Shown here: one piece after another, positions 1-64,000 of the stretch
Layout: each line of letters starts with the position of its first letter
How positions within the stretch are numbered: the first letter of the stretch is position 1
Assembly: GCF_006345805.1 (NCBI RefSeq)
Contig: NC_042998.1
Span: forward strand, 145,390,001-145,454,000
DNA length: 64,000 nt
Direction: 5' to 3'
DNA from: Octopus sinensis
Lineage: Eukaryota
Position numbers and translations under genes: made by a program
The notes under the pieces: model-generated
The model's database searches: none
The model's input: only the letters and a program-made list of their open reading frames with translations
What the model was told of the DNA's origin: nothing

Positions 1-326
1 TTATATATACGTATAAATGTATGTACATATACGTATGCATATATGCATATACGTATATATTATTTATATTATTATATGATTGAACGCCACGCATACTCTT
101 CCAAGTATATATATACCTTCCCAGAAAGAGTGGTGACTGTGAATTCGAAGTTTAAACTAGCTAGCCATGACCGGATTCTTCAATGAGGCCTAGGAAGCGA
201 GATTTCAAAGTCACTGTCCTAACGTTTCATGTGGAAGTATAGTAATTAATTATGTACTCTATAAAATGTATTAAGCAATCTTTCAACTTAATGTTTCTTT
301 TAGTATAACCGACATAAAACAAACAT

Positions 327-399
<73 letters not shown>

Positions 400-1047
400 A
401 TATAAATGTGTGTATGCATATATGTATATATATATATGTATGTATGTATGCATGTATATATATAAACTGGGAGAAGGCGGAGAGAGTGATAACGAATATA
501 TATGAAAAAAACCCGGAAATAATCCTAATAATTAGCGAAGTCTGAGACTAAATTCATAAATGTAAAACAATAGCAAATTTATTTTGTATTCTTGAAGTAG
601 TTCTTTGATTTGTTTTTTTTAACAATAGATTTTTTTTCGGTGTTTACATCTCAAAACTTTTTCAATTTGCTTTCGAAACTTTATAAATAAATACTTGAAA
701 TGTAAAGTGGAGAATAAAAGATTGAAAATGAAAGAAAAAATGCAAGAAACAAAATGGCGAAGTATTTAAGAACGTATCAAAATATTTCTTTTATGAAAAT
801 GAAACAAAAATAAAGTACGAGACAAATTTTCATTGCTAGAAGGTAGATTCAAATAACGTGAGAGAGTGTGTGGGTGTGTGAAAGAAAAATAGAGAGAGAA
901 AGAAAGAGAAAGAGAGAGAGAGAGAGGGAGAGAGAGAGGGAGAGAGAGAGAGTGTGTGTGAAGAGAGTTGGGGCAGGAAAATATGTTGAGAAATTAAGAG
1001 ATTAGTAGAAGACTAGGAAATAAGTTGCGAACAGAACGAGAGATATA

Positions 1048-2326
1048 TTAGGTTTTCCGAAAATAATGGCCGCTCTAAGCATTGTGTTTTGAAATGCAAT
1101 TTTATCATAGTATTTTAATTATATTTTAGGTGAATTTTGACATAGTTAATAATTGATGTATGCTCTTTAATAATTTTCTACTTATTTCAGACAGAATACA
1201 TTTTTGAAGCATAGGCGCCCTTAATTATGAACATGACATAAAAGAACCTTCGCTTACTTTTCTTGTATGAGTTCAAGCTTGGGCACAAGGCCTCCCAAAC
1301 TACTGCCAATATCAGTAGAGCATGGAGAGAGGGGTCCACAAGTGATCACACAGTACGAAGGTGGTTTCAGAAATTCCGTAGTGGTGATGAGAGCCTTGAA
1401 GATGAAGAAGGTACAGGACTGTCATACAATCTTAACAATGAACAATTGAAAGCAATTGTTGAACAAAATCCACGTCAAAGTGTTAGAGAAATGTCTCAGG
1501 TACTTGGTGTCGGTATTGCAACGGTCTCGCGCAATCTGCAGAAGATTCGTAAGGTGAAAAAGCTCGATAAATGGGTACCACATGAGCTCAATGAAAATCA
1601 AAAAGTTCGGCGTTTTGAAGTGTGCTCGATGCGCTTTCTGCGAAACACCAATGATCTTTTTCTTGATCGAATTGTCACTTGTAACGAAAAGAGGATCCTT
1701 TATGATAACCATAAATGATCAGGTCAATGGCTTGATCGTGATGAGTCTCCCAAACATTTCCCAAAGCTGAAGTTGCATCAGCAAAAGATTATGGTGACTG
1801 TCTGGTGGTCTGCAATTGGTGTTGTCCATTACAGCTTTCTGGAAGCCAATCAGAGCATTACTGCAGAGGTTTACTGCAATCAACTCGGTGAAATGCATGC
1901 TCACTTGCAAAAAATGAGACTTGCATTGGTAAATCAGCGTGGCCCAATTCTGCTTCACGATAATGTAAGGCCACATGCTGCAAGATTGACGCTGCAGAAA
2001 CTCGCAGACTTGGGATACGAGACTTTATCACATCTTCCATATTATCCTGATCTTTCACCCACTGACTACCATTTTTAAAGCATTTAAACACGTTTTTAAG
2101 TGATAAAACTTTCAGGTCCATCCCAGAAGTCGAATCAGCTTTCAAAGATTACTTAGTATCAAAGCCAATAACTTTTTATCAACGAGGCATAAATAATGTC
2201 GTTGATCGATGGCAGAGATGCATAGATGTTCATGGCTCATATTTTGACGAATCAAAACATTTCTATTGTAAATTTTTCTAGAATAAAATTATGTTTCTGA
2301 ATTCAGCCATTAATACAATAATATTA
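1048..2326 (+). mobile_element. Mariner (Tc1/mariner) transposon, near full length, transposase disrupted
   Basis: Reading frame from ATG 1227 runs through ORFs 1263-1718 (HTH; VRRWFQKFRSG, WVPHEL) and 1773-2078 (HDNVRPH, YYPDLSPTDYHF). In-frame stops at 1239 and 1716; a frameshift near 2076 is followed by KHLNTFL...GINNVVDRWQRCIDVHGSYFDE. Left end TA+TTAGGTTTTCCGAAAATAATGGCCG resembles a mariner TIR; the right TIR is degenerate, so the end is approximate. Confidence 0.92.
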
Positions 2327-2484
2327 GCATGAATATAAACGACGAAAATATAAATATATTACCATGGGGTCAAGACAACTACGTTTGAGTGAGGGAAGTA
2401 ACTTCCTAAAAGAAAGGTACAAAGCAGTTTCTTAGCTTTTGTTAATATTAATAGATATGATCTCCCTCTCTCTCTCTCTCTCTT

Positions 2485-2534
<50 letters not shown>

Positions 2535-2770
2535 CACACACGCACACACTCATGTATGCATATCATAAATTTGTGCGTATGTTTATATGTATATGCATGT
2601 GTGTGTGTGTGTACTTGTCTGTGTGTAGATACATGTACACACGAGAAGCACGCAAATGATGTCGACTAAGTCATTAAAATTATAATTTCATATATTTCAC
2701 GGTGGACAGCCCGCCTGATGGAAAACACTGCATTACCTAATCAGGCAATGACTTGTACAATATATATATA

Positions 2771-2828
<58 letters not shown>

Positions 2829-3129
2829 GTGTATGTATATATATATATATAATATATATATATATATATACATACATATATATATACATATACATATATA
2901 CACATATGTATACATACATAGATACATACATACATACGTACATATATATATATATATCTATATATATATATATATATATATATACATGCATACATATGCA
3001 TATATATATATATATTCATATTACGAAACAATCTTCATAAAGCCTTCTCTGAAAATTATAATTATCACTGCAGGCTACATATATACTATAATAAAACATA
3101 ATATAATGGAATATACTATTACAACTATG

Positions 3130-3234
<105 letters not shown>

Positions 3235-3427
3235 ATATACACATATATATATTTATATATGTATGTAGGCATTTGCGTATATAGATCTATGTGCGTATGT
3301 GTTTATATATCCATGTATGCATATATATATATATATATACACACACACATATATATATACGCATATTTATACATATCTAGATGTATATATATACATTCAT
3401 AGGTATACATATACATATATAGACGTT

Positions 3428-3459
<32 letters not shown>

Positions 3460-3632
3460 GTATATATATATAGAGAGAGAGAGAGAGGGGGGATATGTAT
3501 ATATATGTAATGTATGTATATATATATATGTACGTATGTACGTATATATATATAATATATATATATAATATATATATATATGTATGTATTCTGTCTCTCT
3601 CCCCCACATACATATATGTGTATGTGTATATA

Positions 3633-3664
<32 letters not shown>

Positions 3665-4379
3665 CATACATACTTTTAATTCTAGTGCAAAACAAACAGC
3701 ACTCAAATTACCAAAATAAAGTAAGCAAAAAAGCAACTATACACCCATGAACAAACAGATATGAATATGAAGGAAAACTAAAACTAAAAATAAAAACTCA
3801 TAAATATTTAAAAAATACACATATAAAAATAAAGTAATTTGTTGAAAATTATGTTTGTCTAAAATCGGTATCGTTTAGAATGCTTGGCGTGTGTGATTAA
3901 GACAGGGTATTAATTTCAGTATAGTTTTGGAGTTTGTTCATTCGGTTGTATATTCATTGTGTTCATAGAATACACACAGACAGACAATTGGTAGAACACT
4001 AGAGAATATGAAATTAAAAATAAATATAGAAAATAGTGAAACAAGAAAAAGTTTAGAACAAATGTTGCTATGATGGTTTTAAATGGTAAAATAATTTAAA
4101 AGCATTAATTTGTAACGAAAGGAATAACATAGCAATCATGTGTGTGTAGTTTTAATTTCAGCTTTAGATAATCTTAATGAGAGATGGCTGAAATTCTTGA
4201 AATTTAGAACATTTTAAAAATGAAGCAAGCATATATCGTTATTACACCCAGCACTGTCTTGGACAGTGTTGTACGAGTATACACAATTAAGAAGGTATGC
4301 GTGCACGAGGCTACGACACACAGATATACACATACACTCACATTCACACATATACAGACATCGTACTACATATGTACAT

Positions 4380-4580
4380 ATGCCATGATAGATCGTTAGC
4401 CACTACACATTTTTTTCTCTCCTTGTTTCTCTCCTTGTTTTTTCTGTGTCCCTTTCTGTAGAAGAGCGTAGGCTCGAAACGTAACAGACTTTTTCTATTC
4501 CTGAGCGTTATACTAATACATCTGTTTGTTTTGTACACCACCTGTCTTCGTCTTTTGTTTTTTTCGTAAACTTTCCCTAT
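4380..4580 (+). mobile_element. Penelope-like element 3' tail (pLTR-like), family shared with 30985-31170, 31275-31460 and 59570-59700
   Basis: Shared block CTGTAGAAGAGCGTAGGCTCGAAACGTA...GAGCGTTATACTAATACA. The 59.6-kb copy lies downstream of a GIY-YIG ORF. Confidence 0.7.
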
Positions 4581-4614
4581 ATATATATATATATATATAT
4601 TATAGATATATAAG

Positions 4615-4822
4615 ATAAACACAATATATGTTTTTTTTTATGTGCTACTATTAGTTTCATGTACTGAGAGGATGCCAGATAGTATTTTTAACACGTCTGG
4701 TGTCCTAGCACAATCATCACGCACTGGCCACATGGTTAGGACACTAGATGTGTTAAAAAATACTGGCATGCTTTCAACACATGAAAATAATTGTAGCACA
4801 TAAAAGCATATACTTTGTTTAT
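4615..4822. repeat. Long imperfect foldback palindrome (MITE-like), ~95-bp arms, ~20-25-nt loop
   Basis: Left ...TATGTGCTACTATTAGTTTCATGTACTGAGAGGATGCCAG(ATA)GTATTTTTAACACGTCTGGTGTCCTAGC pairs with right GTTAGGACACTAGATGTGTTAAAAAATACTGGCATGCTTTCAACACATGAAAATAATTGTAGCACATA. Confidence 0.85.
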
Positions 4823-4888
4823 TAAATAATATTTATCTCTCACCAGATGGAGTACTCTTTTGTTGGTCTTACCATCACAGAACAGTAT

Positions 4889-4948
<60 letters not shown>

Positions 4949-5271
4949 ATAAAAGCATACTGGAGAAAGGAAAGAAACGAAACGAAACGACGCGAGGGCG
5001 CTCAGTCATACAATAATGTAATAAATAAAATATATGCATACATACATATATATGTACGTACCTACATCTACATGTATATATAGATGCATATATATATATA
5101 TAATATATATATTATATATATAATATATATATATATTATATATATATATATATATACAGTTCTATATTTAAGAGATGAGGAATTATGTACATTATTTACA
5201 TTATTTAAATTTGACGGATATTTGTCGGATATCCTCAAATGTAAATAATATAAATAATATATTTATATATA

Positions 5272-5500
5272 TTTCTTTACTACCCACAAGGGGCTAAACA
5301 CAGAGGGGACAAACAAGGACAGACAAAGGGATTAAGTCGACTACATCGACCCCAGTGCGTAACTGGTACTTAATTTATCGACCCCGAAAGGATGAAAGGC
5401 AAAGTCGACCTCGGCGGAATTTGAACTCGGAACGTAAACAGACGAAATACGGCTACGAATTTCGCCCGGCGTGCTAACGTTTCTACCAGCTCGCCGCCTT
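5272..5500 (-). mobile_element. tRNA-derived SINE family 1 (tail type a)
   Basis: Minus strand: A-box-like GGCGAGCTGGTAGAAACG, B-box GAGTTCAAATTCC, then core GCCTTTCATCCTTTCGGGGTCGATAAATTAAGTACCAG. About nine copies in the window. Confidence 0.85.
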
Positions 5501-5513
5501 ATTTATATATGTA

Positions 5514-6373
5514 CCGTAAATCCTCCAGTATAATCCGCCCTTGAGTATGATACCTAAACCTTGTGTATAATACGCACCCCTTCTCTAACTTGAGTCAAGG
5601 AGATCTATATAACGTCCTTGGTTTGTAAAAATGTATACGGTAACGTCCTTTATTATTATTGTACATATAACATAATGCAAAGTGTAGCTTTTTTGTGCAT
5701 TTTGTTTGCAGAAAATAAAGAAATAACAGTAATGACGTCAGTGAAAAATAAATATTAAGTAAATTGCCTTTACATATTTATCACTATCAGTTACAAAAGC
5801 AAAAGCAAAAACATTTATTCAAATTCTTCAAATTTAACGTTACTTTCAGCATCAAATAACTGTTCCATTTGTTCCTCCGTAAACATGTCAGCATCATTGT
5901 AGTGTAAATCACCGTCATCGTCAGATTCATAGTCAACATGAAAGATTCACTTTCATTTATTTCATCTTTCCATACAATGTCATCCTGAGTACCATCCAGT
6001 TCAGACGATATACAACATTTGATAAAACTTTTCACAATAATCTGGGGATCAAGTTCATTGCATGCATACACGATCCATTTGCATATCAAAGTTAGGTCGG
6101 GAGCGCGAACCCTTCCAACTTTAGTGAACGACTTTTCTCCAGTCGACATCCATTCAGTCCATAAATCGCTTTATGACTTCATTGCTTTCAGGCTTAGCTT
6201 AAGGTATTTTCGCGGACATCACAAAATGTGTCTGAATATACATTGCAGGGCAATAGAGATTCAGACATTGCTTAGAAAATATTTTTCATTTTTAACCTCG
6301 TATATAGTACGCACTAGGGATTTTGACCTTTAAATTTGGGGAAAAAATGCAGATTATACTCGAGGATTTACAG
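5514..6373 (-). mobile_element. Tc2/pogo-like DNA transposon, internally deleted
   Basis: TIRs CCGTAAATCCTCCAGTATAATCCGC (5514-5538) and the reverse complement of 6349-6373, CTGTAAATCCTCGAGTATAATCTGC (22/25 match). TA on both sides (5512-13, 6374-75). ORF 5787-6149 (LICKWIVYACNELDPQIIVKSFIKCCISSELDGTQDD) matches the C-terminus of pogo-type DDE_1 transposases. Confidence 0.88.
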
Positions 6374-6429
6374 TATATCAACCATAAAAACTCTGGAGGT
6401 ATGTGAGATGAATATTTTTATTTAGCCAC

Positions 6430-7810
6430 TTAACATCCCAGCATCCCACTTGATATCCTTAGGATTGCGGCCGTTTCTCAGCCTTCTTTATGTAGTAATA
6501 TTTTTAGAGTCAATTATGTTTATGTATATGCATTGGCTAACTCGATCATGCCTGGTTTTTATATTCTGTAGGAGCAAGGATCAATCGACAGCAATGTGAT
6601 CAATGCTCTCAAGTTTGTCATCGCTGATTCTACACTTTGTGTTTGCTCCATTGTTTGTGACATTACCATGATAGTTCCGAGTGAAGAGACTCTAATCTTG
6701 TGCCACTACGATAAATCCTTTATCGGCTTTCAAACCAGTGCTTTGCACCACTGAGGAGTTCTTCTCGTATCTATATCAGCTTCCCCAGCCTGTTTGGGAT
6801 ATTGCCCATGCAATGGTTTTTCTTACCACAGTATCGACATTTTTTTCAAGCTTTCTTGTTTAGTTTTTTTCTCACACTTTTTGCTGCCGTAGTGAGTTGT
6901 GTGTTTCATTATCATCATCATAATCAAGGAGGTTGAGCTCTCGTCGTGTTGTCTTACAGCTGTATCATCCTGTCAGTGTTAATTTGGATGTACATTTGAA
7001 ATCCTATCGTGATCGTTTTGCAGGACGTTTCAAGTTGGATTAGACCTCTACAGCCTTCCTTTCATGGAAGATAGAGTCTATGGACGTTTGATTTTGGGTG
7101 ATGAATCCTGTTTAATGTCAGCAGTTTCCTGGTCTCTATGTCCATACGTTCAATCAAGTTCCAGTTCAATCAAGTTCCAGTTAATGACATTAAGTCTATA
7201 CTGGATACCTGGTACTCTGGTACCGCCAGGGAGTTTATAGCTGCAATTCTATTCTGGATGTTCAGCTCAGTATTCAGGACCATTCTGACGCAGCTATAAT
7301 ATTCTTTCCTGATCGTCTCTTCACTGATCTGTGCTGATCCCTTTCCCTTAGTTTACCCCCAAGAGACTTATGGAAGCCTACTTGATCCAGATCCTTGATA
7401 GATGTATCATTATCAAGTTGGGTCGAGGTTATTAGCTGTCAGTTTACCACGTTTGATTGTAGCTTTTGCAGGCCAAATTCCATATTGGTGTCATCACTGA
7501 ATTTTTTCACAGTTGCTAATAGCCTTTTCAGAACTTTGTCATCTTTTGCATATAATTTCAGATCATCCATGAAGAACAAGTGCGAGATGGTCTTGTCAAA
7601 CATTTTGTACCCGTAATTTGTTCTATTCAACTCGTGGGACAAGGGAATGAAGGAAAGACAGAAGAAAAGGGGGAGAGTGAATCGCTCTGGAATATTCCAC
7701 GATCTATTTTGATGTTCTCCAACACATCCAAGCCTTTCTCGTGGTTGAGGAACAATGTTTTGTTCCACAGTCCCATACTATGTATAATTGGTTTTATTGT
7801 GGGTCATCCA
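6430..7810 (-). mobile_element. R4/Dong-type non-LTR retrotransposon fragment (RT plus C-terminal region), decayed
   Basis: ORF 7439-7768 has ...PLSHELNRTNYGY...ISHLFFMDDLKLYAK. Further downstream on the minus strand: HGQYP...GFIVVAQD, a degenerate zinc knuckle (KCRI...ESIDHI) and RHDRV. Confidence 0.85.
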
Positions 7811-8159
7811 GGTCATACTTAAAGTTTTTATTAGACTAGCAGACAGGTATAGTATAAGTTGCCCAAATTTTCAGATCGTTGGCTATTCAGATCACAAATT
7901 CAGGACCTTTACACTGAACTAAGGAAAAAAAACAATTAGACAAGGATCCGGTTATTAGAAGATGAATGCGTCCTTCCTTGCGCAGAAAGATTTCAGCGAT
8001 CAGGTTATTAGACTAGTTAAACGGGAATTGACGGGAACCATCATCAACAACGGGTAGTGGGGTTCCCTAAAAAGGGAAATCAGAAAGGTGTCAGCTAGTT
8101 TTTGCAAAAAGATTGCTTTAGAAGACAATAGAATAGAAAATAAACTAGTTAGAAGCACA

Positions 8160-9010
8160 TAGAAGGGTGATGGCAAATGACGCGCTAGCGGTGAGAATGG
8201 CATGTGACCATTTCTTCGACGTGAAACATGAAGGTTGTATTGTTCGAGCTAGGGTTCATGCACTGAAACATGAAGGCTCAAAAGCCTTTGGTTGAGCCCG
8301 GGTACCAGAGGCACAGCATGGTAACAAATCAAGAATTCGGTCTGTGACTGACCGTTGCAGACGTGTACTTTCTGATTCCAAATAGATTAGTGCGGTGTTT
8401 CGACAGCATTTCACCGACCTCTTTTCGAAGAGTGGCATACTTGAGACAGCGATCTTTGAGGCCTACCTCGATGGTATGATGTGCCTATCGGACAAGGAAA
8501 ATGAGTGTTGTGAGAAGCAGATTTCAGCGGAGGAAGTAGCAAATGTACCGAGCCGCTATGTGGAAGGCAAATCATCAAGATTGGATGGTCTGCCCTATGA
8601 AGTATATTTCCACATGTCTGACTTGTTTGCTCCGATTTTGGCAGCCGTCTACTGCACCCAGCAACGGACTGGGAACATTCCCAATCGTATGAGATGGGGA
8701 TGGTGATTCTGCTAGGGGAGGATTCTAACAAAGGGAACGTGATTGAAAACTTCAGGCCCATAACTCTACTCAACATGAGTTAAAGATTTCAGCTAGGGTG
8801 CTCGCCAAGAGGCTTGTGCTTGTCAATGGTGTAGTCGGTGACGCACAAACCTGTACGATCCCCAGTAGGTCTATCCACAACAACCCCCACCTCATGCAAT
8901 ATATCGTAGAACAGGTCGGGAATAGATGAAGCTTTGAAGCGGAGCTAATTAGTTTGGACCAGTCCAAGGAATTTGACCGGGTGGACTACTGCTACCGAGT
9001 GGCTGTCCTA
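8160..9010 (+). mobile_element. L1/Tx1-clade LINE reverse transcriptase fragment
   Basis: ORF 8395-8706 GKSSRLDGLPYEVY; then ENFRPITLLN, VGDAQTCTIPSRSIHNN and ISLDQSKEFDRVDY across frameshifts. Truncated by a (CA)n tract. Confidence 0.85.
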
Positions 9011-9984
9011 AAAACACACACATACACACACAAGCACGCACACACACATACACACACAAGCACGCACACACACACAAGCTTATGTGTATTTGTGCGCTTG
9101 TGTGTGCATATTTCATTCATTATTCCTCTTTTTCTCTTCCTCTATTCTTCTCTCTTAATTTTAATCAAGGACTAACATCTGAAACGTTATGACACTTTCG
9201 CTTTCTATTAAGGCATTAAACTAATACCGTATTTTAAAAATCCTTGTACTTCCTGATTTGTCGATTTTAATTGTTCATAGTTACGCATACATACATTCTC
9301 AAATACTCATATGTACCAAAGTAAAATATATACTTTAACAGCTGTACGTTCTCTAGCACTAACTACGTTCTTCTAATTACGTCGATGTTTAAAGTACCTG
9401 ATTATCATTTTAAAACTTTTCTTCAAAAACCCTTTCTTCCACACAGATATGAGTAACGTAACAAAAAATTGTAGCAAAGACAACAACAAACATTTCAAAA
9501 GAACTGAAAAGGCAAACTCCCCTCTAGTCCACCAATTCTTAAAATCTCTTCATGTTTCCCTTGTTTACGCAGTCCTAAATGAAAAAAGAATTCCTTCTTG
9601 AAATATGGGCAGCCGAAACAACAAAGATTGGAAATGGAATATTGGAATATCGAATATTGGAATTTTCGAATATGAGAATAATTGGTAACATTGATTCGGA
9701 AACTAACATTTACGGGAAATATGATATTATTGGAAGCAGTCATTAGATTACAAAACACTCGACATCTACACTACACCATTACAGAAAGAGCTACACCATA
9801 ACATACTACCTATATTATATCACTACATACTAGTAAAGTAATATAACGTATCATGTTATATTATATTATATTATATTATATTATGTTATGTTATGTTATG
9901 TTACATTGCTAGCCTCATGCCAAAATTTGAATAATTAATAAAAATTAACACCCGTTTTCTATAAATGATGCAAAACGTGACTGG

Positions 9985-10070
9985 CGAAATCAACCAACCA
10001 ACCAACCAACCAACCAACCAACCAACCAACCAACCACCAACCGACCAAGCAACCAACCAACCAACCAATC
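9985..10070. repeat. (CCAA)n tetranucleotide microsatellite
   Basis: Direct reading: caaccaaccaacc... Confidence 0.95.
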
Positions 10071-10159
10071 GACATTTATATCGGCTATTATTATATACAG
10101 ATACTGGGCCACACTGCATTATACTAATTGCATTATATCACGCTACACAGCATGACATT

Positions 10160-10264
10160 ACACTAATAACAAGAACAACAAAAACAAGAACAAGATTAAT
10201 AATACTAATACTACTACTAATAATAACAATAATAATAATAATAATAATAATAATAGTAATAATA

Positions 10265-10298
<34 letters not shown>

Positions 10299-10360
10299 GA
10301 ATAATAAGAATAAGAAGAAGAAGAAGAGCAACAACAACAACAACAGTAACAATAACAAAT
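10160..10360. repeat. Compound (AAT)n/(AAG)n/(AAC)n microsatellite
   Basis: Direct reading. Confidence 0.95.
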
Positions 10361-10680
10361 AATAGCACACTACAGACACATCAATATCAGCCATTGCTGT
10401 GTCATCAGTTTGTAGGAATCTATAAATCTGTTTGAGAAACTGCATCAACAACATTAACATAACAATAACGGTGACAACAGCAACAACAACAACGACTGTA
10501 AGAATAACAATATCAATAGCAGCACCAACGATGTTTTCTAAATTAACGGTTGGAAAAGAAAGTTTAAAATAATTCGCCCGTTACCGCCAAGGCTCTATAT
10601 AGAAGTAAGTACAGAGTTAGAAAGAGAAAACAGCTAATGTTTAGTTGCATTAAAGGAAAAGTGACAGCTTGAGTATACAC

Positions 10681-10748
<68 letters not shown>

Positions 10749-11387
10749 TTATATACAGAGAGCGGGAGAAGACAGAAGGAGGAGCGTTGCTGGAGTATAT
10801 TTGGAAATAAAGATGAGTTTCTCTTTCCTTACACGAAAATAATGACATCTGAGCAAAAAATACAAAAATATAATAGAAACCATAAAGAAAAAAAGGAAAG
10901 TAAAGAAATTTGAAAAAAAAAAGAAGAAAAATTAAAACAGAAAGCGAAGAGTAAAGGAAACGACAGACGATACGAAGAAATAATACATAAACACGAACCG
11001 AAGATCTCGATGGTGAGAAAAAAATATATACACCCAGACAAACCGATATACTGAATAAAGAAGTTCATATGTTGATGCAATTATTAAGATATAACACACA
11101 CACATGCGTGCGCGCACAGACATACAGACACACACATATACATATATAAACATATGTATGTACATGTAAATATGTATGTATATATATATATTTGTACACA
11201 CACATACACACACACATGCACACACATATGTATGTATTTAAGTATGTGTGAGTAGCTGTGTATGTTTGTATATATGTATTTATGATATTGAGATCTTGAT
11301 AAGCATTAAAGAAATTTAAATATGCACACACACACACACACTCACATACACACACACACACACACACACTCACATACACACACACAC

Positions 11388-11438
<51 letters not shown>

Positions 11439-12322
11439 GCATATATATATATATACGTATGCATAATATATGTATATATATATCTATATATGCATATGTA
11501 TATATATATATATATATACATATATAGACACAATATATATAAAAGTACATATATATATATATTATATATATATGTATATTATTTAAATGTATATATACAT
11601 ATACATACATTATATACATATACATTATATGTGTATATGTATATACTTACATATATGTATATGCATATGTATATACATAGATACGTCTCTATGTGTGTTT
11701 ATATATACATATATACATATACATATGCTAAACGCACTCTGAATATGTAATGAGGTATTGTTATATTGTAGTTTGAGTGTATATCAACTCTAAGCTCCAT
11801 CTGTAAATCTATGCGATAGAGTGGCTCTTTTTTATGTTTAAAGGATTAATAATGGTTCACTAAAGATATTCTGGCACTCGGCTCCCTGCGTTCTCAACGA
11901 AACGATTCCATCAGATTTTTTTTTCTATTTTATATCTTTTTTTATGTTATTTTGGTTCTATTGTTGCCGGAGTTATTTATTTTTTTTGGCTTTGTCTTGA
12001 ATTTTCATCTGCATATGAATTCTTATTGTAATGTTTGTGTCAATATCTAGACCTAGTGTCAGCACAATAGACATACTCCTATAAATACACACACACACAC
12101 ACATATATATATATTCGTGCATATGTATGTATGCATGTGTGCGTATGTGTGCGCATGTGTGTATATATATATGCACATATACAGCACGGCTATATTTATA
12201 TACAAATGTATTACACACAAATGTACATAAATATACAAACGATGCTTAAACCAGAGAATCGCCCGTACGGACAAACATATGAATATAAGTACGTGGATAC
12301 ACACACACAATATATACATACA

Positions 12323-12374
<52 letters not shown>

Positions 12375-12639
12375 CATACAAACATATACATATATACACC
12401 CACACCCATACACACACACACACATATATATATTCATATTCATATGTGTATACGTGGTATTGTGCTGATTTTTTTTATGTCAGTAAGAATGAGGAACGAT
12501 TATCTATAGCTGATTTTTGTCCAACATGGCAGCATGGAGCGACATTAGGTTTATATCTATACAGACTATATCTATATCTATACATAATGTTTTCTTGTTT
12601 ATATTTTTCAAATATAATATATATTTAACCAATCTCAGT

Positions 12640-13500
12640 GTTGAATTTAGTTGAAGTGTAATACATTGAAGAATTCAGCAAGTTGGTATCTTGGTAAGAG
12701 TTCCAAAGTAATTTAGGGGTCAGGGTATCTTGAAAGAAGAAAAACAACTTTTGTATTTCGAATGGTTTTTATGTTGGAGTTCTGGTGGATGGTGAAAGAG
12801 AAACGAGACAACTGAACGTATGGACGCTGGCGATTTGGCATTGCCGACTGTATGTTGAAGCTGTTTTGGCATTGGAGGTAAACACAAACATATGCATGCG
12901 AGCGCAGAAATATGTACATATAGACAGAGAGTGAGAGAGGGATGGAGAGAAAGAGAAAAAGAGGGAGAGAAGGAGAGGGGGAAGATAAATAGGGAGAGAG
13001 AGGTAGAGAAAACAAGATAAGGAGGGAGAAAAAGAGACATTACAATTTATTAATTGAATACGATTAACATAAACACATTCCCGTTTCTCATGTTCCTAAA
13101 CAGAAATATGTTTGCACATATAAAAAGAGAGAGGGGAGGAAGGGAGAGAGAGACGAAAAGAGCGAGTGGGAGGAAGGGAGAGATGGAGAGAGTTGGGTGA
13201 GGTAAAGAATATGAGTAATATTAAAACTGATGTCAAATATGTCAGCGTCGAATCAGCGACGCCAAAAGAAGCTGACCGAAACGGCTATATTTAACTACCC
13301 ACTTGTTTGAATCTCTCCAAGCCTTGTTGGACCTGCACATCCGGTCGTGAAGCACTTTGAGATTTGAAGTAATGAGTTTACAGGTTTTGGTTGTGTGAAG
13401 GATGTGAAGATGCTTGTATAAATGGTTATTTATGACATATTTAGCTGTTTTAATCGGGTGAGGCCTATTTTTCAGCGATGCTTCTGCTGTTTAATTGGTT
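12640..13500. mobile_element. Probable highly decayed Penelope-like remnants
   Basis: Minus-strand 12.7-12.9 kb weakly resembles a GIY-YIG C-terminus. Tail-like motifs GCTGACCGAAACGGCTATA at ~13270 (+) and ...AAAACAGCTAA at ~13440 (-). Confidence 0.35.
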
Positions 13501-15608
13501 CTGGAAATGCGTAATCACATGTCTGGACATTTACTTTTGTATAATTTGCCGCCGATAAGGTATTCGGTTCCTATGTAGTCATCATTTCTTCGTTTTACTT
13601 TTATGCTACGCTCTACATGTATCCTGTTAAACTTATTATTTTCGCAAAAAGAAAAAAAAGATCATTCTTTATTCCTATTGATTCTGCTAGTTTAGAAACT
13701 GCCAAAATCAATAGAAAAAGATTAAAGAAAACCAAGTACGACTTCTCAGAGGATTGTTCAACAAACCAATTAATGCTCTTTGAGAAACCCCTTCACTTTA
13801 TTTTCCACTCTCGAATAACATAGAAAGAATCTGTTAGCACTACAGTTTAACCCTCAGCGAGGTTTTGTAATATCTAAGCTAATTATGCATTATACTTAAG
13901 TATGATAAACAGGAGGATGTTTTGATTTAATTGCTGCAATTGGGCACTCTGGATTATATTGAATATAACTATGTCGTATATATTTATTTGTAATACGTTC
14001 CAGCAGATTCAAACGTGAATATGCTAATCGCTGCTGTATTTCGTCTCCGGATCCCGCTTTCTCCCTTTAGATGAATGTGTGTTCATAAGACACTCGATTC
14101 ATTGATATAAGAAGATTTCGAGATACTGTGGTATTTCCTCCTTATTGTGTCTCCTTTAAGCACTTCATAATTTGGCTGAGGATTTTTTTTTTAGTTTTGG
14201 ATGATTATTTTTCTCTATCGAAGAACTGAAAATGATAAAGAATTTGGGTTGTACATTCATGAGAGTGTTCGACAGGAAATTTGATAAGTTTAATTTCCAC
14301 GAAGAATGTAGGATCTAATATTTCGAACTTTGCTGTTTGTCTGAGAATGAAAAAACGAGAAAAAGTTGTCATGTGCAATGGGCATTGAGGAAACATAATT
14401 CCTGTTATAGTTAGATTTAATAACCACAGAGATTTGGTGAAACCACATCTCGAACCAAGAAGTCCTGCAGGTCTAAATTTGCTTAATGCTGAGTCTATAC
14501 TTTAGGAATAATATTTCCATTTATGCGAGACGTGGTTCTTATAAAGGAAACAAAGATTACTCTGATAGTGCTCTACAGCGAACTGAAAGGTGGAAATTGT
14601 TGAAGAAGATAACTCGACACTCTGTGGGAGAAGAGAGCGGAGGGTTATAAGTGAAAGAGAAAAATTGAAAGAACAACAATAAGAAAATAGCGAAAAGACT
14701 AGAATAAGATCCACCACATCAGAACTATCAACGGTATTTATATTTTGAAATATAAGTAGTCATGGTTGTGCCACTGCTTTTGTTTTGGAATCTCAAGAAA
14801 GATCGAAATAACGATGAAGATTTCTCATCATACAAAGGAAAGTTCTACTACAAGTGACAGGCAAGAGAAGGAGAGAGAGATAGAGAGAGTGTGTGTGTGT
14901 GTTTGAGAGAGAGAGGGAGAGAAAGAGAGGAAGAGTGTGTGTGTGAGATGGAGAAAAAGAGAGAGAGAGAGAATGACATGTAGAAAAAGAGAGAAAGAAC
15001 GAAAGAGAGACAGAGAAAGAGATAGTGAGAGTGAAAGAAAGTGAGAGAGAGAGAGAGAGAGAGTGTGTATGTGTGTGAAAAAGAAAGAAAGAGGGAGAGA
15101 GAGGTAAAAGAAAAATGCTACAAATTTTGCTTAACCATTATTATATATTTATTTCCCCTATTTTATATAGTCGGGTGACTTCGGAGAAATTAAAATAAAA
15201 CCCGACAAGAATGCAAGGTGACACGTCAGTGTGGTCAACAGCAGTAATGGAGACATATCAATGTACTTTTATTGTATGAAGACTTTGAAGACTAAATATA
15301 TAACGTTTTCCAGTTGAACCTTTTCTAACAGCTGCCTTTCAATGGCTTCTGTGTGAATGGTCGCACAAGCTATTGGAATATAGCAGTACCTGCTTTTATA
15401 TGCTTACCGGTAAGTAGTTTTTGGTTGTGATTGTGCTTGTATTTCCTCATTGATATCATTGCATAATGATGATGTTTTCTTTGAAGTGTACTGCCTATTT
15501 AGAGACATATATATATATATATAGATGTGAATGTACGCATACATGTGTACGTACACACACACAAACATATTTATGTACGCATACAGACATACAGAGATGC
15601 AAACATAT

Positions 15609-15651
<43 letters not shown>

Positions 15652-15759
15652 GAGAGAGGAGAGAGAGGGGAAGACAGTGTGAGAGAGAGAGTGAATGTGC
15701 GAGAGAGCAAGAAAGGAAAACCTTTGAAAGTAAGTAATATGTTATGCGTGTGTGTGACC

Positions 15760-15797
<38 letters not shown>

Positions 15798-15804
15798 TTT
15801 TATT

Positions 15805-15991
15805 TGTTTCAGTCATTTGACTGTGGCCATGCTCGAAAACCTCCTTTAGTCGGTCAACTCGACTCTGTGACTTATTCTTTGTAAGCCTAGTACTTATTGT
15901 ATCGGTCCTTTTGCCGAACTGCTAAGTTACGGGGACGTAAACACGCCACCATCGGCTGTCAAGCGATGATGGCGGACAAACACAGGCACAG

Positions 15992-16035
<44 letters not shown>

Positions 16036-16155
16036 TCAAAGGTCTTCTTTCAGTTTCCGTCTACCAAATCGACTCACAAGGCTTTGGTCGGCTCGAAGCT
16101 ATAGTAGAAGGCACTTGCGCAAAGGTGCTATGCAGTGGGTCTGAACCCGAACCAC
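15805..16155 (-). mobile_element. SINE family 2 (CORE-like, with internal CA/TA microsatellite)
   Basis: Minus-strand head GTGGTTCGGGTTCAGACCCACTGCATAGCACCTTTGCGCAAGTGCCTTCTACTATAGC...GGTAGACGGAAACTGAAAGAAG, and 3' end CATGGCCACAGTCAAATGACTGAAACAA. Other copies at ~28930-29095, 29990-30352, 39160-39300, 40655-41036 and 44070-44118. Confidence 0.82.
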
Positions 16156-16187
16156 GATAATTTACAAATGAACAATACATGCATTTA

Positions 16188-16402
<215 letters not shown>

Positions 16403-16640
16403 CGCACACTTTATTGAAAAGCAGCAAAAGTATCGCAAAAACTGTTACCCAGAGTTTCACGTTCCCGTTCGTCGGACAGTTTATATATCCACACACACAT
16501 GTACATATCAGTACACACAAAAGCACACACATATATGAACACAGAAAGCATAGTCATATACAAATGTACTCACATACAAATACAAAAGCATTTAGCGGTC
16601 ATAAAAGATAATCTATGACAACCAGCATAGAGTTATAATT

Positions 16641-16824
16641 GAGTGAGAGAGCAGTGCATGCCATCAAAGTGACACTGGTGTAAAATATATGAAGCCCAGT
16701 ATACCCATCTCGGCAACTCAACTGATAAGAGTACACCAGGCACATGCATCACAACCATATTTGCGCGACATGGTGATCTCATATCAAGATAAACAGCACT
16801 GGACCTTGCAGGTGGGACCCAGTT
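16641..16824 (-). mobile_element. Non-coding element X, 5'-truncated copy
   Basis: Aligns with 22274-22460 (GCATGCCATCAAAGTGACACTGGTGTAAAATATA...CGACATGGTGAT...CCCAGTT). Stops abruptly at an (ATT)n array. Confidence 0.8.
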
Positions 16825-16841
16825 ATTATTATTATTATTAC

Positions 16842-16895
<54 letters not shown>

Positions 16896-16915
16896 CATCA
16901 TCATCATCATCATCA

Positions 16916-16958
<43 letters not shown>

Positions 16959-16983
16959 CATTATTATTATTATTATTATTATT
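16822..16983. repeat. (ATT)n/(ATC)n array between element X and Dong copy A
   Basis: Direct reading. Confidence 0.97.
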
Positions 16984-18355
16984 CAGTAGTTTTATTTTAA
17001 TTTTTATAGCGTGCTTTCACTTCACTACCGAGCGCAGCTCTGTGTGCCTTGGGTATGTGCTGTGATTTGTTGTGATGCTCTGATGGTTATTGTATGGAAG
17101 TGTTCTGCGTAGGATGTGTGCAGTGCCTAGTAGTGCAATTTTCTGTATGTTATATGTGTTTGTAAGTCCTGGTGTTTTTGTTATGTATTTGTCTGAATAT
17201 TTTTTTATCATGCCTAATGCACCTACTATGATAGGAATTGTTTCTGTTTTCAGATTCCACATTCTAGTTACCTCTATTTCCAGGTCTTTGTATTTTGAGA
17301 GTTTCTCCATTTCTTTTAGAGACACGTTGTCATCTGCCGGTACTGATACATCAATTAGAAAGCATTTTTTTTCTTCATGGTCTCTGACAACTATATCTGG
17401 TCTGTTGGCCTTAATTTCTCTATCTGTGTGTATCGGCATATCCCAGAGTATGGTTGCTTTCTCGTTTTCTGTGACCTTTTCTGGTGTGTGCCTATACCAT
17501 CTTTTTTCTGTTGTTATTCCATAATGTTGGCATAGCTTCCAATGTATGTAAGTTCCAACTCTGTCATGTCTGTGATATATTCCTTCTTAGCCAGGACTGG
17601 GCAGCTAGAGATAATATGATTTATTGTTTCTTGTCCATCTCCACATATTCTGCAGTTACTTGTAATATTTCTTTTCATTACATGTCTTTGGTAATTTCTG
17701 GTGGGGAGGCTTTGGTCTTGTGCTGCAATTAAAAATCCCTCTGTTTCTGCTTTGAGTCCTGAGCTTCTCAACCATTGCTGGGATTTTTCTTTGTCTATTT
17801 CTTTTGCGTTTAGTTTAGTCCAGTATTTACCATGAAGGGGCTTTTCTTGCCATCGTTTTATCATGGTTCGTTGCTGTTCTATTTTTAGTTTGGATTTCAT
17901 TTTTTTTATAGCTTTTGTTGTTTCTTCATCTTCTTCTTCTTCTTCATGTTTATTAGGTGGTATGATTTCTTGTTTGTATTTGTCAGCTTCCTTAAATACT
18001 GAGAACAGTTTTTTGTTTTGCTCGTGTTTTGCCGCTATCTGGATCAGTTTTCCTTCCTTCTGAAGTAGATATTTTTGCAGTCCTATGGTGGTTATTTTAT
18101 AGTAGTTTTCCAGCTGTATAAGGCCTCTACCACCATCTATACGTTGTATATATAGTCTTTCTATGTCAGATTTTGGGTGATGCATCCTAGATCCTGTCAT
18201 TATTTTTCTTGTTTTCCTGTCTATTTTGGTCAGTTCATTTCGTGTCCAGTTAAGGATATTGTAGCTGTAACTTATAACTGGGACAGCTAAAGTGTTGATA
18301 CCTATTATCTTGTTTTTAGCATTGAGCTCTGTGTTGATCTAACTCGTCTATAATA
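16984..18355 (-). mobile_element. R4/Dong-type LINE copy A, 5'-truncated, well preserved (zinc knuckle plus restriction-like endonuclease)
   Basis: ORF 17514-18200: HHPKSDIERLY...GGRGL, LIAAQDQSL, CRIC...ETINHIISSC. ORF 17017-17439: TDREIKANRPDIVV...FLID...KEMEKLSKYKDL...LLGTAHILRR (PD-(D/E)xK RLE). The 3' UTR runs directly into (AAT)n. Confidence 0.93.
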
Positions 18356-18384
18356 TTTTTTTTTTATTTTCTCTTTCTTTATTT

Positions 18385-18395
18385 ATTATTATTTC

Positions 18396-18483
<88 letters not shown>
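18385..18483. repeat. (ATT)n array between Dong copies A and B
   Basis: Direct reading. Confidence 0.97.
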
Positions 18484-18484
<1 letters not shown>

Positions 18485-21400
18485 TTCATATATACTTTAA
18501 TAGCTTAGACTGTTGGAAAAGAAAGAATCCTAATATCGGGCTACAACAAGTATCCTTAGATGCCAAGGACCCTCCTATTGGGTCACAACAAGTAACCTTA
18601 GGTGCCAAGAACCCCCCCCCCCCCAAATTATCCTAACTGTTCCTAATACACTGTTTTCTTGAGCTGTACTAAACTGGGTTTTATGCCTATTTCCTCCATT
18701 CATCAGTTCAGATATTTAGGGATTGTTCTCAATGTACCTATAACTACTGGGATACATTTTACCCACACTTTCCATAGTCTCTGTAATTCAATAGCTAGAT
18801 CCTGGTAGTTTGCTATTTTTCTATACTTCTCTTGTTCATTTTTTTATCATCTGGGTCTGTAAAGTCAATTATCTATCATTTCTAATTCCCTTTATTTACT
18901 ACTACCAACCCAGGCCTTCTAGATTCTATTACTGCGTTAGTCTGAATGTTAACATCCCACAAGGTCTTGTATTTCTTACTTTCTAGTACTTTACGAGGTT
19001 CATGTTCATACCATTTATCACTATGTTCAAATCCTAGCTTTCTACATAGCTCCCAGTGGATTGCGCTCCCTTGACTGTCATGTCTTTTCTTTGTATTCTT
19101 TTTGTGCCAGCATGCTACATTCACTTATGAGTAACGCTTTCCTCTTGATTTGCATAATCTACATTGGGAATTTACATGTTTTTTGTCTATGTTGGCTTTT
19201 ATCCAATTAGTCCTTAATGCTCGATCTTGTGCAGCTACTAACACACTTTCTGTCTCCCTCTTCATCTTTTTTTTCTGCAACGATAACCATGTCTCACTAC
19301 TACTATTTGCTGAAACTATCTTTAGGAATCTACCATGCAATGCCTTCTTCTGCCAGTCAGATAATTTCTGTACTTTTTTCTGGCTTTGAATTTCGTCTGT
19401 GTTTTTGGTTTTCCTATGTCTTGCTGTGACTCTAGTAGCTTTAATAAACTTTCTTCACTATTACCTACATTAGAGTATATATCTACTCTAGCTAACTCCA
19501 CGTAGTCTTCTACTGATATTAACCCCCTTCCGCCTTCTTTTCTATGTAGATATAATCTTACTACTCTTGCCTTTGGGTGGAGTCCTCCATTTATATTGAA
19601 TTCCTCCCTAGTTCTTCTTTCTAGCTTTGCTAATTTAGTTTTTGTCGAATGTACAAAAGCTGCTGAGTATCTAAGTAATAATACTGCCCAAGTATTTACA
19701 GCCTTCACTTGATTTGGACCATTTAACTTTGACTTCATTAGCTTCCTCACCCTTCTGATGTACTCCTCGATTTCCGATTTCATTTCTGTAGTTAGTACAG
19801 AAAAACTAATACTTAGAACTCTCTCCTCCTTTCAATGATTTTAATGTCTGCCCATCTGGTAATTGGATTCCTTCGGTCTTGACTACATGTCTCCTTCTCA
19901 TGACTAATATTGCACACTTATCTATGCTAAATTCCATGCCTATATCTTTGCTGAAGACTCTTAGAGTTTGTATTAAGGAATGTATTTCTTTTTCATTCTT
20001 ACTAAAAGGCTTCAGATCATCCATGTAGAGCAAATGGTTAATTTTTCTATTACTATTTCTGAACTGATACCCTGCCTTTGCCTTCCTTGATACTAAACAG
20101 AAGGGGATCAAACATAAGACAAATATTAAAGGGGCCAACGAGACCATCTGGAAAATACCTCTTTTGATATTAACTATCCCTAGGAGTGTTTTACCTGAGT
20201 AGAGATTTACTTTCCCTTTATTCATGCTAAAGCTAATTAAATTTTCTTATGTTGTCTGCTATGCTGAATATACTCAAACATTTACTTATCTATGTTGTGA
20301 CATCATGTCATAAGCTTTCCTATAATCTATCCATGCTATTGTTGAATTTTTTTCCTTTTAGCTTTTATTTCATTTAGAACTGCTTTGTCTATATATAACA
20401 GATCATGCGTTCCTCTAGTCTTCTTCCTACAACCTTTCTGTTCTTCACGTAGTAAATTCTGGTTGTCAAGGTACTTGTAAATGCTCTCTGAAAGCATTCC
20501 TGTTAACAGCTTCCACACTGATAGTAAGCGAATGATTGGTCTATAGTATTACTCTTATCTTTCATGATGAATATTGTCCTCCATCTAGTCATCCAATCTG
20601 CTATTATTCCTCCATTAAGGCAATCCTGAAGTTGTTCCCTCAGCCTCCCAAGTAAACTACTAAATTTCTTTAACCAGTATTCTTGAACTAAATCTGGTCC
20701 TGGTCCCTTCCAATTCGGTATTTTCCCTTACACTTTACTTATTAATGTACTAGCTAATGTTAGATCTAACTGCTTCTCACTCACTAATAATTCTTCCCTC
20801 GTTTTCTTTAACCATACTGCATCTCCATTATAATTGACTGGCTTATCCTAAATATTACTCCAGAACTTTTTAACTTCCTCTGCATTAGGTTTCTCAGCTT
20901 CAGTACTTTCAAATAATCTATTCTATTGATACTGGTCTATTCTTTTCTGATATCTAGAGAGCTTACCTGCTACTGCTATGATACGTTGTTTCAACTCTTC
21001 TATTATTATCCCAAATACTTTTTCCTTACTAAGTATCTTTTCTCGAGGAAAGGTTTACATCTTGTGTCTCCTAACTTGTTTGTTTTCTAGGCTTCTATTC
21101 TACTCAGATCTTGTCTTAATGTGTTCACTTTATTTTGTAGTCTCCTTTTCCACATTTGCTCCTTTTCAATCTTTCCCTGTGAGATATCTAATCTTCTCTC
21201 TCCTGCATAGATCACTAAGTTAGGATCTCCTATATTTTTAGTATCTCTCCTACCGATAACAGAATCTACTTGCCTAGTCATTTCTAGCAGCTTCCTTCTG
21301 TTGGTGCCTTTTAATGCTGGCAATCTTTTTCTTACTTCTTTACTCATTACTTCTTGCAACCCACTCACCTAAATCACTTAAGTCGATGGTGTCAGTTTTC

Positions 21401-22170
21401 CCTTCTTTATTGGTAGCACTATTATTATATTTTCCTTTAGGTTCTTCTTTGGTTTGAGATGTATCTCTTATGTTGTTGCTTGTCTTTACCATTGCCTGGT
21501 CTTTCCTTTCCAGTTCTCTTGTGATCTCTTCTACCTCCAATTCTGTCATCCACTTTCTTCTCCTAATAGTATTAGCTTGATCAACTTAATCTCTGCTCAG
21601 TCACTTTAAACATATCCTTCACTACCCAAAGTTTTAACATCAGTTTTCTATAGCCCCTTCTTTTAGGTTCATTTTCTAAGTAGCACTGCATCACTATCCT
21701 GTTTTCTTCGCTGGTCCACTTCCTTCTCTTTGCTCTATTATCAGCTGACGATGTATTGGGATAACAGCTGTGGTCAGTTTGCATCCTTATTTAACCACTG
21801 CCGAGCGAGAGACCTTCCCTTAAAGGTCCAGTTTCATTTTCGATGTTACAATCGAGTTTCTTCGGAAACTCCTGTCTCTCATAAACTGAGGTAAGGTAAC
21901 GTTCGTCACTATCGTCATCGCCACTTTTCGACATCTAAAAGTTTCAAGCATCATTTGTTGCCCCTTTGAGCGGGTGGGGTGGAGTGATCAGCATTTTTTG
22001 TTTAGTGGGGATATTATATTGTATCAGTACTTTTGTTTGGGGGTTTGGTTTGGGTTTCTGTTGTATTAGTTGTTATATTGTGCGTTGTTTGTGCAGTGCA
22101 GGTAGCGTTCTTCTGATGAATATCGGTCTTCTACGGCACATGTTGTGTGTTTTGTTCATTTTGCTCGTTA
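18484..22170 (-). mobile_element. R4/Dong-type LINE copy B, apparently full length (~3.7 kb), frameshifted
   Basis: In-frame ATG at 21934 (MSKSGDDD..., one stop) leads into the N-terminal domain RRKWTSEENRIVMQCYLENEPKRRGYRK. RT: EEQKGCR, GIFQ, NHLLYMDDLK (19806-20225). Then LHPKARVVRLYLHRKEGGRG, AAQDRALRTN...CRLC, HWELCRK...WDVNIQTNAVIESRRPG. Both ends abut (AAT)n. Confidence 0.92.
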
Positions 22171-22258
<88 letters not shown>

Positions 22259-22273
22259 GTTATTACTATTATT
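22171..22273. repeat. (ATT)n/(ATC)n array
   Basis: Direct reading. Confidence 0.97.
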
Positions 22274-22820
22274 GAGTGAAAGAGCAGGGCATGCCATCAA
22301 AGTGACACTGGTGTAAAATATACGATGCCCGGTATACCCATCATGACTACTTAAGTTTACATCAAGCACATCCACCACAACCATTTGTATGCGACATGGT
22401 GATTTCATATGAGGATAAGCAACGCATAACTTTGCAGATGGGGGCCCAGTTAGAATTTTCTTCAGGCCGAGTGGCCCATCCCGTCCAAAGGGTCCCTGAA
22501 TAAGGGTTGTTTAAGGATGTGGAACGAAACACCCATGTTTCCAGAGGAGAATTATTCATACCCCTCAGAATTTCTCTCAACACATGGCTATGATGCTTCC
22601 CCACTGCTGCTCGTAATCAGAGATGCACATATCGTCAGCAACCAGGGAATGCTCAACCGGTTAAAGTTAAACAACTGACAAGCAAATCTGTGGTATTGAG
22701 CAGAATATTTGCTGTAGCCCATCTTTTATAACAAGACAAAACATCAAAACGCACATAACATTTCCAATCAGTTAAGATATGAATCCATGAAAGCCAGTGC
22801 ATGGTACTGCATCAGGGCAT
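22274..22820 (-). mobile_element. Non-coding element X, apparently complete (~550 bp), SINE-like/non-autonomous
   Basis: Non-repetitive block bounded on both sides by trinucleotide arrays. The minus-strand 3' end GCTCTTTCACTC is followed by AATAATAGTAAT. Second, truncated copy at 16641-16824. No RT or endonuclease motif. Confidence 0.72.
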
Positions 22821-22821
22821 T

Positions 22822-22822
<1 letters not shown>

Positions 22823-22874
<52 letters not shown>

Positions 22875-22880
22875 TTATTA

Positions 22881-22938
<58 letters not shown>
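22823..22938. repeat. (TAC)n then (TAT)n array
   Basis: Direct reading. Confidence 0.97.
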
Positions 22939-25140
22939 TTACATTTCACTCCTCAGAGGTTTCGATTTCACTTGCTATGGCTAATTCTGTAAGAGCGGAC
23001 AACAGTTTTCTGAGGATGTTCTATTCTCATGTCAATCCTAATTTCTCCAATATATTTCTCTAACCTTGTCAATGCTCCCAGTGCCCCTACAACTACTGGG
23101 TTGACAGTTACTTTCTTCATTGCCCACATTCGTGCAATATTATCGTTTTAGTGGTTTTTACTTCTCATTCTTCCCCAGTTCTTTACCAACCACTTCTACA
23201 CCCCCAGGTATGACAATATCTATGATCTTGGTTTCTTTCATTGTTTTATCAACTACAACAATGTCTAATCTCCTAGCATCAATCACTGAATCACACTGAA
23301 TTGTAAAATCCCACAAGATCTTATATACATTGTTCTCGGTGATACCTTCTGTCCTTCTAAGACTTTACTCACACAATCTCCAGTGAACATTCTAGGCTAC
23401 GTTACCATGCCCCCTTTTGTATCCCTTTTGAACTAATTTACCAAACTCACAATATGTGAGATTGTTTTATTTTTGATGCCAAATATCCTGCAAAGGGGCG
23501 ATTCACTACTTTATCTATTTGGAACTTGGTGCAGTTAGTCCTCAGATCTTTTTCCTGAGCGCTGCATATCAATGCTTCAGTGCATCCTTTCAGCGTACTT
23601 TTCTTTAGTCACCTCCAGCTGTTGCTCTAGTCTTTCCCTTCCAATTCTCTGAAGTATTTCCCATGCATCGCTTTTATTTTTTAGTTCAATCTTTGTTTTC
23701 CATCTTGTTTTTTTTTTGCTTTTAGGTGATGCATACGATGCAGTGTCATCAGCTTTCGCATTTTGACATCAGCTTAGTTGATCTCAGAGAGGGGTCAGTT
23801 TGAAACTGTATGTGATTACAGGCATGGCCAATTTATTTGTGGCCTCAATTTTGTTACTGGCATTCAGCTAGGTTTTCAGAATGGCTCTTACTCTTCGGTA
23901 ACACTTCTTCCTTATCTTTTCTCTGATTAGTGAGTGTCTAATCTCGTCTCATCCACATACTCCTAGATACCTATAACTGCACTGAGATTCTAATTCTTTT
24001 ATCGCAGTGTCTCTATCTAGAATGATGTTGCATGTCTTTGATAGTATTTCCCTTGGTAATTGCAGACTTGACGCATTTGTCGAGCCCAAATTCCATTTTG
24101 ATGCTATCATTAAATTGTTTGACTGTGTGTAGGAGCACTTGCAGCTGGTAGTCATTTTTTGCAAACAGTTTCAAGTCACCTATATGTAGGATGTGAGTAA
24201 CTGTTTTCCATAATTTGTTTCATTCAGGAATTTACTTAGAGGAAATAGTGCTAAGCAGAACAGTAAAGGAGATAATGAGTCTACTTGAAGATACTTCAAT
24301 TGATATTGAGTTGTCCAGCGTTTATACTTGTAGAGTCAGTGTCGAGAATTAATGTAATTTTTCAGAACTTCATAGTGTGAGATACAAAATTCTTGATTTC
24401 TGGTGTAGTTTTGAACATCTCCAAGCATTCCTTTATCCAACTGTGAGAAAGACTATCAAATGCCACTGGGAGATGCTCTTTTACCTGTTGCGACAATCTT
24501 CTAAGATCATTCTGTTAATTAATAATTGATGTTGTTGTTGATGACAAAGGCATATGTGCGTTCCATTAGGAGAACTGTAAGGGTTTTGTACATTGTTGTC
24601 ACTGTCTGTAGTTCTTACGTTCTTTTTTTGTTTCATTAATGCCATTGGCCAACCATTTAGGTATCGTTTGCGGTTTCCTTCATTACTGCGTTGTAACATG
24701 AAGTTTCTTGTCTGAGTTTACACATTGAGACAATAGTTCGGGATCTTATCCATACAAGGTGACTGAACTTTTTTAATGTGAGTCTGATATCTTCTACACT
24801 TATCTCATATTTGGCCTCTTATAAGCTCGGGTTCTTCTCGACTATTAATTTATGAAATATCACAGTTATGATCCTTTTCAACTGCCCAAATTTTCCTCCA
24901 GATTTCCTGCATTTCATGCACTTAGAGGACTTCTATTATGATGGTGTTGTTTCAATATGCCTATAAACCTCTTTGGATTAATTTTAATCATGCTATTATC
25001 TTTGGAGGAACTGAATCATTTTACAAAGTGGGGTATATATCGTTTTACAAAGTGGGGTATATGAACTGCTTTGGCCTGGACCTTTTTGTTTAACTTCTGT
25101 ACTATTTCATCAAACTGGTGTTCTGGCGTCAGCTCGTACT
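22939..25140 (-). mobile_element. R4/Dong-type LINE copy C, 5'-truncated, strongly decayed
   Basis: Minus-strand translations: AFDSLSHSWIKECLEMFK (~24420), VTHILHIGDLKLFAKND (~24180), SYRYLG (23949 ORF), NILRKLLS near the 3' end. The 3' UTR GAGGAGTGAAATGTAAA runs into (AAT)n. Confidence 0.85.
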
Positions 25141-25494
25141 TCCATTTTATTTTATATTGTAATCGCATATCGCTTACAGAACGAAATTCGCTTCTATTTT
25201 TTTTCTCCTAGATATATGACAGTTTATTGGTGATTTAAATTCAGTGATTATTTGCATATTTTGTCTTTGTTAGTGTAAAGTCGTTTTATTGTTGTTTTGT
25301 TTTCTTTCGTTTATGATATGTCATTTTGTGTGCGTATGTGTGTATTGTATTAACATTATTTACCTGGTGAATAAGTATTAACATGTATACATGTACGTAT
25401 AAACAGTTGGATGTATACATAACTAATTAATTTACGTACTTGTTATTACTCTTGAATACTGTCCTGATGTCATATGGGCCGCATATCTAAAAGC

Positions 25495-26400
25495 AACCAT
25501 ATGGCTGTGATATGTTGATGACATCTTTATACTCTGGCCCCACCAGAAAGATGTCCAAGTGCTATTAGATCATGTGATCTCAATAAATCCATCCATATAG
25601 TTCACAATGGAAAAAGAAAAAGACAATCAGCTAGCATTACTGGACGTATTAATAACACGCACCAAGTATGGATTCAGGACATCAGTATACCGCAAGCCGA
25701 CCTTCACTGGACGATACCTCAACTTCAATTCCCACCATCCATACAGTGTAACGAGAAGGATTGCTCAGTGCCTAAAACATCGAGCAAAGTATATAAATAG
25801 CGATCGTGATACCCACAACGAAGAATTGATCAAGCTCAGTTACAATCCATTAAGCAAGAACTACACCAAAAACATACTATCCACCCCAATTATGAAGAAA
25901 AAGAGAGGATGAAACCAATAAACTGTCCACAGTCTGTCAACTCTATATGAAAGGCCTCTCCGATAAGATACAAAAGATGTACGGCCCACATGACATTAGG
26001 GCAGTATTCAAGAGTAATACAACACTTCGCAAATATCTCCATCGAGTAAAATTATTAATAGAAGAGAATTTGATCAAAAACTGCGTGTACTCCATCCCAT
26101 TCAACTGTGGTAGGTTATACAAAGGCGAAACATGCCATTCCCTCAAAATAAGGGTAGACTAACATCGCAAAGCTGTGACACGAGGAGATATTGATAAATC
26201 GGGTACAGCTGTTCATGTATGTAAAAATGGAGACTACCTCTCCCTGTGGGATGAAGTTAAAATAATAGACAGAGAACACCCCTGGAAAATACGAAAAACT
26301 AAAAGAAGCAGCACATATGCTAGGATATAAGAACCTCCTAAGCAGACCGAGTGCAGATATGAGCAGCATATGGGAACCGGTATTAAGGAAGGATAGGAGA
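25495..26400 (+). mobile_element. Penelope-like element fragment (RT C-terminus plus GIY-YIG endonuclease)
   Basis: YVDDIFILW at ~25510; ORF 25607-25912 LALLDVLI...SVYRKPTFTGRYLNFNSHHP; ORF 25947-26162 NCVYSIPFNCGRLYKGET...LKIRV. Confidence 0.92.
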
Positions 26401-26492
26401 TTTATAAGCCCTAAAATTCACTCCATAATTGTCCACAAGCATATGGTGTAGCGGTTAAGATCGTTCGATTCCAGATAGAGACCTGAATGGTA

Positions 26493-26557
<65 letters not shown>

Positions 26558-26653
26558 CGAAAAATACCTTAGGAATGAGAATCCAGCCGAAACGTTGTTA
26601 AAAAGATGAGGACAAATATCCGTCAAATGGAAATAATTACTATTATTGTCTTT

Positions 26654-26875
26654 AGGTCGGTGACCTGGCAGAATCCTTAGTACGTCGGATAAAATGCCTG
26701 GTAACCTTTATTCCGGCTCTTTACGTTCTTAGTACGAATCTCAACGAGGCACGCTTTACTTTTCATCTTTTCGGGGTCGGTAAAAATAAGTACCAAACAA
26801 GTAATGAGATCGATGTAATCGATCTGCCTCCCCTCCTCCAAATTGCCTCCTTTGTGCCAAAATTTGAAACCATTC
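26654..26875 (+). mobile_element. SINE family 1 (tail type b)
   Basis: CTGGCAGAATCCTTAG head and TTTTCATCTTTTCGGGGTCGGTAAAAATAAGTACC core, followed by (TTC)n(TTA)n. Confidence 0.8.
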
Positions 26876-26913
26876 TTCTTCTTCTTCTTCTTCTTCTTCT
26901 TCTTCTTCTTCTT

Positions 26914-26988
<75 letters not shown>

Positions 26989-27031
26989 GTTATTATTATT
27001 ATTATTATTATTGTTATTGTTATTATTATTA

Positions 27032-27088
<57 letters not shown>
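26874..27088. repeat. (TTC)n then (TTA/TTG)n compound microsatellite
   Basis: Direct reading; produces the spurious poly-N/poly-K ORF 26677-27303. Confidence 0.97.
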
Positions 27089-28134
27089 GAAAGTGATAAA
27101 AGGCAATGGAAAAGTGCAAAAAGTAATGAGAAACCCTGTAACTGAGAATTAAAGTAAGATAAGAATAATAGAAGCAGTGCCACCATTTTGAATTTAAAAA
27201 ATGATCGAAGAGAACGAAAAATGAAAAAAAAAAAAATTAATGAAGGAATATCTTGTAACAAAGCAGTTTGAGATATGGTTTCTCCCATTGTTAATAGACA
27301 CATTTCTTTATGTAAATGGAAGTTTTTTCTTGTTACCTTATTTTTAATTTGACTTTTTTCCTTTCCGTTTTTTTTTCTCTCAATAGAAATCTTCTGCTAG
27401 AGAAGACAGAAAACTAGCTCTAAAATATTGTTGGGTTAACTCTCTTGATTCCTTGGTATTTCGATGTATTTCCTTGGTATTTCGATGTATCTATTCGATA
27501 TATCTGAATATGTAAAGCGTTATAAGGGTAAACCTGAATTGATTAAAACACAACGCGACTGGTGATGATAGTTTTGTCATGAACACGTATGTGTCCGATA
27601 ATCTCTTTTTCGTGGCATATAGGTGTTTCATTATCTATAGTGGTAATATCGTGTTAATTTTCACACTTCTACTCCCAACTTCGAGTCTTGTTCAAAATGT
27701 CTGCCGTTAATATTACAATATCTTTTCGCAGTGTAACTAGTAATTATTGCTGAAGATACTCATCTCTTAATGACACATTCCATTTAATTCAACTAAGTGT
27801 TCAAACGTGATATAGGTAAGTGTGATCGTATCCGTGTCAAGTAAATGTTTTTTTAAAAAGCGTCATATCTATTATATTTAAAATTTTCGTCCGATTTATG
27901 AAAAAAGAAAAGATCGCGTTTTGTTCTCTGTAATTATGAATCTTGCCTTGAGTTATCTTCTTGATAGAGCTACAAGAATACCGTGCTGACATACAGAATA
28001 TCTTGGGCATTTTGAGACCTGGTGGAGCCCATATATTTCTTGATCATATCACAGCTGATTTCTTTCAGAACAAAGACAGACAGACAAAAATAAAGAGTGA
28101 GAGAAAGTAAAAAAAAAAAAAAAATTGACTCCAG

Positions 28135-28277
28135 TAATGGTAGTTTATCTCTCGCTCCTGGAAAGATGAAAGCATATTTGACTGCAGCAGGATCTGAACT
28201 CAGAACGTAGAGAGCCGTAACAGTTACCATACAGAAATCTATCCGCCATTGTAACGGATTTTCTAATTGGCCGCCTT
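28135..28277 (-). mobile_element. SINE family 1, degenerate 5' part
   Basis: GATGAAAGC...TCTGAACTCAGAACGTA...GCCGCCT matches the other minus-strand copies. Confidence 0.65.
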
Positions 28278-28724
28278 AAATTATGAATCTACCCTACGGT
28301 AAATAGAATAGCTGTTTCAAACTAGTTTGTTTCTGTGTAACATTTAGATTCCTGGGGTGACGATTCGTTGCTGAAAGTCTCAATTTAGTTTACTCTACCC
28401 ACTGCACGGCAGACTCGGTAGTTTGTTTATATATTTCATCTAACCAGCATTGACTACATTTCCAAATTACTTATATCAATTTTCTTTTTAATGTTTTAAG
28501 CAAGACATTTAAACCTGTCATCCACTTCTTTTTCCAAGTGTGTCCTTCCTCTATCGAACTTCCTGTTAGTCATAAATGCTTTTGTTCTAATATCTCCTTT
28601 CCTCAAACTGTTGCTTTCAGAAACTCAATACTATCGTATTGTTTTCCTCTAGTCTAAGATAATCAGTCCTTTAAGCTTTCTGTTAATTGATTTATTTTGA
28701 ATTTGTAAGCCCTTCTTTTCCTTC

Positions 28725-28781
28725 TTTGTAGTCACTTACTCTACTGTGGCCTCAAGCCACTGTAGCGTAAGTGACTACAAA
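28725..28781. other. Near-perfect 26-bp-stem hairpin with 5-nt loop
   Basis: TTTGTAGTCACTTACTCTACTGTGGC-CTCAA-GCCACTGTAGCGTAAGTGACTACAAA, two mismatches. Confidence 0.85.
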
Positions 28782-29989
28782 AAGAATATCATGATGGGCA
28801 TGATCTCCTAGACTGGTGCAAGAATGGGAGAAAGGTGTCCTCATAACGGAGATCTAGGCAGAATGCTTGTGACGGAATGGAGTTTACTAAGGGCACCTCA
28901 AAAAGAACCAGGCGGCAATATCAAACCAAAACAAAGCGATTCCGTTGACGAGATTTCACACAGTCTCTGTGCTACAAGACATTGATGATTTCCATGACTA
29001 TGGTAAAAGATATTTGTTTGAGATGTCACAAAGAGCAATGGAACCCGAAGCCAGATGCGAAGTTATTAACCACACAGCCATACATGCATAGCTAATGCTG
29101 CTTTCTTTTTTATGTAAAATCAGCTGTTGCAATTGAAATAGGTTTTATTAATCCAGTAAACGTTAATGTATGTTAATAAATGCTAATATATGTTAATGAA
29201 TGCTAATTCACCATTTTTTTCATTTTGTAATAAATATGGTTCTCTCTAAATTCATGTCATGTTATTATGTGACAGCCAACTACTTAAGATATCTTTTGGT
29301 GCATCGAACAAATTGCTTTTATCTTTTTAGAACATTGGACATCTGATAACTTACAACTTAGAATTAGCATTTATTATTTTATTATTACTTCCATACCTAG
29401 AACCAACGAGAGTTTTTATGTAACTTCCTTACCGGTTAGAAATAGCAGCCAAAATCTTCTAAACCGCAATTTCGACTCTTAAAAAAAAGAAGAAAAAGTA
29501 ATGCGCTGGATAAAGTGGTTCTGTGTTTCCTATATACAAGAAAATCAACGAAATGGTCAGGACTGGAATGCCTTAGATCATTAGCCTGTCCGTCAAGGCC
29601 TGACTCGGTGTTAAACAACATCCCACTATCACTAACAACAACAACAATCTGCCGGTTCCTATTGCTCCCAAACTGTATAATCAATAATATATGCCTGCTT
29701 TCACATCAAATCTTCAGTATTCTCTGTAATCAGCCTTTCCATTTGAAGAATATACAGTTATTCTTCTTCGCCGTGTCATCATTATCTCCTTTGAAGTGTT
29801 TGTTCTAACACACATATTACAACCGATAACATCTGTTTCTATGCACAACTAAGCAGGTGATCCCTGATGTAACATTTTAAGATATTTCTCGCTTAATAAC
29901 AAGAAAATCAAGCTCCCCATTCGTTATCTTACGCAATCGGTTTCTTTATTTCTATATCAAATTCGGTGTGATTTTTTTTATTGTTTATC

Positions 29990-30352
29990 ATTTACTTGTT
30001 TCTGTTATAGGACTGCGGCATTGCGACTTTGCTGGAACACCGCCTCGAAGGGTCTTGTCAAAAATAAATCGACTCGGAACTTATTTTAAATTTGGTACTT
30101 TATTTTATCGGTTTGTTACGGGAAAGCAAACAAAGTAACACCGGTACTAATTGATGGTGCTGGTGGAGAAAATAGCATAAACACAAAGAAACACAGTCTC
30201 CGTCGCAGTTTCCGTCTACTAAATTTATAAAACATTGGCCAGCTTGGGCTATAGTAGAAGACTTCCTTAAAGTGCCACACAATGGGACTGAACTAGGAAC
30301 CACGTGGTTACGAAGTGAATTTCTTAATCATATAGACATATCTACTTATATC
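29990..30352 (-). mobile_element. SINE family 2 copy
   Basis: CAGTTTCCGTCTAC...GCTATAGTAGAAGAC...GGGACTGAACTAGGAACCACGTGG matches 15805-16155. Confidence 0.8.
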
Positions 30353-30902
30353 ACACAGCCTTCGCCATAACTCTTATAATGGAACACACACACACACACA
30401 CACACACACCACACACACACACAAACACACACACACACACACACACGTACTCATACAAGCCGCAAACAAGCTTATACATCACCAATTGTCGAGCAAATAA
30501 CATCACAATTTTGATACCTTCCGACAAGAATATTAAATTTGGTGGTGTCAGCAACGTAAGCTGCTCAAGTATTTATAAGCAGGCATGACAGAGGAAGAAG
30601 AATAGATTCAAATACAATAAGATGAGGCCTATAGACCGAACAGTAAATAAAAAGGAGTTATGAGAATAAATAAATAAATATATATAATGCATGTTTTCAT
30701 TCACGTGCGTTAACTACAGCATTAAAGTATTTTAGCTCGTATTTCTAGCAATGTAGGCGTTTCTTAACACCTTAGTCATATTTTGTGACAATTATAATTC
30801 TCCTTTTTGTGAAACATTGCAACCTACTTTTTATATGTATGTGTGTGTAGATATATACATATGTATATTATGTGTATATATATATATATATATAATATAT
30901 AT

Positions 30903-30936
<34 letters not shown>

Positions 30937-30984
30937 CGCATACACACACAGACGCACACATATTCATATCTATTTTACGTCATG

Positions 30985-32030
<1,046 letters not shown>

Positions 32031-32234
32031 AGCACTTATACGCAAGCGTAGTCTACTCGTGGTTTGTTTAAATTTAAATTTGGTAAGCGAATTGGCACCT
32101 AGTCAGTCACTTGTACGCATATGTAGTCTGCACGAGGTTCGTTGATCAAATTTCAACTCGTCGTGCGAGTTTAATATTTTTTAGGAAAACCGGTCGTTAT
32201 TCAATATGTTCGTATACGGATACTCATACATACA

Positions 32235-32301
<67 letters not shown>

Positions 32302-32312
32302 CATACATGCAA

Positions 32313-32403
<91 letters not shown>

Positions 32404-32912
32404 ATACAAAAGAACAAATAGGAAACGACAGTAACAAAAAAATTACACAGAGAGATATTCGTATATATTAGAAGGCACATGTACATGCACATACATCCAT
32501 ACATCTATCCATCAATACATATAGATATAAATAAACACGCATACATGCATAAATACAATCGAACGATGAATAGAGTTAATTGTACGAACGTGATGGTATG
32601 AACGTAAGATCGTATGTGATAGTAAGGTATCTATCAATAGATTTTAATCTCCAGTCATCTTTACCTACAGTGTTTGATATATGTTCCCGCCAGCAATGGA
32701 ACATGAGGCGAAATGCTGAAATTCTGTTCAGAAAAAATAAAGTAGAATACAACAGATCGCTTGCAGCAGACTAAGTCTTAATTTTAATACCTGCTTCCAT
32801 TGCTTTTATCTATGTGCTCACACATGCACCTCACACTGTATACACTCACACACACACGCGCACACGCACGCACACACACACACACACACACCACACACAC
32901 ACACACACACAC

Positions 32913-32967
<55 letters not shown>

Positions 32968-33158
32968 CACATATACATATATATGCCAATATATGTGCAT
33001 GCATGTATGTATATATGCATACACATATATACATGTATGCGTGCTTGTTTGTATGTACGTGTCTATGTACTATTTATCTATCTATGTATAGATATGTATA
33101 TATGCATACACATGTATATATGGATGCTTGCTTGTGTGTATGTACGTATATATATATA

Positions 33159-33249
<91 letters not shown>

Positions 33250-33820
33250 GAAACGCTATTATTTCTAAATCTCTCAACGAGAAACATATAGTAACAGTAC
33301 TTTAAAGTAAAGATTATTTGCCAATAAAATATGGCAGTCCCGGTTGGGATGAATGCTACTGTTGCTTAGGCCCAAGAAACATCGTCTCCAGCTGGCTATA
33401 CGACAATTTATCTGCGTCCTTATATTTTCGGACCGGGGTGTTCAGCATCCTCACGCCAGCATAGAGTAATATCTGTGGACCGTGGTATAAGGTTTATTTC
33501 CCTTTTTTGGCACGGAATAATCACTCGGCTGAGGGTGGCGCTGCTAAAATGTCCGTTCGAAAATATATAATTTTCAGAGTGATACATAATCACTGATCTA
33601 CTAAATAGAAACATTATTACTTCTAAGTCTCCCAACGAGAGATATACAGCAACAGTACTTCAAAGTAAAGGTTATTTGCCAATATAATAGTGCAGTTTCG
33701 GTTGGGATCTGTTCGAATATATAAGGACACAGATAGTGTGTCGTATAGCCAACTGGAGATGATGTTTCCTAGGGCTAAACAACAGTAGCATTCGCCCCAA
33801 CCGGGACTGCCATATTATAT
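33250..33820. repeat. Four fragments of one unclassified repeat in alternating orientation
   Basis: 33250-33345 is directly repeated at 33605-33708. 33325-33435 is inverted at 33710-33818. 33419-33475 is inverted at 33515-33570. Confidence 0.75.
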
Positions 33821-35179
33821 GTAAATGTTTTTGTGTATGTGTGTTTGTGTGTATATGTATTTGTCATAGTGCGTGTGTGTGCACGTATGTGTTTCTGTAT
33901 ATATGTATGTACGTTTCTGTGTTTGTGTCTGATTGTGTATGCTTATATGTATATAAATGTTTTATATGCGTGTGTGTTTTCGTGCGTGTATGCGCACGCG
34001 TGTGCGTATGTGTGTGTATGGGTATGTGTTTGAGTGTGCGCACGCCTGCGTGCGGGTACTTGTCTCTGTGTGCTTATGTATGCGCATGTGTGTAAATGTC
34101 GGTGATATTTGAGCGACAGTATTGGAGCATGTATGTATGTGCGTCGATGTATATGTGTATTTTAAGTGTTTCTTTTAGAAAGCACATGATATGTACACAT
34201 TACATAATGTTATGCACACTCTACGGGTATCTTATATTCAACTTATACACAACTACATTCATATTTATACAATTCTGATGTTGTATAACTGTTTGTAAAG
34301 ACGAAACTTTCTTTCTGGAGGCACATACACATGTACATACAGATATACATACATCCATAGATATATATACACATAATACACATACATGTACATATATACA
34401 TCCATTTATACATACATTCATACATAAATATATATATACACATACATGCATATACACATACATATGCACACATACATAATATATACATATAGACATGCAT
34501 GCGTATATATACATACTCGTACATGCATTCATACATACACGCATACATATATACATAGTCACTTATAAACATACATACAAACATATATAGATGCATACAA
34601 ACATTCACGCATGCATGTATACATACATACATACATACATACACATACATACATACATACATACATACATACATGAATAGTGAGATATAGAGATAGAATA
34701 GACAGGAAGAGAGAGACTGAGGACAGTGTATCGTAAAGCGAAACGATAAAAGCTGTCTAAATGCAAAAATATATCTAGACATCATTATATCAAGAGTTTG
34801 GATTCAATCTTGATTTTAACAAAGGCTCATGTGTGATCACAATCTTTCAAATTTTGCTTTTGGATAAAAGCATAAAAGCTCTTTACCATAAATCCAAAAA
34901 TGCTAACGTATTGTATATTATTCTTTCTTAGTTGATATCTTGATTAACTCAATATAAGATATTGCATTTCCTCATTTAAGTAGCTTCATTAGATCTGATT
35001 TAAATTCAAAGATAGTGGTGTAAATTGATATAATCAGTACCAAACACACTTTTATGGTACCCGGTAGATCATTCTGAGATTAGTTAACTTTCGACATAGC
35101 TAACTAACGTTACTTTGGTGGTTCTCTTAAATACAGAACCTTTTTAGAAGCTAGATCGCTTCTTCGTACAAAATCATTT

Positions 35180-35291
35180 GTTCTCAGTTTGAGTTCTGGG
35201 TTCGATGTAATCGACTTTCCCCCCTCCCTCTAATTTGCTAGCCTTGTGCCAAAATGTGAAACCAATATCATTAATAGTAATAGTTGAAAAA

Positions 35292-35331
<40 letters not shown>

Positions 35332-35500
35332 TACTACTACTACTACTACTACTGCTGGTGCTGCTGCTGCTACTGCTGCTGCTGTTATTATTGTTGTTGT
35401 TATTATTAGGTTTGCAAACTGGCAGAATCGTTAAGCATGTCAGGCAAAATGCTTGTGCTTTTCATCATTTCGTGGTCGATAAAATAAATATCAATCAATA
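35180..35500 (+). mobile_element. Two SINE family 1 fragments separated by a trinucleotide array
   Basis: GGTTCGATGTAATCGAC...GCCTTGTGCC (tail b) and CTGGCAGAATCGTTAAGCATG...TTTCATCATTTCGTGGTCGATAAAAT (head/core with deletion). Confidence 0.65.
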
Positions 35501-35524
35501 TTGTACCTACAGTAGAAGGAATTC

Positions 35525-37210
<1,686 letters not shown>

Positions 37211-37212
37211 AG

Positions 37213-37325
37213 AAGAGCAAAATGCTTAGCGGCATTTCGCCCGTCTTCTGAGTTCAAATTCCACCGAGGTTGATTTTGTCTTACATACTTTCGGGGTCAA
37301 TAAATTAAGTACCAGTGAAACACTA
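37213..37325 (+). mobile_element. SINE family 1 fragment truncating the Dong copy
   Basis: GCAAAATGCTTAGCGGCATTTCG...GAGTTCAAATTCCACCGAGG...TTTCGGGGTCAATAAATTAAGTACCAG. Confidence 0.8.
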
Positions 37326-37492
37326 TTATTTGTTCTTTTCAACTCTCTAAAAATTTCCTAGTGAGTCTGACAAACTTCTTGTAACAACTCTATCGAACAC
37401 TCAAGTTTCTCACAAAATCATCGTTATCGTCACCGTTGTCATTATCATCATCATCATCACCACCACCACCACCACCATCATCATCATCATCT

Positions 37493-37523
<31 letters not shown>

Positions 37524-37643
37524 CATCGTCATCATTATCATTATTGTTGTTTTTGCTATAGTTATTATTATTATTATTATTCCACATATTTATGTCTTTT
37601 CAAATCCTATATTTCATATAGTCATACACACACACACGCACGC

Positions 37644-37698
<55 letters not shown>

Positions 37699-38157
37699 TG
37701 TATCTATGTATGTAATTCTCGAGGGTCTTTCACTTTAGGCAATGTCTTATATTTCGTCACTCCAAATTTAATTCTCTTACTTTGTCTGCTATGTTGTTTC
37801 ACTTTATTTGTTATTACAACAAAATTTGTCTTATTCTTATTTCGACTCAACTACTTCAAACGTTCTCTTATATTTTCCTGTTTCTTATTATGATGTCTGT
37901 TGTGATGTTTCTGCTGCTCTCAGACTTTCTTAAACGTTTCTTCAACAAACAGTTTCGCACTTGTTGAGAAGCATATGCAATTATAAACTATATAAATTCA
38001 ACCAGAAATGGTTTTGCTCTACTTTCACTTTCTTGTATTCTTCTATAAGTGGCAAATAAAGAATAGTCTGGAATCTATTGTTTACAATTTCTCCATAAAA
38101 AACAATATATTTCATTTTTGTTTTCATGGTACTGCCATATCTGATTTGTGCGAGGAG

Positions 38158-38245
<88 letters not shown>

Positions 38246-38807
38246 GTGTGTTGTATATATTTGTGAGATGTTGTATATATATATATGTGTGTGTGTGTGT
38301 TCGTGTGTATGTGTGTGTGTTTAAAAACATAATATATATAAGCACAAAGAAAGGAAACAAATGGGAAACACACAGAATGTCGCCAATCTTCGTCAGTTAT
38401 CGCCCAAAGGATCTCAGCCATTTCATGCCTTTAACGATTATCGTGTTCCCCTTTGGTGGCGTCAGTGACGAGAAGACGCCGGGAAATAGCGATTGAACGG
38501 AAATAGCGATTAAACAGAAAGTGAACGTACAAACATAAAATAAATATGTTTTATACAATATACAATATACAAACGAAATAATATTCATAACGAAGCGAAT
38601 AATAAACGGACATAGCTTAGTGATCGGATTCAATAGAATCTAGATATATCAACAGGTAAGGCGCCAGAGATGGCTAGACTTTACATTGAGGTGAAACAAC
38701 CAAGATATCAGGTATTGGTAAGATACTGTAGATACGTAAGTACTAGATCCAATTTAAACAGTAAATCCAACTTAGGGTTGGTTTTAGGTGCGGCGTAGGT
38801 ATTAAAA

Positions 38808-39100
38808 AACACAAATGCGGTTTAAAATTTACAACAGCTGTTTTGGTAGAGTTTTGTTTATGTAATCATTGATTACATCATAAGAAAAAAACCACCGTCT
38901 TCAAGTAAAATTTTAAACATATTGATATATGTTTAATGACAGGTAATTGCAGCGAGGTTGGTTGGATTCTTCATATTGGTTTGATATCTGATTAAAATTT
39001 TACCTGAGTATGGCTGGTTATATGCTATGATGTAATTTATGAAGACATAAATAAAATTCTACCGAAACAGCTGTCGTTAATTTTAAATCCCATTTGTGTT
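38808..39100. repeat. Inverted repeat (~110-bp arms), each arm carrying a degenerate Penelope-type hammerhead-like motif
   Basis: 38808-38917 is the reverse complement of 38992-39100. Plus arm CTGAGTA(39004)...CCGAAACAGCTGTC(39075); minus arm TTGAAGACGG...CCAAAACAGCTGTT. Confidence 0.75.
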
Positions 39101-40519
39101 CTTATTTAAAGTTTGGCGCTTAGTCTACCGGAATCTTTTGTCTGTTGTCAGGCAGTGGTGGAGGACAAATACACACACATATATATGAAAGGTTTCTGCA
39201 CAGTTTCCGTCTGCTAAATTTATTCACAAGACTTTGTCAGCCTTGTGTTATTGCAGAAAACTGTTGCCCGAAGTGCAACCCAAATCACTTAGTTTTCTCG
39301 CTAAACTTTTTAATTTTAAGTTATAGCCGACCCCAAATGAAAATGTAATTACCTCACAAACCTCCAAGTGTCCAACAGAGCAGAACTTCATTTCGATTCG
39401 ATGTCTCTAACGTTAAGTGGATAAAGAACAAATTTCTGACAGTTTCTAGAAAGTAACTTTGTCTGGAATGAAACTGTACTCATTAAAGCCAGCTAATTTA
39501 CTGGTACACCCCTGAAGAGTGATATTTAATTCAGAGTTTCTTCATCCAGTTTGGACTCGTCTGTTGAGATCATACCATCTTGTTCCTAAACATGGTATAA
39601 TATTGTCGTTTACTCGCCAGTACCATATTAAAACAACAATCTGCTGTGCTTCGTAAAAAAAAAAACTATTATCTCTTCAAATCAAACTTTTCTTTAAGAT
39701 ACATCATTTTCAGGATATTTTTTTCATTTTCTACATTATCTGGTCATTATCACTTTCAAACCTTTTCATACCCACACTAATGATATCACCTTAGATCATT
39801 TTTTTTCTCTGTCTTTTTTCTTTTCAATGGCTTCACCAGTCTTATTAACTCCAGACTAGACTAGACAATCTATAAATAAATAAATTCATATTCTGGAAAT
39901 TATATCAATTTATTGCCCTTTAAAACACTTAACAGCAAATGTGGTTGGTTATCACACTACAGTTGACACCTAGATCACTGTTCATGAACAAATTCTGGTA
40001 AAACTAGACGTATACAATTTTGTTACATCTTATGTATTATATCTAGTTGATTGAGACGGTTGACATATTGGTTGACTTTACTTTTAATCAAAGAGTCATA
40101 ACTGCAAGCTAAAATAAAGTTAGTAGGGCATTTAATGTACATTATTGCTAATAATGTGACGCAACATAATGAAAAATCAGTGTTCGTTAGGCAACGGGGT
40201 CAATAATAATATAAAATTTAATTTTCAACGGTGCTAAATTTGTATCGACGGTGAAAAAAAATGTCTTTTCACAAAGTTGCTTATTTGTATTATAGATTAT
40301 TGGTGAGATGTCTGTAAGATGAGTTCCGATTGTGGTTTGAACCCTGGTATAGCCACTTCAATCAGTTTCCGTCGGTATTAAATACGATGGGCAGAAATGA
40401 ATCCCTGTATTTTCACTCCTGGTCGTGACACTATGAAATCGAAGACATCCGTGTTCAACTTATGCCCTGTGAGGTACAGGACGTTTCTTTTATCTACACC
40501 TACCCTGCTGCTGCTGCTG

Positions 40520-40555
<36 letters not shown>

Positions 40556-40654
40556 GCCATTTCTATCCTACTCCAAAGCGCTCTCATCATTTACGTTTCC
40601 TTCTGTTACCCATATTTCGTTTCACTTTCAGGGACACAGTTCTAAACTGTTTTT

Positions 40655-41036
40655 TCTTTTACTTGTTTCAATCATTGGACTTGTTTCAATCATTCTCAGT
40701 ACTTATTTTAAAGTCCGGTACTTATTCTAGCGCTTTCCTCTTCCAAACCGCAAAGTTACAGGAACGTAAAGAGATCAACAGGAACGTAAAGAGATCAAAT
40801 TGTCAAATTTGTATGTATATGAGGGATAAACACATACAAAGACACACACACATTCATACACACACATACGCACACACACACTCACACACATGACAAACTT
40901 CCACTGATTTTCTCTACCAAATTGTCGCCCCTGGGCTATAGTAGAAGACACTCCCCAAAGGTGCTATGCAATGGGAATTGAACTCGAAACCACGTGGCTA
41001 CAAAGCGAGCTTCTTAATCACAGAACCATGCGCGAG
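40655..41036 (-). mobile_element. SINE family 2 copy
   Basis: GGGCTATAGTAGAAGACACT...GGTGCTATGCAATGGGAATTGAACTCGAAACCACGTGG, with an internal (CA)n. Confidence 0.78.
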
Positions 41037-43595
41037 TCTCTAATTTACTGAAACCTTTGTTATTAGAACCACAAACTTCAGCAAATATTGCAATCAGTCA
41101 AAATAAACTTCTAGTAGAGGTAGAGTACAGTTGGCTGGCTTGACAGGATATAGTCTAATAAGCTTAGAGATCAGACTCTGTTAGTTAATTCCACCTATCT
41201 GTAAATACATGCCACAAGTAAGGAGTAATTCACTTCCGTAAATTGCAAAATTGGCAGATGGTTTCTATTTCAACCAACTGAATTGAATAAAATTATGACT
41301 GCATGTTATACAAACCAATGGAGACTAGCAAGATGACATAATCTACATAGGCTACACCAAGATTAAGTTTTCCAAGTTGACATGATGAATGAGCGAACTG
41401 TAGGGATTATAATCAATTTTACAAATAAAAAAAAAGCGAAAAATGAAAAAAGAAAACGGGAAAACATTTAATAAATTCGTAGTAAGCACGCAGAACAACA
41501 TGAATCCAAACAGTAACGTATCAATTCATTCTCAATATGTTTTGGCAGATTCCAACATTGGATTCTTGCTGTTCTACGTGAACCCCTGAATTATCATCAG
41601 TTTGTTAGACATCAACACGCATCAGCAAATAATTTGTTTTGCTGATTTGCATAAAGAAAGCTTTTTAAAAATTCATCGGTCTGGTCGGGTGGCTTGACTG
41701 AGGAAACACACATTAAGGTCAAAACACTGCCGTATCTCAATCTACCCTTATACCGGTGAATTGCATGTTGTGAAAACACATCGGAGGTTTTCTCCGAAGA
41801 TGGAAAACAAGATCAGATATTCGCCTTCGAATCAACCCTAACTTATTAAAAATGAATCGATACGTTATTGCTGAAAAACATTTACTATTCAGGAAGATTG
41901 TAGAAAGAGGCTGGGTTCTGTCTCTTCTCTCAAATACATAAAGAAACCTAAAGAAACAGGTTCTCTAATTTGATGGACAGCCTCAGAAAGTTCAATCATT
42001 AGAATATAGAACAAGAATAAATTCTTACATTTTGATGTTAAGATGAAATAAATTTATAAATCTGACATTTGTTTAAAGAGGAACTGGCTTTGTTTTGAAG
42101 GCCATTATATAATCGAAATGTTTTGGCCAGATGTACGTGGGGAATTTGTGTATTTATGACATTTGTGTGTTTCGAAAGTTGGGGGAGTGATAGGGAGTGA
42201 TTCGTTTTCTAATTCTAAATATGCTTTATTGTATTTATAACTAAGACAGTCAACGATGCAGAATATTTCTCTCTTTTTAAATATTACATAGCTTTACTTT
42301 TAGCTGTTCCGTTTTCGCGCGAATAAACTTTCATTTCATATTTTATTAAGTCGTCCAACTGCATTCAGGGGCGTTATCTAGTAGTAATACCTCAATGATT
42401 CATGGACATTACTTAGATACATCAATCCTACTTAAAGTTACTATTGTATGGACATTTCTAAAATCATTTTGTTTTACGAGCTATTTGTTTTACCGTGTGT
42501 TCCGATAAAAACTGAACCAAGTCCGTTAGTTGACGTTCTCTAAATGCTAATGGATGATAGCTCTTATCTAATGTAATATGATAGGTTTGAGTATGACCAA
42601 GAAGCTCTAGGTAGTTCGGAACCATTTAGGTAATTCTATTATTTTTCTATTGCATTTACTGTAGACACTAGATTAAAATGGATTCAATAAAAGGTGTTCT
42701 AATATGCTGAGTTGATATTCGGACTTCAAGTCTTGCCGTTGAGAATGGTTTTGAAGAAATTCCAAGATTACTGAATCTTATCAAAATGTTTCATTTCTTA
42801 GGTTTATCATTGCATGTCTTAACATGATTAAATATTGTATTCTCCTTGTATACATTATATCATCTTTTCAGGTATTCTTTCTCGCCAATAAGTAGGAAGA
42901 ACATTAAAACGAAACTTAACATGCTAACACTTCAAACGTGTGTATGTAAACACACACACACACCGTTCATCGGACAGTTTTGGTTAAGAATGGAACAAAA
43001 CATTTATGTTGTATTTATAAATATAAAATTTACATTGACAAATATACATTTGAGCATTGGTTTTGTTTCATTGGTCCTTTCAGCTACCGGTCTTTTTAAG
43101 AACTAACGGTCTTTCTCTAACTTGCAACAACTAAGCTGTGCATTTAAAATATACTCACGTATGATGTGTATATAGATACCTGTATATACATAAGCATATA
43201 TATTCACATTTATATTTTTCTTGTATATGTTTGTATATATGTATGTATCAACATTTGTATGTTTAGTGTATATATGTATGTATTTTTGTGTGTATAAGTG
43301 AATGCCTTGTATACGCTTGTACGTGTATTTATTTATGTAAGTGAATATTTCTTATATTTTTAAATTCAATTTGCCATTAATTATTTACTCTGGGTATACA
43401 TGTTTTTTCCTTCTAACTAAAGTTAATTTTGATTTAAGGTTTTCTTCGATTTTACATATGATTTTTAAATCGTAATATTTTAATTTTATGTACATTACCG
43501 GTTCTTAAAAACGCGTTAGGTGAAAGGACAAATGAAACAAAACAAATTTTCAAATATGTATCTGTCAATGTAAATTGTATATCTATAAATATAAC

Positions 43596-43810
43596 AAGGC
43601 AACGAGTTGGCAGAATCGTTAGCACGCCAGGCGAAATGCTTAGAGGTAATTCGTCTGCTGCTACATTCTGAGTTTAAATTCCGCCGAAGTCGACTTTGCC
43701 TTTCATCATTTCAGGATTGATAAATGAAGTACCAGTTGGTACTGGAGTCGATCTAATCGACTGGCCTCTTTCGCCAAAATTTCAGGCCTTGTGTCTATAG
43801 TAAAAAGGAT
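43596..43810 (+). mobile_element. SINE family 1 (tail type b), complete
   Basis: TTGGCAGAATCGTTAGCACGCC head, GAGTTTAAATTCC B-box, GTCGACTTTGCCTTTCATC core, AAAATTTCAGGCCTTGTG tail. Confidence 0.85.
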
Positions 43811-44127
43811 ATTTATAAGTATAACATTACTTTTTTGTTCCATTCTTAAACCAAATTGTCCGACGAACGGGAACGCGAAACTCTGAGTAAGTTCTTTGTG
43901 AGCTTTAATAATAAAGCATATTACTCTACCTCCGGTATTCGAGTACTTTCTTTTTCCACCTTGTTTCACATTCATGTGCTTACTCTGGTATATATATATC
44001 TTTATATATATACACGTACATATATACATACTGACATATATATATGTGTGTGTGAGTGTGTGTGTGTGTGTGCATGCGGTGCTCCAGCATGGCCACAGTC
44101 TATTGACTGAAACAAGTAATTATATAT

Positions 44128-44730
44128 AAATTCAACTTGCGTTGAAAGTCAGCAAAAAACGTTTGCTTTAGAAGCGTTCAGATACATTGAAAAATACAGA
44201 TAAGGAAATAATTTTATTCTCAAACACAGGATAATGCTAATAATATAGCATGAACAGGATGAACTATCCATATTTTGCAGAAAAATCTGTCGGCGGCCAA
44301 ACATGAGACACGAATTCATAACCCTGTGATTACACGTCAAGTGCTTTTTTGCCATTAAGCTAAACTGCCCCAACCACAAATTCTTCTGTAAATTTAGGAT
44401 ATATAAATCTAGTTTTATATCGTACGTTAAATTCAACTTACGTCGAAAGTCAACAAACAGGTTTGCTTTAGAAGCGTTGAGATGTATTGAAAGATGTGAG
44501 TTTGAGTCTCATGGCTGGCCGCCGACAGATTGTTCTGCATAATATGTATAGTTTATTCTGTTCGTGCTATATTATTAGCAGTATCCTGCGTTTGAGTATA
44601 AAATTATTTCCTTATCTGTATCTTTCAATACATCTCAAAGCTTCTAAAGCAAACTCTGTTGACTTTCAACGTAGATAGCATCTTATAAAGCTAGATTTAT
44701 ATATCCATAATTTTTAGATTCTATAGTCCA
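44128..44730. mobile_element. SINE family 3 with tRNA-Thr-like head; three copies (-, - 3' end only, +)
   Basis: Minus head from 44371: GGGGCAGTTTAGCTTAATGGCAAAAAAGCACTTGACGTGTAATCACAGGGTTATGAATTCG (A-box, TGT anticodon loop, degenerate B-box). Body inverted at 44495-44675; the 3' end is repeated at 44385-44495. Confidence 0.7.
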
Positions 44731-44854
44731 TATTTTTTTTTTATTAAACTCATCTTTATTACCTCCAAGCATAACTAAAGTAATAAGCATACTTCCGATT
44801 GGCACATGAGCCAAGAATATAGGTTAACCTTACAAACAGTTTATGAAAAATATA

Positions 44855-46735
44855 TAGTCTGGAAAATCTAATGAAAAGAATGAAAAGGAAGGCATTCTCT
44901 TTTGACAAAATTAATAAAATAGACAGAACGAAAGCAATAAATTAGGACCTGAGAACTAGATGTCCATCAGGGAATAAACAACTAAAACCTTTGAGAGAGA
45001 TATTTTCAAAATGTTACAGGATTTAAAGTTGAAGGAAAAAACACAAAACAAATTCAATCGCTTCTTGAAGGAAATCACTTAGAATTTGAAGAATATTAGA
45101 AAGTTGGAGAAAGATTGCGAAGCTTATAAAAACCAGAAAAGTTTATGAAAAGAAGATATAACGTGTAAAATGATTTGTTGAAAGATATATTAGCATCAAG
45201 TATAAGAAAACGCCGGATAAATAAGGAACGCAAACTTAAAGTCTCTAGTCTCAATGATGACAGATCCTAGATTTAAAAAGGTAAATGTTACTATTAAGGG
45301 TAATAAACATAATTTTATGAGTAATCCCAACATTCGTCTTATTAAACATACGAAAATAGAACTTGGTAGAATAAGCAAAACTGTATTAGATACAGAATCG
45401 ATAACACTATAATACTAGGAAAACACTCGGAGAGCGCAGACCTCCACCAAACTCATTTTAAGATAGATACGTGAGTAAAATGACTAATAGAGAAACGAAA
45501 ATAAACTTTGGAAACAGCAACGCCATCATAGGTTACGTGGAAACGGTGAACGTGTTTTCAAGTGAGATAATCAAAGAACGTAACTTTGTAATACTTCATG
45601 TAATGTAAATATAACAAATGAAAAATCCTTCAAGAATCCATAAAAATTCCCGGATCACTACCAAAATTTCATCATCTGTTTCTTGTGTCATTACCAAATT
45701 TTCCTGCAAGTTTCATAAAATACCGCTCACAACTGTCTGAGTTATTATGCACTCAGAAAGACAGACGGATAAACCAACGCAGATGAAAACATAACTTCCT
45801 TCCTTGGCGGAGGTAAAAATGTACTTGTCTGGCTCTGTGGGAAAACAGCTGATTTCTAATTAGTTGGTCTCATCTATCGGAGATAAAAGATTTTTTGTCT
45901 GTTTTCACATTATTTGACATAGTGAATTACTATTCGTATATAACAAAGCAAATCTTATTGATAGATCTTCATTTCATGAAACTTCACAGTTATTATAGAT
46001 AAGGAAATACAAATTATAATGCACGAAAGGAAATCTATTCATGTCTATGATAGTAGTATTTAGATAAAGTCAAATAACACGCACATTTTTGATGCGAGTA
46101 TGACTGACGCAACATCTACACAACTACATCTATTCTAGGAATTTCCTTAAGTCTATGGAGGAATACACAGAGATGATAGTCTTTCAGTTTCTAATAAATT
46201 TAACGGCCAAAGAAATAATTGACCGAACTATTCAAAGATCTGGACCTTAAAATAACAATAAGTAGTTAAAAAATATTAGTGTTTTGGATTGATTTTTGAC
46301 GTAAATAAGGGTACATTTCAACTGTACGTGAAACCTAATGATACTATACTATATATGAAAAATGTAGAAAATGATCCGCCTAATATTCTCAAGAATCTGC
46401 ACAAAGGTTTAAGCAAGTGATTTTCAAAGTTTTTACTACGAAACAATTTAAATACGGCAGTTAACTCAAAAATTAATATTTTTATAAAATAGGCAAATTA
46501 AATTCAAAAAGAAGCATCTCAAGAAAATTCTGTAATATAATCTATTTTCTATAAATACGAAAAGGTAAAAATCTTTACATTTTATCCCACAAAATAGGCA
46601 AAACGTTAATAGTAAGTAAGTATTTTCTCTTGATCATGAATTCGCTTCAGGCAAGCTATTTTGCAATACCAAATTTTTCCAATGCAGTAACTCCCATGAA
46701 CAATGTGAACATCATGAAAAATTTCAATCACCGAA
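44855..46735 (+). mobile_element. Penelope-like element RT region, decayed, interrupted by an insertion at 45413-45816
   Basis: ENLMKRMKRKAF; TIKGNKHNFMSNPNIRLIKHTKIELGRISKTVLD; after the insertion FDIVNYYSYITK; GIHRDDSLSV; YVKPNDT...DPPNILKNL. Confidence 0.8.
45413..45816. mobile_element. Non-autonomous DNA element with asymmetric subterminal inverted repeats (superfamily uncertain)
   Basis: Starts TACTAGGAAAACACTCGGAGAGCGCAG-ACCTCCACCAA (45440-45450) and ends AAAACATAACTTCCTTCC-TTGGCGGAGGT-AA (45804-45816). The IRs match 10/11. It splits otherwise contiguous PLE RT coding sequence. Confidence 0.7.
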
Positions 46736-46777
46736 ATAAACCATATAAAATTCAACTAATACACACGTATATATGTA

Positions 46778-46892
<115 letters not shown>

Positions 46893-46941
46893 CTATCTTC
46901 TATCTATCTATCTCTATCTATCTATCTATCTATCTATCTAG

Positions 46942-47022
<81 letters not shown>

Positions 47023-47081
47023 CATATATATATTCATACATACACACGCAAACATATATGTATATATATATAATATATATA

Positions 47082-47158
<77 letters not shown>

Positions 47159-47586
47159 CATTTACAGTTTGATGACGATAAATCAAATTTTAATTATTCA
47201 ATCATCAGCATATATCTTATAACCATAATCGTTTTTAAAAAAGAAAAAATTCAAAACAATTCACTTCCTTTTTAACATTAAGGAAAAGTATAGAACGGGA
47301 ATAATGATGGAAGAATTAAAATGATTTATTTTCATTTATCAGTACTTTAACAATAATTGAATTGAAAGCGTTGAATGATAAATTAAAGAGTTTTCCAATA
47401 ATATGTGACTGTGTATGTACTGTGGGTACGTGTGTGAGAGGGAGAGATAGAGTGAGAGAAAGGAAAAGCTAAAATGGGTGGGCATAAGGAGTTAAAAAGA
47501 AAATAAATTAGTATAGCAAAAATGTAGATAACAAAATTTGGAAATAATTAGAATTAGGCCGTACAGGTTATAAAAGAATGCATATA

Positions 47587-47622
<36 letters not shown>

Positions 47623-47678
47623 CATACACATATATGTGTATATATGTATATACACACACACATATATGTATATATATA

Positions 47679-47710
<32 letters not shown>

Positions 47711-47831
47711 TGATAGATAGATAAAGAGTGAGTGAGTGAGAGGGAAAGAGTGAGAGTGGGTTAATAATTGCCATTCATGAAACGATCGGCCCTTGAGTTA
47801 TTTAGTAACCTCTGCTTGATTATACAAATAA

Positions 47832-49934
47832 CACTGGTCAACAAAATTCGAACATTTTGCTTTCCCTTGAACTAAAGAAAGTGAACTTTATAGTAACTTT
47901 AACGCAGATTTCGAATCTGTTTTTAGAATTTTACCATCAAGCCTGTTTTTATGTGACAGAGTAATTAAATTACACAATAAATGTACTATATTAATGCAGA
48001 AATAACGCTGACAATTATAACTGGTCAACAGAATTAATGAAAAATTCTGTCCCACAAACAAAAGTAGGTGAACTTAATAACATTTTATTTTCAGAATTCA
48101 AGTGGTGTTTTCAGATTTTTTCTACGAGTCATAGTTTTTCTGTGACAGCATATGTAAATTGTTAAACAACTGTATTTCATGAATTTTAAAATCAGGCTGA
48201 TATTACAAGGAAACTTACCTTTAAAACGTAGAGGCGTATGATTTTCGACTGTATTTTTTCTTCTGGAATGTTCTTAGTGACTAACAATAAATCAGCCAAC
48301 ATAGAAGAGCTCCACTTTCCTTGGTACCAAGTTTCCGTGTTCAGAATGTCCTGGTGAAACCTCTCGCTGTGCTCGCCATTGAAAGCCCCAAAATTTGCAG
48401 GGGAAAAGTTCAAGTGAAAGTCCAAGAAGTGGATTTTTAGGCTCATATTGCATCCCAAGGCCTTGTATGATGTGAGTAGCTCTTTCATAATGTCAGAATA
48501 GTTCTCTGCTATACATGATAGTCACGCAGCTTTTTCAACATCATGGAGCTCTTCCTCAAACTTTTGGTCTCTCATCAGCTCCCTAATCTGTATCCCAACA
48601 AAAACACCTTCCTTGTTTTTTGCGTCACTTACTCTTGGAAATTTAGTTTTCAAATACGTGAATGTTTTGTCAGTCCTTTGACGACATTTTTCATCAACCC
48701 TAGCTTAATATGCAAAGGAGGTAGATAAATTTTCTCAGAATCAATAAGGGGAGAATTGATGACATTCTTCTGTCCAGGAGTCAGAGATCGTTTCGGCCAC
48801 ACGTTCTTTTCATAATGATGTTTCTTAACCCGACTGTCCAACTCACAGAGAAAGCAACAAAACTTGGTGTAACCCAGCTGCATTCCAAGTAAAAGTATCA
48901 AACCTTAAGGTCACCGCAAATATTCCACTTATGTTTCTCATACTTTCTTTTGCAACAGAAGCGTCATACTCTTACATGTTGCCTTCATGTTAGCTGCATG
49001 GGCTAGAGGAACAGAAGGAAACTTATTTCCATTGTGGAGTAAAACTGCTTTCAAGCTTACTTTTGAGGAGTCAATAAACGAACTCCACTTATTCGTGCTA
49101 TATTTGTGGTTAAGTTCTTCCATAACAGAATATATATCATTACAAAACACCACACCATCCTCAAGTGCAAAATCACAATGTCGAGCACTATAAAAACTAA
49201 CTTTGCTCTCTTTCTGGAGACGATTCTAGCTCCTTAACCTGGAACCAAGAAGTTAAGCTTGCTTTTTAGACAATTTTAAATCCCGCACAAGATCATTCAG
49301 ATCTTCCTGACTCAACAAATGTGGTTCAATTGAAGAACAGTTAGGCTCAAAGTCCATGCCTGACACAGGTTACACAACACACATGAGGGACCCAGCTTTT
49401 ATCCTGGTCACCCACTTTGCAGTCAAAATAATGCTCATAGCACTTCTTTATCAATGGCATGAAGCGCTGTCTTTGTGACTTGAATGTTAAAGTCATCGCA
49501 AATATTGGAAAAGTTGCTTGCGATGTTTGCGATGTTTATACAGTTTCTTTGCATTATAAAGGTGAATGGAATATGTGAACATAGTACAAAATCGCACGCC
49601 TACACCTCAAGCACAGTACTGACAAAGCACCGTGACTCATCGACTTAGTGTTGCCAAGCTTCGGTGACACATTGACTCAGATAGCTAGATTTATGATTTC
49701 ATCAGGTTAATTCTATTGATAAACAATTAAATTGGAAGTATTTCTTAAACCGTTAACTTCACATTTCAACAGCTTAACTGAAATTTAGCTCACGTAACAG
49801 GAACTGAGATGGATATCGGGGAACAGAGAAACTGGGTGATACAGATAATTTGACATTATTTTTGAATTCTTCATACAAAAACATACGCGATACAGGTATT
49901 ATTTTTCTTGTGACAAAATCTTTGCTGATCAGTG
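47832..49934 (-). mobile_element. Chapaev3-like (CMC superfamily) DNA transposon, both ends intact, transposase decayed
   Basis: TIRs CACTGGTCAACAAA and the reverse complement CACTGATCAGCAAA; 3-bp TSD TAA at 47829-31 and 49935-37. Transposase motifs LGMQLGYTKFCCFLCELDSR, LPPLHIKLGLMKN, VLLHNGNKFPSVPLAH and LGCNMSLKIHFL...GEHSERFHQDI...YQGKW. The family name is from recall of these motifs and the TWA TSD. Confidence 0.85.
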
Positions 49935-49991
49935 TAATGTACACACGTACATGCATGCATACATACATACATACATACATACATAAATACA

Positions 49992-50040
<49 letters not shown>

Positions 50041-50624
50041 TAATATATATATATATATATATTATATATATTATATATATATATATGTATCTGAGTCTTA
50101 TACTTACATTCAAATACCAAGTAGGTATATGAGTGAGAAAGACAGTCCTCTGTTTAGGAGTTTATTTGCCGCTATAGTTAATCAGGTAGTTGTGGTGTGA
50201 CACAGTTATGAAATACCTTGTTTCAAAGTGTCCCTCGTTCTAAAAATTTAGAGACAATGACTTTAAATAGGATTTGGAGTTTCGCAACAACCATGCATTT
50301 CAATAACAAACGCATAGTGTTCGCCGGATCAGAGAGGAATGGTAATTGAGAAAGAACGACAAAGCAACAAAACATTAGCTACTTCAAGGCAACATAAACA
50401 CCTGCTTACATCACTACGTCACAACAACAGCCGTGTGAAATATAACAGGGATATATATCACACCTTGTAACGCTCTATTTGACGTTATAATTGAAAATAA
50501 TTTCTTTTAATTGCCATACGTATTCGGACATTTGAGTCAAATTTCTCATGTGGATATGTCTAAAAGAGTGAGTATGACTGCAGTACCTTTGCTTGAATTA
50601 ACCCTCGGTTATAAATTTTATTGA

Positions 50625-50694
<70 letters not shown>

Positions 50695-50739
50695 TTGTCT
50701 GTCTATCTCTCTCCCTCTCTCGCATACATCGATACATAG

Positions 50740-50825
<86 letters not shown>

Positions 50826-51091
50826 TCAGCGGAACCCCTCATGAGCTAATGGGAAGCAAGCTATCTCTTTAACCCGGAGTAGATTTGTGGATTCTCCCGA
50901 GGAGACACGAAACTTTATTGGTTAAATTTCGAAATCAAATGATAGGGTCATATCAAATCATTTAATTCAGCGAATTTTATCTCGCGGGAGAAAAGATGTT
51001 GTGGTTTACCGCTCGCAGTCTCTTTGAACATCTCATGAGGTTAGTGATTTTGTGTAGCTATTCGAGTAATATTTTTAGCTCTTATTTCTAA

Positions 51092-51155
<64 letters not shown>

Positions 51156-51724
51156 GAGATAGGGGTTGTGAGTGTAACCCTTTATGGGATAACATATATC
51201 CAATATACTGCCAGTAAAGCACCAGTAAAGGTAATACATAAATGCTAAGAATTGCAATGCAATTAATTCATTTGTTGTATTATATGGGCGGAGGTAAAAT
51301 GTTTTACCTCAAATTCATAATAGAAAATAAGAAAATGGAGGAATACACTTTAATCAATCATCAACTACCAGATAATGCCCATTCACATAATTTATTAACC
51401 AACTACATAGGAACATCAAGATCAAACACAATAATACAGAACAAAACAGTACACATCAATGAGTAATATGATACCATAAGTACAATACGTATAAATAAAT
51501 ATAAATAAATATAAATATAAACTAGATCTTACAGCTGTTTCAGCCATGTAGATAGGAGTATCTCATTATGCTCATATTAGCCAGGTGTGTTAAGGTAATA
51601 TGTGGTTATAAATGAGATACTTACATGTGTATATGCACTTATATGTTTGTGTATATTATGTATATGTACTTATTTTTGCATATGTGTACCTTCTCTTATA
51701 TTCATATTTGAATTGTACTTTATA

Positions 51725-51851
51725 ATCTCTGAAGAGGCTTTGGGATATATATGTAAGTATCTCATTTATAACCACATATTACCTTAACACACCTGGCTAA
51801 TATGAGCATAATGAGATATTCCTATCTACATGGCTGAAACAGCTGTAAGAT
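51725..51851 (+). ncRNA. Putative minimal type-I hammerhead ribozyme (long stem II)
   Basis: Stem I ATCT/AGAT; CTGAAGA 51729-35; stem II GGC...GCT; GAAAC 51836-40; palindromic AGCT; GTA triplet 51845-47. Confidence 0.55.
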
Positions 51852-52335
51852 CTAGTTTATATTTATATTTATATTTATTTATACGTATTGTACTTATGGT
51901 ATCATATTACTCATTGATGTGTACTGTTTTGTTCTGTATTATTGTGTTTGATCTTGATGTTCCTATGTAGTTGGTTAATAAATTATGTGAATGGGTATTA
52001 TCTGGTAGTTGATGATTGATTAAAGTGTATTCCTCCATTTTCTTATTTTGTATATATATATATATATATATATATAGGCAGATAGATAGATAGATAGATA
52101 TAGTTCTATCTCGCTGGAGAAAGATGTAGCTTGCCGCTTGCAGTCCCTTTGAACATCTCATGAGATTTGTGATTTTGTGTGGCTATTAAAGTTAAATATT
52201 TAACTATTATTTCCGGCATTTGTAGGTGCTATTTTGCACCCTTAAATATGTATTCTATCTTTTTGGTTTTTATCTGCTGTAGCCACCTATGCTAAAGCGT
52301 ATTTAATAATCATAATATTAATTTATCGTTTATCT

Positions 52336-52404
<69 letters not shown>

Positions 52405-55400
52405 GTATAAAATGAGATAGGGGTTGAAAATTCAACCCACCATGGGATAATATATATCCAATATACTGCTAGATAGGTACCCAACAAGACTAATACATAG
52501 ATGTTAAAAATTGCCAAACAATCAGTTCATCTATTGTATAATATGGGTAATAGTAGTAATATTAATAATAATATACATATTAAAACTTATGGTAGACATG
52601 ATAATGGTAAAGTTTACTTGCGCAATAATCTTGGGAATATTGATATAGATAGATATAACAATGACAGTGGTAAGAATAGTAATCCTATGGGTTGGTCTAG
52701 GAATAGGATTTTACAAATAAACAATAATTCTATAGGCAATCCAATCTGATAAGGATACACTCTGGTTGATTATCCCATATGCAATGCAGATTAAAACAAA
52801 CATAGTGAGAGCTTTGCATAATGTTATATTTAGGCATTTTGGTAAGGATAAGAATAAATTTAGTCTTTAATTAACAACGGTACTGTTAGAGTGGGATATA
52901 GCATTACTCATAATCTCGCCACCATTATCTCCTCTTTTAATAACAGGAAACTGGATCACTTCTATAAGGATAGAAAATTGAATTTAGACAATGGAAATTT
53001 GCCCCTCTTTAATAATAATAGGAACAGAAACTTCTTGGAACGAATGGAACAACCCCTTACTAATATGAGTGCACCGTACCTGTTAGAGATAATATAAATG
53101 TAATAGTTCATACTACTACTACCAATACTAGTACTAGTGATAGGAAATAGCCAATAATGTGAAATTAACTCATTCGTTGATTTTGGGTTTGGATGATGAT
53201 AACAATTGTAACACTTCTTAATGTGAATGGTAGTATAGGGGTGGGGACCAATTTTAGATACCTCATTCTGTTAATCTTTGTAATTTCAGAAACAGAAATA
53301 AATGTGTGTTGGTAATCAATGCCTCAGGAAGGAGGTAGTTTACCAATGCACTGTAGATACACAATTGAGTAGTAGGGTGTACATCGGGGCAACTATGAAT
53401 AGAATAAAACAAAGATTGAATTATCACAGATATACTTTTAGAAATAAAAATAGAATGTACTCTACAGGGCTAAGTGCATACATTGGGAACTTAAAAGTAA
53501 GAACTTAGATTTTAGATTAAACTGGAAAATACTAACTTCAGCACCTGTGTATAATGGAAAAAAATAAAAAATGCTCTCTATGTATTAATGAAATTTTTTC
53601 ATTATTAAAGCGGGTCGGCAAATTATTAACAACATAAATGAAAAAAACTTCTTTGCATTCATAGGCTACCGTTCACCTTTTCTAGATTCAAATAGAACTT
53701 AGCACTTCCACTATTAATTAATTTTTTAACTCCCTTCTTTAAACTAACTATACCTGTGGTCTTCTATAATTCTAAAGTATGCAACTTATAAATTTATAAT
53801 TTTATAATTTTTATAGCTACATTTGTATAATAATAATAGATGTGTCTAGTATTATTGTTTCTTGTTTTTTTATATGTGGGTTTTTGTTTGTTTTTAAGGG
53901 AAATGCAATATGACATGAAATACATATTCATTTTGGTATTTGCCTTGTAATATGTGATTTTTGAAGTTTTCTAATATTGCATAGTATATATGTATATCCT
54001 GGTTAGATACCTAGCTCTAGATAATGTAATGATATTGTATATTATGTAATATATGAGAGCCTTTATGAGTTGGTTGTGTTTAGGTTGAGAATATAGGTTT
54101 TTTGTATGTGTTTATTTGGCAGTTTATATTGTATATTGGGTCTTTTTTGTACTCACCTTAATTTGTATCTTATGCTATTTACTAATAAACCTTTTTCATT
54201 TTTTTCATTTACATACATTTGGCTTTATAAATATTACCAGTCTTATATATTTAGTTTATATCTATAGTCCTCTGGATCTGTACTTTAAATTATCCTTCCA
54301 TACATATTTACTTTCATCAAATAACATATATATTCACTTTTATTATTTTTTTATTTATTGTAATGTTATCTATCTCTGCATTTAGTCTTCTAATTATTAT
54401 TTATTTGCTTATTTAAGTGTAGATTTTTACATACATATCAAGTCATCTAATTTGTTATCTATTTATTTTTTACTATTTACTTATACTAGGGTAGTTTTAT
54501 ACATACATATCTATCATTATTTTAATTTTATTTTAATAATATATGAATACATATATACTGGTTTGTACTTATAATATGTGTATAAACGTATTTATTCCTT
54601 CTTATTTATTTTATCACATTTTATCTTAAGTATTTATAATATAAGTTTTTTAAAAATTTCTGTGATGTTCTCATATGCGTTTGCATTAGTACGTCCCCTT
54701 CTATTATTAATGCCTAAACTGGTATATTATGGCATTAAATTTATTAAGTAAAATAAGAGATTTATTTATAATATATAAATTAATAATATTTTATATTTTA
54801 TAACTTAGCGTACTTGAATCATAACAAACTTACGGTAAATCTAACAACCGTATGTTTACTTTGCAACAAACCGGTGTATAAAATTAAGTTACCTAATAAA
54901 ATAGTATCTGATTTTGTAACATACTGATATTTAAAAATATATTTCTATCTTTAAATTAAATATTTTATGAAATGCATGAGTGGATCTTTTTCGTTATTTG
55001 AGGCATAGTTATAATTTTGTAGGACTAAATGGCAGCATAGTTGCTTCCCTTTTTGTTTATCTATGTGCTAGTTGTTGCTTGTGGTTATGTATGTGTATAA
55101 GTGTATGTGTATACATATAATTATGTGTGTATGTGCGATTGATCTGTAGATGCGCATGTGAATATTGGCGTTCCTTGACTAACCAACCGTATAATTTCTT
55201 TTGTGATTTAAATTTCAACCAATAGCCAATCGAATAATCTAAAATATCATTACCTCGTGGTCAGTATTTCTTAACTCATAGTTATTTCAATCTTGAAAGG
55301 ATGGACTTGGTGCAAAACATAAACTGTATATATTATTATTATATTATTATTATTATTATTAATATTAATAAGTAATTTATTAACTTTTATAGCTTTATAA

Positions 55401-55699
55401 TTTATGAACTGAACCATGGTTTTAATTATTATTTTTCATCTCCCTATGGTTAGTTTTTTTTTTAAAACTATTAGCCAAATATGTATAATATCGGTGCTTA
55501 TTAATATTAATATATACACTGATATATATTTTGTTTTATTTTGTTCTGTTTACCTTCCATTATTGTACCAATGAGTATTATATTATATAGTGTAGCATTA
55601 TGAAGTTTATGTATAAGTTTTTTTTTATATTTTACATTTTTATATTTTTATATTTATATGTATATGGTTAAATAATCTTTTCACAATTATAACAAATTT

Positions 55700-55814
55700 A
55701 ATTCTCTGAAGAGGCCGTGGGGCATCCTTGTTAATGCCTCATTTATACCTGCCTTATGGCTTATAGGTTAAATGAGGTATGACTGCCCTCACTGCCGAAA
55801 CAGCTGTCAGAATT
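55700..55814 (+). ncRNA. Putative minimal type-I hammerhead ribozyme, complete core
   Basis: Stem I AATTCT/AGAATT (6 bp); CTGAAGA 55706-12; stem II GGCCGTGGGG/CCTCACTGCC with a further internal hairpin; GAAA 55797-800; stem III C-AGCT-G; GTC triplet 55806-08. Confidence 0.75.
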
Positions 55815-55995
55815 GATTTAATTACATATTATATTTGAAATTTTATACTTATATCTCTTTGTCTATTACTCTTACTGTATATTTTTTATAATGCCTTTAC
55901 TGATATGTAATGGTGTATTAAAGTATTGATTGGGTATCATCTGATAGTTGATGTTTTATTGATTTAAGTATGTTTCTCCATTCTCTAATTGTAGT

Positions 55996-56041
<46 letters not shown>

Positions 56042-56750
56042 TGTATATGTATATATATATATAGTATTATATATATATATATACATATACATACATACAT
56101 ACATACATAATATATATATATATATATTATATATATTATATATATTATATATATATATATATATTATATATGTGTATATATTATATATGTAAGATATAAC
56201 GATAAATTAATATAGATATATTAAATACGCTTTAGCATAGGTGGCTACAGCAGATAAAAACCAAAAAGATAGAATACATATTTAAGGGTGCAAAATAGCA
56301 CCTACAAATGCCGGAAATAATAGTTAAATATTTAACTTTAATAGCCGCACAAAATCACAAATCTCATGAGATGTTCAAAGGGACTGCAAGCAGCAAGCTA
56401 CATCTTTCTCCAGCGAGATAGAACTATATCTATCTATCTATCTATCTGTCTATATATATATATATATATATACAAAATAAGAAAATGGAGGAATACACTT
56501 TAATCAATCATCAACTACCAGATAATACCCATTCACATAATTTATTAACCAACTACATAGGAACATCAAGATCAAACACAATAATACAGAACAAAACAGT
56601 ACACATCAATGAGTAATATGATACCATAAGTACAATACGTATAAATAAATATAAATATAAATATAAACTAGATCTTACAGCTGTTTCAGCCATGTAGATA
56701 GGAATATCTCATTATGCTCATATTAGCCAGGTGTGTTAAGGTATATGTGG

Positions 56751-56817
<67 letters not shown>

Positions 56818-56821
56818 CATA

Positions 56822-58023
56822 CAGGGTCTCGCAGGTAGAGATAATTATACGATGCATAAAACTGGTTATAATTACTACAATATTGGTATTAGATAATTAC
56901 AATTTAAATGTAACATTTATTGCAGCAAAAACATTTATCACTCAATATGGTTGCCTTTTTGGGAAATTACTAACTTCACACGAGAACGAATTGTTTTTCA
57001 GCTGCCACAACCTCCATCCTTTTGGCTTTGCGTGTCGCACGAACGATGCAGGTCTTCAAACTATTGACACTTGTGTGTGGTGAAGCATTGGTCTTTGCTT
57101 GAAGTATGCCCCATAAAAAGCATCGCGAAAATTCAGATCTCGGTTATTACTGAGCCAGATGTTGGCCCTAAAAAAAGTAGCAACTTTTCACTAAGGAAGG
57201 CCTTTGTTGCTTTTGACACATGACATGGTGCAGAATCCTGAATAAGCACTACATTGTCAAACCCAAATCTTTGCTCCATCCAAGGTAACAGATAGTTCTT
57301 CAGGATGTCTAGGTACTCCTTTGAATCCATGACATTTCCATCACTCGCTTCGGCTCCTAATACAATAACAGAGGCAGGATTCTTAGTCTCAAACACAGGG
57401 GGAGGTCAGAAGGCTTGTATGCAATCACTCGAGAATTTCTGCGACTCACCTCAGCGTCTACAGTGAACTTCTCGTCAAGAAACACGTGAGTTTTTCCTGC
57501 ACCATGATGCTTGATGAATAACCGAAGCTTTGGGTATTTCTCAGCTCTGTTTGCTTTGGCCCGGCTGTTAGGAGGTGACCGCATCGTCGAACATAACTAG
57601 TCATGCCAAGGTTCCTGTTCCCAGCTCTGGACATCATGAAAAGGGACACGTTGTGTTTTTGCAAGAGTTGTTATGAATGTAGATGGGTTGGCTTCAGTCG
57701 AGTGTTTAAGAAACTTTGGATTGCGCTTCGAATCACTTCAAGTCTAGTGTTCTTTTCTATCAATCTTTTCCTCTTTTTTAAATTCTTTATACACATGATA
57801 ACTTGCTTTTGGAAGTTTTGTCAGCTTAACAATTTTATTGGCTTTGTGCCCGGCGCTCGCCAGAACAATGGCGGAACGATTATGTTGTCTCATGCCTTTC
57901 TGTTGTCGATTCAGTTTGCTATTTACCTAAAAAATAGAGAGGAGGATTAGATTTTCCCAAAATGAAATGTTAAATCCTTTAATCAACTGCTTAAAGTTGT
58001 CTCCGTCTACCTGCAAGATCTTG
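56822..58023 (-). mobile_element. Tc1/mariner transposon, maT/DD37D-like, decayed
   Basis: TIRs CAGGGTCTCGCAGGTAG and the reverse complement CAAGATCTTGCAGGTAG (14/17), TA on the left. ORFs: VFLDEKFTVD...NRRNSR; KNPASVIVLGAEASDG...YLDILKNYLLPW...IQDSAPCH. Confidence 0.85.
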
Positions 58024-58031
58024 TGTATGTA

Positions 58032-58076
<45 letters not shown>

Positions 58077-58094
58077 ATAATATATATTTATATA

Positions 58095-58126
<32 letters not shown>

Positions 58127-58635
58127 CTGTATGTATGTATATATACGTATATATACAATTGAAAAAGGGTACAATGAACTAGCCTTGGGAGTGAGTGGTA
58201 TATCAAACATGTAGGACAGTGTCCTTCTTGAAGTAAATGTGATTTTGAGTCACCAATGGCAACGATTTTTTTTATTAATTTAGATGTAAAACTCTGGTCT
58301 CTCTCTCTCTCTCTCTTTATTTCCAATTCTGTCAACTTTTGCCTTAGGAAGGATCCTTTCCGAAACGTTGGATTTAGAAAAAAATCTGACGGCAATTTTA
58401 ACCATGGTCAACGGGAGTTACACGGGGTGTACGCACCAGCTCGGTTCGAAAGGGGAATTTCTTGCACCGCGTGACTGAACATGAAACTGGTGGCGTCTAG
58501 TTATTCGGAAGCCGACAGAAGCAAGGTCCTTTATCTAAGCGTGCGTGAACGTATTTAGGATATATATATATACGTATATAAATGTACTATTTATGTATAT
58601 ATGTGTGTGGGTATGTGTATGTATATATATATAAG

Positions 58636-58667
<32 letters not shown>

Positions 58668-58677
58668 TGTATGTATG

Positions 58678-58715
<38 letters not shown>

Positions 58716-59569
58716 TATATTATATGTACACACACACATATATATAAAACACTGGCGAATAAAGACTCCTCAGGTAAGAACGGAAGACTTTTTCTAAATT
58801 CAACCGTTCTCCACAGAATATTTACATTAGCACGTTCAAAAGATAAAAACAAACACCGTTAAATTGTTAACTCCATGCACAGTTTAGAAAATAAAGGGTG
58901 AATAAAGAAAACAATAGACCAATAAATAACCAGACATAAAACATGCCATGCACCATATCCCTTTGTAAGTATGGTACTTCTTTCTAATGGGCAATTGTCA
59001 TATTTCAGTTACTCATCACAACAGACCAGTCTACTATCTTCTTAACTTATAGAATAAAATAGATTAAAATATATTTCAGTGTTGCTCGAATAGTATGGAT
59101 GTAATGCAATGAATTTAATGTATTTATTATGTAATAATATCTCAGCAATAATCTGCTAATAAAATGAAGATGAAACAATTGTAATGTTATACAGTAATGT
59201 GTTTGCTCAATCCAGTCTCTTATGTTTACATGTTTTATATATATGCATACAAATACGTGCGCGCACACACATACATACACACACACAAATACACACACAT
59301 ACACACACGCATACACACGCATATGCATGTACAACCAGATATATATGCATGTCATGTATGTATATGTATATAAATGGGAATAATGCAGATGTAAGTCTAA
59401 GACATTTCAATTTAAGAGGGAAATGATTTCTAAAAATTATATAAATAAAATATTACCTGTTTCGATGAAGATCATCTTATCAAATATTAGTAAAATTTTA
59501 TAAAAAGTTGAAGTAAAAGCAGTTTATTTTCTGTTTTGGGATCGAGAACTTGTATAGATATACATATAT

Positions 59570-61195
59570 AGTTGGAATTTCTAGAAAAATAAAAGACGAA
59601 GACAGGTGTATGAACAACAAGTAGGTGTATTAGTTTGAGGCTCGGGAAAATAAAAAAAAGGCCTTTACGTTTCGAGCCTATCCAAAATAAACAGAGAAAG
59701 AATTAAAAGATTTTGTAGATTTAGCGGTCCAACATAGTGAATAATTAGAAAAAATGTTTGAAAGAAAAGGAGATAATAATAAAATGTAGTTCAAAGAAAG
59801 GGAGATTCTAAAGTGCTGTTGATCCCAAATGAAGGTGCGCGAGTGTGAGTGTGTATGTGAGAATGGTGTGTGTCACTGTGTGTGTGTGTTTGTGTGAATA
59901 GGGACTAGTGACATTGACGTGTGTGTGTGTAGTAAGTGCGTGCGTCTGTAATGTGTGGGTGTGTGCGTAAGTGTGTGCATCTGTAACGTGTATGTGTGTG
60001 TTTTGTGCAGCAGTTGAGGTGTGCTTTTTCACGTGGTGTGTGTACATGTGTGTGTGTGACTAAGCAGTGTGCATGTGTATGGTATATATATGTGGGCGTA
60101 AATTATCTCTGTCTATGTATGTAGTATGTGTTAATGCGTGTTGCGTGTATATGCATATGTGTGTGGGAGTGTGCATGATGGTGGGTGGTGTGTGTACTGA
60201 GTTAAACAGTATGTGTGGCTGCTCATATGGTAGTATATGTGGTGACGGTATTGAAGATTGTGTGGGGGTGAGGATGATGGTGTGGTGTGGGTACTGGGAA
60301 GTGGTCAGTGCTAGTATGTGTGTGGAGTGGTGTAGGTTGGTATCAATGAAGAGAAGAGGTAGGTGTCAGATGAAGAGAGGATGGGGATTGAGTCCATGTG
60401 GTGCAAAGGAGCGAAAAGAGATTAAAGCTTGTTCACGGTGAAGGCGGGAGTCCGGATGTCCCTGTGCATTGACGGTCTGAACACAGACAGATGCTGTAGT
60501 GAATGACCAGTAGAGCGGAAATGGCTCGAAACTGGAGTGTCATTACCGAGTCTGATGTCTCGGAGTTGCTCTGCGAACCGATCAGCCAAGCGGCGTCCCG
60601 TTTGACCGATGTATAAGGAAGGGCAGAAAGGGTAGGAGATGCAGTAAATGGCATAACTAGAAGTGCAGGTAAAGGAGTCAGTGATGTGGTAGGGACAATG
60701 ATGGGTGCCTGTGAGGATAATGGTGTCGGAGAGATAGGGGCAGGTGCGATAACGTGAGCAGGAGCAGGGGAGCGAACCTAGCTGGGAGGTGGCATTAGGG
60801 AAGAAACTGTGGTCACGCAGGTTATGGGCTCGTTTGAAGGAGGGAAGGGGTAGGATGAGGAAGATGTGTGAGGTGGAGGGGTTGGACTGGAGTCGCCGGA
60901 AGGCTTGGAGAATGGTGCGTAGGAGGGACAAGGTGAAGAGTGGTAGGTTAGGGGAAAGGGAGACGGGCAATGGCGGGACGGGTGCGGGGAGAAAGAGCAG
61001 TGGCACGGTCCACGGAACGTTCCCCTGTAAGGGTAGTATGGATAGTGGTGAGGGGATATCCACGTAGGATTAAGTGGCGAGCCATGAGTTGAGACTGAGT
61101 CTCAAAGTCATGTTTGCCACTGCAGAGCCTGCACAGACGGAGAAATTGGGAATAGGGGATGGAGAGCTTGGTGTGGGTAGAGCAGGATATATATA
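59570..61195 (-). mobile_element. Penelope-like element 3' part (RT thumb, GIY-YIG, CA-rich UTR, tail)
   Basis: ORF 60948-61247 KLSIPYSQFLRLCRLCS...RGYP; ORF 60422-61063 DSFTCTSSYAIYCISYPFCPSLYIGQTGRRLADRFAEQLRDIR...VSSHF. Tail GGCTCGAAACGTA at ~59670. Confidence 0.92.
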
Positions 61196-61671
61196 TAATA
61201 TGTAATATATCTATAATTTCAGTTAAAGGAAAACATATAGCGCTCACGTGTGTATCTAATTCCCGTTAACCGTGTAGGTAATGAATATGTTTAATGAAAT
61301 TTGAAAACTGCATTCATAAAAAACACTTACAAACCCAGATGCTGACATGCATACACACATACACATAAAAATTCCTATACTTTCTCTGTCACACACACAC
61401 ACACACATACTGACATAAACAACAATACACACTGGCGTATGTATGCATACGTACACAAGCACACACATACATATATAGACACGCACACATACACACACAT
61501 ATATACACACAATATACGCACATCCATACATTAATATATTCCTATATTATCATATGTATATGTATACACACACAGCAACAACAACAAAAATACACATATA
61601 TGTATACATATCTGTATCTGTATCTGGATATATGTATGTGCGTATGTATGTATCTATCTGTATATATATAT

Positions 61672-61720
<49 letters not shown>

Positions 61721-62221
61721 GTAGCTAGAATTAACTTAAAACATATTCATTTTCCATTTATCGGATACATTATAACAAGTAACACTTACCATACCTCAAG
61801 TGTGTCTGCCAGTTAACATGTATTTCTCTGGAGACAAATATCTTGCTTTATTTCCTTCGGCAAATCTCTCAAACACTCAACAATGATAAACTGTAATTAT
61901 AAAACTATGACTATAAATAGTTAATTCGTCATTGGTGGTTTCTATGTCCCTTTTAAACACACATACGCATAGCCATATATACGAATATATATGTATTTAT
62001 CTATCTCTCTCAGTCTTTCTTTCCCCTCTCTCGTTCGTACTTTCTTTCTTTCTCTCTCTCTCTCTCTGTCTATATATATATATATATATACATGTGTATA
62101 CATATACATACATACATACATGCGTTCATACATACATATATGTATGTATATATATATATAATATATATATATTATTATATATATATATATATATTATATA
62201 TATATATATTATATTATATAT

Positions 62222-62307
<86 letters not shown>

Positions 62308-62444
62308 CAACATAAACCTAAATATTGGCAAATATATATTCACATTGTGGAAACGTTATATAGATCTAAAAATGGCGGATTGAGTGGATAACTATAAAAT
62401 CATGACAATCTACTTGGAGTAGGGCAACGATTTTCCTTTGTTGT

Positions 62445-62517
62445 TATAATGATAATGATGGTGATGATGATGATAATGACGATGACGACGACGATGATGA
62501 TGATGATGATGATGATG

Positions 62518-62579
<62 letters not shown>

Positions 62580-62580
62580 G
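62445..62580. repeat. (GAT)n/(GAC)n then (AAT)n array
   Basis: Direct reading. Confidence 0.95.
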
Positions 62581-63207
62581 TTTTCTCCTATAGGCACAGG
62601 GCCTGAAATATTCTTGGGGAGGGGGTTAGTCGATAACATCGACCCTAATGTACTGATACTTATTTCATTGATGCCAAAAAGATAAAAAGCAACGTCAACC
62701 TTGTGGGAATTTGAACTCAGAACACAAGGACCGACGAAATGCCGCTAAGTATTTAGCCCGGTGTACTAACGATTCTTATTTCTTTACTGTCTACAAGGGG
62801 CTACACACAGAGGGGACAAACAAGGACAGAAAAATGGATTAAGTCGGTTATATCGGCCCCAGAGCGTAACTGGTACTTATTTAATCGACCCCGAAAGGAT
62901 GAAAGGCAAAGTCGACGTAGCGGCAGAAGAAATACCGCTAAGCATTTCGCCCGGCGTGCTAACGTTTCTGCGAGTTTGCCGCCTTCAATAATAATCCTTT
63001 CCACAAAAGGCACAGAGCCTGAAATTTGCGGGGAGGGCGTAAATTGTTTACATCGAGCCCAGTGCGTAAAGGTACTTATTTAATAGACCCCGGAAGAATG
63101 AAAGTCAAAGTTGACCTCGGCAGAATTTGAACAGAACGTAGCGAGAGACGAAATACTGCTAAGCATTGCACCCGGCGTGCTAACGATTCTGCCAGCTCGT
63201 CGCCTTC
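62580..63207 (-). mobile_element. Cluster of three tandem SINE family 1 copies (tails b, a, b)
   Basis: Three successive matches to GAATTTGAAC.../GCCCGG(C/T)GTGCTAACG at ~62580-62775, 62776-62990 and 62993-63207. Confidence 0.82.
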
Positions 63208-63247
63208 AATATTAATAATAGTAATAATAATAATAACAACAATAATA

Positions 63248-64000
63248 ATGGTCATAACGAAGTCAAGAAAGCTTCTAGCGTTACATAGAGTCCATCATCC
63301 ACGTTCAGACACTGATCGCCTATTCATGAAGAGGGCAAATGGAGGAAGGGGACTGATAAGTGTAGAAGACTGCGTACGTTTTGAAGTCAAGCGCTTAATG
63401 AGATACCTAGGAAACCTTGCTAGTGTCAGTTAGGAATGAGGAAATATTGAAAGCAGAGAAAATAGGAAAAACAAAGGAAAAAGTACAAAAAGGACATGAA
63501 GAAGAATTACGCAACAAGAAACTACACAATCAGTTCCATGTAGCCACAACAAGAATGGCTGGGAAACATAGGTGAGATTGGCTGAAGAAAAAAACACTGA
63601 AAAAAAAGAAACTGAGAGCACTATACTGGCAGTGCAAGACGAAGCTTTGGCCACAAATTGGAGGGTCAACTTTAGGAATGAGCAAGTGTCTCCGCTGTGC
63701 CATATCTGTAATAGAGTGGATGAAACCATTACCCATATCACGAACGAATGCCCTAGACTTGCTCAAAACCACTACAAGTTGTGATTACACGATCAGGTAG
63801 CAAAAGTATTACATTGGAAACTGCAAAAAGTGGGGGCTAAAAAGGCCAAACGTGGTATGAGCACAAAATGCAGAAGGTGGCTGAGTCGGAGACTAGCAAA
63901 ATCCTCTGAGATTTCCCAATCCAAACAGATCAGGTGCTAGAGCATAACAAACCGGACATAGTGGTGGTCAACAAGATGCATCACATGTGTTATATAGCTG
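63248..64000 (+). mobile_element. R4/Dong-type LINE, 5'-truncated, runs off the window end
   Basis: HHPRSDTDRLFMKRANGGRGLISVEDCV; ESTILAVQDEAL...CHIC...ETITHITNEC; HDQV...HWKL; DFPIQTD...HNKPDIVVV. Preceded directly by (TAA)n at 63212-63248. Confidence 0.9.

What the first reader, a model, noticed from the sequence alone, without database searches (positions are those of the whole stretch)
16641..25140. Same-strand train of five retroelements spaced by (AAT)n arrays
Seen: X (16641-16824), array, Dong A (16984-18355), array, Dong B (18484-22170), array, X (22274-22820), array, Dong C (22939-~25140). All lie on the minus strand and all four junctions between them are trinucleotide arrays. The three LINEs differ in sequence and in decay (A nearly intact, C heavily decayed), so this is not a segmental duplication. 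Established: Dong elements of the R4 clade are sequence-specific for TAA repeats. Inference: each insertion leaves a new (AAT)n tail that becomes the next target, giving a self-extending, polarised retroelement array that records insertion history. The Dong copies at 63248 and 35728 also abut (TAA)n.
Basis: partly seen in the sequence, partly recalled or inferred. Interest (0 to 1): 0.75.

Follow-up and report, generated by a model that had tools for sequence, protein, structure and literature searches.

The report
Dong retrotransposon pile-up in (TAA)n microsatellite
Five jumping-gene copies sit head-to-tail on one strand, separated by AAT repeats, because this LINE family (Dong/R4 type) inserts only into (TAA)n repeats in one polarity; this is a real but expected by-product of known biology, and I found the same pattern in termite and coral DNA.

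Summary
On the minus strand the order is Dong C (5'-truncated, decayed), (AAT)19(GTA)17, X (547 nt), (GAT)11(AAT)18, Dong B (full length in extent, decayed), (AAT)n, Dong A (5'-truncated, nearly intact), (AAT)n(ATG)8(AAT)n, X (3' 184 nt).

A, B and C all cover the same protein region at about 35-40% identity. They are three independent insertions of different families, not pieces or duplicates of one element. All three carry RT, a CCHC knuckle and a restriction-like endonuclease.

Every intact 3' end runs straight into (AAT)n. So does an independent copy of the A family from another dataset.

In 80 unrelated metagenome loci (names suggest termite and coral hosts), 51 of 57 array-flanked element ends have the array in the element's polarity. 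Eight of 10 neighbouring copy pairs are co-oriented.

Best explanation: repeated strand-specific target-primed insertion into one (TAA)n locus. Co-orientation follows from the polarity of the target.

He proposed that each new tail seeds the next insertion, so that the order records history. Trains in other taxa show no age order, and the arrays look homogenised.

This is a known kind of system, and interest is low to moderate.

The parts
16641..16824 (-). Xa: 5'-truncated copy (3' 184 nt) of the non-coding element X. Its 3' end (cactcaat) abuts unique DNA with no tail.
   Evidence: blastn and nhmmer against Xb: 79% identity overall, 93% over the last 69 nt. Junction sequence.
16825..16983 (-). 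Array I, read on the minus strand: (AAT)8 g (ATA)13 (ATG)8 (ATA)18 g (TAA)6
   Evidence: TRF and junction map.
16984..18385 (-). Dong A: 5'-truncated copy covering aa 301-712 of reference P0018. It has 0 stops, 1 frameshift and a lost stop codon. The CCHC knuckle is near 17560-17640 and the RLE motif (RPDIVV..IDVSVP..EK..KY) near 17150-17440. The 3' UTR ends ...aaaactactg, followed by (AAT)n.
   Evidence: Pfam zf-RVT. tblastn. Invariant CCHC and PD..D..K columns. PDB R2 match. An independent copy of the family, L081, ends the same way.
18386..18484 (-). Array II, read on the minus strand: (AAT)19 (ATA)10 aaga (AAT)3
18485..22170 (-). Dong B: full length in extent (3.7 kb). The 5' UTR is about 390 nt (22170-21785). 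The N-terminal region with a Myb-like W..EE..L..CY stretch lies at 21584-21784. RT is at about 19809-20545, and the CCHC/RLE region at about 18650-19350. It is decayed (about 10 stops, 4 frameshifts).
   Evidence: Pfam RVT_1. tblastn. N-terminal peptides are collinear with the upstream regions of full-length relatives L013, L029 and L021, whose 5' UTRs also start right after (TAA)n.
22171..22273 (-). Array III, read on the minus strand: aataatagtaataac (GAT)11 (AAT)18
22274..22820 (-). Xb: the longer copy (547 nt) of the non-coding element X. Its 3' end (cactcaat) runs into an AAT-type tail.
   Evidence: No tRNA or Rfam match. No protein-space relatives.
22821..22938 (-). Array IV, read on the minus strand: (AAT)19 (ATA)3 (GTA)17
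22939..25140 (-). Dong C: 5'-truncated copy covering about aa 25-703 of the references, heavily decayed (10-12 stops). It carries an internal 24-nt duplication at 25015-25062. There is no array at its 5' end.
   Evidence: tblastn. TRF. 5' flank sequence. The 5' limit was placed by eye, by comparison with B's N-terminal frames.

Best explanation
The region is one (TAA)n microsatellite locus. It has been hit at least five times by target-primed reverse transcription of Dong/R4-type LINEs: three different families (A, B, C), plus two copies of a short non-coding passenger, X.

The element-encoded restriction-like endonuclease nicks the repeat on a defined strand. It probably acts together with an N-terminal DNA-binding region. 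Every insertion therefore ends up with (AAT)n on its sense strand.

Several insertions into one array are thus forced into the same orientation. Each insertion splits the array, so the leftover repeats appear as spacers. Incomplete reverse transcription explains the 5' truncation of A, C and Xa.

Shown here:
- identity, independence and polarity of the copies;
- arrays at the junctions;
- the same pattern in other taxa.

Inferred:
- the nicking strand and its mechanism;
- that X is mobilised in trans by a Dong protein;
- that repeats are added at each 3' end.
For: - RT in B and zf-RVT in A.
- Invariant CCHC and RPD..D..K columns across 30 relatives.
- A profile of the family matches R2 proteins through the thumb, CCHC and RLE regions.
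- A, B and C overlap in protein coordinates and differ in sequence and decay.
- All three intact 3' ends in the window, and an independent copy of the A family (L081), run into (AAT)n.
- In 80 metagenome loci, 23 of 41 3' ends have a same-polarity (AAT)>=4 array within 400 nt, against 5 with only an opposite-polarity array.
- In the same loci, 28 of 56 truncated 5' ends have a same-polarity array within 80 nt, against 1 with only an opposite one.
- 8 of 10 neighbouring copy pairs are co-oriented. In the 2 opposed pairs the array polarity flips with the element.
- L041 is a three-copy train with (AAT)19-23 spacers and copies only 71-76% alike.
- Literature: Dong targets (TAA)n in insects, molluscs and cnidarians (PMC7998251, PMC3812793). 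Dong-R4 is abundant and recently active in Octopus (PMC13282606).
Against: - Neither outer edge of the train has an array. This is unexpected if a long array was split at random points.
- Xa has no AAT tail.
- Clade assignment rests on domain architecture and target, not on an RT tree with Dong and R4 reference sequences.
- About half of the element ends in the other-taxon sample lack a perfect (AAT)>=4 array.
- X has only two copies in view, shows no 3' similarity to A, B or C, and has no detectable relatives elsewhere.
Confidence: 0.85

Rival explanations
1. Self-extending train. A first element lands and brings its own (AAT)n tail. The next element inserts into that tail, and so on. The train grows in one direction and its order is a chronological record.
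For: - No arrays at the outer edges of the train.
- Decay falls from C through B to A, in the 5' to 3' direction.
- Each intact 3' end is followed by a pure (AAT) run.
Against: - There are only three datable elements. A monotonic order in one direction has a 1 in 6 chance.
- Xa, the last element, has no tail.
- In eight co-oriented pairs from other taxa, the downstream copy is younger in 4, older in 3, and tied in 1.
- Other trains do have outer arrays: L041 and L066.
- Pure (AAT)19 beside the decayed C shows array turnover.
Confidence: 0.15
2. The arrays arose after insertion, from the elements' own A/T-rich tails. The elements landed near each other without any targeting.
For: LINE and SINE tails are a known source of microsatellites (PMC3812793).
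Against: - Arrays abut the variable 5' truncation points of isolated copies, where no tail exists. This holds for 28 of 56 such ends, against 1 with an opposite-polarity array.
- Full-length copies L013 and L029, and B, start directly after (TAA)n.
- The chance of four junctions all coinciding with arrays is about 2e-8.
Confidence: 0.03
3. Segmental or tandem duplication, unequal crossing-over, or a single rearranged element.
For: The unit 'element plus array' repeats, and X occurs twice.
Against: - A, B and C share no nucleotide similarity.
- They are about 35-40% identical in protein over the same region.
- They show very different decay.
- The X copies are only 79% alike and are truncated differently.
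Confidence: 0.01

Closest known systems
Dong (Bombyx mori) with DongAg and DongBg: R4 clade of RLE-bearing non-LTR retrotransposons
   Same: A single ORF with RT followed by a CCHC knuckle and a PD-(D/E)xK endonuclease. Insertion into (TAA)n. Full-length relatives start right after ...TAA, as the Bombyx 5' junction does (PMC3774820 primer).
   Different: At least three diverged families share one array here. Membership by RT phylogeny was not tested. No 5' HDV-like ribozyme was detected by Rfam.
R2 and R4 in rDNA; Utopia in U2 snRNA gene arrays (PMC4640811)
   Same: RLE LINEs that insert in one orientation into a repeated target and can lie in tandem, with target sequence between the copies.
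   Different: Their target is a long gene unit with one site per unit. Here the target is a 3-nt repeat, so many sites lie within about 100 bp and copies pack tightly.
Zepp (Chlorella) and the telomeric TRAS/SART and HeT-A/TART arrays (from my own knowledge, not checked here)
   Same: Head-to-tail LINE arrays in which the tail or repeat left by one copy receives the next.
   Different: Those arrays use APE-type or endonuclease-independent insertion, at chromosome ends or into poly(A). Here insertion is by an RLE into an internal (TAA)n array.
Alu and L1 clustering in A-rich tails (PMC3812793 for tails and microsatellites)
   Same: Retroelement tails and microsatellites feed each other.
   Different: L1 endonuclease has a loose TTTT/A preference and no strict polarity lock to a microsatellite.

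Membership tests
R4/Dong clade non-LTR retrotransposon | Reverse transcriptase domain | tested here: met
   Pfam RVT_1 in a B ORF (E = 4.5e-9). A, B and C align to RT-containing relatives. Relative P0018 scores RVT_1 at 7e-30.
R4/Dong clade non-LTR retrotransposon | C-terminal CCHC zinc knuckle followed by a PD-(D/E)xK restriction-like endonuclease, with no APE domain | tested here: met
   Invariant C227, C230, H239, C244 and N310, P312, D313 with the D328 and K-Y columns. The profile aligns to the R2 protein CCHC and KPDLI..VDV..EK..KY motifs.
R4/Dong clade non-LTR retrotransposon | Insertion into (TAA)n with fixed polarity | tested here: met
   Window junctions. Independent A-family copy L081. 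51 of 57 array-flanked ends in 80 loci are polarity-matched.
R4/Dong clade non-LTR retrotransposon | N-terminal Myb/SANT-like region without zinc fingers (PMC7998251) | tested here: inconclusive
   B has a W..EE..L..CY stretch, and its N-terminus is collinear with full-length relatives. Pfam gives no Myb hit.
R4/Dong clade non-LTR retrotransposon | RT phylogeny groups the element with Dong (L08889) and R4 (U29445) rather than R2, NeSL, HERO or CRE | not tested
   No reference sequences of these clades were available in the tools. Only R2 proteins from the PDB were available, and they are distant (E = 2e-12).
R4/Dong clade non-LTR retrotransposon | 5' HDV-like self-cleaving ribozyme at the element's first nucleotide (PMC3774820) | tested here: inconclusive
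   Rfam E-value scans found none in B or in the full-length relatives. L013 and L029 share a conserved 5' block. HDV-like ribozymes are poorly detected by sequence models.
SINE or other non-autonomous partner of Dong (for X) | Multi-copy, variably 5'-truncated, with a conserved 3' end | tested here: met
   Two copies, 547 and 184 nt, with the last 69 nt 93% identical. There are only two copies, and none was found outside the window.
SINE or other non-autonomous partner of Dong (for X) | Pol III head derived from tRNA, 5S or 7SL | tested here: not met
   No tRNA and no Rfam family. Xb may itself be 5'-truncated.
SINE or other non-autonomous partner of Dong (for X) | 3' end shared with the partner LINE | tested here: not met
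   No similarity between the 3' end of X and the 3' UTRs of A, B or C. A partner family may lie outside the window.
Segmental or tandem duplication | Units alike at the nucleotide level | tested here: not met
   blastn finds no A/B/C similarity.

The most novel reading that the evidence does not exclude
(TAA)n loci act as self-renewing landing pads. Each Dong or X insertion copies fresh repeats at its 3' end, so a hit locus becomes a better target and grows into a multi-family, co-oriented island. Read-through transcription of such a train, together with 5' ribozyme cleavage, could release RNA of downstream full-length members. X would then be a new Dong-dependent non-autonomous element.
Probability: 0.15. 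Interest if true: 0.5.

Novelty: new member of a known kind. Interest (0 to 1): 0.25.

Why it matters
The train is a clean worked example of how a strand-specific, microsatellite-targeting LINE shapes local genome structure. It produces co-oriented pile-ups of unrelated families, splits the microsatellite into spacers, and creates safe landing sites outside genes.

For annotation, it shows that such trains are independent insertions, not duplications.

It does not open a new question. Target specificity of Dong for (TAA)n, and tandem accumulation of site-specific LINEs in repeated targets, are both established.

Tried and rejected
- Looked for the window's own A ORF in public assemblies to name the source. 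Not on record.
- The closest relatives come from Logan run SRR7158634 and assembly GCA_024449705.1. The species could not be resolved with the tools.
- Searched X in protein space. Nothing found.
- Searched X with nhmmer. Only the two known copies.
- Rfam at gathering and E-value thresholds, and ARAGORN. No tRNA head, SINE family or HDV-like ribozyme.
- Tested whether 3' arrays are longer than 5' arrays, which would indicate tail addition. Paired lengths were 33/33, 55/54 and 70/69. This most likely reflects arrays collapsed to about the assembler's k-mer length in short-read contigs, so the test is uninformative.
- Tested for an age gradient along trains in other taxa. None found.
- Pfam on the putative Penelope-like ORFs next to C, and on B's N-terminus. 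No significant hit.
- The original Dong paper (PMC309301) is not held in the library.
- Rejected 'pieces of one rearranged element' and 'segmental duplication'.
Full report
**What is there**

The window is microsatellite-rich eukaryotic DNA. Read on the minus strand, the flagged region has this order:

| Order | Feature | Coordinates | Notes |
|---|---|---|---|
| 1 | Dong C | about 25140 to 22939 | 5'-truncated, decayed |
| 2 | Array IV | 22938-22821 | (AAT)19 (ATA)3 (GTA)17 |
| 3 | Xb | 22820 to 22274 | 547 nt |
| 4 | Array III | 22273-22171 | aataatagtaataac (GAT)11 (AAT)18 |
| 5 | Dong B | 22170 to 18485 | full length in extent |
| 6 | Array II | 18484-18386 | (AAT)19 (ATA)10 aaga (AAT)3 |
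| 7 | Dong A | about 18385 to 16984 | 5'-truncated, nearly intact |
| 8 | Array I | 16983-16825 | (AAT)8 g (ATA)13 (ATG)8 (ATA)18 g (TAA)6 |
| 9 | Xa | 16824 to 16641 | 3' 184 nt of X |
| 10 | Unique DNA | below 16641 | no array |

The one shift is A's 5' end, because its coding sequence (KEKIRKEYYRR) continues to about 18385. Only 1.2% of the window lies within 10 nt of a minus-polarity (AAT)>=5 array. Four junctions all falling in such arrays is therefore about a 2e-8 event.

**What the elements are**

- Pfam finds RVT_1 in a B ORF and zf-RVT in A.
- A's C-terminal 412 aa, bridged across its single frameshift, has hundreds of relatives at about 55% identity in corals, fish, shrimp, starfish and sea anemones. 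One relative is 91% identical and comes from a Logan run.
- In an alignment of 30 relatives, the invariant columns are a CCHC knuckle and the N-RPD...D...K-Y motif of a PD-(D/E)xK nuclease.
- A profile of that alignment matches solved R2 retrotransposon proteins through the thumb, CCHC and endonuclease regions, with E = 2e-12.
- These are therefore restriction-like-endonuclease LINEs, related to R2 but distant from it.
- B's upstream 1.6 kb encodes N-terminal peptides that match, in the same order, the regions upstream of RT in full-length relatives L013, L029 and L021.
- In L013 and L029 a 5' UTR of about 390 nt starts directly after (TAA)n, just as in B.
- B is therefore full length in extent. 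A starts at aa 301 and C at about aa 25-71 of the RT-onward reference proteins (which lack the N-terminal region), so both are 5'-truncated.

**Independence of the copies**

A, B and C have no nucleotide similarity. They overlap over the same protein region at about 35-40% identity. They differ in decay:

| Copy | Stops | Frameshifts | Aligned aa |
|---|---|---|---|
| A | 0 | 1 | 414 |
| B | 10 | 4 | 589 |
| C | 10-12 | 2-4 | 412-463 |

This excludes both a duplication and one rearranged element.

**Element X**

X is non-coding. Its two copies are 79% identical overall and 93% identical over the last 69 nt, and one copy is the 5'-truncated form of the other. That is the signature of a retroposed passenger. 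However:

- it has no tRNA or Rfam head;
- it has no 3' similarity to A, B or C;
- it has no relatives that I could find.

Calling X a Dong-dependent non-autonomous element is an inference.

**Is (TAA)n the target, and is polarity fixed?**

In the window, all three intact Dong 3' ends run straight into (AAT)n. An independent copy of the A family (L081) has the same 3' UTR ending ...aaaactactgaac, followed by (AAT)n.

I then fetched 80 loci encoding relatives from metagenome contigs. The contig names suggest termite-gut and coral samples, so the DNA is probably host DNA. Results:

| Ends assessed | Same-polarity array | Only opposite-polarity array |
|---|---|---|
| 41 3' ends | 23, with (AAT)>=4 within 400 nt of the ORF end (median 144 nt) | 5 |
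| 56 truncated 5' ends | 28, with an array within 80 nt upstream | 1 |

Arrays at variable truncation points cannot come from the element's own tail, so they are target sequence.

Of 10 neighbouring copy pairs, 8 are co-oriented. In the 2 opposed pairs (L054, L064) the array polarity flips together with the element. The window shows the same flip at 35535-35727. L041 is a three-copy same-strand train with (AAT)19, (AAT)23 and (AAT)21 spacers, and its copies are only 71-76% alike.

The literature agrees:
- Dong targets (TAA)n in insects, molluscs and cnidarians (PMC7998251; PMC3812793, citing Xiong and Eickbush 1993 and Kojima and Fujiwara 2004).
- Dong-R4 families are abundant and recently active in Octopus vulgaris (PMC13282606).

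**Mechanism**

The best reading is repeated target-primed reverse transcription into one (TAA)n locus by an endonuclease that reads the repeat in one polarity. Co-orientation then follows automatically, and the spacers are the split remains of the array. This is shown at the level of pattern. The nicking chemistry, the role of the N-terminal region, and trans-mobilisation of X are inferred.

This is not needed and is not supported:

- There are only three datable members.
- The terminal Xa has no tail.
- Trains in other taxa have outer arrays.
- In eight co-oriented pairs from other taxa, the downstream copy is younger in 4, older in 3, and tied in 1.
- A pure (AAT)19 next to the decayed C shows that the arrays are kept homogeneous by slippage.

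Two observations do fit his model and remain unexplained. Both outer edges of the train lack arrays, and decay runs C > B > A from 5' to 3'.

I could not test tail addition. Paired array lengths in short-read contigs were 33/33, 55/54 and 70/69, which most likely reflects arrays collapsed to about the assembler's k-mer length.

**Comparison and membership**

The elements work like Dong. They meet three defining features tested here: RT, CCHC plus RLE, and polar (TAA)n targeting. Two features are inconclusive: the N-terminal Myb-like domain and the 5' HDV-like ribozyme described for Bombyx Dong in PMC3774820. The RT phylogeny was not tested, because no reference sequences were available.

Tandem accumulation of site-specific LINEs in repeated targets is known. 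An example is Utopia in U2 gene arrays (PMC4640811).

**Verdict**

The feature is real and well resolved, but it is an expected consequence of known biology. I rate it a new member of a known kind, with interest 0.25.

Noticed in passing
window 62493-64000 (+): A second co-oriented train, on the plus strand: (GAT)9(AAT)20, then three tandem copies of a roughly 200-nt SINE (about 62578-62776, 62777-62994, 62995-63215), then an AAT-rich tail (63207-63250), then a 5'-truncated Dong copy that runs off the window.
   Followed up: partly
window 35730-37221: Two Dong fragments meet at about 36233-36236: a minus-strand piece (aa 91-267 of P0018) and a plus-strand piece (aa 276-611). They are adjacent in protein coordinates. 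This looks like one plus-strand insertion with an inverted 5' segment, similar to twin priming. It is preceded by (AAT)25, and its 3' part is cut off by a SINE at 37221.
   Followed up: partly
window 35535-35727: Back-to-back arrays of opposite polarity, (TCT)10 (TTA)28 | (AAT)25, where a minus-strand SINE and the plus-strand Dong insertion meet. The same polarity flip occurs in L064 and L054.
   Followed up: partly
window 25440-26560 (+): Next to C's 5' end are ORFs that look by eye like the C-terminal RT and GIY-YIG part of a Penelope-like element. They are followed by a tRNA-like fragment and (TAA)20 at 26497-26557. Pfam gave no significant hit, so this identification is unconfirmed.
   Followed up: partly
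window 26662-27087 and 35410-35647 (-): In two SINE copies the 5' end is preceded by a composite array: (AAT)n(AAG)23 in one and (TAA)28(AGA)10 in the other. Other copies of the same SINE (5280-5510, 43596-43809) have no AAT array at all.
   Followed up: no
window 6491-7803 (-): A Dong fragment (aa 121-575) truncated at both ends, with no AAT array on either side.
   Followed up: partly
L013 76-170 and L029 55-130: Two full-length relatives share a conserved 5' end directly after (TAA)n: GCGCCAGTGGTGG ... TAATATCGGCTTGGTGCCCGACGCTTCACTGGACC, with a variable hairpin between the two blocks. This is a candidate for the 5' self-cleaving ribozyme reported for Bombyx Dong. Rfam did not detect it.
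   Followed up: partly
window 16984-18385 versus proteins P0008, P0022, P0023, P0048: The C-terminal 412 aa of Dong A are about 55% identical to proteins annotated in a coral, a killifish, a shrimp and a starfish. This is unusually high for a LINE across phyla, and suggests either strong constraint or horizontal spread.
   Followed up: no
window 25015-25062: A perfect 24-nt tandem duplication inside the decayed N-terminal region of Dong C.
   Followed up: no
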